Shown: piece by piece, positions 1 through 64,000 of the stretch
Position numbering within the stretch: position 1 is the stretch's first letter
How the letters are laid out: each line of letters begins with the position of its first letter
Assembly (NCBI RefSeq): GCF_052425735.1
Contig: NC_135761.1
Coordinates: 42,160,001 to 42,224,000, forward strand
Length of the DNA: 64,000 bases
Origin: Oculina patagonica
Taxonomy: Eukaryota
Direction of reading: 5' to 3'
Made by a program: the position numbers and the translations under genes
The notes under the pieces: model-generated
Told to the model about the DNA's origin: nothing
The model's input: the letters and a program-made list of their open reading frames with translations, nothing else
Databases searched by the model: none

Positions 1-621
1 AATTATGGAACCTTTAAAGCTCTGTTTGATTACCTGGAAAGTGTTGGAGCCTTAGGAAGATTAAGACACTGGAGAGGTTGTGAGATGTTTTCGAAAAATC
101 GTGCTCCAGTTAATAAAGTAACTAGAACGACCAAATTAACCCCAGAAGAACTATTCATGGTTCTTGTGCGTCTAAGAGTAGGGTTGACTGTAACTGACTT
201 GGCATTAAGGTTTGGAATAAGCGAATCAAGTCTCAGCAAGATCTTTACCTCATGGATCAATCTGCTGTACTTTCATTTGAAAGATTTGTGTGAAATGCCT
301 GAAAGTGAAACAGATGGAAAGGCAAGGCAGTTTTCCAAATTTCCGTACTTGAGAGTTATTATCGATTACACTGAGATATTCACTCAGAAGCCCTCCAGCC
401 TACAAGCGAACAAAAAAATTTATTCAAATTACAAGGGTTACACAACTTTTAAATTCCTTGTTGGAATAGACCCTCATGGTGCTATTGTGTATGTCTCACA
501 AGCTTGGGGTGGACGTACATCTGACAAACATATCACAGCCAATTCCCCAGGTTTAACTACTAAATTAAACATGGGTGATGAGCTTATGGCAGATAGAGGA
601 TTTGCTGTGGAAGCTGTCTAA
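1..621 (+). pseudogene. ISL2EU/PIF-Harbinger-type DDE transposase (HTH_Tnp_4 + DDE_Tnp_4), cut by the window start and 3'-truncated
   Basis: ORF 85..621 has LTPEELFMVLVRLRVGL..DLALRFGIS (HTH), IIDYTE, YSNYKGYTTFKFLVGI, WGGRTSD and MADRGF. It stops right after DRGF, so the third catalytic residue is missing. Confidence 0.88.
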
Positions 622-1655
622 AGCTGCCCTTTCATAGGTTTTGCCCCTCTCAAAGTTCTTAAATTTCTTAGGTTTATGCAAGCTCTCATCCAGCTTGTTA
701 TGAATGCAAAACCATGAGCTGTCAAACTCTTTATGTCCACATAGTCCCAGTAATGCTGGTATCTTGCTGGCAGTGATAATGCCAACACGATTGTTCAACC
801 ACTCTTTTGAGCCTTGTATGACATCAACATAATTACTTCCACAAAGCTTAACACTTTCACATTCTGGTATCTTGACTGTTATTAACTCTTCAGTTGAGTG
901 GGAGATTAAATTTAGTAACTCTTTAGTCTTTTCTTCTGAAAAGACACTTTCACTACTATGGGCTCCAAAAGATGTGCTTGGCTGAGAGACAAGTACTGAG
1001 TGCCAGACATCTTCAGCCTTGTCAGCAAATCGTGGTGCAAGGATGGTGTCATCATAGGTCACAGTATGTTTGGCATAGTCATGCTCATGGTTTATTAGCC
1101 TACACAAGTGAGCATTTTGGTAAGATAGATGAAAATACAATCCGGATTGTATTTTGTATTTTGTATTTCGTTAAGGTCTTCAAGAAATGGTTTGAAACAT
1201 CAACACTAGTTTCATTTAGTCTATTTTCTACTTTGCTGCTAATTTTAGAGACATCTCTTGACAACCAGTCACTTTTGTCTACATTTGAGCCGTCCCCTTG
1301 CCGCATCTGAACTTTCTTTTTTGTTCTCTCATGCATTACAGTTTTTCTAGCTGAGCGTGCATTTCTGAAGTATTTTGGACGAATGTGTGATGCAGTCTTT
1401 ACCTTTGCACTATCCTTCTTTCTTGTGTTTGGGTGGTGCCAAGTCTGGAGTTTCTGAGTACAAGTCAAGGCCAGCAACAACGTTTTATAATGTGTAAAAT
1501 GCTTTAACTGAAGAAGAACTAGTATAGCGTGACAGCAAAGGCCACAGTTCCCTACTGCACATTCACAGTATGCCTTTTCAGGGGTGTTACCATTAAATTT
1601 TACAGTTACTGTGCGTGTGACATGATAAGCAAGCGATTTAGAAGTCTCACAGGGT
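610..1655 (-). pseudogene. ISL2EU accessory gene: SWIM zinc finger + YqaJ/lambda-exonuclease-like domain, frameshifted and truncated
   Basis: The minus frame upstream of ORF 1100..1480 reads YCECAVGNCGLCCHAIL (SWIM CxC..CxH), then CTQKLQTWHHP. ORF 565..1140 has QGSKEWLNNRVGIITASK and FERGKTYERAA (YqaJ N-terminal motifs). It converges on the transposase, as in ISL2EU. Confidence 0.82.
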
Positions 1656-1699
1656 CATTCGTTGAAAGGCTGCCACGATCACAGGAAAAAAATACATTT

Positions 1700-2260
1700 T
1701 CCAATATGGTAAATCATTGGAAAATTTGAGTTATAACCTTCCAACATTGGATAATCATTGGTAAATTGTATTGAACCAATAAAAGTCCAATAAGGTTCCA
1801 ACAAAGGGAAAAATGCTTTTTCCTCATGATGTGACAGTTGGAATATTATTGGAGTTTAATTGGAACAGAACACATTTGGTCTTCCAATGTTGGATAATAC
1901 CGTGAAAACATTGGAAGACATGTCTTCAGTTACCAAAGATTGCACAATGATATACCAAGCTATGCTATTGAACTGGTTATGATTGGAACTTCATTGTGGT
2001 ATTATTGGAATAAAATATTCACAATTTTCCAATGTTGGATTATACTGTGAAATTATTGGAAGACATATCTTCCGTCACCAAAGATTGCACAATGATATAC
2101 CAAGGTATATTTTGCTATACCATTGAGCTGGTTATGATTGGAATATCATTGTAGTATTATTGGAACAAAATGTTCACAAGTTTCCAATGTTGGATTATAC
2201 TGTTAAATTATTGGAAATTATTTCTTCAGTTACCAAAGATAGCACAATAATATACCAAGC
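1700..2260. repeat. Left subterminal repeat region of the CACTA element
   Basis: Many CCAAnnTTGG and ATTGGAA motifs, plus about three copies of a roughly 140-150 bp unit (ccaatgttgga..atac.gt.aaa.attggaa...taccaaagat.gcacaat.atataccaag). Confidence 0.8.
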
Positions 2261-2716
2261 TTTGAAGAGATAAAAGAGAATTCTTTGATTTTCCTTGTTC
2301 ACATGTAACTGCAGATCAGATCTGGATTTTATCAGAGGTCCCATAACAACAGCACAGTTTGCAGAAATATTGCATTACAGTTAAACGTGTACTAAGCGGA
2401 CTCTCAGGGAATGTTCTAGTGTTCGCGTAGTACAGGGTGACTGTCTGCTTAATTTAATGAAGCATGTCCACTTAATACAGGTTTCTGTTGTATTCTGCAA
2501 AAAGCCATAAGTAACTTACAGTTTCCATTTGATAGATTGATATCACAAAACTATTAACCAATGAAAATTAATTGATCACTTATTATTTAATTGTAGAAAC
2601 TGAACAAATAACACAACAGAATTAAATTAATGACAATCAGTGACTATTTCAGAGGTTAAAAATATAAACTGAAAAACCGCTCTACATGCATACAGGGGGT
2701 CATTTACAAAACATAT

Positions 2717-3397
2717 TCAACTGAATTTTTCTAAGAGAACTAGAACATCTGCCCAGCAGGAAGGCCATCTTAGGTTAATGTTGGCTTTGTTAAAAATATC
2801 CTTCCCCCAATGGAGAAGATCCTCAAAGATACTCTGGGAAAATCCTGCTTGGCCTTTTATTTCTACCAGCCGAAGCACAGTGTCATAAAGGAACTGCTCC
2901 AGGTCTTCCTCTCCTCCTTCATCTCGGTTGGAATCATTGTGTTCCTCACCATTTGAACTGTCATCACTGTTACATGCAGCATTGTCATCTGATGACAGAC
3001 TCATGGAACTTTCTTCATCACTAGGTATCTCATGATCAGACGTAGTAGATTCGTTTTCAAACTCATTTTCGTCACTTTCATAATGTCTTCCAGCCAATGC
3101 TGATGGTAAATCGCTGGGAGATTCGCAGAAAGAATATGATGCCTGAAATACAACATCACATGTATCCGATTTCTCTGATGAGGAGGTGGATGGAACGAGC
3201 AACTGGTTATCCAAAGTTTCCGTTCTAGCTCTATTTGCCCTTTGGGTATGCCTCCATGCCGTCATGGGATAGACAGCTTTGCCTTTACATAGAAGACATA
3301 AGCAGTGAACATGCGCCTTTCCCGACGACGAGATGTTCCGCGCTTCATCACTATCCAAACATCTACACAAGTTTGCTGGTTTTGTGGACGACGCCAT
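2717..3397 (-). pseudogene. N-terminal part of the CACTA transposase (Cys/His motif + acidic linker); catalytic domain absent
   Basis: MASSTKPA..HVHCLCLLCKGKAVYPMTAWRH, a long D/E/S tract, then a helical segment ending WPSCW. It lies inside the TIRs, and no DDE core is seen between 2260 and 2717. Confidence 0.6.
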
Positions 3398-3713
3398 ACA
3401 TTGCTTTGGCAACAACAAGGTCACAAGGATAACGAACGTTAACATAAATTAAGCGAAATTACCGGTAAGCCAAATCCTTCGAAGTGTTCAAACCAAAAAA
3501 GCATAATAACAACAGTTTGTCAGACTGTCAGCGGTAATTTATGCGGATCATGCGTGTTTCATGTACCCAGAGTCCTCCCAGGCCCTTTGACGCCTTTTCC
3601 CGCCGTTTCTTTCCTCGCTCTGCAAATCGAAAGGTGTTGATCGAACGGAAGGAAGAAGTATATTTTTCAATTGGAAAAGAGCTAGTAGAATTACATGTAA
3701 GAGTATCAAAAAG

Positions 3714-6700
3714 ATGTCTGAAAGAGCTGAAGAGGATATCAGCGCTGAACTGTCAGAAGGTAATGTATTTCAATCCATCGGCACCCGGAACGTGAAATTC
3801 AAGATTTCGCGCCATGGTCATTTTCTGTTTAGTTTTTATATTTCAAAGCTTGGTGTTTTTTTGTTTTACAAACTAAATTTTTCAAATTTGTTAAAGTTTT
3901 AATTTCTATTAGCCGGGTTAGCCGTTCCCTTCTTTTCTTTCAATGACTGTTTAGAATGTAGTCTTAGCAAGGATGTTCAAGGTTGGTCAACAGAAGATGT
4001 GCATTCCTGGCTGACAAAGGAAGGATTTCATGAGGAGGCAGTCGTGTTTAAAGGTTTGTATCCATTCTTTTAATCCTTTTCTTCCTTTTATGTACATGTA
4101 TGTACTAATTAAAAAGACTTCATGGATTTAACAGACATTCGTTTTTACGTTTAACTTATATCTTTCTTTATGCAAGCTGAAAAATATGTTCTCGGTGTGT
4201 TGCATACTGTAAATCCATCCCAGTCAGTTTTGCTTTCTAGACTCACCCTGTTCTTTTATTACCTTAACAGCTGAGAACATAACTGGAAAGTCACTTTATT
4301 GCCTAGAAAAAGCAGACTTGAAAGATATTGGAATTAACCCTATGGGCAAGAGATTGGAAATATTCGAAAAAATTAAAGAGCTCACATGTCTACAATCTGA
4401 AAAGAAAGCATCCAGCAAATCAGAAGGTAATTGTTATTTTTTTTGTAGAAGAAAAGAGAAAATGGCCTTTTAAGTTATTGTTTATAAATTTATGTTTCAG
4501 TCATCTGACAGCTTTATTTAATGCACCTTGAATTTGTTGAAGTCTTCGAGGCAAATACGGTTATTCCCCCCTAAAAACCTTACTTTATCATGCTATTTTT
4601 TGTGTGTGTTTGATTTCTTTTTCAGATTTTTAATAACCAATTTAGCCAGCCAATAGTTGCTGGTCATGTAGATCAAAGAAAAATCTAATGTTTATACTTA
4701 TCTTAAATTAGTTACTGGACAGGTGTGGAAAAAGAAAATAACTAAGGCAGACAGGTCAACTTGGAAACCAAATGAAAAAGCATGTTATCTGGAAAAGTAA
4801 GTCCTTTGAAAATTTCGTACCTTTGTGTCATAGTTGACATAATTTGTCCTCAGATTGCCAAACCTTGAATTTCAATTTATTTAAAGTTAGCTAATAACAG
4901 TAGCAACCGAGGGCTGTCATTAAGCTTTGAAGCAGCCAGCTACACAAGGAAGGTAAATGGTCAAAAAAATACTCAAGATAGCATGCCCTAGCTGTTGTCT
5001 TTTAGTCATTTTCAAACTTTGAGTAGCCAGCTATCTTCACGGCAGTTACCGTTCATAATAGTCGGTTGCCGGCTACTAATGACAGGTATGAGCGCAACAA
5101 AACAACAGCTACTGTTAACAATATTTTTATTCATTGGCAATTATAAAACTTATCAGTATTATCACTGAACTTGTCCATCAACAAAGAATTGCAGTAAGCA
5201 ATAATACATAGTTTGCACTTCATGCTTTACTACCTAGTTTTATTAAAGCAATCACAATCCTTTCTTTTTCTTTAGGATCTCTATTATTAACCAGGAAGCC
5301 AGACAACTTTGGCCAGGAAATTCAAAAATCCACATCAAAGGAGATGCAACTACCAGGCTGAAGATGGAAGAATTAATCACACGCATGGAGCCAATGTGCT
5401 CCATCCCAGAAATAGGATTTGGCAGAGGTGAGTTTTACAGTGTTAATGTCCAATCACACATTAGTGCAGCAGTCAGTTAAATGTTGTTGTTTTTATTGAT
5501 TGATTGATTGATTGACTAACTGACTGATACTGACTGACTGACTGACTGACTGACTGACTGATCGATCAATCAATTGATCTGTTGGGGAGGGGGGTCTCAA
5601 AAGCCAAAACATTTAAAGGGAAGAATTAAGCTAAACTGGAATTTCCCAGAGGGGTGGGGAGATAAAAGCAAAAAAATGAAAAACTCCATGGGGGGAGCTT
5701 GGATATTTTCTGGAACAACACAATGTGAAAAAGTGTGAAATGTATTAATTTAATATTGCATGTTCCTTTCAAACTAATAACAAGAAGAGGCTGTTGAACA
5801 AATTTTCAGTGTGATTGTGTGAAAGATAAGCCTGTTTTCGATTAATTACTTAAAACAAAAATGTGTCTTTCACAGATGCTATCAAGAGTCATTTACTGCA
5901 ATGGTTTCACGAAAAAAATAGGAAGATTGAGGATGGCTACGACTATGAGGTAATGTAACACTAACAAATTTATATTTACTGATAATAAAAAAGAGACACT
6001 TTTTTATTCACCTATACATTTGCAAAGCTCATTTTTATGCAATGCTCAATGAATCAGTTCTATGTTGTACAGTACAAATAAGCTCGAGTTCCAGAAATCC
6101 ATGAAAAATGAAGTGTTGTCAACTTTATGATTCAAGGGGATCCATCCCCCTCCATGAAAGAAGTGTCGGTCATGGTTCTCATTAAGTGCCAGCAGCAGAC
6201 TTTTTTGTGCCGACTCATAGATACATCCACCTTCTTGCTGTCTATTCAAAAACTTTAAATGAGAACCCTGACTTGTCCTTTAGCCCAAAACAGAATACAC
6301 TTGTATGTGCTTTGATTTATAGCCAATAATTATTGTTTGCATTTCCTAGGCCACTCACAAACCTGCAAAACGTGCGAAAAGATCATTTTCACCAAAAGGT
6401 TCAGATACAGACTCTACATTGTCACCTTACTCATCAAGCACAGGCAGCTTAAGTTCACCAACTGAAGGTTTGTCATAATATCCTATCGTTATTATTTAGT
6501 ATCTGCAGCCAAATTATGGTGCCTCGATGCCTTATGAGTGGTTCTGAAAATACAGATGTATAATATAATTACTAGTATTTCTGCTAGATTGTCGTTGACC
6601 ATATGTATTTTCAATTATTATTTTCTAGATGATGAAGAGGACAACTCTCCAACTCCAAGCAGTGACATTGATGATATTTCTGCTCATTCAGCTGAAGTTG

Positions 6701-7023
6701 TCGTGCTAAAAGCCTTTGATGCTCTTTCCATACATTTCCTAACCGTAAAGAAGCACTTTTATCCTCTGGGAAAGGTGCTAAAAGTTAAATGTAGGAGCAT
6801 TGGGAAGTACCAGTTGGTAGTTCCTCTAGCAAAGGCCCTTATCACTAAAGGCCATGTTGACATAGAAGGGGACGTCAATTATAAGAAACTTGAAAAAAGT
6901 CAAGTTAAGGTATTGACAGATATTAATTCTCTTATTTCTGATGAAACCAGGAATTCTCCTGTTTCAGATGTTGCTGACAATGACAGCCCCCCATGCAGCC
7001 AGGTGTCCAGTCAAATAATTTAG
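3714..7023 (+). CDS. 8-exon SAM-domain protein (374 aa), accessory gene of the CACTA element
   Basis: Exons 3714-3759, 3955-4053, 4271-4426, 4712-4796, 5276-5427, 5876-5949, 6350-6467 and 6629-7023. All introns are GT-AG with compatible phases and there is no internal stop (1125 nt). SAM signature WSTEDVHSWLTKEGF..F.AENITGKSLYCLEKADLKDIGINPMGKRLEIFEKIKEL. AATAAA near 7228. Confidence 0.85.
5495..5575. repeat. (ATTG)n/(ACTG)n microsatellite in intron 5 of the SAM gene
   Basis: Direct tetranucleotide repeats. Confidence 0.9.
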
Positions 7024-7382
7024 TTGATACAGTAGCAATATATTAGAAATAGCTTTATTTTTGGTACATATATATACATGTACAGCTATCATGTTGTTCA
7101 TGTCCGTTAATTTTTGGACAGTTTTGCTGTTTGTTGACATTATTACTGATAATTTCCACCCAAAAAAGCCAAGAGGTGACTGTAATTAGTACATAGAGCA
7201 ATCATGCTGTTCTGGTTATATGAATTGAATAAAAAGTTGTATTCATGTAAACTTCAGAGTTCTGTTATGATTGCCTGGTGTTATGATTACAATTGAAGGG
7301 TCAAGTTGAAAACTATGCTAAGTGGGCAAAGCGTGTATGCCCACTTTGCATAGTTTTTGACTTGACCCTTCAATTTCAATGC

Positions 7383-7912
7383 AATGTTGGAATATATTGT
7401 TATCCAATGTTGGAAACATATCATTCATTGTTGGAGAGTGATGTTATCCAATATTGGAGACATATTGTCCAATGCTGGAGAGTTTTATTTTCCAATATTG
7501 GAAACATTTTATCCAATGTTGGAGAGCTCAATTATCCAATATTGGAAACATACTGTCCAATGTTGGAATATATCATACTCCAATATTGGAAACATATTGT
7601 CCAATGTTGGAGAGCTAAATTATCCAATATTGGAAACATACTGTCCAATGTTGGAATATATCATACTCCAATATTGGAAACATTTTGTCCAATGTTGGAG
7701 TATATCATTCTCCAATATTGGAGATGACTTTACCAATGTTGGGAAATATGGTGGTCCAATATTGGAAACTTGTAATCCAATATTGGAATATCATATGTTA
7801 TTTACCAATATTGGAAGATATAACCATTTACCAATATTGGAATACCATTTGGGTTTACCAATGATGTACCAATGATATTACAGTAATTAACCAATTAACT
7901 TCCAATGTTGGA
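7383..7912. repeat. Right subterminal array of CCAAT(A/G)TTGG palindromes, 44-bp period
   Basis: Sites start at 7448, 7469, 7492, 7513, 7536, 7557, 7580, 7601, 7624, 7645, 7668, 7689, 7712, 7733, 7756 and 7777 (alternating 21/23 bp). Confidence 0.92.
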
Positions 7913-8159
7913 AAATGGATTTTTTTCCTGTGGATTGTTATTTGATCAGGATGCATTTGGGGTTACCACAGCATGCGGCAGATTTGTAAAACACATAGAA
8001 AACGAGCGGCCTTGTTTTAGCAATTTAGACCATAATTGACCACCCTCAGTGGATAAATGCGTGGGTGAGACTTCTATATACTGGGATCGCCGGATGGTTC
8101 TACATTCGGAATGTCATCTGGAAAAATGGAAGGAGAAAATAAAGAGGACCTGAACTGTA

Positions 8160-8568
8160 ATCAAACCAGTTATGATGTACGGCGGCTTAATCTGGGGGTC
8201 CACCTCCACTAATAATATAAGAAGGTTGTTTAGGTTGCAAAAGAGAGCCGCAAGAGTAGTTCTCGGAGTAAGAACAAAAGAGGAGAGGACAATTAAGCTT
8301 TTTAAGAAATTGAAATGGCTACCTTTTTATGACGAAATTAATGTAATCAAGTTATGCTTAGTGTTTAAATGCCTTAATGGCCAATGCCCCGAGTATTTGT
8401 CCAATACACTGACAAGGGTTAGTGATATTTCTACGAGACAGTCGAGGCATGGAAGCATAACCCTGAGATGCCCGAAATACTCACGTGAAACCGAGGGAGG
8501 AAGGACTTTTGCAGTCACGGCAGTGAAAGAGTGGAATAAGCTCCCTATTAACATTAGATCTAGTCAGA
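8160..8568 (+). mobile_element. CR1/L2-group LINE, C-terminal region of the RT ORF (fragment)
   Basis: YGGLIWG..LFRLQKRAARVV, LKWLP, FKCLNGQCPEYL and RTFAVTAVKEWNKLP are typical post-RT motifs of CR1/L2/Crack LINEs. It is cut by a poly-T (the minus-strand poly-A of another insertion) running into the gap. Confidence 0.8.
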
Positions 8569-8600
8569 ATTTTTTTTTTTTTTTTTTTAATTCATTTATT

Positions 8601-9100
8601 NNNNNNNNNNNNNNNNNNNNNNNNNNNNNNNNNNNNNNNNNNNNNNNNNNNNNNNNNNNNNNNNNNNNNNNNNNNNNNNNNNNNNNNNNNNNNNNNNNNN
8701 NNNNNNNNNNNNNNNNNNNNNNNNNNNNNNNNNNNNNNNNNNNNNNNNNNNNNNNNNNNNNNNNNNNNNNNNNNNNNNNNNNNNNNNNNNNNNNNNNNNN
8801 NNNNNNNNNNNNNNNNNNNNNNNNNNNNNNNNNNNNNNNNNNNNNNNNNNNNNNNNNNNNNNNNNNNNNNNNNNNNNNNNNNNNNNNNNNNNNNNNNNNN
8901 NNNNNNNNNNNNNNNNNNNNNNNNNNNNNNNNNNNNNNNNNNNNNNNNNNNNNNNNNNNNNNNNNNNNNNNNNNNNNNNNNNNNNNNNNNNNNNNNNNNN
9001 NNNNNNNNNNNNNNNNNNNNNNNNNNNNNNNNNNNNNNNNNNNNNNNNNNNNNNNNNNNNNNNNNNNNNNNNNNNNNNNNNNNNNNNNNNNNNNNNNNNN
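8601..9100. other. Assembly gap (500 N)
   Basis: Run of N. Confidence 1.
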
Positions 9101-9757
9101 CCTCTTAAAAGCGTTCAGGACCTCACTGCCCTAGCTGCAATTGTCAGTGACTGCCGAGGCTGCAACTTATGCCAAGAATGACTGGCCTCCAACATAACAT
9201 AACATAAACATAGTTGAAGAAACAGTTTGTAGCTAAGTTAATAGTTGTAATAAGGTTTTTAAAAATAAAAGACTCTTTGGAGGCAGAATGTGAGTGGCTG
9301 ACCTCGGCTAAGCACGTCTTATCTCACTTTCCAGTATGGGAAAAGTTACACGTCAAAGTCATCATCCCAGTAACTTATGATGCGTTAGGTTCACTTTGGT
9401 TTGCAAAAATTTCACAAGACTGACAATAATGAAAGATTGAAAGCAGAGGCATACCTATGATTTACACTGTATCACACCCATGGGAATGGTAATTACCAGA
9501 TTGTTATTTTGACATCAACACTATTTTACTTAGAGACATTTTCATCGGACAAAATACGTAGCCTGCTCTGGAGATGAACAATAGCTGTTATTACAGTTGA
9601 GCCCACATTTCAGGGGTGCTGCATTTAGAGCGCCCAAAAGCGAGGCTTTCGGGTCAACAAAACACCTTCTAGTGCAAGAATTGTGTGGTTTTTTCGTTTA
9701 CTTCATTTGTTTTTCGAGTATTTAGACTGTCACCTGGCTTAATTTAATGTGGAAATC

Positions 9758-9990
9758 ATGGTGAGACATTGCATAGCATATAGGTGTAATAACCGCAGCA
9801 ACAAGCCAGAACGTGCAAAATTATCGTGGCATTCATTACCCATAAATGATCGAAAACTACTGCAAACATGGCTATTGGCTATATGAAGAGGAAAACCCCT
9901 CTGCTCTGCAGCTAACATTTTTCGGAGGAATGCTTCAAGCGGACTGTGGGAGGAAAAGTGTTATTGAAACCTTAATCCGTACCTGTTTTT
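9758..9990 (+). pseudogene. THAP zinc-finger domain relic (N-terminus of a P-element-like transposase)
   Basis: MVRHCIAYRCNNRS..SWHSLPINDRKLLQTWLLAI*R..LCS.HFSEECF..LKP*SVP follows the THAP C2CH/AVP pattern, with stops and frameshifts. Confidence 0.75.
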
Positions 9991-11069
9991 GGCCAAAAGC
10001 AAAGCCAAAACAGAAAGCGCCTGTAAACCGTTCAGACGTGAGTACAACAACAAAGGCAAGACAAGTAACAGATAAAGTTAAAGTGAAGTTTCAGTCTCAC
10101 CCTGTCACTAACTTAAGTAAAGCTGCGGATAATATTCCATATCAAGAATCCATTTGGCCTTGGGATAAGAATAGCAATGGCAATATGTGCAGAATAATGG
10201 ACAAACTTAACTGCCAAGTGTTAATTGGCCGCTAGTTGCCTTGTGACTTTCTTTCTTGTGTCGAGCTTGATTGTACCTTGCCTTGTGTTGGCCCTAGTTA
10301 TGTATTTGCTTGTGTGTCAAGCGCAAATTAGTCCTCGGTTGCCGTGCCTCTGCATAAGCTAAAACTTTCGCTGGTGTGTTTAGCTCTTATTTATTATGCC
10401 GTGTTGCGGCTCAAGGTTTTTTAATAGAGCAGCTTTCTGACATCGCCAGAGAAAAAGGCCACAATCATGCTAGTCGCTTCGCTTTGTCAAACCAGGCCAT
10501 TTGGGTTCCTCAACTTTCAAACAGATGCTCCTAAAACTAGTGGGTTCTGATGAAGAGGTGGCAATTGCTAAAGAAATCCAGAGGAGCGAAAAAAGTAATG
10601 CAGTGTTTTGGGCCTCATAAAATGCTTTCCCTTGGGTCAAAGATGTTTTTTTTTAATAATTTAAAAAAATCTTTAAAAAAATTTATATTTATACAGCAAT
10701 TCTTTACATCTATTTTCAGTTTTTACCCACCCGTTCTTTATTTTTTGTTCTCATGCCTTTATCCCAGTACAGAGTTGTTTTCGTTTAGATGCCTACTTAC
10801 CACACATTTTCGTTTTCTTTTTGGGTTATGTTTTTGCACCATAGCGAAAACACTTTCCCCTCCACTCTCCCAACTGTAATTAGAAGGGTAATCTCAATTA
10901 CACCCAATAATCAGTTTACAACAGATTCCTGGTCCGGCTCAGTTAGGGAGTTCCCTAACACCCTAACACCCTCCTTACAGGAGCACATTCCTGCGTTTGT
11001 CCTAGCTGTTTCACCTTTGTACAATGGACAGGACCATGCACTCCTGAGACTGGATTAATCAGGTTATAT

Positions 11070-11490
11070 TATGGGGTGGGCGTAGCGATATGATGGAGAT
11101 TGCTGATGGAGATTCCAAAGTTCGAAAATATTGCGTTCAAACATTCAAGAGGTCATGTTGAACGTAATGATGTCATTTACATAGATAACAAATCATTTCA
11201 ATTCAATTGTGTGGTGGAAGACTTAAGAGAAATGGATGTCGCTGAACCAATTCCCATGCTGATGTTTTCAGACGGTGGAGGCATCTCAAAAAAATGGAGA
11301 AATCAGATTCTCAACTGAGACGCAATCTGGTTCCTGGAAAAGGTGTTATCCAAATCAAAAATTTAATGAAGACATATGAAATGAACAGGATTCGATCTGG
11401 ACTGTGGAAAAGTGACGTCTTTGTCAAGGATAAATAAGGATAAACAAAATGTTGATGCTGCCCTCAGAATGTTACGCATCTGTACGAAGG
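11070..11490 (+). pseudogene. P-element/THAP9-like transposase relic, middle part
   Basis: MFSDGG..KKWRNQILN..GLWKSDVFVKDK..NVDAALRM resembles the D..H..K..RN and D..NV..A motifs of P-like transposases. Degraded. Confidence 0.55.
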
Positions 11491-23718: not shown

Positions 23719-24265
23719 GAATGTAAGCAATTCTAATGCAGTGAAATGTAAAAATGTAAGTAATTGTGCGTTAAGACATGTAGGTAACCTAAGTAATTGT
23801 TCTGTAAGTAGGCTTTATATTATTATTTTTTTCTGTGTGTTGCAATAAATAAATAAAATAAAAAATAATAAAAAAATGGAGGCACCCCCATCTCTGGGGC
23901 ATACCATGTATTGCTGTAACTTGATGTCACCATGTCAGTTATTGGGCAACTTATCTAAAAAAAATTGGCCAAATTGAAGTAGCATTAATTAGTATTCTTT
24001 GTCATTGCTTTTTTCTTTTAAATTAGAGTCTCTTGCCTATCAATGCTGATCTTCAAGGAATATAATACCTTGAAAATGTAATATTATTGGCAGACATTCA
24101 AAGGGCAACCCTGCTAAACCAAAACCATTATAACAATAATTGTTATTATTAAGTTATTAATATTATAATGGTTTTTATTATTACTATTATGTAAATGGAG
24201 TATTTTGATAGGACTGGTAATTACTATATGCCCATTTACTCAAGATTAATTTTCTTCTTAATCAG

Positions 24266-26385
24266 GTAATTGCACACTTTAAATCAAAAACTCTTACAAG
24301 GGAGCTGCCAAAAGAACTTAACAGCCTGGGACAACCCTTCACAAGATACATATGGGTGGTGACCATTTAACTGTTGAGCGTGCAATCAGTGCTGTGAATG
24401 CTGTCGGAGATGCTGATACTCCCTTTGAAAGACTCCAAGGCCTTGTATTGAAACAAGAAGATTTTCACTGTGAAATGAATTTTCTACAGGTTATTTTTTA
24501 TTTGTCATGTTAATAACATTTATGGACTTTTTAAATAATTCTTGTTTTTACACATCAGAGATATTACTGAGGTACTAGTTACTACATGAAAGCAAGGGTA
24601 CCAATAATTAAGAGTCTTTTGCAACAAGACACTTCCATAAACAAATTAATATGTAAATGTAAAGTTGTTTTTATCTAGCTTGTGGTCTTTAGCTGTTTCT
24701 TGGTTTGCTTAGAAAATCTATTTCTTGATTTTTGAATGGACAAAATTTTAACAGCCTTGTTAAAGGGGCTATGTCACGCAATTTTAGGCAATTCCGGCAC
24801 TAACCAACTGTTCATAGAATTAACTGAAATATCAAAATAACAGACACCAATAGGCCAAAAAGTGGTGGGATGGGCAAAAATTGACAAAATTAAAACGGAT
24901 TACATTCTGGTAAACTTGGAAAAAGTTTGCCCGACTTTAAGTGTATCTCTAATTGTATGCAAAGTGTCGGTTACAATGCTAAAAATTCATACTTGTTTGT
25001 TATGTGGCTGTTATTTTGCCAATATAAGGCCCTGCCAATTTGAAGTTTAGTGCTCTTAATAAACGAAAATAAATAGAACTGCATAAAATACTATGACATA
25101 GCCCCTTTTAGCATTAGGTTATAAACCCCTAAAGAAAGGCAAAAATTCTGACTTGGCAAGTTATATTGTCATTTGTATAATAATATTATATGGGCTGTAC
25201 CTCTGAGTTATAACAAATGCTGTCTTTCAACTTGCAGACAGTATTTGACTATCTCTACAAAAGCGAGTCAGTGGAAGACCTAGGAAGTTTGTACCAACTA
25301 AAAACTAGGCTGAACAGGAAAGATGTAAAAGATAAGGTTAACAAATCATATCACGGATGTGAGGCTTTTTTTAACACTGTTATTGATGGGTATATTGTGT
25401 ATGCTGCCATGCAGTTTTTTTGGCATGCAATCCCCCCAAAGTAATCCATGTTTAAACACATTGGAACCTACAAGCGATGCTGATTGCCCTGTGTCACAGA
25501 AACAGCAGTTATATAATGCCGTTGGAAAACTTGTGGAGAAGTACGTCTTTCTTGAGATACAGCCGACTGCAGTACTCTTCACCAAAGTTCAAGAGGCAGA
25601 GCAACCCCAGCGCTACAATTGTAGGTATCCAGAATGTGACAAGAACTATCAACATGAGAAGAGAAGAAACAACCCTGAAGTGTCAGTACATGGACTAACC
25701 ATCAGAAATCATGAGGAAAGAAGCCCACCAGACTACCGAAATGAAGATGGCGTGTTTAATTATTCACATAACATTGTTAAGACTGGCCTTCTCTTTCAAG
25801 ATTTCCAAGACGCAATTAAAGAGGGCGATGGTGCAAGAATGGAATATCTTTGGAAGTTCATGATGCTCTTGTTTAAAGTAGCAGGGAAGACAAAGTATTC
25901 CTTTGGCAGCAATCAGACTTCATGCACAACTCAATGCCTTGCTGACGCCCCAAGAGGCAAATTGTATTCGCTGGAACCGTACTGTTAACTTAAAGGGTGG
26001 GGTGGGAAGAAATGTAGCAACAGATCAAGCTATGGAGCACAGTATCAAGGACACAAAAGAGTTGATGAATGGCCAGGGAGCAAATCTTTCGTTTTCTACA
26101 GCTCAGTTGTACAGCAGGGAAAGCGACGATGTGAAGTGCATAATGAAGAACTTTGACCAGGAAAACAATGTGCGCAAAGAGTCAACAAAACACCAAAGGA
26201 AGCAACATACAGACATCCAAATAGTTGTTGACATTCTCGAAGAAATGAAGGCTTTCACAGAGATTCCTGGGAGAACCCACACTGGAATTGGATCTGTTCC
26301 CAAAGATCCAATCTCTGTTCTTAATTATGTAGATTTGAATGCTTGGCTAACCAAGCATAAAAAAAGCTGGATTCCTTTGCTTTAG
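24266..26385 (+). pseudogene. DUF6589-like (probably Academ/AcademH-type) transposase with an internal C2H2-like finger; spliced and frameshifted
   Basis: GGDHLTVER..TPFERLQGL..EDFHCEMNFLQ, intron at about 24490-25237, GSLYQLKTRLNR, DAIKEGDGAR..WK..L.F...KTKY and WNRTVNLKGGVGRNVATDQAMEH. Finger: CRYPECDKNY..(H>P)..H. Confidence 0.68.
24764..25106. mobile_element. Kolobok-like MITE in an intron
   Basis: TIR aggggctatgtca / tgacatagcccct; flanks TTAA (left) and TTTA (right). Confidence 0.7.
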
Positions 26386-26468
26386 ATAAATAAATAATAC
26401 AAAGTAATACTCAACAAGCCAAATATCACTGTGTTACTGAACACTTTTTTGTAGAAATCCTGCTTTAA

Positions 26469-27055
26469 GTTGGCTGGTATCAAATTTCAGCACTTTCAAG
26501 CACTTATACTTTGAAGGGTCAGTATTACAAGTTGATGCTACAATAATGGTATCAAATAAATGCCTTGAATGATTGGTGAATACATTATGGTTATTTTATT
26601 GATGTAATTGGTTACCATAGCAACAGTATGAAATGTTAAAAACACCCTTAATTATAGCTTTAAATGCTTATAGCTCGAGAATGAGCTTGATGACCCCGAT
26701 TTTTTATTATTAAACACCGATCAGCATGTTAAGATACAACTTTCTGCAAAGTTAAAAAAATCTAAGAAACCGTTTTAGCCACCTTGCTGATCAATGTTAA
26801 ATAATAAAATATGGGGTCATCGAGCTCGTTCTTGAGTTATAACCTATAAGCACTTAAAGCTAAAATTAAGGATGTTTTAACAGGTCATGCTGTTGCTATG
26901 GTAATCAGTGACATCAATAAAATAACCTAAATGTATTCACCAATCATTAAGCATTTATTGGATACCATTATTGTAGCAGTAACTAATAAACATTTGTTGT
27001 ATTGACCTGTCAAAGTATAAGAGCTTGAAAGTGTTGAAAACCAATACCAACCACC
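26469..27055. mobile_element. Palindromic Kolobok-like MITE with about 250-bp imperfect arms
   Basis: 26469-26720 is the degenerate reverse complement of about 26795-27055. Termini TTAA|gttggctggtat ... ataccaaccacc|gtaa. Confidence 0.72.
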
Positions 27056-27299
27056 GTAAACAAAATTCACCATTGCCATGCAGGATAAAGCTGTTGAACA
27101 AAAAGACAGGCAACTCTATATACAACAATGGATTCAGGCAGGCCTTTATTCGGATTGGCTTATTGCATGCAATTCAGTGGTCCACATTTTCCCATCTAGA
27201 CCGTGTATATAAGCCGCTCTGAGTTTTCCAGCTTTGTGACCTTTCAAGCAGTTTATGCACACTAAAAAAATGTCAACACTGAAGAGGAAAACTAAAACA

Positions 27300-27610
27300 G
27301 TTATGGCTTCTGAAAGCGATAGCTATCATAGCAGAAGCGAATTCTACTATCCAGATGAAGAAAACGTGCCTTCAGAAAACAAAAACTACGGAAATGCAAG
27401 AAACGACAATGAAGATGAAATGCTGACAATCCAAGAGTACATTGAAAAACAGAGACAGGAAATCACGACCAAGAAAACAGCATATGACATTAATGTCTGA
27501 AACAGATATTGTTTGTCAGGCGGTGAGCCTAGAAAGCTGGAAAATATCTCAGCCAACGACCTAAACATTTTCTTGTGCAATTTTTTTATGAACATGAGAA
27601 GATGGTGGCA
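27300..27610 (+). pseudogene. Crypton (CryptonA/KCTD1/QRICH1-type) N-terminal fragment
   Basis: YIEKQRQEITTKKTAYDINV*..GEPRKLENISANDLNIFLCNFFMNMRR resembles the N-terminal binding domain of Crypton recombinases. Confidence 0.6.
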
Positions 27611-27624
27611 ATTACAAACCAACT

Positions 27625-27990
27625 TCCCTGTCCTCTCCCAACCCCCAGAAATTCCCAATCCCTTTAGATTGGAGGGGGGATATTGGCATTTTATGAACAA
27701 AAATACCATTATTTATAGTAATTTTAATCTAAAGCTTATTCAAAGACCTGGTAAACACTGAAATGCTCGAACAATACTTGGAAAAGACAGTGTATCCCAC
27801 TTGTATCAAAGCTTTTCAGATAAGGACAGTTCATGGAGGATGAAGGGCCATTAATAGCATCTTTAATTATGGATGCCGTTAATTGTGAGTCCCTGACAAG
27901 AGGCAAGGTATGTTGAAGGGTTCTATTATTCTATAATTTTCAGAATACTTACAAACCTTAAAAATTTGTGTAATGAGTTTGCTTTTCTAA
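27625..27990 (+). repeat. Diverged duplicate of 31925-32300 (helicase-like gene exon C with flanks)
   Basis: Shared gaggatga.gggccattaatagcatc.ttaat.atggatgc..tt.a.tgtgagtccct.acaagaggcaaggtatgttgaa. Confidence 0.85.
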
Positions 27991-29691
27991 ATAACCGGCA
28001 TGCATACATGCATGCACAGGCGATGACGCTTTACAATGATCCCAGAAATTGCATTTTTCTTATTCATTTTAATTTTTATTTGCCTTGACTACAAAACGAA
28101 CGTCCAATACATTACAAACCTACAGTATGACAAGATAAATACATTAAATCATTATGAACTTCGTCATTTAGCGACAGAAAGGCCCAGGATTGATTTCTAC
28201 CCCTAGTCGATACTGAAGATTGTGTGAAATTTCCGTATTGAAATGGTCTGAAATGTAATGAAGTCAACACCACTTACTAGAATCACTTACATGCATTAAT
28301 GCAACTTATCAAACAAAACATTTTAGATCAGCTAAATCAGCAATAGGGTAGAAGTTCTTTCTGAGTGAACTCTGGCTTCTCGTAAAAATAGGAATACGGA
28401 TACCGTAACTGTGTTATTTTTAATGGCTTGAGATAAATACCCGAATAAATATTATCAAAAGCAGTAAAAGGAAGATGGCGAGTCGCGAAGGGAAAAGTTA
28501 AATATTATCGACAACAATGCACGTCAAAGCAAACAATGATTTCAGATAGGTCACCTTTGCAATCTATAAATCAAGATACTGCTGCCATCGGTCTCCCTTT
28601 TGGAAAGGTTTCAAAAGTTATGACACTAACCGGCCTTCACTCGTCAAATTCAACATCAGTCAACTTAGTCTGCCATCACGTATGCCGACTTCGAATACAC
28701 GTACAATGGTAAAAAAGTTCTTTAAGCGAGCTCACAATTATCCAGTACATCATTCTCCCCTGACCCCAAAACTCTGTTTAACTGTACGTTAGAAATCAAA
28801 CGCGTTTTGCCGATGGATGCTCTTAAGATTGATTCATACTCATTGACAATCAAAGATGGCGTACCAAAACTGAGTAAACAACAAAGTGCCTAGTTCCCAG
28901 TGCTACTCGGTTGGAGTAATCTTTCACTCCTCACACGGCCGTCCACCGGGACATAGCATATAGGCGTCACCGCCTAAAAATGAGATTGTTGTAGTTGTAT
29001 ACTTATGGGAAATTCATGCTAAGGAATGCTTTGGCCATAATCATAGTGGCCGTAAGACTCTAACTCTAAACTTGAAAAGGTTATTATTTAAAAGAAGGTT
29101 TAAAAAGGTTCATTGTGGCAGATAAAGATAAGCCAAAAAATTATATTCAACTTTCCACACTTCAGTTCATTTCACTTGTTAGTTTGATTGTCATCTAGCT
29201 TCAAATAAAGAGCAGGCCAAAACCCCAAGAGATAGAGTTCCCATTCATTGCAAATAGTTTTCATAGTTTTAGTTTTTCATTTTTGTTCATGAAGTCATAT
29301 AAAAAATGGCGCTATTTTGCTTATTACGCGTATAATTCTGGGTTAACAGGCTACCCGTGAAAGAAAATATAATACCGGACAGGACAATACGTTTTACATG
29401 AAGTAATAATTAGATAGACTGAGTAATTATTAGATAGACCGAGTCAGCAAGCGAACGTTGTGAATTCGTTCATGTTGTAGCGTCTAGGCGAGTTTTACGG
29501 CTTAATTACAGTTCAGTGATTGTCCTACTTGTGTGGTTGTGTTCTTCCTCGAGTTTATTACACCCGATACAATCAGCTTATCAAACATTAAATTTTTTTC
29601 ACAGTGAAATAGAGTTACATGATCAGAAGAGTGTGGTAGGACACGAGACCACCTGGGTGTCAACAACTACTTCCACAAACTCCAGGCATAT

Positions 29692-29945
29692 CTTGGTAGG
29701 ACCCGGGACGAGCAGTGCGTCCAACTCTTCTTTGGCAGGCACCAGACTTGACTTGGTAGGACCCGGGACAAGCAGTGTGTCCAACTCTTCTTTGGCAAGC
29801 ACCAGACTTGACTTGGTAGGACCCGGGACGAGCAGTGTGTCCAACACTAGTTTGGCAAACACTGGACTTGACTTGGTAGGACCCGGGACGAGCAGTGCGT
29901 CCAACACTAGTTCGGCAAACACCAGACTTGCCTTGGTAGGACTCA
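29692..29945. repeat. 60-bp minisatellite, about 4.2 copies
   Basis: Unit cttggtaggacccgggacgagcagtg(c/t)gtccaac....ttggca..caccagacttga, repeated exactly every 60 bp. Confidence 0.95.
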
Positions 29946-30330
29946 GGACTAGACAGTGTATCCCACTTGTAAAAAACGTTTTGGACTATTTCAAGAAAAC
30001 TGACATTAATACAAACCTTTGGCTGGTTATAAAGCATGTTAATATATTTTAATTTAACAAACAAATGTCGGCATCAGATACCTAGAACAGGTACATTTTT
30101 GATGGTCCAGGATGGAGGAGTCGCATTATTTTATGGTAAGAGACGTTCAGGTACCTCTCTCCTCTGCATTAATAGGCTCCTTCAGTGGGAGAAAGTGGAT
30201 AACACGGAATGAAAAATAGGGGAAGTGCAGGGAAAATTGTGTCCCCCACTCGCTTTTGTTTTAATTATCTCTGGGCTGGCACTCCACGTTGATATTGATA
30301 TCATATTGATAACTGCTTTTATTTTGCAGC

Positions 30331-33071
30331 TGGCAGTGTGTTGGGCCTGCAATACGAAGCAATTATTAAAGCTGGGCTTTACTTTCTTATTCCGGTTATA
30401 TGTGACGAACACAGGCTGGGAAAAACATAATCAGCCAAGGCAGCTCTCCATCTGATGGGCAACCACAACAATTTTTTTGCATCGGCACAGGAGCGTTTTA
30501 TTCCATGACTTTGTTCAAGGTCAACCTTTCCTCCCGTGCTTGATGACATAAAGAATGTCCAACAGTTAGGTGAGCTTGCCCTGGCATATTTTGATGGAGG
30601 CAAGGATGGTACTTGTAGTCGGGAAATGATTCCCAAGACCTGCCCCCTGGTAATGACAAACTGGGAAGCCCTAAAGGGTCTTCCTCAGGATTACAGGTAT
30701 TATGCCAGTAAAAAGATAAATAAAGAACCATTTAAACTGCAATTAATTATTAATAGTGGTAATTGAACTGAGTGGAGTGAAATTTGGTCTGAAATCAGAT
30801 ACCATGCTTTAGAAATCGAATTGAAGTGCAGTATGAGCGAGATTTGAATTAACAACCATGATTTCAGATTAAATATACACAACACAAAATTCAATTACCA
30901 CTTAGTTACATCCATTTTAAATTGGCACAATTTAATCACCCCAAAATAAGATTTTAGTCAATAACAATATTTTTGATCATGTATATAAAAAGGAGTGTCG
31001 AATGGTAAATGCCAGACTTTGTGAGACGGAAAGACCGTGGACCAGGACTATAAAAAATTCATGTAATTAAGAGCAAAAATAAGTGCGATTTGTAAATTAA
31101 TCACACAGATTAATTTGGTAGATAACTTAGTTATAATAATAGACATTCTGGTTTGTAAATTACTAAAACTCATGCCTTGTAAACTGTTCACAATGCATTG
31201 CATTTAACAGGATCGCAAGCCGCCTGGCTATGATTCCGTTTGTGGTTGGGCCAAGGAGTCCTGATGGATTGGATGCCCAGCAACAGGCGGAGGAAAACTT
31301 AAAGGTGGCCATGACGGATGCCCCAAGAGCCCTGGGGGCTTTAATCTCAATCAACATTTACAATGTTATGAGGAGGAGCAAGGAAATAAAATCGAAATGT
31401 CTTGCTGAAGATTTTCCTGACATTAACAACAGGGTGTCAGAGAACTATGCTCTTCTCTTGTCGATGACAGAAGAAGTAAGTGACAGATTTCAGTTAGCTC
31501 AAAAGGGTCTAATAACAATGCATGTATTAGAAACAAGGCAAATTATATTCTACTGCACTAAATAAATCTCTGGTGTATAATCACAAAAGTATAAGCTTTA
31601 AAATTATTATTTTGTACAGGTTCCAAACAGCGTGCACACAAACTGTTTCATGGAAGGCGCCTTTAATTGTTGGCAAAAACCTCAAGCTATACCTCTCCAC
31701 AGAAGGGATTCTTCCAAAGACTCTCCTCCCAATTTTTTTGCTGAAAATTTAAATTTTCTGGTTGCAAAAATGATTGAAATCTCACCCACAGATAGGAATT
31801 TTCAAGACCCCATCTCCTCCCCATCTTGAAATTCCATACAAGACCCCCTCCCATCACAATGAATTGCAAATCCCTTCTGTGGGGGGGGGATACTACAAAT
31901 TATACTTCATGCTTTTATGGCCCTGCAGCCTTCTCCCAACCCCAGGAATTTCCAATCCCTTTAGATCTGGATAATAAAACCATTAATTATAGCAATTGTA
32001 ATCTACAGCTCATTGACCTTGTCAATGATAAAGACCTTGTTAACACAGACATGCTTGAGGAATACTTTGAGGACATAATGTACCCGACGTGTATAAAACG
32101 GTTCCAGATGAAGACAGGGCAGAATGGGCCCGCTGGCTGTGAGGATGAGGGGCCATTAATAGCATCCTTAATAATGGATGCTATTGACTGTGAGTCCCTA
32201 ACAAGAGGCAAGGTATGTTGAATGGGTTCTATTACTCTATCATTTTTCAAAATACTTAGAAACTTCAAAATTTGTGTAATGGCTTTGCTTTTCTAAATAA
32301 TGAGGTTGCATGTTGTTGTTGTATATATCCTCATTCTATTGAACGCTTTGGCCATAATCATAGTGGCTATAAGAAAACAAGAAAATTTTGTCAGATAAAC
32401 CAGATTAGCCAAAACAAACGAAGTTAAACTTTCAACAATTCAGATCATTTCACTTGTTTAAGTTGGATGGTCATCTAAATGCAAATCGAGAGGAGGGCAA
32501 AAGGCCAAGAGATAGAGTTCCCATTGGTTGTAAACTGCTATAATCATATTTTTGTTTTCCGTTTTTTTTTTTTTCATGAAGGTTTGGCAAAAAACTTTGG
32601 GCTGGTAATAAAGCATTTTAATGTTAATATTTTAATTTAACTACAAACGTAGGTAATAATAGACTCCATCTAGAGGCCTCAAAACACTTGCAAGCATTGC
32701 ATGCCTATGTTAACGGGAATCAAGTGAGATCCACTTTGCTCACTACAATTTTTTTTTCAAGTTCAACATTACATAGATGCACAAACAACAAACAAGAAAG
32801 AGTATTTTCAGTAATTAAAAAATGGTACTTTTCAATTAATCCATACAGCTAACACCAGTTCATGAGAGAGATTGCAGGAGGGCTTTAGCCATTATTGAGA
32901 AAAAGGAGGACGCCCTGCTTGTATCTGCTTCAATGAGCTTTGAGAAGGATGAAGAGAAGCAAAGACAATGGAAAAGAATCAACATCAAAAGACTCCGAGC
33001 GCATGCAAATAGACTCTGAGCACAAATTAAAAAGCTTGAAATGGAAATTGAAAAAGAACTCCAAGAACTAA
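30331..33071 (+). pseudogene. Spliced P-loop NTPase resembling SF3/DUF927 replicative helicases
   Basis: Exon A (to 30696): HRLGKT*SAKAALHLMG (Walker A), PPVLDD (Walker B), LVMTN (motif C). Exon B 31211-31475: IASRLAMIPF (Arg finger), RVSENYALL. Exon C 32009-32212. Probable last exon at about 32850-33071. Splice phases A-B-C are compatible. Confidence 0.6.
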
Positions 33072-33714
33072 TATAAAGATTTATTACTATTTTTTACCTA
33101 TAAAAATTTATCATCTACCTCCCTTAAGTATGTAAAAAATTTTGGTCAACAGATTATTCCTAATTCCAGCCTGTAAAATTTCAAAAGAACAGGACTTGTA
33201 AAATTTAGCACAAATGATTTTTAATTCACTCAGCATTTCAGAGCATGAGCCTCTACAATTTTAAATTTAAAATGCATTTATATCAGTCAAGAGTGTAAGT
33301 GTCCAAATGTGTCCTTTTTGATCCGGCTTGTACTGCTTTCGCAGGACCACTCTGTGTTTAGTGCTCGTGGGTGTGATTTATTTGTCTTTTTTCTGGCTGT
33401 TCTTCCTCAAAGTATGAATTTCCATTCTAGAATAAATTTAAGGAACAACTTATTAAAAATTAAACACATTTGTTAAACCTTACTCTCCCATTTTTACGAC
33501 TTACGACTTTACGACTTTACGACTTTTTTTGGTTTAAGCTGTTGACCTGCATTAACCCCTTGGTTACCTTCAAAATGAAGACACCCGAGCAAGACAAACA
33601 AAAGCTGCATATAATTTATTAGTATCTCTTTTAAGTTATTAAATGTTATTCTTCAATGCATATTCAACTGCCAACATATGGTTAATACTTATATATTCTG
33701 GTATTTAGATTACA

Positions 33715-34180
33715 AAACATCATGACTTGTAAACTGTTTACAATGCATTTCGCAGGATTGCAAGCCGCCTGACGATGATTCCATTTGTGCTTGGGCCGAG
33801 GAGTCATGATGGACTACAGGCCCAGCTTCAAGCGGAGGAAACCTTAAAGGTGGCCATGGTGGATGCCCCATGAGCCCTGGGGGCTTTAATCTCCATAACA
33901 TTAACCATGTTTTGACAAGAAGCAAGAAAATCAAATCAATATTCTTTCTAAAGATTTTTCTGACATTGACGACAGGGTGTCAGAGAACTATGCTCTCCTT
34001 TTGTCGATGACAGAAGAAGTAAGTGGCAAGTTTCAGTTAAAACTTCAAAAACATGGGAGGTATCCTTAGCTCAAAAGGGTCCAAACACAAATGGATTTGT
34101 CAAAAACAAGGCAAACTATATAAATAAAATACGAGTAAAATACTACTAAACTAAATCAATCTCTGGTGTATAATCACACC
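33715..34180 (+). repeat. Diverged duplicate of 31165-31590 (helicase-like exon B at 33756-34018 with intron flanks)
   Basis: Shared gat.gcaagccgcctg..atgattcc.tttgtg.ttgggcc ... acagggtgtcagagaactatgctct.ct.ttgtcgatgacagaagaagtaagtg. Confidence 0.88.
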
Positions 34181-34324
34181 CCAGTGTGACGCAAATGGTG
34201 AATTTCTCCCATTGCCAAACTTTGTTAGGTTGAGGGATTTTAGTTTCTACATAATATAGGCTTTAAATTGATGTTCAGATTCCAAACAGCATGTACACAA
34301 GCTGACGGGGAAGGTAATGGGTAG

Positions 34325-34570
34325 ACGTTGTCCAGCCAGTATTGCATTCTACAACAAGTTCATGGGTGGTGTTGACAGGCACAATCAGGCTCGTCGGTAT
34401 AAAAACATCACGATAAAAACGGTAAAAGGGGTGGAAGTACCTGTTCTGGTTATTTCCTGAAACTGCAATTGTTAACTCCTTCATTATCTACAACTAAAGT
34501 CATGATTCTCTCAAACTTAGTCATCTTGATTTTCGCTTGAAACCCAGCAAGGATCTGATCGGCAATCATG
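34325..34570 (+). pseudogene. piggyBac transposase fragment
   Basis: CPASIAFYNKFMGGVDRHNQ..WKYLFW...AIVNSFIIY matches the YN..MGGVD..DQ motif. Confidence 0.8.
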
Positions 34571-35390
34571 CAACATGTTTTTGTTGATGTTCTTGATCAT
34601 ATTTACGATCGAATCACCGAGAAGGATAAAAAAGCTTTACCATGAGAAGCTTGTAATGCTAAGGACCAATGCCTGAAGCGAGCAAACAAGAAAGGTATTT
34701 GACCTTGTGAATCGTGTGACGGATGCTGAGGGTGCCAGGTAATGTACTTGGTAATGGTTTGAAGAATAGCACTTCTCAGAGGAATGAGGACACTGAATAA
34801 ACAAATAAGTGAATAAACATTTATTTTATTCTATGAACATGTTTTACTTATTTATGCTGTAAATTGCTTTCATGTAACTAAGCAGTGAAAGGGTTAAGTA
34901 ACTGAAATCGTCTTTTGTGTTTCTTATCCATCAAAAGAAACACAAAGCCACAATCCAACTGGTCTGCCTCCTGCCAGTTGAGATTTTTAATAATGTTACA
35001 TTCATGTTCATTTAAAAGATTTGTCTCCTCTGTTTCAGTGGCATTAACCTTGGGTGATATATGTCTGGTGGGTTGCACATCACCTGGAGCTTGCCCTCAA
35101 AGATGCAGGGCACCGTCTTCGATGATGTGGGTAAAGTCTTGCTTCGCCTCTATATCCTGTATGAGAATTCCCCAAGAAACTCAGGCAGCTTCAGGAGCTT
35201 CATGACATCTATCCTCAGACCTTCGAATTTGAAGAGGGAGGTGTTCAGCCAAAACGAGCTTGTGGTAATTATGATACCTGTCATTCTTTATTTTTTTATT
35301 TAATTGTTAATTATGTGTAAATCAGAAAAATTGTAACCTCCAGATAGTTAAATTATATTTTTCAAAGAGAAAAGAACGCTATGTTCCCTA

Positions 35391-36495
35391 TAGCCTGTTC
35401 CAGGCTCTCGGTAGGTATGGAAGAGCGACTAACGCAGGTGAGCTGCGTTTTTTACGTACTATTTCAAAAACGAGTGCGAGTGTTTCATCACGATTTCCAA
35501 ACACAAGAAAACAGATGAAAGCACGAGGCCGCTTCGGCCGAGTGCTTTCATCTGTTTTCTCGTGTTTGGAAATCGTGATGAAACACGATGCACGAGTTTT
35601 TGAAATGACTTCTCTAAAGAAACAATACAAAATTATGCAGTGTCGTATTTTTTCCCATTTTTCTTTAAAATGCCTTGTATGTGTCATTTGTTGTATTCAG
35701 TCGGCATTCATTGTATTTGTGAGCTTTTGTTTTTAATTATCCAATAGTTTCGCGTTGCACCAAATTTGTATTCTAAAAGCGTTGTGAACTTGAAGGGATT
35801 TACATATTGTTTTTGCCATGGCCGAAGGAAGGTTTCGCTCCCCGAAAACAATCGAGGAAGAAGAACTTTGCGTAGAGAGAGCAGTACCGAAGTCTACCAG
35901 ATATAAAAATAAGTGGGCAATAGGGATTTTTGAGGATTGGCAACGAGTGCGAAGTGTCAATGTTCCAATACTCGAGGTTGGTGGAGTTTTTAAAGAGTAT
36001 GAATTGCACAAAGTTCAGCCGCTTACACTAGGCTAGCTAGTAAGTGCGACAATTAGTGTCGATTCCAGCAGTGAGTCCGTGTCACGGAAGGTAGAAAAAG
36101 TTTCTCAGAATGTGGATATGGATACTATGCCAGTCTGTTTTGGCGACTTTAAGAAATGTACTGTAAACTTTAATTTCAAATGACTTAGGCTTGTCAGTTT
36201 GTAATTTGAAATGTTTTTCCTGGTCATTGTTTATTAAAAATTAATGATTCATGTAAAGCTGTGTTTGAGTAATATATGAATATGCAGATTAAGAACAATT
36301 TTTTCACTAGTGATGAAAACGTGATGAAACACTAGTGATGAAAACGTGATGAAACACTAGTGATTTTCAACTGGTGTTTCATTGAGTTTCCAACTCATCC
36401 ACCTGACCCGAATGGGGCGCTCTGGTTGGCTTATAACGTCATGAATTATTAATGAGTTTGAGAATATCTCCGTCAACTACCGAGAGCCTGCAACA
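35391..36495. mobile_element. TAG-terminus (Academ-like) MITE split by a Crypton-like insertion
   Basis: tagcctgttccaggctctcggtag at 35391 and ctaccgagagcctgcaaca ending at 36495 are inverted copies. Confidence 0.6.
35456..36465 (+). mobile_element. Non-autonomous Crypton-like element with a subterminal hairpin
   Basis: Near-perfect hairpin at 35480-35586. ORF 35818..36036 MAEGRF..AVPKSTRYKNKWAIGIFEDWQ resembles a Crypton N-terminus. No TSD seen. Confidence 0.65.
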
Positions 36496-37319
36496 ATAAT
36501 AAGTAACTGAGACTCAGAGCATAATAATAATAATAATAATAATTTGAATGCTCTTCAGCCTGTGTGTGACAAGTACAGAGTTTACCTGCAGCATCTGCAA
36601 ACGATGTCAGATGACAAGTCGTTCAAATCGGCCAATTGCCAAAAATTTTAAGGCTGGCTATGGAAGTGGCAACAGGCATTCCTTTATTGGCTTGTCTTTT
36701 TATTGAAATTCGAAGTCCAGCGTAAATGTTGTCTCTCGCTTTTCAAGACAACAAGATTGAGACAGTTTCTTCAATCCAGTGCCTTGGGACGGCCAAAAAG
36801 CAGCTTGAGGGTCTGGAGAAAAAGAACGACGACGATCTCCCAACCTTAAAACGATTCCTGGGCAAAGCGGAGGAAAGAGACAGACAATAATTATTATTTT
36901 ATTATCAGAACATCGCCCTGCCCAACTTTAGTGCCGCTAAGGACTTCGCAAAAGTAACAAAAATCAGTTTGTTTAGGATGATGAAGGAAGCAATGCAGAC
37001 AAGGTTAGAGGCAGCAGAGAATAAGTTTGTCCTGATGGCCACCACCATCTTGAATTGCAGAAAATGAGAGAGAAAGGGCGAAGAAGGGGGAAGAAGATGT
37101 GGAGTTCACTGACAACTGCGTGGCTGCCCTCTACGACCAGTTCCATGAACCCTTGCAAAAGGCAGGCTTGGTTGATTCCTTTGGCAGTTTATTGGACCAG
37201 TGGCATGACCTTGTCGCCTACACCACAAGATACCTGATCCTTCTAAAACACCCTATCTGCAAGTTTGGAACAGAATGTTCTTTTAAGCCGCAAAAGTTGA
37301 CGTTGATGATGTTCTCGCT

Positions 37320-37465
37320 GATGATCCACGTGAAGAGAAAGAACCCAAACAAAGGTAGTCATAGAAAAAGATCGTAAAAGGGTCCTGTGAAGAATTGGAA
37401 AGAGTTGGAATCTCTGCTGATTTTCCTAAAGAAATCGTAGATCGAAGAAAGGAGTTGCTGCCTTA
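37320..37465 (+). pseudogene. Short L1/Tx1 ORF1 C-terminal fragment
   Basis: ADFPKEIVDRRKELLP matches the D.P.E...RR..L.P motif of L1-type ORF1p. Confidence 0.45.
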
Positions 37466-39699
37466 ATTCATACTCCTTATTTTCTTATATTGTACAACAG
37501 TCTATTCAGAGCTATAATTTACCAGCGTTTGAGTAATTTTGACTTTGACATCCCATATTCTGCACTGCTCGTTTTGTCTGTTTCCGTGCTCTGAATATTT
37601 GTCTCATTGCAAAGCTGGAAATAATGTTATCAAAAGTGTCCAGGCAAAACGATGATTTTCCTCCCAAGAAAAAAGCGAAATCTCTTGGCTATTCAACTCA
37701 TTGGAAACTATGGTGAGTTCCTTTAATTTGTCTGAAAATGGATTTCTTTTCTCTCAAAAGATTGGAAAACGGAGTATAAGTTTTTAATTCATACCCCCGT
37801 CAATATTTTTAGAATTATGGCTAATTATGTCTTCAAAAAGGGTGCCATATCGCCAATACAAGACATCATTGACCACACAGAAAAGATTTAAGAAAAACAT
37901 GATGGATCAGCCTTGAATTTTACATCAATTGGTTTAATTGTTCAAGATGTTTGGCGGTAAGGTTGAAAGAGCAAAGAGAGGACCGCGTAAACAACAGCGC
38001 AATGTCTTCTTGAATTTAAAGAGAGCGGATGAACCAGCATCCAAGGATCCAGATCACGATGTTGCAAGTCTATCAGAAGAACAAGCTGATGTCGAAGTTC
38101 TAGAAGGATGGAATATCGTTAAGGATAAGTCAAACTACCGGTAGTTATGTTATGTACGTCCAAACTACAATAAGAGGTAATGAGAAATGGGAATTTAACA
38201 ATGTATGTGCGCAACAGAAGTGATTGTGACAAAAACATCAAACTTGTCAGGTGTGTTGCCATTGCCTTTAGGGCACATGGATGCCAAAAAAAGTTTGCAA
38301 GATATGCTGGTCTAGAATCACTGCCAATCAAAAGCCGCATTCATTTAGCGTTCAATTATATCAACAATTCCTCATTCTGCGAGGGAATTTATCAATGAGA
38401 GTATTCAAGTATTTGCACCACACGTTACTGGGTCATTTAAAGACTTGGCAAACTGCTTAAATTACATAATGTGAAACACCAACGCAAGGAGAAGCGAATT
38501 GGTATTCATCCAAAATACAATAAGAGGTATCTGAACAAAGAAGAAATCGCTGTTCAATTAAATCAGTAAAGAAAAGCCAGGAAAAAACGTAGAAAGAGGG
38601 AGACATATTGGAAGGAGAAATTTGACAATGAGGCTGTCCAAATGGAAGATGATCACCACAGTGATCTTTCTGCCATGCTGAACGATGTACCAAAAGAATA
38701 AGTTCCAAAAGTTAAAAGTTGCTGCCACAAAAAGAACTGTTTTATTTGATTGAAGGTGCTAATGGGTATTTTAGTGACCCTTGATGATGTGATGTTGAAA
38801 TCTTCTCCTCGTAAATCACAATTTCCATAAAAGCCATGAGGCATGACTTTCTAAAATTCTTTTACACAAAATGGGAAATAAATGTTTAATTTGCAGTAAC
38901 TCGTTGTTTTTGTAATTTCCTTTGCATATTGCATGATGAGACAGGACAGTTGATCCATCTATCCACCACACAGAGTCGTGTGGGGTTTGGGGACCTTTAA
39001 ACAAACCTTATTAGTTAACAGTGTCATGGTATTGAGCTATTTGAACTTCTTGCAACCTGCTCTTGTAATAGGATGACTTGTTTATCATTCTTTTTTTCAA
39101 TAAACGTTATTTAAACAAAACAACAACAGCATTTATAGAATTAAGTTGCATATACAAACACACACAAAAACATTTGTAGCATTGTTTACATACTAGTTAT
39201 TTTACATTACGTATTGTGCAAAAAGATTAGCAAAAAGAGCGAGGCAAGAACTAGGTAAGGTGAAATTGAAGAATAAGTCTGGGACAAAATCCAAACACAA
39301 TTGCCTTTCTAGGGACATACCTGTATAGATACTTATAAACCATGGGCTACTCATCTGCCCAGTCCAGCTTTATGTAACATGCATACTACCTGTATTGTAA
39401 ATTTCATGGATAATCATAAATTAAAATAATTGGAAACATTTTTTGGTCCAGGTTGAAGCCATCAAAAAAAACTAAAAACGGCATGCCCAAATGGTGTCTT
39501 TTGGCTAAACGTAGATGCCAACAACAAAAAATCTATCTCTAAGAGACTTTAAAAATGTCCTACACAAAACATTAATGTAAATATTAAGTATAAGCTAGAT
39601 AGTTTTTCAACCTTAATGATCAATTGTATTTTTATTAATTTTACTGCGAATTTCAATTTTATATATTTTTAGTCGTATCGTTCTTAGCTTTTAGGGGTT

Positions 39700-39890
39700 G
39701 AATGAATGAATGAATGAATGAATGACGGTATTTCCATATGCTCAATGCGCTTTACAACACTTTGCGGGGGACTTAGACAGACTGCAATTAAGCAGTTTAC
39801 AACGAATGAGGGTTTTTTTTTTAAGTTTTTAACCAACTTTGTAATGATTTCGATTTTTAATTCATTTTTTTATGCCATTATTTTTTATCT
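39700..39890 (-). mobile_element. 3' end of an L2/CR1-group LINE or SINE with a (CATT)n tail
   Basis: The minus strand reads ttgtaaagcgcattgagcatatggaaataccgt followed by (catt)n. Confidence 0.55.
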
Positions 39891-39939
39891 CAGGACCTCC
39901 CTGAAAAACACATTAGTGAGTGGGGCCTCTTGTTAAAAG

Positions 39940-40007
<68 letters not shown>
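39940..40007. repeat. (TAT)n microsatellite
   Basis: About 22 TAT units. Confidence 0.97.
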
Positions 40008-41724
40008 GTTAAAGTATCACTCCAGGAGTCGGTAAAGAGAAAATGGAATGGGACATTGGTCTCAGTGATGGTAAACTACAAGAGCTACATGCACAGTACG
40101 ATGCAAGAAGAGCCAAGGCATGTGTCTAAGGTGCCACAGTTACCAGGGATTCTCTGGAACTGAAAATTTGAAGTATGGTTGATGCTCAACAAAATGATCA
40201 AAAATTCTTAGCTGATGGTTTGAAAGAAGCATATGCTGCTTTTCAAAAGAAATTTGACAGTCCCAATGCATCCATTCCTTTTGAATAGCAAACGTACACA
40301 TGTGGGGTGCCACAACTTTTTAGAGCCTTCTTCCTGATCTGCAACCAGAGTGTGCTTGTGTCAAGGAAGTGGCTGGTAGTCTTAAGGAGCTCCGAGAAGA
40401 TCTGCAGAAATATCTCAGAAATTTATTTCTGAAAAGTTGACAACCAGCTGTCACTCATGTCCTGGCAATTCTGGTTTCTGAAGAGCATAAATCTTGTTCT
40501 TCTTGTTTCTGCCATGTTGGCTGGCTAGGCATGTGGAAATTTGAGAAATTCTAATTAGAATCTTATTGCTCAAACAACCCAATCCACCAATTGGCCGGCC
40601 ATAAGTGTCAAGCCCGCCTAACAAAAAAATGGATTACAACCAGACTTTTAGACAAATATATAGTAAGGTATGGTTGTGTACATGCACATGGACATGTACG
40701 ACTTTGCAAACTTGCTCATCCCATTTGATTTTCATTTATTTGATTATTATTTTTTTATTCTTTAAGAGGCTAAGGGACAGGGAAAGACAGAAGACATTGA
40801 GTTATGGTACTAGGATACCAAGCAGGAAGCCTGGTTTACTCAGAGTGCCCTTGACATTGGTTTTACATGGTTAGATATTGTCTTCAGATATGTTTTAGTA
40901 CATTTATACAGATAAGATAGGCTGTACATAGTAAATAGCTGTGAGGCACATTGTTTCGTGGTTCTTTGCTATTGCTTTACAAAACAGATTTACAGAAGTA
41001 ACACATTCCATGACTATTAAGAATTTTTTTATAAAGGAGATTTATTCACCCCACCATGCGAATAAATGGTTTTGTGCATCTGGTTAGTGCCAGTCTCCCA
41101 GCAAGGGGCTTGGGTTACATCCGGGTCCTTGGGAAACCTATATTTAAGCAGACAAGGCCAGGTTACTGTCCTCTTTTCCCAACACTCGTGCTCTCCATAC
41201 AGTTCGTAATTTCTAGCAGCAAGTTAAGCGGGATTTGTGCAGGAATAGAGCAGGATTTGTCCTCCTCACTTCTGGAAAAGAGAGCCCTTAATTAGGAGAG
41301 AGGATGCCAAACAAGTTAAATATAAACATTGTTCTTAACGGAGACAAATTTTCATCCGCGCAGTGCGCGCGTGTGACTTGATGGCTTACATGCCATGTGC
41401 TTTGTTACTGGGCCATTCCTTTGTGCGAAGAATGACTGAGTTCATTGACCGAAACCAAGAAGATGGTAGTTATAAACGTACATTCGATATTTATTCGTTC
41501 ATTTAAACGAGGAAGGCCATCAGGCGCTGTATAGGAGTTACCGAGGAGCCATTTTATTTGCCCTGAACTGAAAGACGGATGGGCAGGAACTTCAAGCTAG
41601 TTTGGATTTATGTGTTTAAGATACTCTTACCTTCTGTTTTTAATGACATGTGATTACTATGGCTGTTGGCACTGTACATGTGTACTACAAGATTATGACT
41701 TGTATTTTTAATGTTATTGTTTAT

Positions 41725-42085
41725 TTAGGGTAAAGTGTACCAGTTTTCTTCCTGGTCCTGTGTACCACGAGACTGTGTCTCAGAATGTTATTGTTCATTC
41801 TAGGGTATTGAGTTACCTCTATATCACCTGGGTACTGTGTACTGTGAGACTGTGTCTCAGAATGTTATTGTTTTAAGCTAGGGTACTGTGTTACCCCTTT
41901 ATCACCCAGGTACGGTGTACGGTGAGACTGTGTCTCAGAATGTTATTGTTCATTCTAGGGTATTGAGTTACCCCTTTATTGGTACTGTGTATGGTGAGAC
42001 TCTGTCTCAGAATGTTATTGTTTTAAGGTAGGGTACTGTGTTACCCCTTCCTCACCCGGGTACGGTGTACCGTGAGACTGACTCA
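41725..42085. repeat. About 77-80 bp minisatellite, roughly 4.5 copies with dimeric higher-order structure
   Basis: Recurring gagactgtgtctcagaatgttattgtt....tagggta.tg.gttacc. Copies 1/3 and 2/4 are more alike. Confidence 0.9.
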
Positions 42086-42448
42086 TCATATTGTTCATGT
42101 TCCTCAATATGTTGTCTATGTCCCCAATAAAATGGGTGTACCTGACACCCCTAATGCAGGTACAAGTGTGCAGTTTCTGGCATGATAACTTTACGGCAGG
42201 GGCTGCAGGCCTTGAGCCAATTATGCAATGATAGTGCCGCTGGGAAAGTATAATGGTGACATGCATGATAATATCACCAGGGTCTAAAAAGGCTTGGGAA
42301 TGGTTAGACAGTGGAACACGAGGGTTCTATATAAAAAATTTTAACAGCTGTTAACAGTATGCCACCAAAAAGGAAAGCTACCAACTATGCCAAAAGAGAG
42401 GCCAGCAGGAGACCAGTGGCGGAAACTAATTCGGAGACAGATTTTTGG

Positions 42449-42640
42449 CGGTCCTAGGATGGGGCATTACCTGGAGCTTTCAACATGACCTAGCACTGGA
42501 GTGGAAGGTGTCCGCACCTGGAGCTTTCGATGTCTAGAGTTGGGGTGGAAGGTGTGTTCCTCTGATTTTCAATGGTCCTAGGATGGGGCATCACCTGGAG
42601 CTTACAATGTCTAGAGTTGGGGTGGAAGGTGTGTTCCTAT
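42449..42640. repeat. Short imperfect tandem duplication
   Basis: ggtcctaggatggggcat.acctggagctt occurs twice, and the g.gtggaaggtgt core three times (twice as tgtctagagttggggtggaaggtgtgttcct). Confidence 0.7.
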
Positions 42641-42703
42641 GCATATTGGTTATTTGCTAATTCTTATTAAGAACTTAAAAAAAAGATTGTTTTTTTCTTC
42701 TAA

Positions 42704-42724
42704 ATTTAAGAAATAGAAAACATG

Positions 42725-42756
<32 letters not shown>

Positions 42757-42763
42757 GAGGAAG

Positions 42764-42794
<31 letters not shown>

Positions 42795-42842
42795 GAGTCG
42801 ATAGACGAGTGTTTCCACAGCTTTTTCAAGTTCTCCCAAACT

Positions 42843-42876
<34 letters not shown>

Positions 42877-43712
42877 GAAAACATGTTTTCTATTTCTTTT
42901 AGAAAACAGCACAAAAAAAATAATGCACATCAAAGTAATATTTAGCGCTTTATTTACCATCCAAACGTAAATTCTCTTCACCTCGCGGTTTTACGTCATG
43001 AACATAATCATCCAATAATAGTAAGGGAGTCAATAAACAGAAATAAATAAACTGTTCGCCATTTGCTTCAAGGCTAAAATTCATCGTTCTTTGGCCAAAC
43101 AAACAAAGAAAACAGGCCCCAAAGTTAACGTAATTATGAGAAATAACTAAGCCGATGGTTTAACTGAAGTCAAGCACTGGAAGGAGTCAAGAATTGTGGT
43201 TTTATTTCGCTTCATTGACCTAACCGAATGGTTTGACGACCGACGCTGCCGATCGAGCGACTCGAACCTTGGAGGTGAAAGTGCATTATTTTTCTGTTAA
43301 AAGAAGTTTGACTCGGCATTCTGGACGTATATCTTGTCATGTTGAGGAGCTGTGAATAGTTCTGAAGTGCTGCAAAGCCTAGAATGGAGTGAAGTTGCGC
43401 CAATTCATATACTTCTTTGAAAGGTCAGCCGCTTCGATACACAGGCTATTTTTGAATGTGTAGCGGGCTCTGTAAACATTGTACTCGCTTGTTTTCAAGT
43501 GTGCAAATATTTGTTTAGTCTTAACCTGGTTTTTGTCAGCTGTGACATTAAAAAATGACACAATTCTTAGTTGTTATTTTAGCTTTACTTATTTCAACAC
43601 CCTGAATATTGATTGCCGTGTCTACGACAACTGTCCGTGTCTCCATCAAGTTATAGAAACACAATTTTTCAACCAATCAACCCACGTATTTACTTTGTGC
43701 TATTTTCTAAAT
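42704..43712. mobile_element. Non-coding element with a 190-bp terminal hairpin (Crypton-like architecture)
   Basis: Hairpin agaaatagaaaacatgttt..gtgtttctatcgagttatagaaacacg / cgagtgtttctataactcgatagaaacacggaaaacatgttttctatttct at 42708-42898. The motif gttatagaaacac recurs near 43650. Confidence 0.55.
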
Positions 43713-45034
43713 ACATATAAAAACATGATAAAACAAGAACTAAAATTACGTAAGTGACTAAATATAACGCAAAATTAAAATCAACATTATTGACATCATT
43801 ACATCTTACATCCATTTGAAATTGATTAATCATAAGAAAATTAAAAAAGGACAAATCACAGCCGACTAACCTTGCATGAATATACAACCTAACTATTGCT
43901 TTGTAGGATCGCATAATTTAGCCAATGATACTTCCACATTTTTTGTTGTAACTTTAGGAGATGTTGCAACCAAATGCCAGAAATGAAGGAGAGGAATACA
44001 AGAAAAAAGAAGAAGAAGAAAGTTTAAGAGAGAAAAAAGCTGAATATGAAGATAAAGATGAACAACAATTCAGAAAAAATGAAGAAGGAGAAAGCAAGGG
44101 ATTACCACTAAGTAAAAGACAAAAGAGGCGACAGAAAGAAAAATGGCAAAAAGCAGTTGAAATCTAAATTTCATACAAATACAAATACATCAAAAAATTT
44201 TTTAAACAACAAGATATTCTACACATCTATGTACCTTAATGTTCTGTTTATCATTTTGTGTCAAGCATTTCAAACCTCTCCATTTGAGGAATGGACTGAT
44301 CGTATGAAAAATTGTGATACATCTTGATCAGGTATCAATATTTTCAAAATTAGCAATGTCTGATTGAGCCATTTGTTTATCTCAATTCTCAAAGATTTGA
44401 CGTCTATCTAATAAAAAACATCAACTGTTTTTTTGGGAAGAGGGCACTATTAATTGTCTTTCAAAATCACGGTGCAAATGGGTTAACCTGCTGTGGGTGA
44501 ACCAAATTGTTTAAATTTCGCCATCAACAAAACATTTAAGAATGGTCCCTTTTAAGGTTTATATGGTTAGGTGATTTGCGTATCATTTACTACAAAAGCC
44601 ACATCATCAAGTTACTGATACTCTTGTAAGACTTAACGACTTAAAATCCTTAAGCAAAAACCCCATGAATAAAAAAGTTTTTAAATTGACACCTACCGTA
44701 ATCAGGTATGTTTCATGACTTTCTCATAACACAGAGGAAGGCTTATGATGAAAATTTTCAAATGTTACGACAAAGTGCACTCATTCCATGGGACCAAATC
44801 CACAGTGAGCTGTGGCTGAGGGCCAGTGATCCCAAAGTCAAACAGCCTTTCCCTGCCTGGTGAAAATAAGAATATTTTTTAATAAAGTTGTCTCTGCCGA
44901 TAATGACTCAGCTGTTGGTGTTGTCCATAGCCATCCATGATTTTTTTCATAATCCGTGTAAGAATTGGGCACGACCATGTCTGAGTGAAGACGTGCCTTC
45001 GAAGCTCCGCTAGACCCAAACAATTTTTTTTTGT

Positions 45035-45913
45035 ATGGATAGAACAAAAAGGGAAAGAGAAAGCAGTAATTCAAGCGATAGAGACAGTGAAACAGCTTCC
45101 CCGGTTGATAAGAAGAAAAAGGACGAGAATTTCGAGACAGAGAGCGAAGAAGTGTTTACACGTGGAGCCTCCAATATGGCGTTGTCGGACGACATAGGCG
45201 TGAACATAAAACATATTCTTCAGAAGCTAGAGAAACTCGACAGTATGGAAACTATGTTGAACAAGGCATTAAGCAAAGTAGCAGCAGTGGAAACCCATGT
45301 CAATGAACTGGCGCTCAAAGTTGAAGCGTTGAACTCTAAGAGCCGTGTTGCTGATAAATCTGTTGAAGAGGTGACTGCGAGTGTTGATTTCCTCTCGAAG
45401 ATGTGCGAAGATGCTACACATAGGCAAAAGGAAGATAGCGAGAAACATAAAGCCGAGTTGGCCCGCTTGTCCAAACAAATGTCATATTTGGAGGCTTACT
45501 CAAGAAGAGAAAACCTTCTCTTCGAGGGAATCCATGAAGCCCCTAATGAAGATGGACGCGAAGACACTGCCGCCGTCTTACGCTTATTCATGGAAATTGT
45601 TTTGAATGTTGAGAAGCCCGACACGATTGAATTTCAGAGGGTCCACCGCCTTGGAAAGAAAACCTCGAAAGGACCGCGAGTAATAATTGCCAGATTTCTC
45701 CGGTATAGCGACAGGCAACCAATTGCGAGCCTGGGAAAATATCTTCGTGATAAAGAAATTTATATCTACCCCGATCTTCCAAAGTCAATCCAAGAAGCGA
45801 GACGACGTCAAATGTCAAAGCTGAAAGAAGCAAGAAAGGCGGGACAATCGGCCTACTTCAGTCAAAGTAAACAGGATATGCTTTACATCGATGGAAAGTT
45901 CGTTCCTGAGTAA
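45035..45913 (+). CDS. L1-type ORF1 protein (coiled coil + RRM + CTD), intact
   Basis: Heptad region, then YSRRENLLFEGI, IEFQRVHRLG, PRVIIARFLRYSDR, DLP and LYIDG. Confidence 0.88.
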   Translation: MDRTKRERESSNSSDRDSETASPVDKKKKDENFETESEEVFTRGASNMALSDDIGVNIKHILQKLEKLDSMETMLNKALSKVAAVETHVNELALKVEALNSKSRVADKSVEEVTASVDFLSKMCEDATHRQKEDSEKHKAELARLSKQMSYLEAYSRRENLLFEGIHEAPNEDGREDTAAVLRLFMEIVLNVEKPDTIEFQRVHRLGKKTSKGPRVIIARFLRYSDRQPIASLGKYLRDKEIYIYPDLPKSIQEARRRQMSKLKEARKAGQSAYFSQSKQDMLYIDGKFVPE

Positions 45914-46312
45914 CTCCCGTACTTTAAGGTTTTTCTCTCTAATCAAATACAAGAACATTTGATGAAGCTTGGACCTTCTCTTCAGGTATTCAACTGTCGT
46001 TTAATACTGCTTTTAGTTACACCAATATTGAATTCAGTGATGCGATTGGAATGGGCTGAAGAGCTTCATGGACGAATATATTATTAGTTTAATCATTCCG
46101 TATTTGTGTGTATGTTTATTTTATTTTAAAATATGGTTTACGTTTTGTTTTTGTTACCTTTATTTCAGGCTAACTTATGTTGCGCATATTATGTTAATTA
46201 TATTTTTTTTATGGTGCGATGTTACATAACCTTTTCTTTTGTGTTATGCGGTAATTAGGGTGTTGGTATTCGAGGTGCTAGGCTAGTTCTATTGACAAAG
46301 AAAACATAGAAA

Positions 46313-48881
46313 ATGACAACAAATTTTAAAATGGTTTCTTTAAATGTTCGGGGTTTGCGTTCCTCCGATAAGCGAAAAGCGATACTTTTATGGATAACAA
46401 AACAAAAAGCTGATGTTGCTTTCCTGCAGGAAACATATAGCATAATTGAGGATGAACAATTTTGGAGAACACAATGGAAAGGCAAGATGTTGTTCTCGCA
46501 CGGCTCAAATCACAGCAAAGGCACCATAATTCTAGTGAAACAAAACTTAGAATTCGAACAAAAAACAGTTTTTTGTGACCCTAGCGGTCGCTTCATATTT
46601 CTAGAAGCCGTTGTGCAGGGGAACCTTTTTTTATTTGTAAATATTTATGCTCCCAACAAAGTTCATGAACAAGAAGTGTTTTTCAAAAAGATCAGAAGCA
46701 AAATTGAAAGCTATGATTTCGATCCTAATAGAAAAGTTATAATGGGAGGTGACTTCAATATTTTTTTTTTTTTTTTTTTTTTTTATTCATTTCAATAGAA
46801 AAAAAATACACACAGAATAACGTAAAAATAAACAAATACAATAATTGAAAAAAAAGAAAAAAAACTTACAAGTATAATATAGTTATTAGCACACTAGATC
46901 TTAAATTAGAAATTACAATACATCAATACATCATCAATATTAATACACGCTATTACTCATCCTACAGTACACTCTTATTTCAAATAATTCGCTTTAACTA
47001 CAATTAAATTTTTCGAAGATGTATTTAAATTTTACATTGGCTAAGAATTCATTTAATGACAGCTTTCCATTCAATAATTTCTGATTGTATACATAATATT
47101 TTGCATATAAAAAGGTGAAGTTTAACTTTCTAATGATATCTATTTCTTTGTTTATGTTATCCTTGTCCTTACCAAAAATTAATTCAGTTGGAGAGAGGGT
47201 AAGAGAGGTGGCATTTTCTTTATTAAACCATTTTATAACCTCTGCGAAGAATAATTGACTCCAATTACAGTTGTAGAAAGTGTGAATTATGGAGTCATTT
47301 AAATCACAGTATGGACACTTTGTGTCCTCTGCCACACCAAAGAGAAATAATTCCTTTTTGGTGACTACTATTCTGTGTAAGAGTTTGAAATAAAATTCCC
47401 TAAGCTTATTATCTCTACATACGTTTCTTACGCGACTAAAAGAAGGTTGTAGAGATGCTTGACCAATTTGCAAGTCTCTTTCCCATTTGGAGGTAGCCTT
47501 CGGTTCAATTTGTTCTTTATTTACGAGGAGCCGATAGTAATCTTTGTTTTTCATTTTGGTTAAGTTGATGGAGGTCTCTGGGGAGAGGTGAAACATAGTG
47601 CTAGACAACAAACCTGCTCTGTCTACAGGGTATGACATCGCACGTTCTACAAGATGCCTGGAGGTGACTTCAATATCTTTTTCGATGAGAATTTGGATTG
47701 CTTCGGTGGCAATCGAAAAATCAAAGATAGGAGCGTTAATGAAATTAAAGATATGATGTCAGAAAATGATTTAATAGATATATGGAGAATCCGTCATCCA
47801 GATGATAAACGCTTCACATGGAGACAAAAAACGCCGCTTATTCAACGTAGATTAGATTTCTGGCTTGTAAGCGATTCGTGCCAAGAAGAAGTTCTTGCTA
47901 CAGACGTCAAAATTAAATGGTTCAATGCCTGAAACAAGTGATGAAATTTTAAACGAAATAATTTGGAATAATAAACACATCTGTATAAATAATAAATCAT
48001 GTTTTATTAGCGAACTGATGGATATAGGTATAAACAAAATTGGTGACATGATTAAACTGGATGGGACATGTAAATTTTTGACATGGAATGATTTGCATAA
48101 CAAAGGTCTTAAAATGAAAAATTTTCTTTTGTGGCAAGGTCTAATCGATGCAATACCAGTTAAATGGAAACAAGCTATTAAGTCCATGACAGGTCCTTAT
48201 ATCTTGAACTCGGATTCAAATGAATCCACTTTAACTATTAATTCAGTTAAAGTACCCACATCAAAAGTAAATTCCAAAAAACTGTATGGGAGTCTGGTCT
48301 CAAGGGTTTGTGAAAAACCAACAGCACAAAGGAAATTTGATGAAATGTTCCCTGACCCTAAGCGTGATTGGAGTAAAATATACAGCTTGCCTTTCCAGGT
48401 TGCGTTAGATGCGCACACAAGAGAATTTTAATACAAAGTGGTTAATAGAATCTTATTTACAAATTCTAAATTGTGTAAGTTTGGCTTGGTGGAGTCGCCT
48501 TTGTGCACCTTTTGTGGAGAGGAGGAAGAAACCCCTGAACATTTGTTGGCATTATGTTCTTATTCTAGTGCCTTTTGGAATGAAAATTTCAACTGGCTGC
48601 AACAGTGTGTCACTGGAATTAGTGTTGATTTGTCAGAAGTAGTCAATGTTATACTTGGTTTGCCTGATCTCGAGGAACATTTTATGGCTGTAAACCACAT
48701 AGTTCTTGTGGCAAAACAAACAATTGTACTTTGTAGGAAGAGATCTACTAATCCCAGTTTGAATGTCTTCCATGCTCTACTAAGGAAAGCTATTAAAATA
48801 GAAGAATTTATTGCTAAGCAGAAAAATAAATTGCACCTCCATTTAGTTAAATGGGAAAATTTTTTAGATAAACTTATTTAA
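46313..48881 (+). pseudogene. Tx1 no. 1 ORF2: APE endonuclease joined directly to the C-terminal domain (RT missing)
   Basis: SLNVRGL, FLQETY, NIYAPN, GGDFN, DIWR and RLDFWL. At about 47907 it jumps to IIWNN and zf-RVT. Confidence 0.88.
46762..47659 (-). mobile_element. 5'-truncated Tx1/L1-clade LINE nested antisense in LINE no. 1
   Basis: 17-bp TSD ggaggtgacttcaatat at 46745-46761 and 47660-47676. Poly-T at the left end. ORF 46994..47638 has KLREFYFKLLHRI..CPYC..DSIIHTFYNC (zf-RVT). Confidence 0.93.
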
Positions 48882-49314
48882 AGTAAATGTATGCAACGTC
48901 TGCCATTTTTCGTTCTTTTTTTGAATTTATTTTTTTTTTGTTTTTTTTTTGTTTTTTTTGTTTTTGTTATTTTTGTTATTTTTTTGTTATTTATTTATTT
49001 ATTTATTTTTTTTAGCATAACTGTTTCCAGAGTAATTGTAGTAGTATTTCAAAATTAAAAATTGTAACTGTAGTGCACCCGTAACTATGTATTTTTTCAA
49101 AGTGTAATTGTACTTCAAACTTCTGTATCTGTATTTATATCTGTGCTTGTAACTGTATATTTAATTTAATAAAGTATTAAATTATAAAAAAAAATAATAA
49201 TAATCCGTCCAAATTCAATGGAGGACAAAAAAATGAAATCAAGTCACATGGCATTGTGTTCTTTCTCTCGTTTTTTATTGAGCAGAGCCTTGTTAACTAC
49301 AGTCGTACATGATA

Positions 49315-49490
49315 CAGTGGAACCCCGATATAACGATATGCCAAGGGGGCAGTAAAATTATATCGTTATATCGAGGAATCGTTATATCGGGGTTCCGTCC
49401 CATACATTTTACTATTGCCGGGACATAACATATTCATCGTTATATCGGGAATATCGTTATATCGAAGATCGTTATATCGGGGTTCCACTG
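49315..49490. mobile_element. Tc1/mariner (pogo/Tigger-like) MITE, 176 bp
   Basis: TA|cagtggaaccccgatataacga ... tcgttatatcggggttccactg|TA, with internal cgttatatcg repeats. Confidence 0.92.
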
Positions 49491-50353
49491 TATTGAAACA
49501 CAGATCTACATTCAAAACACAATATTTTTATACTTAATCATTGCCCTTCACAGCTGTAGTTGACATCAGCGATGAAGAGGATGATACTGAGCCTCACTTA
49601 CAACCTCGTCACTCAACGCCAATGGCCAGTAGAAGTCGAGCTTCCGATTGTGTGACAGCAACTCTGTATGGTAAGGGATCTTGTTTTAGGAAGGCAGACT
49701 TTACTAATAAGGCAAAACAATTTTTTTCCTGAATATTTTTTTCTGAAGTCTATACCCTCTATAGCTTTGTCATGTTTTGACCAAATTATTTGAAATTTTG
49801 CCACCAAAAGTATTCTGTAGAGATCTGCACTTTAAAGACTACAATGTTACATTGTTTGCCTCAATCTAGATTCTGTAAAAAAAGTGGCCATGGTGAGTAT
49901 GACTAAAACTGCAGCGTCTTGGGAGCTAGATGCTGTACAAGGTGAGATTTGGATATGTACATCTAAGTAGTATATGATGTATTTGTTTGACAAGGTACAG
50001 ACACCTGTGACGAAATCTTTTATTGTTGAAATGTATATTTTTACACTTGCATATAGCTCACTTTAACTATATACAAAAGAGAAACACAACAAAATGGTAT
50101 CAACATTTAAGGTGGCTCGAACCAGCATTTTTCTTGCAATTCCTTTCAACTTTGAACCCCTCATACATGTGCCTAAAGTGCATAAAGTCAACTTAATGAT
50201 ATATCCTCTAGATATGATGGATTACACATACACTGAACTGCATTTATGTTATAAACTTTTTGGGCTGGAGAGAGGAGACTGGGCAAGATGGCGGCAGGGT
50301 AAGACGTGCACATGGTGCTCCTTCAAAAGTGATGCCGTTGGAGGTGTAATTTC

Positions 50354-51253
50354 ATGTCCGCAAAAAGAAAAGGTAGACCAACTTTGTTGTCTGACAGTGC
50401 AGCCTCGCCGGAGGAAAAAAGATCCTGTCGTGAAAGCAGTGTAAGCGAAATAAGATGCGAAATGAGCGCCAACGATCCTGAGACGCTCTCGGCAGTCGAA
50501 TTACTTTCAAAGAAAATGGACACCGTCCTTTCAAAGCTTCAAAAGCTAGATAATATTGAAAGCAGACTCGATAACCTGTTCATGGCTGTATCTAACATAG
50601 AGGATGCCGTTGCCAATCTTGACAAGGAGGTTCATAACCTGAAGGAGAAGATGAAAAACACCAACAAGACAGTGAAGGAGCTTGAGGAAAGTGTTGACTT
50701 TAACGATGAAGAAATTGCCAATTTGAAACGCGATGTTAAAGCGGCGCAGAAGAAAGCGGACGATTTAGGCAAAGAACTTCTTTACCAAGAACACTTCAGT
50801 AGAAGAGAAAACCTAATGTTTATTGGAATCGAAGAACATAATACTACGGAACAAGACGAACAAGGCACTCGTCACGAGGTGGAGAATACAAAGGAGATTA
50901 TTTACAAGTTCATGGAAGACGAGCTTCAGATCAGCAACCCACGCGACAAGATTGAATTTCAAAGAATTCATCGAGTTGGAAAACCTAAAGACGACGGTCC
51001 TCGTCCAGTAATCGCAAGATTTTTGCGCTATTCTGACCGCGAATTAGTCCTCCGCCAAGCCAGAAAAACATTAAAGGATAAAGATTGCAACGTATTTGAG
51101 GACATTCCGAAAGAATTGTACGAACTAAGAAAATCCCAAAATAAGAAATTTAAGGATGCTAAGGCTAGAGGATGCAGTGTATATTTCAGCAAGAGATTCC
51201 CTGATAAACTCTATGTAAATGGAAAGTTTATTCCGAGTAATGCACCATTGTAA
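50354..51253 (+). CDS. L1-type ORF1 protein, intact
   Basis: Coiled coil, then FSRRENLMFIGI, IEFQRIHRVG, PRPVIARFLRYSDRE, EDIP and LYVNG. Confidence 0.9.
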   Translation: MSAKRKGRPTLLSDSAASPEEKRSCRESSVSEIRCEMSANDPETLSAVELLSKKMDTVLSKLQKLDNIESRLDNLFMAVSNIEDAVANLDKEVHNLKEKMKNTNKTVKELEESVDFNDEEIANLKRDVKAAQKKADDLGKELLYQEHFSRRENLMFIGIEEHNTTEQDEQGTRHEVENTKEIIYKFMEDELQISNPRDKIEFQRIHRVGKPKDDGPRPVIARFLRYSDRELVLRQARKTLKDKDCNVFEDIPKELYELRKSQNKKFKDAKARGCSVYFSKRFPDKLYVNGKFIPSNAPL

Positions 51254-51649
51254 TAATTTATTTGCTTTTCTTTCTGTTTTCGGCTCTTTATTGTACAACT
51301 TGGCACACTATATGCTAATCACCTTTTCCCGCTTTTAAACGCATAAATTTTTCTATATCACAAAAACTTAATTAATACGTAGTTAACATCACAAAGAAGG
51401 AGCACAACACAACATCAGGAATGTTATTCACAGTAGGTGTAGGAACGCCCATACAATTCGCTTTGGGGCAGTCGGTAAGTAGGATAAATTCAGTCTTCTT
51501 TGGGTGTTTGTGTTGTAATTATGCATGTTGCTACATTCTCAGCTTAATTCTCAGTTTCATTTGTTTTGCTACGCTATTAAATAATCATTAGCTAAGCCTA
51601 TTCAGGATAAAACCATAGTCGCACAATAGGAGAAGTTAATTTTAAGATA

Positions 51650-54600
51650 ATGTCACTCAATGCTCGAGGGATTCGAGACCTCCAGAAACGCAAATCAATT
51701 TTTACGTGGATAGAAAAACAGAAAAGTGACATAACGTTTCTTCAAGAAACCTATAGTACACCAGAAATCCTTAGTGATTGGAAATTCCAATGGCGTGGAG
51801 AAATGATCTATAGTCACGGTTCGAATCATAGCAGTGGAGTGCTCGTCCTCATTAACGAACAGCTACAGTTCGAATTAAAAAATGCCGTAATAGACGATAA
51901 CGGCCGTTACATTTTATTAGAGATGACCATCCAAGACTCTCCATTTCTTTTGTTAAATTTATATGCGCCTACAAAACTCAACGAACAAGTAGCCTTTTTC
52001 GAAGAAATCCTTTCTATTATTCAAACCACCAGCTTTGACACAGAATGTAGAATTATCATTGGTGGAGATTTCAATGTTCATCTAGATGCTGCTCTTGATA
52101 ACTCTGGAGGAAAAATTGAAACGAAATCTACTGTTAAAAATATTCATGATATAATGCTTGAGTATAACCTAATTGATATATGGTGAGTTCATAATCCAGA
52201 TAAAAAGCAGTTTACTTGGAGGCAAAAAACGCCGATTATTCAGCGACGCATTGACTTTTGGCTCATAAGTGATGAACTACAAGACGACATTCAAAAAGCA
52301 GACATCGTCCCAGCTATCAGAACCGACCATGCAGCAATCAGCTTGTCCCTCAATAGCCTAAAAGACCAACCATTTGGACCATCTTATTGGAAATTTAATT
52401 CAAGCCTTCTTGATGACGATACTTACATACAGCTTATTAACTCTGAATATCCAAATTGGATTATGGAATTTTCTGAAGTTAATGACCCAAGAGTTTTATG
52501 GGATTTAATTAAATACAGGATCAGACAAATTACTCTCCAATATAGCAAAACTATCGCCAAAAATCGAAAAGCACGGTTACAGAGAGCGGAAGAAACCCTA
52601 AAACAATGCGAGGAAATTTACAACAACAATCCATCAGAAGATAATATTATAAAGTTGGACGAAGCAAGGAGTGTGTATGAAGCATTGTATGATTATATTA
52701 TTCAAGGTAAAATAATCAGATCAAGAGTGAACTGGTATGAACAAGGGAAAAAAATTCAAAATACTTTTTAAATCTTGAAACCAACAAAACCGGAAAAACA
52801 TCGATTCGTCGGCTATTTAATTCAGATGGAAAAATAATTTTAAATTCAAAATTCATTATGAAAGAACTTGAGGATTATTACACATCTCTCTACAGAAACC
52901 AGGATTCAAGCGATGGTGACCGATTTATTCCAGATTTCACCAACAGCGTTCACATTCCTAAACTAAGCGATGATCAGAAAAATCTTTGTGAAGGAATTTT
53001 GTCAAACACTGAGTGTTTTAACGCACTATCTAAATTCCCAAATGGAAAAAAACCTGGAAATGACGGCTTAACACCAGAATTTTACAAAAAGTTCTGGAAT
53101 CTTCTTGGCCAACTTATGACCGATTCCTTGAATTTTTCTTACCTACACGGCGAATTGTCTAATTCACAAAAACAAGCAATAATAAGACTTATTGAGAAGA
53201 AAGGAAAGGATAGACGTTATATAAAAAACTGGCGGCCTATCTCTTTATTAAATGTTGACACTAAAATAGCTTCGAAAGCATTAGCATTGCGATTAGAAAA
53301 AGTATTGCCTTTTATTATAAACGGGGACCAATATGCTTATGTCAAAGGCAGAACTATTTTCGATGCGGTCCGGCCAATCGAAGACATCATGGAATACACG
53401 AGAATTAACCAGATACCTGGGTTAATGGTGGCAATTGACTTTGAAAAAGCATTTGATTCTATAAGCTGGAATTTTTTGCTAAAAGCATTAAAATCGTTCA
53501 ATCTTGGTGAATCTTTTGTTAAATGGATCTCTGTTTTTTATTCTAATATATCCAGTTGTGTCACAAACAATGGTTTTTCGACGCCATTGTTCAGTGTTGA
53601 AAGAGGTGTTAGACAAGGAGACCCGTTGTCACCGTATCTGTTCATCATAGTGTTGGAACTACTATTAATTAAAATAAGAAGTGATCCTCGTATTAAAGGA
53701 ATTAAAATTGGTAATATAGAGGTAAAACTTGCAGCCTTTGCTGATGACTTGACAACATTTGTACACAACAAAGCCTCCATAGAACATTTGTTCAGTACAC
53801 TGGGACTATTCGAAAAATGTTCAGGCTTGAAATTAAACAAAGACAAAACGGAGGCCTACTGGCTCGGGAGTAGCCATAATTGTAAACAAAACTTGGGTAT
53901 AGAAACTGTTAATGAACCAATGAAGATTCTGGGAATTTATTTTACGTATAATTCTCGCCTAAAACATGAACTTAATTTTGAAGCAATACTTAAATCTTTA
54001 AAGAAAACCTTGAATGGTTGGCAATGGCGAAATCTAACTGTGTTCGGCAAGATTCAAATCATTAAAACATTCGCAATGCCAAAACTCATGTACCGTGCTT
54101 CCGTATTAAATCTAGACAAAGATTTTTTGAAAAAGGTTAATTCTGTGATGTTTAATTTTTTATGGAACGGAAAAGATAAAATCAAACGCTTAGCTCTGAT
54201 CAGCGATTATAAAGATGGCGGTCTGAAAATGCCTCACGTGGAGTCTGCAATCAAAACTCAGAGAATCATTTGCCTAAAGAAGTATACTGAGAACTATCAT
54301 AGCCCTTGGAAAGGATTCTCAAAGATCACGGCGAGAAATTCCTTCTTCATTGTAATTATAATGGTGCTGATCTACCTAAACACCTTCCTAAATTTTATCC
54401 CGAGTGTTTTGAGACCTGGGCGACAGTCAATACTAAAGAAATGTCCTCCCGAGACGTCATCATGGATCAAATACTATGGAACAATCAATTTCTGCGTATT
54501 GGGGGCAAACCTCAATTTTGCAAAAAATCATATATGGCTGGAATTGTAAAGATAAAAGATATCCTTCTCCCGAACGGCAAATTAAAAACTTGGAATTTCT

Positions 54601-55400
54601 TTTGAGAAAAAGGGCTGAATTTTAACAATTATTTCTTAATCCTTGGTCTGTCAAAAGCACTTCCAGACGCATGGAGAGTCTTGATAAACTCGAAAAATCC
54701 ACAACCCCCTGATGCGCAAGAGCAGAGCACCACCACAATTTTGGATTTAACTCAGTTTGTGCTCAATTGTAATAATGAAGAAATTAAGCTCAGTGAACTC
54801 ACGAGCAAAAGACTGTACTGGATTCTGATAGGGAACATACACGTCCATCCTACTGCAAGATTAAAATACAACTCTTTATTTGATGATCAAAATCTTGACT
54901 GGAATCAAATTTATTTAACGCCACAAAAAGTGACTTTAGACATTAAAACAAGAATGTTTCAATTTAAAATTCTTAATCGTATAATATATACTAACAAATT
55001 GTTGAATAAAATGAGGCTAATAGATACCTCGTTATGTACGTTTTGTGGAGAGTACGAAGAATCTCTCAAGCATTTGTTTTTACACTGCAAATTTACCATA
55101 GATTTCTGGACGCATACTACTAACTGGTTAAATAAATTAAATATTACCATTTCTAGGCTAAATGACAGCGAAATTCTGCTAGGTATTACAAAAGAAAGTC
55201 CTCATTGGACTCTTCTCAATCATATTCTCATTGCTGGTAAGCAAGTAATCCACGCTAATCGGCTCAGGAAAACAAAACCACTCCTACCTCAGTTAATAGC
55301 TAAACTTAAATTTATTGAACACAATGAATATTGTATCGCTAAGAAAAGGGACAGGCTTAAATTTCACCTACAGAAATGGGAAATACTTAAGTTTTCTTGA
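51650..55400 (+). pseudogene. Tx1 no. 2 ORF2 (APE + RT + zf-RVT) with a few lesions
   Basis: APE motifs; PGNDG, NWRPISLLN, DFEKAFD, GVRQGDPLSP, FADD, CTFC..HLFLHC. Stops at about 52184 and 54603, frameshifts at about 52750 and 54310. Confidence 0.95.
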
Positions 55401-56155
55401 GAAATTATTGTATCTTTAAATAAGTCCTTTTACTTAATCTTCATTGTTGTAAATAGGGCATAATTAGTGTCAAATAGAAGTAGCTTAGCAATCAATCAAC
55501 ACTTTTGTTAAATAGGAGTAGCGCTTTACGTTAGCGACAATAGTATTGTTTTTTTTTTTGTGTTTGTAGTGTATGCAATGTTAGAATCGTCTTTGTAAGT
55601 AATTGTCAGTAATTGTATTGTAATGTAGTGTGCATGAATCAGTAAGAGCAATTAAAAAAAAAATAAAAAAAAATAACAAAAAATAAACTTTTTGGAGATC
55701 GGAATGACAACAAAGTGGATCGGGTTTTTTCCAAAGGGGTTTTGCTGGACTTTCCTCGGGGGTGGGGGGGGGGCAACTGCACAGGGTGTGAATTCAAACA
55801 CCAGTGCTCTAAATGTGGCCTTAATCAACCCCTTTCCAACTGCCAGCAAAACCAAAAACAGGCGGGACAATGACTAAATCACAAGACAGGGTTGTCAGCC
55901 AGCAACAGCTGCACCCATTCCACTACCCACACCAGTCAAGGTTAACAGTTACGCCTTTTATCTTAGGGGTTTTGATAAAAAATGTCTGTATGAGGTATGT
56001 ATCAATACATACGTCAAAGCAATAAGCTTTCAGATGACTGGTATATAAAGAAATAGCCGAAGCAAATACACACACCCCACCTTACTGACTGGTAGTGGTA
56101 CAGCAATGGCTTCTCCTGTACCTGAAACCAATACATGGCTTGAACAGCTTTCACA

Positions 56156-58345
56156 TAGACTGCAAAACAGTCATATTTTCTCTTAAGTCGTTGGAAAAAG
56201 CGCTTATCGAAGGCGCGAAGCGTCAAACGTTGAGGCGCAAAGTGCCAATCGATCGTCTGGCAAGCCTCGCACGCCCGCAGGGCGAGCGAGGCGAGAAAAA
56301 ACGACTGTCGGCTTTCCATACAACAAATTTGTTCCGACCAGGGGGCCAAGTAATGTCACCAAGTTGTCAAAAATTTCATGACACCTCCACCCATATTTTA
56401 AATTTGATAGCATTGTTTATTTTCACGCTGTCCACGCACGAACTAGAGTGTTTAAAAGTCCGAGTTTTTTTTATTTTGGTTCAGTTTTGCGTGAAAAAGG
56501 TAGAATGTGTCCCGTTTAAAATAGAAGTCTGTTTTTATTCATCCAATGGATCAAACAACACCGAAGAAACCCGCCTCATGAAGATGAACAAAGCGAAAAG
56601 ACGCGTCGACTGTTGCAGATTATGTCTTCGAATTCATAGCGGCAATGAAGCTGCATTCAGCGAGCTTGAACTCTTTGTGACCTAACACGGGAAAACGTAC
56701 ACTAACGATTTTCCGTTTAACCGCTAGAAGCGTTTATTATCCGTTTATCATTCGTTTAAACGATTCATAAAAATCGTTTAAACGGTAAGGCCATCCGTTT
56801 ATCTGGTGTCCTAAACTGTTTAAACGGTTAACACTATCTTTTACATGCCGTTTAAACGATAAGGCCATCCGTCCATTTCGTATCCTAAACCATTTAAACA
56901 GTAAACGCTGTGTTTACTTTATTTCACCGTTTATCAGCGTTTATCGATGTTCACAAACGGCAAACTACGGTACGGAACAAGCACAAATAAAATGGGGTAC
57001 GCTTGTTTCTAAATAAATCGACTTCGTTTCAAAATTATTTATACCATACAAGCTTTAATAAATTCAACACGCGTGGAATAAAATGAACTGTGACATTTCG
57101 AAGCTTGTGATAAACATTTATTTTATCCATCTCACTTACCAGTAAAGCGCAACTTTTTTTGGTAAACTTTTTCGGTAAAATACATTCTCATGTCATCTCC
57201 AGTTGAAGGTCTTGATTTAAAACAGTGAAGTGATTCGAAATAATCGAAACAAGTCGAGAAAATACGGTAGCTTTCATCATTCACAATATCGAAAGTGAAA
57301 GCCACTTTTCCATTCTCACGTGCAAAGACGAGACGAGACGGCGGCGAATCACGCTTGGCTTCTTGACCTTTCATCGCCAAGAATGTCACGGTTTCCTAGA
57401 AATTTCTGTTCACGCAATTGAATGGTATTATTACACAGTAAACGTCTTGATCTTTAATGTTTCTTTCAACTTTTTCACACTGAATGTTTCAGAATTAAAA
57501 AACAATTCATTTTCGGAGTTGTTTACCAGCAAACCGCATGTCTGGGACGGCGGGACAGGAGAAGCCGACATTTGCATAATCATAAGTTTGTCGGCGTTTT
57601 AAAGAATGTCGCCCGAAAGATATCAAATTCCCCGCGAATACATGTCATTGATTTCTCAATCTTCTGTAGAACTTTTATTCGATCCCAAGTTAAGAAACAA
57701 ACTTTTGATTCGTTAGCTTTTCGTGAAAACTTTTTTTTACCGCAAACTCGCCGGTTTAAATTGTCACGTTCGATCTCCTGTGTAAATAAAAAACTTGCCG
57801 TTGTTTAATTTTTGCTGCATGCAAATACCTAAATGCAGAGTTCGCTTGCAGTCCTCTTATTCTGTTAAATTGCTCTTTGATATGTAGGTAACAGTTAAAT
57901 TTCAACTTGGAATAGTATGTGTGAACGAGCTTTTAGACAATTTTTTTCCGTCGCCAAAATTTCCGTCTGACACGCAACTAATTATCTCGCGTTCGGCCAT
58001 TCAAACTTTTGCAAATTTTATCTAAATACTTTCAGTTTTGTCTGCCGCTTTGAAGATCTTTTTCATCCTTGCCATTAGAATGGCTTTCGTTTAAATGTTT
58101 TGCACTGCCATTTAAAAACTTTCGGCTTGAGTTTAAATGTTTTGCTTTGCCGTTTAAGCGCTTTCGGCATCCTTTTGAATGTTTTATTTTCGCTTAAACG
58201 CTTTCGGCTTCCGTTTAAATGTTTTGCCTTACTGTTTAAACGCTTGTGACAAGCGTTTAATTATTATGCTTGTCCGTTTAAATGGTTTAGAAGCCGTTTA
58301 CTATCCGTTTACTATCCGTCCGTTTTTATCCGTTTCGCGGATTTT

Positions 58346-58376
<31 letters not shown>

Positions 58377-58829
58377 CTTTGCCAGGACAAACGGTTGGAA
58401 AATGCGGCTTTTGCCAAAGGCCTTTGAAAGCACAGCAAAAACATCCTTACCCTTTGATTAAAAAGCTTCCTTTTGATCTGATTTTAATACAAAACCCAAA
58501 TCGTTCGCAAGCGCATCCAAGTCTTTTTCATTTTGTTCGCGCGAAGAGCATGTTCTACTGTCAAATTGATACGGAGTCGAATATCTTTGACGAGGTGCGA
58601 AAGAGTTTTTGGTGACAGGTAACGTCACCAATGACCAATGACCAATGTGAATTTTCCGTTTCTGGGAGAACGGGAAATTCAAAACGAATTTTATGTATGG
58701 AAAGCCGACAGCCGTATCTTTTAGCGTCTCTCCCCAGTCTCACCCATAGTTTTGACATTGGCTCCAGACCTCTCGCTCTCGTTTCAACACCGAGCGCGTT
58801 CGCAAAAGATACGACTGTTTTGCAGTCTA
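56156..58829. mobile_element. Non-autonomous Academ(H)-like DNA transposon
   Basis: TIR tagactgcaaaacagtc / gactgttttgcagtcta. Perfect 9-bp TSD gctttcaca at 56147-56155 and 58830-58838. Confidence 0.85.
56686..58367. mobile_element. Non-autonomous CACTA-like element (CACGG termini) nested in the Academ-like element
   Basis: TIR cacgggaaaacgtacactaacga / tcgttagtgtacgttttcccgtg. Many subterminal cgtttaaa(c) motifs at both ends. Flanks taa/tga. Confidence 0.8.
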
Positions 58830-59139
58830 GCTTTCACAGCTTTGTTATTGTTAAAACCAATGATGGGCACACTGTATTTCATTTCAAACCTTGGAAAAGT
58901 GGTGGCTAAAAGAGATTTTTATGAAGTGCTATTTCTCCCTCAAACTGCTCATTGTGGTCACGAAATATTTCCCAAGTCAACGTGAAAGTGATAGCCATAT
59001 TTGTTCACCTGTTTGTACAGTTTTTCATGCAGAGCAGCAGTTGAGCACAAGTCATGTTAAGCCTGTTGATAAACCTATTTAATCTTTGACACATATCTCT
59101 CCTGGAGATTGATTTAATGGATTTCCGTAATTGCCCATG

Positions 59140-59335
59140 CGATTGTCAAAATTCTTCACTGCTATATTATCAGAGTGAAGAACAAGAGCAGTATCAACAT
59201 TTTTCAAAGAGTATGGTATAAACAAGAGGAGCATACTTCTAGATGCTCCCTATTTTGATGTTACAAACCAGTTACCACAAGATGTGATGCACATTGTTCT
59301 GGAGGGATCCGTGTCAAGAACACTTTATAGAAGTA
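59140..59335 (+). pseudogene. CACTA/EnSpm transposase fragment
   Basis: EYGINKRSILLDAPYFDVTNQLPQDVMHIVLEG matches the D.MH...EG motif. Confidence 0.72.
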
Positions 59336-59489
59336 AGCATTCCACCTGAATTAAAGGATAAGTGGTTCTGTTACCAGACGATGTGTGCCTGGCACAACGT
59401 GGTGCCAAAGACTGTAAAACGAAGGAACATTTGACAGAATTGTTTACAAGTGAGTGTAAACACATGTGTTTCTTTTTATTCTCAGAACA

Positions 59490-59815
59490 TTATTTTTGTA
59501 GCAATGCAAATTATTTTGAAAGACTGAAATATATAGGGTATGATAGGGCATGTGGCTTGAAGCCTTTTGAAAGAGCTGAGCTAAAAATGGCAGACAATTA
59601 TTGACAATATGAAATTTTTAGTGACATTTTTCACATCTCCAAATAAACGTGTGTATGCAACCAGACAATCCAAACTGTCTGCGTCAACCCATCTAGCAAT
59701 TTTTTTAAGAGATCGGAGCTGTGAATGCAGAATATTGCAAACAGGGCTTCCGTAGATTACTTACTAGGAAGATAACACAATTTAAGAGGAATGTGTTGTT
59801 CCGATGTTCAAGTGG
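59490..59815 (+). pseudogene. KDZ (Kyakuja-Dileera-Zisupton)-type transposase relic
   Basis: YIGYDRACGLKPF, DIFH, DNPNC and VNAEYCKQGFRRL match the YD.AC, D.FH and N.E..EQ motifs. Confidence 0.62.
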
Positions 59816-60359
59816 TGTCACTGCCACTACAATATATTTTGAAGTCAAGCAAGCCTTAAACCTTAGCTTCTGCTGCACTTCGGAGTGAGTCACACTTTAA
59901 AATAGTGCTTATCCCTTACAATGATACAGGCGATCCTGCTTCTTGAAAGAATAAGATATCTATCTTATGCTGCGCTGGCGGTAATTTCTGCACTGAAATA
60001 TGGGGGGGAGGTGCTGAGCATCCATCAATTTTTGCTTGGGGGACAACTGCCCCCCTCCCTGCTCCGCCGATTATGAGTTCGAAGTTGAATTGATTTTTCT
60101 TAGCAATGAGGTAAAGCGCAAAGGGTAAAAACAGCCAACAGGAGTTAGAAAGGATGATTGAAGAAAATTTCACTGGCATATATTTTTTTGTCTTTGCCTC
60201 AAAGAAGAATAAAAAGATTGAAGGATTGTGTTGTCAGTCGAGTAGTGTTGTACTATTCTGTAAATTCTCCTCTAGGATAGAACGTGCGCAAGACGACAGC
60301 AAAATTAAGTGTTGCTCTGTTTATACCGAACTCTTTAGACAGGAAACACGCAAGGAGTA

Positions 60360-60472
60360 ACACACATGTATGATGAGGGTTTTGGCGCAAATGGCAACAA
60401 ATAGCTCGGCTCGCTAGCTCGCCTCGCTCTTTGTTGCTATTTGCGACCAAAACCCTCATCATACATGTGTGT
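60360..60472. repeat. 113-bp hairpin
   Basis: acacacatgtatgatgagggttttgg.cgcaaat.gcaacaaa / tttgttgctatttgcgaccaaaaccctcatcatacatgtgtgt around a gctcg-rich loop. Confidence 0.9.
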
Positions 60473-61549
60473 AAGCGCGAGCGGCACGCAAAAAATCGCG
60501 AGCTGCATTGGTGCGCCAGAATTATTTTTCAATTGAACAAATGCTCTTATTGAGTAAACGAAGATGGGAAGAGGGAGAACTGGAGAAATTAACTTGAATG
60601 TAAAGAAAAACTTGAAAAGATCTCGTGGAAAAGCGTTTACAACCTACAAAAAAACTAAAGAAAATGAAAAACAAATAACAATCTTTTTAACAGACGAGCT
60701 GATTGAAAAATTAAAAAAACTAGACAGCAGTGTTGTCGCAAACGTTTTGACAAGCTAAACAAAACTTGCACGCTCCGGTGAGTGCATAAATTATCGAGTA
60801 ACACAGGAAGTCATTGTTTACCCTGTGCCAATTGCGTGGGAAACCCCCTTGACGTAATCTAATTCTTTTTTTTTTCATTTTGAATATTTTTAGCCGGAAA
60901 ACAACTCAAACTCTTTGTATGTGTGTTTTGAGAGCTATGATTTATTCAACAACAATATTTAATTTGACTAACATGTAAATATACCGTGAAATATTGAGCT
61001 AAGAACTTTCTAGCACATAAAAGAACAATATAAGATCACGGTAATTTTATTCACCAGGCGTCATTACTATTTTTAGTTAATAGGTTATTTCCCGATGTAA
61101 TGACGTCTTTTGTGACCAATCACCGTTAAAATTATAACTATATATTATTCACATAAGCTTTTTTGTATTACACAAACAATTATGGCCGATGTATGGAGAC
61201 GTTTATCAAACCTTTTTAATCGAAAAAAGAAGCAAAGACGCAGCTTACGGACATGAATCATTTGGAAACGACAAACTAGGATCTGATTATAATATTTTAC
61301 ATCAGCTATTCGTGCCTTCGCTTCGCGAAACCTAAGCAATTACGGACAACAATCAGATGCTTGGTCGTGAAGTTTGGTCACAAGGTTAAGTATATCGGAT
61401 GCTTGTAGACGTTTTTTCAAACATTTTTCGATCAAAATTAAGAAGATTTAACTCAGTTTATCGACATGAATCATTTGTAGATGTCAAACGATAGCCTAAT
61501 ACAACTAAAGCGTTTGCCAAACTTGACCAAAATTTGCCAAGTTACAAGC

Positions 61550-61880
61550 CAAAACACGTCATCACTTTGGAATGCAATCGGTTACGCCGTAACCTGAATT
61601 GACAAAATTATTTTAGTCACAGGCCTCAAAACGTCATCACTTTGAAATTTCAAATGGGTTACGCTGTAACCCGAATTGACAAAATCAGCCAAGTTCTCAA
61701 CCTTAAATATTCCGCCGTTGTCAAGGAACAATTTACCTTAGATACCGTGGCCATAGATGTCTGCCGTTGTCAAGGAACAATTTACCTTGGATACCGTGGC
61801 CATGAATGTCCGCCGTTGTCAACGAACAATTTACCTTGGATACCGCGGCCATAGATGTCCGCCGTTGTCAACGAACATTT
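61550..61880. repeat. Tandem repeat block next to the viral genes (two ~75-bp units, then 3.5 x 49-bp units)
   Basis: The 49-bp unit ccgccgttgtcaa(g/c)gaacaatttacctt.gataccg.ggccat.gatgt starts at 61712, 61761, 61810 and 61859. cgtcatcactttg.aat...ggttacgc.gtaacc.gaattgacaaaat occurs twice in 61555-61685. Confidence 0.9.
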
Positions 61881-62281
61881 AACTTAGCAACTGAATAAAA
61901 TTATTTTACTTAACACACTTGTAATGTTTATTGATTGCTTATTATATCATTAAAAAGCTGTTGATTTGCATAAGTCTGACGCTGTGGGACATTCACCCAC
62001 ACACAAAAAAAATTTGCATGCATTGTTCAGACAAGCCCTTGACTGTGGGGATTAAATCAAGTGTTTATTTTTTTTCTGATTTCGACTCGGCTGAAAGTCA
62101 CTTTAAGCACGCTTTAACCTTTTATTTTGCCTCGTTCAGGCAAACAACAACCTCTCTTGTGATGTCTCGAACATTTTTTTGCAACTCGAACGACAATGCT
62201 TCCATCACAAAGTAAACGACAAGATGAGCGCAGACAATCATTCTTTTATAAAATGAAAAAATGTTTTATTGGACTGAAATT

Positions 62282-62944
62282 TTATTTCGAAATGTCGGTA
62301 GCGCTTTCGAGAAGTTTTTTTTCCAATCTTTTGCGTTCTTCTCTCTTGATTTCTTCCCGAATTTTTCCGATGTCTGGCTGGAGTGAATTTCTTTGTTTTT
62401 GTGCAAAGTTTGAGCGTAAAGTATCTTTAAGTTGTCGATATTTCTTCATTTCTCGTGTGATCAGTTGAAACTCTTTGTCAGAAACAAGATTATCATTCAG
62501 AGCTTGTGAGACAGAGCTGTTTATCGAGTCATGTTTTGCAACAGCCAGAGCGAGGATTCTTGAGTGCTTATTAACTTTACGTTCAAGCTTTTTGTTGATA
62601 ACTGACAGGCCAGTGGAAGCTGCGCCAGATATACCTGCTACTGCTGCAACAGGAACGCCGATAACAATTCCAACACCAGTAAGTGAAGTCGCAACAGCTC
62701 CAGAAGACAGAGCTGCCGTCACGGCGCCAAGACAGACCACGGAATAGTGAATAACTTTCCGGACTTTTTTATATTTTTTTAACACAAGCCTGTAATGCTC
62801 AGCTTCAGCGGATATTTCTTTTTCAATTTTACTTATTTCAGTCAGCCGAAAATTCTCGGCATTTGTTGGGAGGCTTGGATAAAGTTGTGTTTCTTCGCGA
62901 TCACCATAAGCAGGGGCACTCGGGAGAACATTAGCAGATGACAT
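62282..62944 (-). CDS. Polinton/adintovirus-type membrane protein (so-called gasderminX-like), 220 aa
   Basis: LYPSL..FRLTEISKIEKEI..E...Y....KKYKK, a Gly/Ala-rich double hydrophobic segment (SLTGVGIVIGVPVAAVAG), then KVNKH..I..LA..K...I...VSQAL.D..VSDKEF.LI..E..KY..LK. ATG at 62944. Confidence 0.75.
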   Translation of the reverse strand: MSSANVLPSAPAYGDREETQLYPSLPTNAENFRLTEISKIEKEISAEAEHYRLVLKKYKKVRKVIHYSVVCLGAVTAALSSGAVATSLTGVGIVIGVPVAAVAGISGAASTGLSVINKKLERKVNKHSRILALAVAKHDSINSSVSQALNDNLVSDKEFQLITREMKKYRQLKDTLRSNFAQKQRNSLQPDIGKIREEIKREERKRLEKKLLESATDISK

Positions 62945-62966
62945 GGTCGTATACAATAAAAAAAAA

Positions 62967-63632
62967 TTAATTTAATTCTAATTCAAAATGCAGCGGAGCT
63001 CCAACAAAGTCAAACTTACTGCCAGTTTTGTCTTTGACGGTCAATGTGACACTGTTCACACTCTGAACAGCGTTGGTTCGACGTGAATTATTGATAAAAT
63101 TTTGAGGGTAATGAACCAAATCATAAGGTTTCCCGGTTATTGGTACACAAGCGAGAATGTCACTTGGCTTTCCATTATACAAGTTATTTTCTTTGGAAAG
63201 TAAATCGCAGTGAATGTAATAAAAGTCTGGCTTAGTAAAATCTTCAATTCTTGCGTTAGCAGCATCAACAATTGTGTTCTTAAAAAGTTTAGAAAGATTT
63301 TTATCAAAAGAAAAGCTTTCAATATTTTTTGTTTTTGTTATTGAAAAGCCTCTTTTTAAATCATCCCTTTTTACTGTTAGCTTTTGTTGATCTTTGAACT
63401 TATTAGCCAGGTAAGTTGTAATTTCATCAAAATTGTAGTTGCCTGGAAAAAAATCAGCAACATTGTTGCTCACATTGTTTTGTTTAATGCTAATGGAGCC
63501 AATTTCTTCCAGATTACGCCAGCTGTTTTGTAACGAGCATGACAGCAGGCTGATAAACCTTGGTTTTTCAATTGGCTGGTCAAAGTAAACAGATTTCCTG
63601 TTGGAACTCGCGTCGATTGTGAGCACAACCAT
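62967..63632 (-). CDS. Minor capsid (penton-like, single jelly-roll) protein of a Polinton/adintovirus
   Basis: Beta-rich. N-terminal YFDQPI...ISLLSCSL.NSW.N, PGNY, YYIHCDLL...LYNGKPSDILA, and C-terminal VNSVTLTVKDKTGSKFDFVGAPLHFELEL. Confidence 0.75.
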   Translation of the reverse strand: MVVLTIDASSNRKSVYFDQPIEKPRFISLLSCSLQNSWRNLEEIGSISIKQNNVSNNVADFFPGNYNFDEITTYLANKFKDQQKLTVKRDDLKRGFSITKTKNIESFSFDKNLSKLFKNTIVDAANARIEDFTKPDFYYIHCDLLSKENNLYNGKPSDILACVPITGKPYDLVHYPQNFINNSRRTNAVQSVNSVTLTVKDKTGSKFDFVGAPLHFELELN

Positions 63633-63672
63633 CTTTATAATTATCTTTTGAAAAATAAATCTTTAATATAAA

Positions 63673-64000
63673 ATGGCTCCGCCTATTCCGAGAGCTGATG
63701 ACATTTCTCAATCAACTTTTCTTGATTCCAAAGAAAGAGATTTTATGAAGTGGATGAAAACCCCAGAAGCAACTAAAATTTCTGAAGCGGCAAAAGACAA
63801 TGCGTGGAAACCTTTTCTTGCAAAATATCCAAACGCTGACCGAACAAAATTTGTTGCACAGGTTGAGTTTGCGTACAACCACACAGCAACGGCAGACATT
63901 TATTACAAGGCAGAGCAAGGCCATTTGATAAATGTTTTTGGCTCTGACAGCAAATATTGGAGCCCAGAGATGAAAAAAGCACTGGGGGTGAATCAAATTT
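63673..64000 (+). CDS. Uncharacterised viral-element ORF, 3'-partial (absent from the ORF track)
   Basis: tataaaATGgct start. Open for 109 codons to the window end (MAPPIPRADD..FLAKYPNADRTKF..YWSPEMKKALG). Divergent from the penton-like gene. Confidence 0.7.
   Translation, partial: MAPPIPRADDISQSTFLDSKERDFMKWMKTPEATKISEAAKDNAWKPFLAKYPNADRTKFVAQVEFAYNHTATADIYYKAEQGHLINVFGSDSKYWSPEMKKALGVNQI

Follow-up and report, generated by a model that had tools for sequence, protein, structure and literature searches.

A conserved SAM-domain gene adjoins the transposase gene in a CACTA/EnSpm-type transposon family of scleractinian corals

Introduction

Accessory proteins govern where, when, and how DNA transposons move, and for CACTA elements outside plants they are poorly known. 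A stretch of 64,000 nt of Oculina patagonica contig CM126638.1 (the window, to which all positions refer) contains an element of this kind in which the transposase gene is broken, while a second gene, encoding a protein with a SAM domain, is intact. This raises the question of whether the second gene belongs to the transposon or was taken up from the host, why it is intact in a defective copy, and what its product may contribute to the element.

Results

Limits and Class of the Element

The element occupies positions 1680-7932 (6,253 bp). Its ends comprise the following features, with the strand in brackets where there is one.

1677-1679: left target-site duplication GAT, matching 7933-7935 exactly
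1680-1712 (plus): left terminal inverted repeat, first letters CACAGGAAAAAAAT
1713-2283: left subterminal region, with tandem units of about 150 nt at 1799-2253 and CCAATGTTGG sites at 1741, 1884, 2029, and 2184
7286-7380: hairpin with 43-nt arms, placed after the 3' UTR and before the repeat array
7382-7899: right subterminal array of 44-nt tandem units, in which CCAATATTGG and CCAATGTTGG alternate every 21/23 bp
7900-7932 (minus): right terminal inverted repeat, pairing with 1680-1712
7933-7935: right target-site duplication GAT, matching 1677-1679

Both terminal inverted repeats (TIRs) are 33 nt long, start with CACAGG, and are 88% complementary to each other. The 12-nt terminus CACAGGAAAAAAAT also occurs in the related loci L001, L002, L012, L013, and L015, and the terminus CACAGGAAAAAA is common to all lineages examined. 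Perfect 3-bp target-site duplications (TSDs) were observed at six insertions (GAT, ATT, GAA, CTC, ATA, and TAT). With 5'-CAC...GTG-3' termini in TIRs, a 3-bp TSD, and subterminal arrays, the element belongs to the CACTA/EnSpm type (CMC clade), as an earlier reading of the letters alone (hereafter the sequence-only reading) had proposed. The catalytic signature of the CMC clade is present in the family alignment (A4), and the whole region that carries it is absent from the window copy. This copy is thus a non-autonomous deletion derivative of a two-gene cut-and-paste family of CACTA/EnSpm type in scleractinian corals. Neither a second copy of the element nor one of the SAM gene was found in the 64-kb window.

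The 64-kb window contains 34 matches to the motif CCAATRTTGG, at 23 sites, compared to 0.39 expected matches, and all of these sites are in subterminal regions of the element. Their spacing of 21/23 bp corresponds to approximately two helical turns. A CCAAnnTTGG core is found in the subterminal arrays of all lineages, and the left subterminal region is 78% identical to the end of the Porites lobata element. Rfam returned for the element solely miRNA-like matches far below threshold, located in the palindromic repeats.

Remnant and Full-Length Transposases

2339-2725 (minus): segment that directly follows the last transposase exons in copy L005, presumably the 3' trailer of that gene
2717-3397 (minus): truncated transposase ORF of 226 aa plus stop; it covers a cluster of Cys and His residues, an acidic stretch, and the first part of a helical region
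2722-2726: internal deletion junction, with the transposase coding region lost from residue 226 to its end; the full-length relatives L001 and P0184 continue here
3398-3713: intergenic region of 316 bp, presumably a bidirectional promoter

The remnant shares 72% identity with exon 1 of the transposase gene in P. lobata and lacks the catalytic residues, the break preceding the first catalytic Asp. Both the loss of the catalytic part and the head-to-head position relative to the SAM gene, as stated by the sequence-only reading, are confirmed by the 226-aa minus-strand ORF and its deletion junction. The head-to-head arrangement over the intergenic region is kept in all lineages, the distance from ATG to ATG being 316 bp in the window copy.

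Full-length transposases of the family comprise about 1,050 aa and show the signature D, D, C(2)C, H(3)H, E of the CACTA/Mirage/Chapaev clade, with the motifs HWDG, GDH, CRRC, DxMH, HNLxH, and ERAV conserved across lineages (alignment A4). These motifs agree with the CMC transposase signature quoted in PMC12730594. For the remnant and its full-length relatives nothing in Pfam reached the threshold. The sole recurring match was a weak one to PF02992 (Transposase_21; 12-17 bits, E 0.003-0.12), whose gathering cut-off of 28.6 bits was never reached by the family; whole proteins gave no match to it.

Gene Structure and Annotation of the SAM Gene

3714-3759 (plus): exon 1, aa 1-16
3955-4053 (plus): exon 2, aa 16-49, first half of the SAM domain
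4271-4426 (plus): exon 3, aa 49-101, second half of the SAM domain
4712-4796 (plus): exon 4, aa 101-129, beginning of the central helical domain
5276-5427 (plus): exon 5, aa 129-180, central domain with WPGN and IGFG motifs
5876-5949 (plus): exon 6, aa 180-204, central domain with the motif H.LQW..EKNR...DGYD.E
5950-6349 (plus): intron 6, non-coding and unusually conserved, 85% identical to P. lobata
6350-6467 (plus): exon 7, aa 205-244, basic KPAKRAKR and Ser-rich disordered linker
6629-7023 (plus): exon 8, aa 244-374 plus stop, acidic linker and C-terminal domain
7228-7233 (plus): candidate polyadenylation signal AATAAA

The eight predicted exons have GT donors, AG acceptors, and compatible phases, and yield the stop-free protein of 374 aa that the sequence-only reading had assembled, including the motifs IKSHLLQWFHEKNRK and KPAKRAKR. 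The spliced protein is identical in every letter to P0138 of O. patagonica (KAL9972462.1, KAL9978095.1, XP_078365984.1, and XP_078371917.1). Due to its identity in GenBank and RefSeq, the same gene model was obtained from two annotation pipelines, and the gene is not hidden, as had been assumed, but already deposited in both databases as a hypothetical protein. The lengths of exons 4-6 (85, 152, and 74 nt) are equal in the P. lobata homologue. For the conserved intron 6, RNA folding was not significant (z = -1.3 and -0.5), and its conserved 29-nt word had no match in the metagenome collection.

The transposon genes of this family stand in the databases as hypothetical proteins of the host, and some of the entries are fusions with adjacent transposon ORFs.

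Domains of the SAM Protein

The AlphaFold2 (AF2) model contains three confident domains (pLDDT >90), arranged as a SAM domain, a central bundle of long helices, a basic NLS-like motif, a disordered acidic and Ser-rich linker, and a C-terminal alpha/beta domain encoded by exon 8 with the order helix-helix-helix-strand-strand-helix. The N-terminal SAM domain as well as the KPAKRAKR motif, the Ser/acidic linker, and a helical C-terminal domain had been recognised before and are supported by sequence and model.

Residues 21-80 adopt the five-helix SAM fold with pLDDT 86-94. Exon 3 alone scores 26.1 bits with SAM_2 of Pfam, above the gathering score, and P0143, which differs from the window protein by one residue in the shared part, reaches 44.6 bits; for P0138, precomputed matches to PF00536 and PF07647 are on record. 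In Foldseek the domain superposes on the SAM domains of SAMD1, Shank2/3, DGK-delta, PHC3, and Scm with TM scores of 0.8-0.9 and 25-38% identity (35% in case of SAMD1); the rmsd to those of SAMD1, Shank2, DGK-delta, and PHC3 is 1.0-1.5 A. The domain may polymerise head-to-tail, as judged from its likeness to polymer-forming SAM domains.

Since the full model matched exclusively SAM domains in PDB and BFVD, residues 105-374 were modelled separately, and Foldseek returned no significant match for this part (best E-value 1.6). For the central domain there was no Pfam match at E-values up to 10 and no match among PDB sequences. The sequence-only reading had postulated a homeodomain- or Myb-like recognition helix. 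This is not supported: homeodomain or Myb structures were not among the 65 Foldseek matches (0/65), matches of the novel domains to MarR-type winged-helix and TEA structures had probabilities below 0.12 (at most 0.11 for the TEA domain), and neither Pfam nor PDB sequences nor Foldseek revealed a helix-turn-helix (HTH) or other DNA-binding fold in the central or C-terminal domain. The two novel domains have a pI of about 9 in the closest homologues; the C-terminal one is not basic in all distant homologues. K292, K297, R299, and K303 are nearly invariant among 68 homologues.

Profile searches of both domains against PDB sequences remained at chance level (ribosomal protein uS4, E = 0.19; an acetyltransferase, E = 0.41), and an S4-like reading of the C-terminal domain was dropped as unsupported.

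The SAM Gene and the Transposase Gene Form a Pair

In six lineages with identities down to about 30%, the SAM gene is located head-to-head with a transposase gene of about 1,050 codons. Complete members of the family span 9.4-12.3 kb and encode SAM proteins of 330-390 aa. Among them, L001 of P. lobata (12,335 bp, TSD ATA) and L012 (9,416 bp, perfect 22-nt TIRs, TSD TAT) carry the catalytic transposase exons within their TIRs. The linkage was also observed in L002, L013, and L015, and in L008 and L009 a weak SAM exon is situated upstream of an intronless transposase gene. All genomic homologues with readable context (7/7) show the head-to-head arrangement. Furthermore, the divergence of both genes is correlated (Mantel r = 0.91, a value reached in 3 of 720 permutations). 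A Pack-type capture is at variance with the presence of the gene in the transposase-bearing elements L001, L012, and L013, and a free-standing host paralogue was not found among 1.8 billion representative proteins. In Montipora, protein P0049 contains the C-terminal domain but lacks a SAM domain. As judged from these genomic contexts, the SAM gene is a normal constituent of the transposon family and not a captured host gene, in line with the earlier proposal of a true element gene.

Age of the O. patagonica Copies and Selection

Four copies in O. patagonica are 99-100% identical, each with its own TSD (GAT, ATT, GAA, and CTC) and its own transposase deletion; for L006 and L007, the differences beyond the deletion region amount to 4-6 substitutions. 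An autonomous copy of precisely this subfamily was not among the O. patagonica loci examined. Overlapping alignment ends indicate microhomology of 2-6 bp at the deletion junctions. All four defective copies, which were found through the SAM and transposase ORFs themselves, retain the SAM gene, at least 183 N-terminal transposase residues, and the shared promoter region.

The near-identity of the copies and their perfect TSDs show that the family was active very recently, and by sequence comparison the window copy is assigned to a very young burst. As the copies differ in TSDs and deletions, the integrity of the reading frame in the window reflects youth. Of the two explanations given earlier for this integrity, recent mobility is thus supported, but selection on the window copy is not, the copies being too young. 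The differences among them amount to two synonymous and two non-synonymous substitutions, and dN/dS is uninformative at this level.

Between species, dS according to NG86 is saturated, and therefore pN/pS and the identity at four-fold degenerate sites are reported. In the comparison of O. patagonica with P. lobata the four-fold sites are just 47% identical, and the pN/pS values of central domain, C-terminal domain, and linker are 0.17, 0.33, and 0.86, respectively. By these ratios, the folded domains are under purifying selection between species and the linker is not.

Discussion

A Proposed Role for the SAM Protein

We regard it as fairly probable that the SAM protein of this two-gene CACTA family, of which the window copy is a deletion derivative, acts as an end-organising accessory factor. 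According to this proposal, the transposase deletions would have arisen by interrupted gap repair of full-length copies, and mobility of the window copy would depend on transposase supplied in trans. The SAM protein may be a nuclear accessory factor of transposition that oligomerises via its SAM domain, while one or both of the basic novel domains would engage the regularly spaced palindromic subterminal sites. In this way it could arrange or pair the two ends of the transposon for use by the transposase, and it may have a regulatory effect on the element as well. A 2026 preprint reports that animal EnSpm transposases usually have an N-terminal DNA-binding domain of their own (10.64898/2026.08.24.746577), and therefore the subterminal sites may be read by the transposase instead of the SAM protein.

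A close parallel is plant En/Spm with TnpD (the transposase) and TnpA (a DNA-binding accessory protein). There, too, the termini are CAC..., the TSD has 3 bp, short repeats form asymmetric subterminal arrays, only one of the two encoded proteins has a catalytic domain, and internal-deletion derivatives are frequent. In contrast, TnpA results from alternative splicing of one unit, whereas the coral protein is encoded by a separate, divergent gene of eight exons; the SAM gene is on the opposite strand, with its start 316 bp from that of the transposase, and does not share a transcription unit with it. The DNA-binding domain of TnpA consists of two tri-helical HTH motifs in tandem, spaced by about 45 aa, and TnpA-like proteins have been reported only from flowering plants (10.64898/2026.08.24.746577). 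In the AF2 model of the coral protein, a disordered linker of about 45 aa lies between two helical domains, in which Foldseek, Pfam, and PDB searches found no HTH similarity. Compared with the published description of TnpA, the coral protein differs in its SAM domain and in two domains without detectable relation to the HTH domain of TnpA. A TnpA-like binding and pairing of the ends is plausible by analogy, with the SAM protein as a putative functional analogue of TnpA and not a homologue.

Among animal and fungal CACTA elements, SmTRC1 of Schistosoma mansoni resembles the coral family in its metazoan host, the Transposase_21-type core, and products without a transposase domain. These products arise by splice variation and lack both recognisable domains and conservation between species (PMC1636069), whereas the coral SAM protein has a distinct gene, is conserved across divergent lineages, and contains a recognisable SAM domain. 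PIF/Harbinger elements also combine two separate genes in one cut-and-paste element. Their accessory Myb/SANT-like protein is needed for nuclear import of the transposase and for end recognition. They belong to another superfamily (DDE_Tnp_4, TSD TWA), and the Myb/SANT fold was not detected in the coral protein. The SAM fold is shared with SAMD1, Shank, DGK-delta, PHC/Ph, and Scm, and SAMD1 also joins a SAM domain to a winged-helix DNA-binding domain; however, its domain order is reversed, similarity is confined to the SAM domain, and these are host genes and not transposon genes. A literature search on SAM domains and CACTA/EnSpm elements found nothing relevant and no description of a SAM accessory gene; SAM proteins in EnSpm elements of fish, mentioned in the sequence-only reading, could not be confirmed there.

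Other Explanations

An element-encoded anti-silencing or chromatin factor, which docks on host SAM domains of the Polycomb/SAMD1 type or activates the promoter of the element, is an unlikely identity of the SAM protein. Other DNA transposons have been shown to carry accessory genes acting against silencing (PMC12730594; 10.64898/2026.08.24.746577), with VANC in VANDAL and TET/JBP in fungal transposons as parallels. The nearest solved SAM domains include chromatin-associated ones (SAMD1, L3MBTL3, PHC3, Scm, and Sfmbt), but those of Shank and DGK-delta, which are not associated with chromatin, fit equally well, and the novel domains have no tie to chromatin readers. The retention of the SAM gene in 4 of 4 deletion derivatives is in agreement with such a factor, but the regular palindromic arrays at the ends are left without explanation.

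The same retention, together with that of the N-terminal transposase residues and the shared promoter region, could also point to a negative regulator: the SAM protein or the N-terminal transposase fragment would limit the copy number, and defective copies in which it is still expressed would damp transposition. Parallels are KP, which represses P elements, and TnpA in its role as a repressor; TnpA reportedly both represses and activates its own promoter (PMC1636069, Background). We consider this improbable: the retention could stem from ascertainment, as these ORFs were what led to the copies, and long-term conservation in complete elements fits a needed factor at least as well.

A host gene captured as a Pack-type transduplicate without a role in the life cycle of the element is very improbable and, judging from sequence comparison, largely refuted already; DNA transposons do take up host sequences in animals (PMC8277862), and P0049 might be seen as a trace of such an event, but the linkage to the transposase in all readable homologues, including the TIR-bounded L001 and L012, the correlated divergence, the purifying selection on the folded domains and not on the linker, and the lack of a host paralogue argue against it.

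Returning to the SAM protein as an end-organising factor, it is tempting, although speculative, to assume that this coral CACTA family evolved its own end-organiser independently of plants. A SAM polymer with two undescribed nucleic-acid-binding domains might coat the 21/23-bp CCAAnnTTGG arrays and synapse the ends, and the element may still be active in the living coral.

Conclusions

If the SAM protein indeed acts in this way, it would be the first transposon accessory factor based on SAM polymerisation. Its novel domains are confidently folded, with neither a Pfam family nor a structural match. The listing of transposon genes as hypothetical host proteins constitutes an annotation problem. 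The conserved two-gene animal CACTA family offers a testable system for the reading of subterminal repeat arrays, and its recent activity bears on the genome dynamics of corals and may provide a starting point for a cnidarian transposon tool.

Anatomy and surroundings of the window copy

The element at 1680–7932 is bounded by 33-nt terminal inverted repeats (TIRs) with GAT on either side, in agreement with the TIRs and target-site duplication (TSD) that the sequence-only reading had proposed.

Features of the element and of the surrounding window
85–621, plus strand, left flank: truncated PIF/Harbinger transposase (HTH_Tnp_4 and the first half of DDE_Tnp_4)
565–1140, minus strand: ORF with a weak YqaJ-like exonuclease match, abutting the PIF/Harbinger remnant
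1680–1712: left TIR, 33 nt, starting CACAGGAAAAAAAT
3397–2717, minus strand: truncated transposase ORF, 226 aa
7900–7932: right TIR, 33 nt, inverted repeat of the left TIR
8172–8600, 20536–22595, 46994–47638 and 52858–55400: retroelement fragments (RVT_1, zf-RVT), abundant in the remainder of the window
8601–9100: run of 500 N, following a poly-T tract at about 8570
25359–25988: DUF6589 ORF

The left-flank ORFs (85–1140) are older transposon debris that was the target of the CACTA insertion. No second copy was found within the 64-kb window.

Splicing of the eight proposed SAM-gene exons yields a stop-free reading frame of 1,125 nt encoding 374 aa, with AG at all acceptors, GT at all donors and compatible phases, and the transposase ORF starts head-to-head 316 bp from the SAM-gene ATG; both the gene model and the predicted spacing of about 315 bp are thus confirmed. 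In Pfam, halves of a SAM domain were matched on exons 2 and 3 and no further domain was matched on the gene. The window is identical base for base to locus L004 (GCA_052425735.1, CM126638.1, 42,160,001–42,224,000), and P0138, deposited four times (KAL9972462.1, KAL9978095.1, XP_078365984.1, XP_078371917.1) as a “hypothetical” or “uncharacterized” protein, has exactly the sequence of the spliced product. Therefore, two independent annotations arrived at the same exon model, and the gene is not hidden, contrary to what had been claimed.

Superfamily assignment

Transposase_21, a plant-weighted model, is the sole recurring Pfam match to the transposase and remained below threshold every time. The catalytic region aligned across four lineages conserves, in this order, HWDG, GDH, CRRC, DxMH, HNLxH, and ERAV, which we read as D, D, C(2)C, H(3)H, E. 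According to PMC12730594 this signature marks EnSpm, Mirage, Chapaev, and Transib, and EnSpm is further recognised by termini of the form CAC...GTG and a TSD of 3 bp. Since this signature is combined with such termini and TSDs, the family can be assigned to the CACTA/EnSpm type, as initially supposed. In the window copy the 226-aa remnant stops short of the first catalytic Asp, consistent with the view that its transposase is gone.

The SAM gene within the transposon family

The P. lobata element L001 (12,335 bp, TSD ATA) shares its termini with the window copy and carries a multi-exon transposase head-to-head with a SAM gene. The P. lobata homologue P0021 is likewise laid out in eight exons, of which exons 4–6 are of identical length. 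The head-to-head arrangement recurs in L002, a second O. patagonica lineage (P0081, ~33% identical), and in L012, L013, and L015, lineages from ENA assemblies; the L012 element measures 9,416 bp, its 22-nt TIRs are perfect and its TSD is TAT. In case of the still more distant lineage of L008 and L009, the transposase is intronless (1,054 aa) and a weak SAM exon is situated upstream in divergent orientation. Pairwise divergences in the first transposase exon and in the last exon of the SAM protein are correlated (Mantel r = 0.91, reached by 3 of 720 permutations), driven in large part by two close pairs. A search with the exon-8 domain among 1.8 billion representatives gave 73 clusters, mostly exon-sized fragments, and no free-standing homologue of the SAM gene; all homologues with a named source are from scleractinians (Oculina, Porites, Montipora). 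Judged from these sequences, the SAM gene is a component of the transposon itself.

P0049 of Montipora capricornis/M. foliosa (373 aa, “serine-rich adhesin for platelets-like”) lacks a SAM domain; its family C-terminal domain follows an N-terminus that is long and of low complexity, and the protein may be either element-borne or domesticated. The gene models P0143 (620 aa; L006, CM126638.1, 46.7 Mb), which continues into unrelated downstream sequence, and P0146 (1,237 aa; contig CM126641.1) contain additional sequence, and the annotation treats these transposon genes as if they encoded ordinary proteins of the host.

Sibling copies in O. patagonica

Three further copies occur elsewhere in the genome, with the TSDs ATT, GAA, and CTC (L005–L007). 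Between the window copy and L006 or L007 there are 4–6 substitutions, and L005 is 98.7–99.8% identical across three aligned blocks. The SAM gene is open in all four copies, with 2 synonymous and 2 non-synonymous differences; two of the proteins are identical, one carries E43K and one E42Q. Of the “recent mobility or selection” suggested for the intact gene, the former fits these young, near-identical copies with differing TSDs, whereas selection is not needed to explain an intact ORF of such young age.

All internal deletions fall inside the transposase gene, and each copy has a different one (joins in window coordinates 2473|2949 in L006 and 2180|2816 in L007); L005 retains 183 N-terminal transposase residues and the C-terminal exons. 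Interrupted gap repair, established for Ac/Ds and P elements, leaves microhomology at junctions, and the overlap of 2–6 bp between aligned blocks at the deletion junctions is as would be expected from it. Because each deletion is unique, the four copies may mark sites once occupied by full-length elements rather than moves of their own.

All four derivatives keep at least 183 N-terminal transposase residues as an open frame beside the shared promoter region (window 2717–3397, minus strand; L005, L006, L007), including a Cys/His cluster CxC...HxHCxCxxC; this truncated fragment, putatively DNA-binding, might have a regulatory function. In intron 5 (window 5482–5561), a (TGAT/TGAC)n microsatellite varies in length among the otherwise near-identical copies. 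A Kelch/BACK-domain gene annotated on the opposite strand spans L005 (CM126639.1, 12.48 Mb), which probably sits in one of its introns and is possibly a recent insertional polymorphism affecting this host gene.

Fold and conservation of the SAM protein

AlphaFold2, run with 68 homologous sequences, gave three confident domains.

Domains of the SAM protein (residues)
20–94: SAM domain
110–198: central bundle of long helices, pLDDT >90
207–242: disordered stretch, opening with KPAKRAKR
255–351: C-terminal helix-helix-helix-strand-strand-helix domain, pLDDT ~96

Superposition of the SAM domain on SAMs that form polymers (SAMD1, Shank2/3, DGK-delta, PHC3, Scm) gave TM 0.8–0.9, which together with the Pfam halves upholds its initial recognition. 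For the central and C-terminal domains, Foldseek gave nothing significant (best E-value 1.6; MarR-type winged-helix and TEA matches at a probability of 0.12 or less), and no match was obtained in Pfam or PDB sequences. Because these two novel domains match nothing, the homeodomain/Myb-like recognition helix previously suggested is unsupported, though the protein may still bind DNA. Across the family, the central domain is marked by WPGN, IGFG, and H.LQW..EKNR...DGYD.E, and the C-terminal domain by VK.RS.GKY, with K292, K297, R299, and K303 nearly invariant. Both domains have a pI of ~9 in the closest homologues, though not in all distant ones.

Between Oculina and Porites, four-fold degenerate sites of the SAM gene are 47% identical and pN/pS amounts to 0.17 (central), 0.33 (C-terminal), 0.35 (SAM), and 0.86 (linker). 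The folded domains are under long-term purifying selection.

Conserved non-coding sequences

The 64-kb window contains 23 sites of the motif CCAATRTTGG (0.39 matches expected by chance), every one in the two subterminal regions of the element. At the right end two variants alternate at 21 and 23 bp, approximately two helical turns, and divergent lineages retain the palindromic core CCAAnnTTGG with different central bases. Between Oculina and Porites, identity is 78–81% at the element ends but no more than the background of ~45% in the promoter, the UTRs, and most introns.

Nucleotide identity between the O. patagonica and P. lobata elements reaches 85% in intron 6 (window 5950–6349, block to about 6540; L001 12201–12845) and 90% in exon 7, compared to 42–64% (background) for the other six introns and 50–72% for the exons. 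The block is non-coding, since its indels are not multiples of three; it had no match in Rfam, its RNA fold was not significant, and it is missing from more divergent lineages. It may be a cis-acting element or, alternatively, a tract of recombination. A hairpin at 7286–7380 (43-nt arms, 88% complementary, 9-nt loop), situated between the SAM-gene 3' UTR and the subterminal array, gave only a far-sub-threshold miRNA-like match in Rfam.

Role of the SAM protein

With its anatomy, linkage to the transposase, conservation, and SAM fold established, the SAM protein is best regarded as an element-encoded accessory factor. It would be nuclear, oligomerise through its SAM domain, and recognise the subterminal arrays or the transposase. 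Caution is warranted mainly because the transposase N-terminus could itself read the repeats: the TnpA-like DNA-binding domain, a tandem tri-helical HTH, is in animals usually found within the transposase, and TnpA-like proteins are reported only from flowering plants (2026 preprint, 10.64898/2026.08.24.746577). Alternatives are an anti-silencing role via chromatin-type SAM contacts and negative regulation by the defective copies. No paper in the literature searched was found to describe a protein with a SAM domain from elements of the CACTA/EnSpm type. As an accessory factor, the coral SAM protein, the product of a separate, divergent gene and not a member of the TnpA family, would resemble plant TnpA in its proposed mode of action.

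Follow-up and report, generated by a model that had tools for sequence, protein, structure and literature searches.

In the textbook anatomy of CACTA transposons, a second protein encoded by the element reads its subterminal repeats, as TnpA does in En/Spm. Binding of maize TnpA to the subterminal repeats has been described (PMC2613891), and maize En/Spm has CAC-type termini, a 3-bp target site duplication (TSD), direct and inverted repeats in an asymmetric subterminal arrangement, a second gene of several exons besides the transposase gene, and deletion derivatives in which both ends persist (PMC2613891, PMC8978399), all of which, as far as the available parts of these reports go, it shares with the coral element described here. 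According to the accessible portions of a preprint (10.64898/2026.08.24.746577), the main text of which, in that form, does not contain the terms 'sterile', 'cnidaria' or 'Nematostella', TnpA-like proteins seem to occur in flowering plants only, and animal Spm elements typically have their DNA-binding domain as a fusion with the transposase. Two further systems are relevant from what is available of their descriptions: the SAM domain of LEAFY favours 19-bp sites 1 bp apart, which corresponds to a 20-bp pitch (PMC4844672), and the family-specific short motifs of VANC from VANDAL elements build up through the formation of tandem repeats and differ from one related element to another (PMC5735166).

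The window analysed here is a stretch of 64,000 nt from the coral Oculina patagonica (NC_135761.1, positions 42,160,001 to 42,224,000), in which an initial annotation had noticed an array of palindromes and a gene for a 374-aa SAM protein. Both do lie, as it had stated, in one element, a transposon of 6,253 bp (1680-7932) with CACAG ends and a 3-bp TSD, GAT (left copy 1677..1679, right copy 7933-7935). The terminal inverted repeat (TIR; left 1680..1712, plus strand; right 7900..7932, minus strand) consists of a perfect 14 bp, CACAGGAAAAAAAT, at both ends, and extends to 33 bp at 88% identity. The palindrome motif had been placed in the TIR; the perfect 14 bp are without it, and one copy is found 22-31 bp from each end, within the imperfect extension. 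Subterminal direct and inverted repeats are found at both ends, and the left subterminal region (1693..2261, plus strand) contains palindromes, CCAA/TTGG half-sites in 11- and 22-bp steps and a 155-bp tandem unit, in agreement with the earlier remark that the motif recurs at the left end. Half-sites of the same orientation 11 bp apart occur 20 times at left ends, against 2.0 expected. On the basis of its termini, TSD and transposase the element belongs to CACTA/EnSpm, and the array is its right subterminal repeat block. The pairing of array and accessory protein matches the textbook En/Spm system of TnpA and subterminal repeats, a likeness on which the initial annotation had not remarked.

Four copies of this family (family A) are present in the source genome (G000), with 99.5-99.8% identity, identical right ends and TSDs of their own (GAT in the window, GAG, ATT and TTC). 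CACAG termini are found in every relative with intact ends, and the complete relatives in families B, D, E, I and J have the TSDs ATT, ACT, TAT, TAT and AAT, respectively. An empty-site allele, in which 1676 is joined to 7933, was present in four of eight public runs, and in contigs of the eight runs both termini also occur with new flanks, and additional internal deletions are seen. Near-identical copies, individual TSDs, the empty-site allele and the new flanks together indicate that family A has been recently mobile and is insertion-polymorphic, which makes it a candidate active coral transposon. Many members (families A, C, E, G, H, J and K) are clustered at 29.3-46.7 Mb on contig C4 of the source genome; matches to the TIR pattern at C4:4.46M and C4:15.8M looked like chance and were rejected. 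The right-end array of a family-C copy on contig C1485 runs straight into left-end-like sequence with no CACAG terminus, which suggests a tandem or fused junction. To the left of the element, the window contains a fragment of a Harbinger/ISL2EU-type transposase (85-621; DDE_Tnp_4 E=7e-24, HTH_Tnp_4), and an assembly gap of Ns (8601-9099) lies about 670 bp to its right and leaves the element untouched. Further away, at 19473-23227, 45035-55400 and 62282-63632, are what we take by eye from the ORFs to be a DIRS-like retroelement (presumably with reverse transcriptase, RNase H and a tyrosine-recombinase-like ORF), two L1/Tx1-like LINEs and small ORFs of Polinton/adintovirus type.

The transposase gene of the window copy is reduced to a 5' remnant of EnSpm (Transposase_21-like) type (2717..3445, minus strand), from which the catalytic core has been deleted, the junction at 2725/2726 linking the remnant to the 3' flank of that gene. 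Each of the four family-A copies has a different left-arm deletion by which the transposase core is gone and the accessory gene left intact, and the window copy and the copy on contig C5 each have sequence that is missing from the other, so at least two of the deletions arose independently from a longer parent. No intact family-A transposase or parent was found in the source genome among the 40 of 955 candidates that were scored, and the 3' part of the family-A transposase is found there in the C5 copy only. Family B (10.8 kb, G000:C7:2115496-2126271) has the full set of transposase exons. Transposase exons of families B, C and E align along a sponge protein (P0158), for which the nearest Atlas clusters are Transposase_21 (score 0.96) and the direct Pfam match is weak (E=0.014, below the cut-off); Pfam gave no Transposase_21 match for the window remnant (N-terminus, single exons) or for single exons of the family-B transposase. 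Repeated loss of the transposase core by different deletions, with the accessory gene and both ends spared, was seen in the family-A copies, in family J and in runs X1, X3 and X12, the runs being a biased sample in that they had been picked by the accessory gene, and either selection or a hotspot of deletion may account for it. The C5 copy has, within its transposase remnant (L014:~6090-6580), a high-copy palindromic repeat of ~480 bp, with dozens of matches of 82-94% in the source genome.

The accessory gene (3714..7023, plus strand) is divergent from the transposase gene and encodes 374 aa in eight exons (3714-3759, 3955-4053, 4271-4426, 4712-4796, 5276-5427, 5876-5949, 6350-6467 and 6629-7023). 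Its product has exactly the sequence of a protein that NCBI annotates for Oculina patagonica, and named relatives come from Porites, Acropora, Montipora, Desmophyllum, Exaiptasia and Paramuricea (corals, anemones and an octocoral). The intergenic region (3446..3713) is a putative bidirectional promoter, with a CpG o/e of 1.15 over 3400-3714, and AATAAA at 7228..7233 (plus strand), upstream of the array, is the likely polyadenylation signal of the accessory gene. GT..AG spliced joints were found for all seven introns in two runs, for six in two more and for four in one; the other three runs have the introns covered but no such joint listed. The gene is spliced and expressed, as judged from the spliced joints, none of the runs being recorded as RNA. 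Intron 5 contains (~5580-5732) a high-copy short MITE-like repeat after a TGAC microsatellite, with many loose contig ends at 5590 and 5720-5732.

An AlphaFold model of the protein has three confident domains and disordered linkers (pLDDT 81.5, pTM 0.43): SAM (aa 24-88), a basic (+4) tri-helical middle domain (aa ~105-205) and a basic (+7) C-terminal domain of three helices plus strands (aa ~255-345), the last two joined by a disordered acidic linker of ~50 aa. The original recognition of a SAM protein was correct (Pfam SAM_2 E=2e-11, SAM_1 E=2e-8), and the modelled N-terminal domain has the canonical five-helix SAM fold, with structural matches at Z 11-13 to the SAMs of CNK/Hyphen, Scm-Sfmbt, SARM1, DGK, PHC3 and SAMD1 (Z up to 13.2, and Z 13.1 with an rmsd of 0.9 A over 73 residues). 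Pfam gave no match outside SAM in the 374-aa protein, and none to plant TnpA families. For the middle domain no match in sequence or fold was significant. The fold search with it gave a best Z of 6.5, to tri-helical folds, and Z 4.6-5.2 for homeodomain and BEN rows, Bsg25A (Z 5.1, 72 aligned, rmsd 2.8) and BEND6 (Z 4.9) being tied with homeodomain and FF-domain; these matches may reflect a common helical arrangement only. Assignment of the middle domain to BEN by profile was rejected (hhalign probability 0.3% against 14 coral BEN domains), and no Pfam BEN match was found among 87 family members. The ESM Atlas was uninformative for aa 95-345 (best score 0.75), Foldseek with a SAM-less model gave no match at E<=0.001 in the PDB and viral models, and no significant match came from searching PDB sequences by profile. 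On the model, the middle domain is possibly a sequence-specific DNA-binding fold that has yet to be described; for the C-terminal domain we have an impression only, of a winged-helix or HeH/SAP likeness. Comparison of family A with its relatives gave pS 0.62-1.16, which is saturated, and pN 0.05-0.47, with pN/pS (uncorrected proportions) of 0.34-0.41 for SAM and ~0.05-0.58 over all three domains, values which point to purifying selection on the domains of the accessory protein. Family B has a decayed second middle-domain exon near position 9960-10130 of the element, between the accessory stop codon and the array, and a C-terminal stretch of a mis-joined annotation (P0153) resembles, by eye, a distant middle domain, which suggests a wider protein family.

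The array proved to be as originally described and somewhat longer. Sixteen successive palindromic sites, one of them CCAATGCTGG, run from 7448 to 7777-7786, and the 15 gaps between them (8x21 and 7x23 bp) alternate strictly; a probe sequence for putative binding to these sites is CCAATATTGG. The alternation extends upstream via sites at 7381, 7404 and 7425, the last with two mismatches, giving 19 CCAAnnTTGG sites in register and an array body with a 44-bp unit at 7381..7786 (plus strand). Beyond the site at 7777-7786 the gaps are 28, 26 and 71 bp, and the sites concerned, at 7805, 7831 and 7902, make up a terminal ruler (7805..7911, plus strand) at -128, -102 and -31 from the end; CCAA half-sites lie between 7831 and 7902, those at 7858 and 7869 being 11 bp apart. 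An inverted repeat with 43-bp arms (88%, 9-nt loop; 7286..7380) between the polyadenylation signal and the array occurs only in the four family-A copies. The whole window has 53 strand-matches to the motif, compared with 10.6 +/- 4.0 in shuffles, none of 100 of which reached 53, and a two-site pattern gave 73 matches in the source genome against 0 for a reversed control, all within this element family among the matches listed.

How such an array is built and kept can be addressed within it. The claim that spacers vary while sites hold is borne out, since over eight units in a fixed 44-bp register the cores have 3/128 mismatches to the consensus and the spacers 50/192 (Fisher p=1.3e-9, the units being non-independent). 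Tandem Repeats Finder reports the array as a tandem repeat of period 44/88 bp, two 44-bp units 88 bp apart are identical in sequence, and exactly 44 bp of the array is missing in one public run; unit slippage, named earlier as the simple alternative, does occur and also builds the array, but cannot be its sole cause, since sites are kept against spacer drift both within the array and across deeply diverged relatives. The array is the same in all four family-A copies, and as these are young this identity is uninformative on constraint.

Conservation was examined in families A-D of the source genome and in those metagenome loci, 17 of 34, that are members of the family, the other 17 having been dropped as unrelated because they lacked accessory homology, family-type spacing and a CACAG end at the array. 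Families B and C were found by right-end DNA similarity and again by transposase, and only the TIR pattern led to family D. There are 8 gaps of 21 bp in each of families A, B and C and 4 in family D, and at least two in 12/12 representative arrays, of which 8/12 are biased towards 21 by a metagenome search pattern that demanded one such gap; the 23-bp gap occurs at least twice in 3/12. The second gap is 23 bp in the A type, 28 bp in the B type and 26/30 bp in the C/D type, and wobble of 20-25 bp is seen in A-type relatives from other contigs. Relatives with saturated synonymous sites retain the motif, the 21-bp pair, the 11-bp half-site steps and the -102 site. In 16/16 intact ends (~11 distinct) the distance from the terminus to the start of a palindrome is exactly 102 bp, composed of 31+71 or 32+70 with the terminal site also kept in 15/16, and just 17-40 of the 60 letters beside the -102 site are shared among ends; in loci L075 and L082, sites persist amid heterogeneous spacers. 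The expectation that spacing would be kept across copies and species while spacers drift thus holds for the 21-bp gap and the -102 site, but not for the 23-bp gap. From these comparisons we infer that selection keeps the palindrome cores and the 21-bp gap, and the conserved unit appears to be the half-site, either single in one-turn steps or in palindromes paired two turns apart, together with a fixed ruler at the tip. The spacing classes follow the protein tree, an agreement that is expected from shared descent and is no evidence of co-evolution.

We propose that the array, as the right subterminal block of a recently mobile CACTA/EnSpm element, probably provides binding sites for the element's own SAM accessory protein, which would be a counterpart of maize TnpA. 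The basic tri-helical middle domain would read the CCAA(T) half-site, with two subunits per palindrome, and neighbours one turn (11-bp half-site steps) or two turns (21-bp palindrome pairs) apart would be coupled, by analogy with LEAFY probably through SAM-SAM contacts between neighbouring dimers. Such contacts would probably also couple the two ends of the element. Successive pairs would need no common phase, so that the array would depend on how densely its sites are placed and would not form a rigid rail, and the fixed sites at the tip could place the complex beside TIR-bound transposase and so promote synapsis of the ends. The same binding may control the expression or methylation state of the element. 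Unit slippage would supply new sites, from which selection would retain cores and the 21-bp gap.

A rather unlikely alternative, although the one that fares best, is that the array is the binding platform of the transposase itself and that the SAM protein has some other job, as a protein partner or as an anti-silencing factor without sequence specificity. The usual fusion of the Spm DNA-binding domain to the transposase in animals, as reported in the accessible part of the preprint (10.64898/2026.08.24.746577), is in its favour, and the fixed -31/-102 ruler would suit a transpososome footprint. The motif differs by clade, being CCAAnnTTGG in families A-D, CCATnATGG in E and K, and CCCA/TGGG in I and J, and complete elements of families E (13.1 kb), I (12.9 kb) and J (5.6 kb; C4:32.94M, a transposase-deleted copy that retains the accessory gene) have the layout of family A. 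The middle domains of the motif classes form separate clades, which would favour the accessory protein, but the transposase diverges in parallel; with three classes in all and both proteins changing in step, this match between motif and clade does not tell which of the two is the binder. A SAM exon went undetected in families E, K, H and M, and the SAM matches in I and J are weak (iE 0.07-0.14). Family E nevertheless has a regular array, which would suit the transposase as binder. The gaps of that array (23/23/44-48 bp), the lack of the 11-bp step in family E and the absence of a long regular array in families I and J also speak against the reading proposed above, whereas half-sites of the same orientation 11 bp apart in family I (9 against 1.1 expected) speak for it. 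The stretches covered of loci H, M and G showed no recognisable array or right end, with K represented by its left end only. Against a transposase platform stand the two basic helical domains of the accessory protein, which appear to be under purifying selection, the presence of its middle domain in every family examined, and the plant precedent, in which, from the part of the report available, it is the accessory protein that binds the subterminal repeats (PMC2613891).

The initial annotation had suggested a head-to-tail SAM polymer that covers the array from end to end, each site taken by one DNA-binding domain and all sites on one helical face, which we now regard as distinctly improbable. 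The predicted SAM fold is canonical and close to those of polymer-forming SAMs, a G-K/R-R motif is conserved where the last SAM helix begins, and the mean pitch is 22 bp in A-type arrays of several contigs, all of which would suit a polymer. The geometric argument stands in so far as the 21-bp gap, which is 2.0 helical turns, recurs in families A-D, but the 44-bp unit is 4.19 turns and so drifts by 69 degrees with each repeat. Families B, C and D have retained SAM and have a second gap of 28 or 26/30 bp, and where this gap lies between 26 and 30 bp (2.5-2.9 turns) successive pairs are 171-309 degrees out of phase, so that one continuous face is not required. With a second gap of 23, 26-30 or 28 bp, a continuous in-phase landing strip is not supported, and the linkers of the model are predicted to be flexible, for which reason SAM would not impose phase.

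It is very improbable that the sites recruit a host factor, such as a BEN-domain repressor or insulator of an Insensitive-like motif, or serve, in read-through transcripts, as hairpins at the RNA level. According to the available part of the report (PMC4281564), TCCAATTGGA palindromes are bound by Insv and Bsg25A of Drosophila. The half-site of TCCAATTGGA is that of the array, with two fewer central bases, and the source genome encodes BEN domains (17 matches); a single host factor, however, would not explain a motif that differs between element clades in one genome. Spliced contigs do extend into the array in two runs, where unitigs can mix DNA and RNA, but sites are present at the left end too, which is away from the accessory transcript, and the polyadenylation signal precedes the array. 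Least probable of all, and already largely refuted, is a neutral minisatellite in which one two-palindrome 44-bp unit expanded by slippage and hitch-hiked with the element, since the period of 44/88, the identical units and the exact 44-bp loss that speak for it are outweighed by cores far better kept than spacers, by the persistence of sites in L075 and L082, by a -102 site in every intact end despite its divergent surroundings and by the recurrence of the same half-sites at the left end.

If binding by the accessory protein is accepted, it is tempting to speculate further. Anthozoan EnSpm elements might, independently of plants, have evolved a LEAFY-like self-regulator out of a captured SAM and an undescribed DNA-binding fold, the specificity of which shifted by clade (CCAA, CCAT, CCCA), and which would oligomerise on helically spaced pairs to activate and synapse its own ends, with transposase-deleted copies spreading as its expressed suppliers; we hold this extended scenario to be possible, and put it forward tentatively. 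A single genome with three natural motif-protein classes would be a compact test system, and the 11-, 21- and 102-bp geometry leads to sharp predictions on how SAM coupling reads site spacing.

The individual parts of such a system have parallels elsewhere, which are drawn here from the accessible portions of the respective reports. LEAFY likewise has SAM joined to a DNA-binding domain, in its case a dimeric HTH that acts on semi-palindromes, and its clustered sites have a pitch near two turns (20 bp, compared with 21 bp here) (PMC4844672). SAM is also joined to a DNA-binding domain in SAMD1, ETV6 and Yan, as in the coral protein; these three and LEAFY differ in being host transcription factors, and the likeness is one of SAM fold. 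VANDAL VANC resembles the coral element in the build-up of motifs by tandem repeats and their change between relatives, but VANDAL is Mutator-like, its motifs are non-palindromic, of the same orientation and internal non-coding, and anti-silencing has been shown there (PMC5735166). Red-algal Plavaka PAG3 is an accessory gene of the EnSpm lineage beside tandem inverted repeats that are proposed binding sites, and differs in its ParB-like and 2OG oxygenase domains, with SAM not described, and in its host lineage (10.1101/2025.02.11.637652). For cnidarians, or animals generally, we found no separate SAM-bearing EnSpm accessory gene in the literature searched, Repbase (962 Spm proteins in the preprint supplements) lying outside the scope of this search. 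In Arabidopsis TnpA-Spm1/Spm3 and KAKUSEI the binding domain consists of two tri-helical units ~45 aa apart (10.64898/2026.08.24.746577), and the coral middle domain, ~50-aa linker and C-terminal domain resemble this two-unit layout in the predicted model. Compared with maize En/Spm, the coral element ends in CACAG, resides in a cnidarian host and has true palindromes in fixed geometry, and its second gene is separate, divergently transcribed and SAM-bearing, with no Pfam match to plant TnpA families. An expressed and conserved SAM-based counterpart of TnpA, shared by corals, sea anemones and an octocoral, would, if true, extend the logic of the 'controlling element' to animals.

Follow-up and report, generated by a model that had tools for sequence, protein, structure and literature searches.

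In the right-hand part of the 64,000-nt stretch of Oculina patagonica DNA analysed here (the window; NC_135761.1, positions 42,160,001 to 42,224,000) lie the left end and the capsid-vertex genes of an element that belongs to a young Polinton-type family and survives here as a broken copy. In this family the terminal hairpins are probably kept matched by fold-back copying and the penton genes probably traded by recombination; we put the probability of this reading at about 0.68. By itself the locus, as a broken copy, matters little, and coral polintoviruses have already been published. Less ordinary are the covarying hairpins, the 5-bp target duplications, the penton alleles and the fact that no adenain ORF was found.

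A defective copy in the window

The features of this copy, in window coordinates, are:

60355..60359, + strand: last five host bases, the would-be left half of a 5-bp target duplication
60360..60472, no strand: terminal palindrome, 113 nt (from fold and covariation)
60360..60542, + strand: left terminal inverted repeat (TIR), ~183 bp, 98.9% identical over 183 bp to same-subtype ends elsewhere
60543..62281, no strand: variable left arm, without a long ORF in this copy
62282..62944, − strand: gene for a 220-aa protein, open and intronless
62967..63632, − strand: penton gene, 221 aa, allele A of four, open and intronless (assigned by predicted fold)
63633..63672, no strand: divergent AT-rich intergenic region, 40 bp (read from sequence)
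63673..64000, + strand: first 109 codons of a conserved 565-aa protein, whose full ORF extends past the window
Beyond the window: a broken coiled-coil gene, a truncated major capsid protein (MCP) gene, an ATPase remnant, and ORFs of 204, 185, 127, 146 and 72 aa

A first-pass annotation of 62282..64000 had described an abrupt switch to dense, intronless, lesion-free ORFs, but the element copy begins 1.9 kb earlier, at 60360, with the exact left tip 5'-ACACAC, and GC content shows no shift at the annotated stretch; the actual left end, with the covarying hairpin there, had gone unnoticed. The flank to the left is single-copy, and the partner of the target-duplication half at 60355..60359 is gone together with the right end. 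Two other sequencing runs each contain one contig that follows the single-copy flank to the junction at 60357-60359 and then continues into non-element sequence; the two continuations differ from each other and give a weak hint of an empty site. The variable left arm, which in certain siblings encodes a 194-263-aa ORF, here contains a 49-bp tandem repeat (61711-61883). Further left in the window, at 52858-55400, lies a broken non-LTR retrotransposon reverse transcriptase (PF00078 E 9e-37, PF13966) that is unrelated to the element.

The three open, intronless ORFs and the 40-bp divergent intergenic region reported earlier stand as listed above. The start motif TATAAA(A/G)ATG, said to occur on both strands, is present at the penton start (TATAAAGATG), whereas the 565-aa gene starts with TATAAAATG, without the extra base. 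Because the loose motif TATAAA[AG]?ATG turns up three times in the window's remaining 60 kb and precedes none of 11 other listed element genes, the shared start motif is just an AT-rich start context.

The module had also been called intact and possibly reactivatable. Compared to its siblings, this copy carries one deletion of ~375 bp where the 565-aa gene meets the coiled-coil gene and another of 742-743 bp through the 3' end of the MCP gene and most of the ATPase gene; its MCP-like ORF is 343 aa long, compared to 417 aa in siblings. The copy breaks at G000:C4:42230177, where element homology ends a few codons inside a 141-aa gene, and the ~22 kb beyond it yielded neither an integrase nor a polymerase nor a right end. 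Given these two internal deletions and the loss of integrase, polymerase and right end, the locus is a defective copy, unable to replicate or integrate alone. The element does continue rightward past 64000, as had been predicted, and the genes expected there are represented by the truncated MCP and the ATPase remnant but not by an integrase, a polymerase or adenain. The openness of the window's three ORFs fits the original view of an intact, self-sufficient provirus; the deletions and losses speak against that view, as does the different flank of the only right end of this subtype that lacks a partner, and we regard it as extremely improbable. This lone right end, on C12, was considered as the missing half of the present copy and rejected for the same reason, its flank differing from the five bases at 60355..60359. 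The C12 arm (C12:8421440-8427316) has the same rare end subtype and starts in the same 141-aa gene in which the window copy stops, ~30 bases further on; the two flanks have no common duplication, and the coincidence reflects either chance or a common fragile spot. About 300 bases past the break lies a degenerate tandem repeat that matches only itself (L001:9500-10000, L002:2500-3700).

Size and architecture of the family

The annotated stretch has at least 35 near-full-length matches in the genome at 96-100% identity, itself counted, among 40 scored of 350 candidates; the nearest named homologs of the element proteins are 90-98% identical and are labelled Oculina patagonica, and the sequencing runs that contain the stretch include coral metagenomes, which points to a stony coral as the likely host. 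The end motif matched the genome 413 times, compared to 0 for a reversed control, and thus marks about 200 elements. We compared 68 copies, of which 34 were chosen by likeness to this penton, 30 by their ends (the first paired matches at most 18 kb apart on two contigs, among 100 listed, minus copies already included) and 4 otherwise. Two-ended siblings are ~15-18 kb long and are ordered TIR, 220-aa gene, penton, 565-aa gene, coiled-coil gene, MCP, A32 ATPase, small genes, rve integrase, polymerase, TIR. All seven core ORFs were full length in 11 of the 30 copies picked by ends. MCP copies of the family differ by a median of 1.4% and 6 of 1176 MCP pairs are identical, in keeping with the earlier description of the element as young. 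TIRs measured 134-249 bp in 22 siblings. Target duplications were exactly 5 bp in 22/22 and 27/30 two-ended copies, the three exceptions being two copies with N flanks and one with a single mismatch. The gene set, TIRs and target duplications of the siblings bear out the assignment to Polinton-type endogenous dsDNA viruses. The family works like a polintovirus and shows most Polinton features; its membership of the adintoviruses is unproven. Because the siblings are complete, we rejected the ideas that the element is a small satellite with capsid genes only or that it forms a single segment of a divided genome.

At C1:15281748-15314252 (L008-L012), the left arm of one element has received a second element of the same end type, which runs the other way; each of the two has its own 5-bp duplication. 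We rejected a head-to-head replication dimer for this inverted pair because the target duplications show one copy nested in the other.

Proteins of the element

The model of the 221-aa protein (pLDDT 74) matched the mavirus penton (E 1.2e-5) and Sputnik (E 5.9e-4) in Foldseek, and the top six rows of a VIA search were all virus capsids (PBCV-1, mavirus, Sputnik, EhV-201, an adenovirus), with Z 9.0 and rmsd 6.1 over 204 aligned residues for the best match; the protein also matches minor capsid proteins in a viral library. On its predicted fold, the 221-aa protein is a single jelly-roll penton (minor capsid protein), in agreement with its first description as penton-like. What we found was a penton fold with further virion genes following it, rather than a 221-aa protein that lacks a jelly-roll and stands alone. 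The adjacent 220-aa protein, which has 257 homologs, had been compared with gasderminX. Profile searches with 41 sequences against PDB and Pfam gave no gasdermin match, Atlas neighbours carried no names, and the Pfam matches obtained were weak and all below cut-off (RTX N-terminus in 16/41 members, SLATT in 12/41). Its hydropathy profile, with a Gly/Ala-rich hydrophobic stretch at about residues 83-110 and a charged tail, suggests that it is likely a membrane-active virion protein. The 565-aa protein has 2455 homologs; its model is poor (pLDDT 49) and gave no PDB match by Foldseek or VIA and no Atlas match.

The MCP candidate, a putative double jelly-roll protein, is the 417-aa ORF adjoining the ATPase gene. 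Of 8 members aligned, 4 gave a weak PF16903 (Capsid_N) match (best E 0.0045), and the ORF had no PDB match by sequence. The A32 ATPase of the siblings matched PF04665 above cut-off (E 3e-10). Their rve integrase matched PF00665 below the curated cut-off (E 2e-6) and an IS481-type DDE profile at E 8e-12. The ~1300-aa family B polymerase ORF of siblings contains the motifs YADFE, DANNLY, KLMNNSVFGK and YTDTDS and an endonuclease VII-like domain (PF02945 E 1e-6), whose DHxH and HxxCN motifs are kept in 39/39 full-length polymerases; PF03175 did not match this ORF, PDB searches gave chance matches only (E 0.08), and the N-terminal ~350 aa had no Pfam, PHROG or NCBIfam match. At E 0.1, Pfam gave no OTU domain at the polymerase N-terminus and no chromodomain in the integrase.

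The search for adenain was likewise negative. In 34 copies we found no recurring unassigned ORF and no Pfam protease match, and within the elements of all 68 copies there was no adenain catalytic-type motif. In three near-complete relatives no adenain was found, and a genome search with PF00770 was empty, with a control that also gave no match; a cryptic protease in an unassigned ORF may have escaped all these searches.

Penton exchange and selection on capsid genes

The penton gene occurs as four alleles (35, 28, 2 and 2 copies) whose mutual identity is 35-51%, with 76% between C and D. The MCP gene has two alleles (55 and 13 copies, 58% identical) and the 220-aa gene two (50% identical), and the ATPase, integrase and 565-aa gene are of one type each. 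Exchange is sharply bounded: copies match the window copy at 93-99% DNA identity as far as 62986, carry a replacement penton beyond that point and return to the same level at 63619 or 63724, and the intergenic region at 63633..63672 is swapped together with penton alleles B and C. Divergence between pentons peaks at residues 41-140, which form the inserted domain of the model. All four combinations of penton A or B with MCP A or B were seen (28, 24, 7 and 4 of the 68 copies). In the same 68 copies coiled-coil A accompanies MCP A in 52 cases and coiled-coil B or C accompanies MCP B in 12, whereas the penton allele shows no such tie; the coiled-coil and MCP alleles may form a functional pair or be simply linked.

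To gauge constraint, we calculated pN/pS for shared variants, from copies with open frames only and with recombination ignored, and obtained 0.20 and 0.18 for MCP, 0.12 for the ATPase, 0.11 for the integrase, 0.36 for the 220-aa gene and 0.14 for the 565-aa gene. The value for penton A, 0.82, comes from 9/3 changes only and is not distinguishable from neutral. MCP, ATPase and integrase are under purifying selection, which Barreat 2021, in the passages covered, read as a sign of virion spread (PMC8097293).

These values bear on whether the family is now only an intracellular transposon whose capsid genes are open merely from a recent burst. Such a state would be consistent with the family being known here from contigs alone, with the lack of any match when MCP and 565-aa profiles were searched against viral contigs, with the adenain result, and with singleton variants that are near neutral in penton B (1.2) and polymerase B (1.0). 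However, shared MCP variants are as constrained as those of the integrase, and the nearest foreign homologs of the four penton alleles are only 43-58% identical, so import from other lineages is needed; we consider the transposon-only state rather improbable. Purifying selection on MCP and ATPase instead suggests that the family has spread with working capsids. Co-replicating elements would cross over in the conserved genes flanking the penton. Precise penton exchange among otherwise near-identical elements independently supports the view that, in corals, such elements encounter one another and recombine as viruses.

Terminal hairpins with paired changes

Every element end starts with a palindrome of 113-144 nt. 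The window palindrome has a 26-bp perfect outer stem, one bulge, a 15-bp inner stem and a GCTCG-rich loop, and its DNA fold of −51 kcal/mol (z −16) was reached by 0 of 200 shuffles. When we compared 16 related ends, hand-picked as distinct end types, both partners had changed in 17 of 41 stem pairs, and in no pair had just one of them changed. None of 500 shuffles reached this double-change count, which is not a probability because the 16 rows were hand-picked and related, and slid controls gave 1-3 pairs.

Among 56 two-ended elements there were 16 arm types, varying at 11 of 26 positions. Mismatches common to both ends, and therefore inherited, fell only at position 1 (22 elements) and position 23 (2 elements), with none at positions 2-22; mismatches at a single end, at positions 1, 4, 12, 16 and 18, are likely later mutations. 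The inner stem carries many inherited mismatches in these elements, with a less sure register in the 142-nt type. Three elements have differing arms at their two ends (L087/L088, L115/L116, L119/L120); each of these arms is self-complementary, and the elements are likely recombinants. Since 2/56 elements keep position-23 mismatches and 3/56 have unlike arms, fold-back correction would be neither complete nor obligatory across ends. The loop lay in a single orientation in 50/50 ends and in 59/60 (1 tie), or 109/110 together, with no flip/flop.

Relatives of the family share its gene order in 80 metagenome loci. At 54-66% protein identity, relatives had a hairpin in 10 of 16 loci with at least 800 bases of left flank, compared to a background of loose hairpins in host DNA of ~1 per 12 kb (five across 60 kb of the window and four across 50 kb of flanks), and in 8 of those 10 the tips were ACA- or AGTAGT-like. 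An end palindrome, of 150-180 nt, is also present in relatives whose tip is the canonical AGTAGT (L168:211-391, L214:392-540); thus, the hairpin does not depend on an ACAC tip.

The simplest reading, to which we give about even odds, has the inner arm serving as template for the outer ~22 nt when the single-stranded end folds back. Linear element DNA would be inserted by the integrase and copied by the polymerase through strand displacement, and the freed single-stranded 3' end would fold onto the inner arm, from which its last ~22 nt would be rebuilt. A change in the inner arm would thereby reach the tip, and loop orientation would stay single. The window copy was afterwards shortened by deletions and is inert on its own.

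Selection could instead keep the stem as a structure read by a protein such as the integrase, the polymerase or the packaging ATPase. The fixed tip and bulge, the loop motif conserved across subtypes, the compensated changes in inner-stem pairs as well, and the persistence of the hairpin in distant relatives despite unrelated sequence all fit a selected structure. However, stepwise selection should leave wobble intermediates and no pair is one-sided, and elements whose core genes are 95-99% alike can differ at as many as 11 of 24 arm positions, which makes it unlikely that selection replaces recopying. The hairpin could also be a parvovirus-like self-priming origin, at which the folded 3' end primes and the endonuclease VII-like domain cuts the junction. 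With the palindrome starting at base one, a 3' end that folds back would be paired, and the motifs of that domain are kept in every full-length polymerase. Hairpin transfer normally yields inverted loops, both flip and flop, although asymmetric resolution can avoid them; compared to that expectation, no inverted loop occurred in the 110 ends. The terminal base is unpaired in 22/56 elements, moreover, and a short AC repeat at the tip suits protein priming. Self-priming has been offered for protist virophages in a preprint that, in the passages covered, ties palindromes mostly to non-pPolB elements (bioRxiv 10.64898/2026.07.28.741278), and we judge it quite unlikely for the coral family.

In the literature covered we found no demonstration of how Polintons exit the chromosome and copy their ends. 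The ~400 ends, at least 16 natural arm variants and distant relatives described here amount to a short, defined DNA substrate with a natural mutagenesis series, and the arm variants allow end repair to be tested against self-priming.

Relation to known elements

Polintoviruses of stony corals were described by Stephens et al. 2024 as expressed and present in hundreds of copies, with endogenous MCP, penton, ATPase, polymerase, integrase and TIRs as in the family studied here (PMC11131425). The main text of that paper does not contain the words 'hairpin', 'target site' or 'gasdermin', and the passages covered do not treat ends, target-duplication length or penton exchange. Cnidarian outliers among Polintons and PLVs (Polinton-like viruses) are recorded in passages of Bellas 2023 (PMC10120064) and of a preprint (bioRxiv 10.64898/2026.06.19.733378).

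Adintoviruses and Maverick-Polinton groups 1 and 2 resemble the coral family in having polymerase and rve integrase, A32/FtsK ATPase, hexon (in the coral family the candidate MCP), penton and TIRs, and exchange of modules between lineages is reported for them in the parts covered (Starrett 2021, PMC8502044; Barreat 2021, PMC8097293). The adenain gene served to collect adintoviruses, whose virion modules are exchanged (PMC8502044; PMC11071296, passages covered). According to the passages covered, these elements encode adenain and have, in vertebrates, (AG)3 or (AGT)2 tips and 6-bp target duplications (PMC8502044, PMC8097293), whereas the coral family has ACACAC tips, 5-bp duplications, no protease ORF that we could find and an integrase without a Pfam chromodomain match. 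The 5-bp length falls inside the 5-8 bp range of Polintons, in whose polymerases HNH domains have been described (PMC10748475). Covarying ends, 5-bp duplications, the apparently missing protease and penton cassettes set this family apart from the polintoviruses compared here. It is conceivable, if doubtful, that the family represents a protease-less animal polintovirus lineage, widespread and circulating in corals, whose self-templating hairpin tips would be a third end design, between protein-primed adenovirus ends and parvovirus hairpins, and whose pentons would be swapped like phage tail-fibre cassettes onto a near-constant capsid.

A search of the main texts of freely accessible papers on Polinton end hairpins, endonuclease VII, mosaic pentons and protease loss gave no report of end palindromes in animal Polintons and one relevant source, for end palindromes, the Halocafeteria preprint (bioRxiv 10.64898/2026.07.28.741278). 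In its passages covered, Halocafeteria virophages and PLV subtype 4 have, as here, TIR palindromes adjoining the target duplication, hairpin priming is proposed, the elements belong to a protist host and are mostly non-pPolB, and covariation or orientation analysis does not appear. The coral family, by comparison, has an animal host, a family B polymerase and more than 100 testable ends.

Follow-up and report, generated by a model that had tools for sequence, protein, structure and literature searches.

The window analysed here is a stretch of 64,000 nucleotides from the coral Oculina patagonica (contig NC_135761.1, positions 42,160,001 to 42,224,000), and it contains a 220-aa open reading frame (ORF) with two short motifs, PSAP and LYPSL, in its N-terminal tail (Table 1). 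Both motifs had been claimed for this tail in an initial annotation of the sequence and were found there, although the tail stretch holding them is 25 residues long and not 22. The motifs are followed by a helix from residue 29, a basic patch and a Gly/Ala/Val-rich uncharged run of 54 residues, which is also the median length in the family. Both motifs fit the consensus P(T/S)AP and YPXnL as worded in the accessible part of PMC4880917. A six-frame reading of the whole window (127,996 codons) contains one LYPxL, four P[ST]AP and 24 YPxL. In a hand-picked alignment of 56 sequences, Tyr22 and Pro23 are within the six most conserved columns, and Tyr58 of the basic patch is nearly invariant.

Table 1. 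Features of the locus, with positions counted from the first nucleotide of the window
Feature	Position	Strand	Remarks
Terminal repeat at the left end of the element (approximate)	60360..60540		with internal palindrome 60360-60472
220-aa ORF, Oculina patagonica	62282..62944	-	predicted to have a disordered tail with the late domains, a SLATT-like hairpin of helices whose tip is hydrophobic, and two helices at the C-terminus
Uncharged Gly/Ala/Val-rich run, aa 64-117	62594..62755	-	predicted two-helix membrane hairpin, turn at aa 89-92
Basic patch, aa 56-63	62756..62779	-	adjoins the N-terminal side of the hydrophobic run
LYPSL, aa 21-25	62870..62884	-	predicted ALIX V-domain ligand; read from DNA
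PSAP, aa 8-11	62912..62923	-	predicted TSG101-UEV ligand; read from DNA
221-aa ORF, probable minor capsid (penton) protein	62967..63632	-	directly upstream of the 220-aa ORF; by size and position
Conserved 565-aa element ORF, start portion	63673..64000	+	extends beyond the window

The gene is located at the left end of an element of the Polinton/adintovirus type of about 16 kb. A search of the 529-Mb O. patagonica genome gave 439 candidates, of which the 150 that were scored are 92-100% identical to the gene, so that it is present at least 150 times. Mapping of ten other copies showed an ATPase, an integrase and a polymerase-sized ORF of 1019-1408 aa in each of them, and a capsid-sized ORF of 417 aa in nine. 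Among the element ORFs, Pfam profiles matched Pox_A32 at E 8e-11 and rve at E 2e-6, the latter with a score just under the curated cut-off, and the polymerase-sized ORF carries a YTDTDS motif but matched no PolB profile or PDB entry. The 417-aa and ~221-aa ORFs have the size and place of capsid proteins and gave no meaningful profile or PDB match; by size and position, they are putative capsid genes. Terminal inverted repeats of 290-292 bp, 99.7-100% identical, flank all five of the other copies tested, and at the left end of the window copy homology to other copies begins at 60360 or 60510. In every own-genome copy that was mapped, the gene of the 220-aa ORF adjoins the probable penton gene. 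The window copy is broken, with a shortened capsid-sized ORF, a deleted ATPase and no integrase or polymerase ORF within 27 kb past the window, and cannot itself make virions; its tail gene is intact. Among element ORFs of at least 120 aa, none was recognised as an adenain protease, and profile searches of the element ORFs recognised no fusogen.

The conservation of the motifs was compared with that of their variable flanks, as had been proposed with the initial annotation, and both were found to be conserved far above chance. Close coral homologues retain the two motifs while the spacer between them varies. For a wider comparison, a profile search of 50%-identity clusters gave 1,634 clusters at E<=0.001, and from the best 150 of the 1,634 we kept 74 representatives, leaving out 44 without a core start, 25 with short cores, six with odd tail lengths and one duplicate. 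YPxL is present in 53 of the 74 tails (mean 1.45 and maximum 6 in 1000 shuffles), P[ST]AP in 37 (mean 0.5, maximum 3 in 1000 shuffles) and the two together in 28 (shuffle mean 0.01); the relaxed form [LIV]YPx[LIV] reaches 58 of 74 (shuffle mean 0.45). P[ST]AP is thus absent from half of the representatives. Neither motif occurs in the 13,018 core residues of the same 74 homologues, and among the 37 representatives with less than 36% core identity, 29 carry YPxL and 17 carry P[ST]AP. PPxY is not enriched (4/74 tails, shuffle mean 2.1), and for this reason no NEDD4 motif is claimed. Because the profile of this search included the tail and so favoured motif-bearing matches, a second search, at about 30% identity, was made with only the core of a distant member as the query, leaving the tail unscored. 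From the best 120 of 127 matches, 81 were kept after removal of 26 with duplicate tails, ten without a core start and three with short tails, and in this set, many members of which are mutually close relatives, YPxL was found in 78/81, P[ST]AP in 56/81 and both in 55/81.

The host range of the family is suggested by weak Atlas labels (Mollusca, Nucleocytoviricota and Preplasmiviricota), and a scan of viral_contigs returned no relative. A Polinton-like virus known from a metagenome, unrelated and with a very different set of genes, encodes a 45%-identical homologue in which PSAP and YPEL are present. The fragment of this virus (L092:1-8505) encodes pPolB, a probable protease, an ATPase-like ORF, two penton-like ORFs and a Gly-rich repeat protein. 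In the clade P0305-P0390, ATAP stands in place of PTAP; the accessible part of PMC4880917 reports that ASAP binds TSG101 in an iridovirus.

The arrangement of the motifs differs among homologues. PSAP-first and YPx[LIV]-first orders were counted 22 and 8 times in the 74-representative set and 33 and 22 times in the core-only set, the gap between the motifs is 0-17 residues, and the S/T position of P[ST]AP is Ser in 32 and Thr in 7 cases (74-representative set). In a quick tree built on the core alone (81 rows, thinned from 130), the strongly supported branches force at least seven and at least six changes of the two motif arrangements. Since the spacing varies, the order flips repeatedly and Ser and Thr alternate, the motifs behave, as judged from these alignments, like selected and portable linear motifs. 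In O. patagonica the tail gene also exists as a second, diverged allele, in which both motifs are kept with longer spacers. Copies with this second allele (L063, L064, L065 and L070) are otherwise similar elements, and in L070 a window-type start is fused to the core of the other allele, a joint that suggests recombination inside the tail.

These patterns bear on two other explanations. First, the motifs could be structural or inherited residues without a host partner. Most members have Tyr22 and Pro23 only 6-20 residues ahead of the first helix, from where the two could pack against the core; this is very improbable, however, as the tail is modelled without structure, the distance to the core ranges from 6 to 35 residues, and the order flips repeatedly. 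Second, YPxL could serve as a clathrin-adaptor sorting signal of the YxxPhi type, and PSAP as a generic PxxP/SH3 ligand, in which case ESCRT would not be the target. Signals of the YxxPhi kind are common in the tails of membrane proteins and YPSL fits this pattern, but Tyr stands directly before Pro in 62/74 tails (shuffle mean 14), L, I or V precedes the Tyr in 58 of these 62, and P-[ST]-A-P is strict. Such a residue pattern is unneeded for AP-2 or SH3 binding and matches the ligands of ALIX and TSG101, so that the adaptor explanation is improbable. We consider it very probable that ESCRT is the target of the motifs.

The host has genes for both expected partners. Four exon matches to the UEV domain were found in its genome, one of which aligns to PDB TSG101 at E 7e-23; this exon, covering only part of the pocket, keeps YNIP and M95 of PDB TSG101, which we take to be binding-pocket residues of the UEV. 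ALIX V-domain exons are also present, together on one contig, and a related coral ALIX, 93% identical to that of the host over one exon, keeps EGTKFYN, which presumably holds the binding-pocket residue F676. Using the V domain of this related ALIX (aa 358-702) as a stand-in, we modelled a complex with aa 1-34 of the tail, in a run in which the alignments of the two proteins were unused. The model scored 0.59 against 0.29 for the best control, with at least 60% agreement in contacts and a partner pLDDT of 46-47. In calibration the pass mark was reached by 51/78 solved complexes and 2/108 mismatches, and on eukaryotes by 39/65 solved complexes and 2/126 unrelated pairs, a calibration that extends neither to peptides nor to host-pathogen pairs; the band of scores up to 0.60 holds only 5/78 solved complexes and all four passing mismatches. 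In addition, similar ALIX complexes are already solved, and the pass may therefore reflect memory. The predicted contact lends weak support to an ALIX-tail interaction. The reading of the motifs as TSG101 and ALIX late domains, which the initial annotation had put forward, is well supported by sequence, while its support from structure prediction is weak and concerns ALIX.

An AlphaFold2 model built from 56 diverse sequences (pLDDT 89, pTM 0.71) shows residues 1-28 as unstructured and the helices 29-89 and 92-150 as the two arms of a long hairpin, the tip of which is formed by the hydrophobic run, followed by helices 156-188 and 192-219; both ends of the hairpin are on one side. It supersedes a first model made from close homologues only (pLDDT 60), for which the fold search was empty. 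The hairpin of residues 64-117 is likely to insert into a membrane, and if its tip crosses the membrane twice, the tail and the C-terminus would both be cytosolic. The basic patch would face the cytosol as well. The top fold matches are three uncharacterised invertebrate iridovirus proteins, S6DF61, A0A5B8RH66 and A0A068QKD3, at E 2.4e-8 to 1.8e-6 with 20-24% identity over about the full length, a likeness of fold. Giant-virus proteins come next at E>0.001, several of them named SLATT (SMODS and SLOG-associating 2TM). Thirty of the 56 members match the NCBIfam model SLATT_1 (NF033634) at E<=0.1, with a best E of 2e-6, and Pfam SLATT_1 matches 9/56. The 220-aa protein itself scores 18.9 bits against NF033634, below the curated cut-off of 41, and E 6e-4 against a CBASS 2TM effector model, also below the curated cut-off. 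Against PDB, no fold match reached E<=0.001, the best Z of 11.6 being one that generic helical bundles also attain, and the best profile match had E 0.095. The protein thus has a SLATT-like architecture, with two adjacent predicted TM helices and a helical region after them, and its core weakly resembles the SLATT two-TM predicted pore-formers, including those of Polinton-like and giant viruses, with all of its own scores under the curated cut-offs.

GasderminX was considered as an identity for the protein and was dropped in favour of the SLATT-like core. No gasdermin appeared among the seven PDB profile matches (E<=10), the 25 of 73 Pfam families listed or the listed fold matches, and a pX-like C-terminus was not evident by eye. 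GasderminX is, as the coral gene would be, a membrane-active accessory gene of similar elements and is paired with 'cupiennin' in the accessible text of Starrett 2021 (PMC8502044), but it is probably a different gene. In Fig. S2 of the same paper, 'SLATT' is labelled on the Hydra and Stylophora adintovirus maps, and this SLATT gene, matched by label and not by sequence, is probably the gene of the 220-aa ORF.

The best reading of the coral protein, treated as an analogy, is that of a functional analogue of bluetongue virus NS3. PMC7409164, in its accessible part, describes NS3 as a viroporin with two TM helices and a coiled coil, which also bears polybasic motifs and PSAP/PPRY. The two proteins share a length of ~220-230 aa, N-terminal late domains including PSAP, a coiled segment and a basic patch before two TM helices, and NS3 of this non-enveloped virus plays a pore-like part and recruits ESCRT (PMC7409164), as the coral protein would. 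In contrast, bluetongue virus is a dsRNA virus, its second motif is PPRY (for NEDD4) in place of YPxL, and NS3 has a 21-aa glycosylated luminal loop where the coral protein would have a tight turn; in Foldseek, orbivirus NS3 gave E 0.19 and 0.25 with TM of ~0.2-0.3. Retroviral Gag has the same pair of short, position-independent motifs, with PTAP and LYPXnL in HIV-1 p6 and YPxL in EIAV and RSV, as stated in the accessible part of PMC4880917. The carrier differs: Gag forms the lattice of an enveloped virus, and the coral protein, an accessory protein, is a predicted integral membrane protein of a DNA virus of the capsid type.

On this basis, we propose that a Polinton/adintovirus accessory protein recruits ESCRT for the non-lytic, quasi-enveloped exit of capsids, and we give this whole reading, which draws on sequence, models and analogy, a probability of roughly 0.6. 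The protein would insert into a host membrane as a two-helix hairpin and show both motifs of its disordered tail in the cytosol, where P[ST]AP would recruit TSG101 (ESCRT-I) and (L/I)YPxL would recruit ALIX in a redundant manner; this topology and the actual binding of ESCRT are what we infer. Of the two motifs, YPxL would be the constant one, and P[ST]AP would be an addition that is often gained or lost. ESCRT would then pinch the membrane off around progeny capsids, as with bluetongue NS3, at the plasma membrane, the multivesicular body or the inner nuclear membrane, and the protein may contact the capsid, possibly via its C-terminal helices.

The recruitment of ESCRT need not serve the exit of virions. 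ESCRT might be bound to handle a SLATT-type pore or viroporin itself, either for sorting into multivesicular bodies and extracellular vesicles or for the timing of lysis via membrane repair, with capsids leaving otherwise. All the motif evidence fits this alternative equally, the SLATT-like core suits it, and host proteins such as syntenin and ARRDC1 load vesicles via these motifs. Furthermore, the accessible parts of PMC12220804 and 10.64898/2026.10.13.758929 propose that SLATT genes in Polinton-like viruses encode pores, which would serve in endosomal escape, in abortive infection or in lytic egress. Against it, the gene keeps its place beside the probable penton gene, viral membrane proteins that bear two late domains mostly use them to release particles in the accessible accounts (PMC4880917, PMC7409164), and a part in entry would fit poorly with motifs that have to face the cytosol. 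We judge this alternative to be rather unlikely. More tentatively, and at somewhat less than even odds, the proposal of ESCRT-mediated capsid exit may apply to a whole, widely distributed SLATT-like family, which animal Polintons, Polinton-like viruses and invertebrate iridoviruses would have in common and which would then be a dedicated ESCRT-recruiting egress factor for non-lytic, fusogen-free exit in host membrane.

The motif feature is real and strongly conserved, it is apparently unreported, and the mechanism itself is known elsewhere; for example, a vertebrate iridovirus buds via TSG101, ALIX and NEDD4 (PMC4880917, accessible part). The words 'ESCRT' and 'late domain' are absent from the main texts, as far as accessible, of PMC8502044, PMC11131425, 10.1101/2023.08.22.554363, PMC12220804, 10.1101/2025.10.09.676808 and 10.64898/2026.10.13.758929, and 'ESCRT' is absent from the accessible text of 10.1101/2025.02.07.637071. 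An ESCRT motif on SLATT proteins is not mentioned in the accessible parts of PMC8502044, PMC12220804, 10.1101/2025.10.09.676808 and 10.64898/2026.10.13.758929, and in the last three of these pore formation by SLATT is a prediction. In the literature searched, from which subscription papers were largely absent, no link between Polintons and late domains was found, the matches being general reviews with one ESCRT mention each, and the accessible late-domain literature that we located does not contain 'polinton'. The initial annotation had also spoken of a virus group assumed to be non-enveloped. This does not hold for all Polintons, as those of nematodes bear a fusogen and are proposed to be enveloped, and the accessible text of the same study leaves envelopment of Polintons in other hosts as an open question (10.1101/2023.08.22.554363).

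The motifs bear on the route by which animal Polintons leave cells. If the proposal of ESCRT-mediated capsid exit is true, a fusogen-free exit in host membrane would allow the elements to pass from cell to cell, into the germ line and from one species to another. As each coral genome contains hundreds of them, exit without lysis would also matter for the spread of viruses in corals and for horizontal transfer. The SLATT-like genes of these viruses have so far only been guessed to be pores in the accessible parts of PMC12220804 and 10.64898/2026.10.13.758929, and the motifs give a lead on function for a family of more than 1,600 protein clusters, including the uncharacterised iridovirus proteins. 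Two mutable motifs of 4-5 residues make the question directly testable by peptide binding and vesicle release.

Several other features of the elements were observed. The probable penton gene (window 62967-63632 and L002-L030) occurs as divergent alleles swapped between copies with 96-98% identity in their flanks, in the manner of a receptor-binding cassette that can be exchanged. The terminal repeats of ~290 bp (window 60360-60472; L034/L035 and four other pairs) include an imperfect palindrome of ~146 bp that could form a long hairpin, and between the left end and the gene (window 61711-61885) there is a tandem repeat with a unit of ~49 bp, the copy number of which varies among elements. The polymerase-sized ORF L035:4898-9124 (-) has an endonuclease VII domain inside, and in three copies a P[ST]AP motif closes this 1408-aa ORF, at aa 1405, possibly by chance. 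Three ORFs with hydrophobic segments are without a family match, namely L034:8127-9497 (-) of 456 aa, L034:6439-8130 (+) of 563 aa and L035:3330-3755 (+) of 141 aa, the last of which is probably 'cupiennin'. Fragments of a LINE-type reverse transcriptase ORF, identified by eye and unrelated to the finding, lie at window 52858-55400 (+). Two runs recorded as RNA have contigs matching parts of the gene, and such contigs can neither rank genes nor prove transcription; in one of these runs, the coral metatranscriptome X18 (window 62359-62866, L035), the depth is very great across nearly all element genes, which is a hint of massive activity of related elements.
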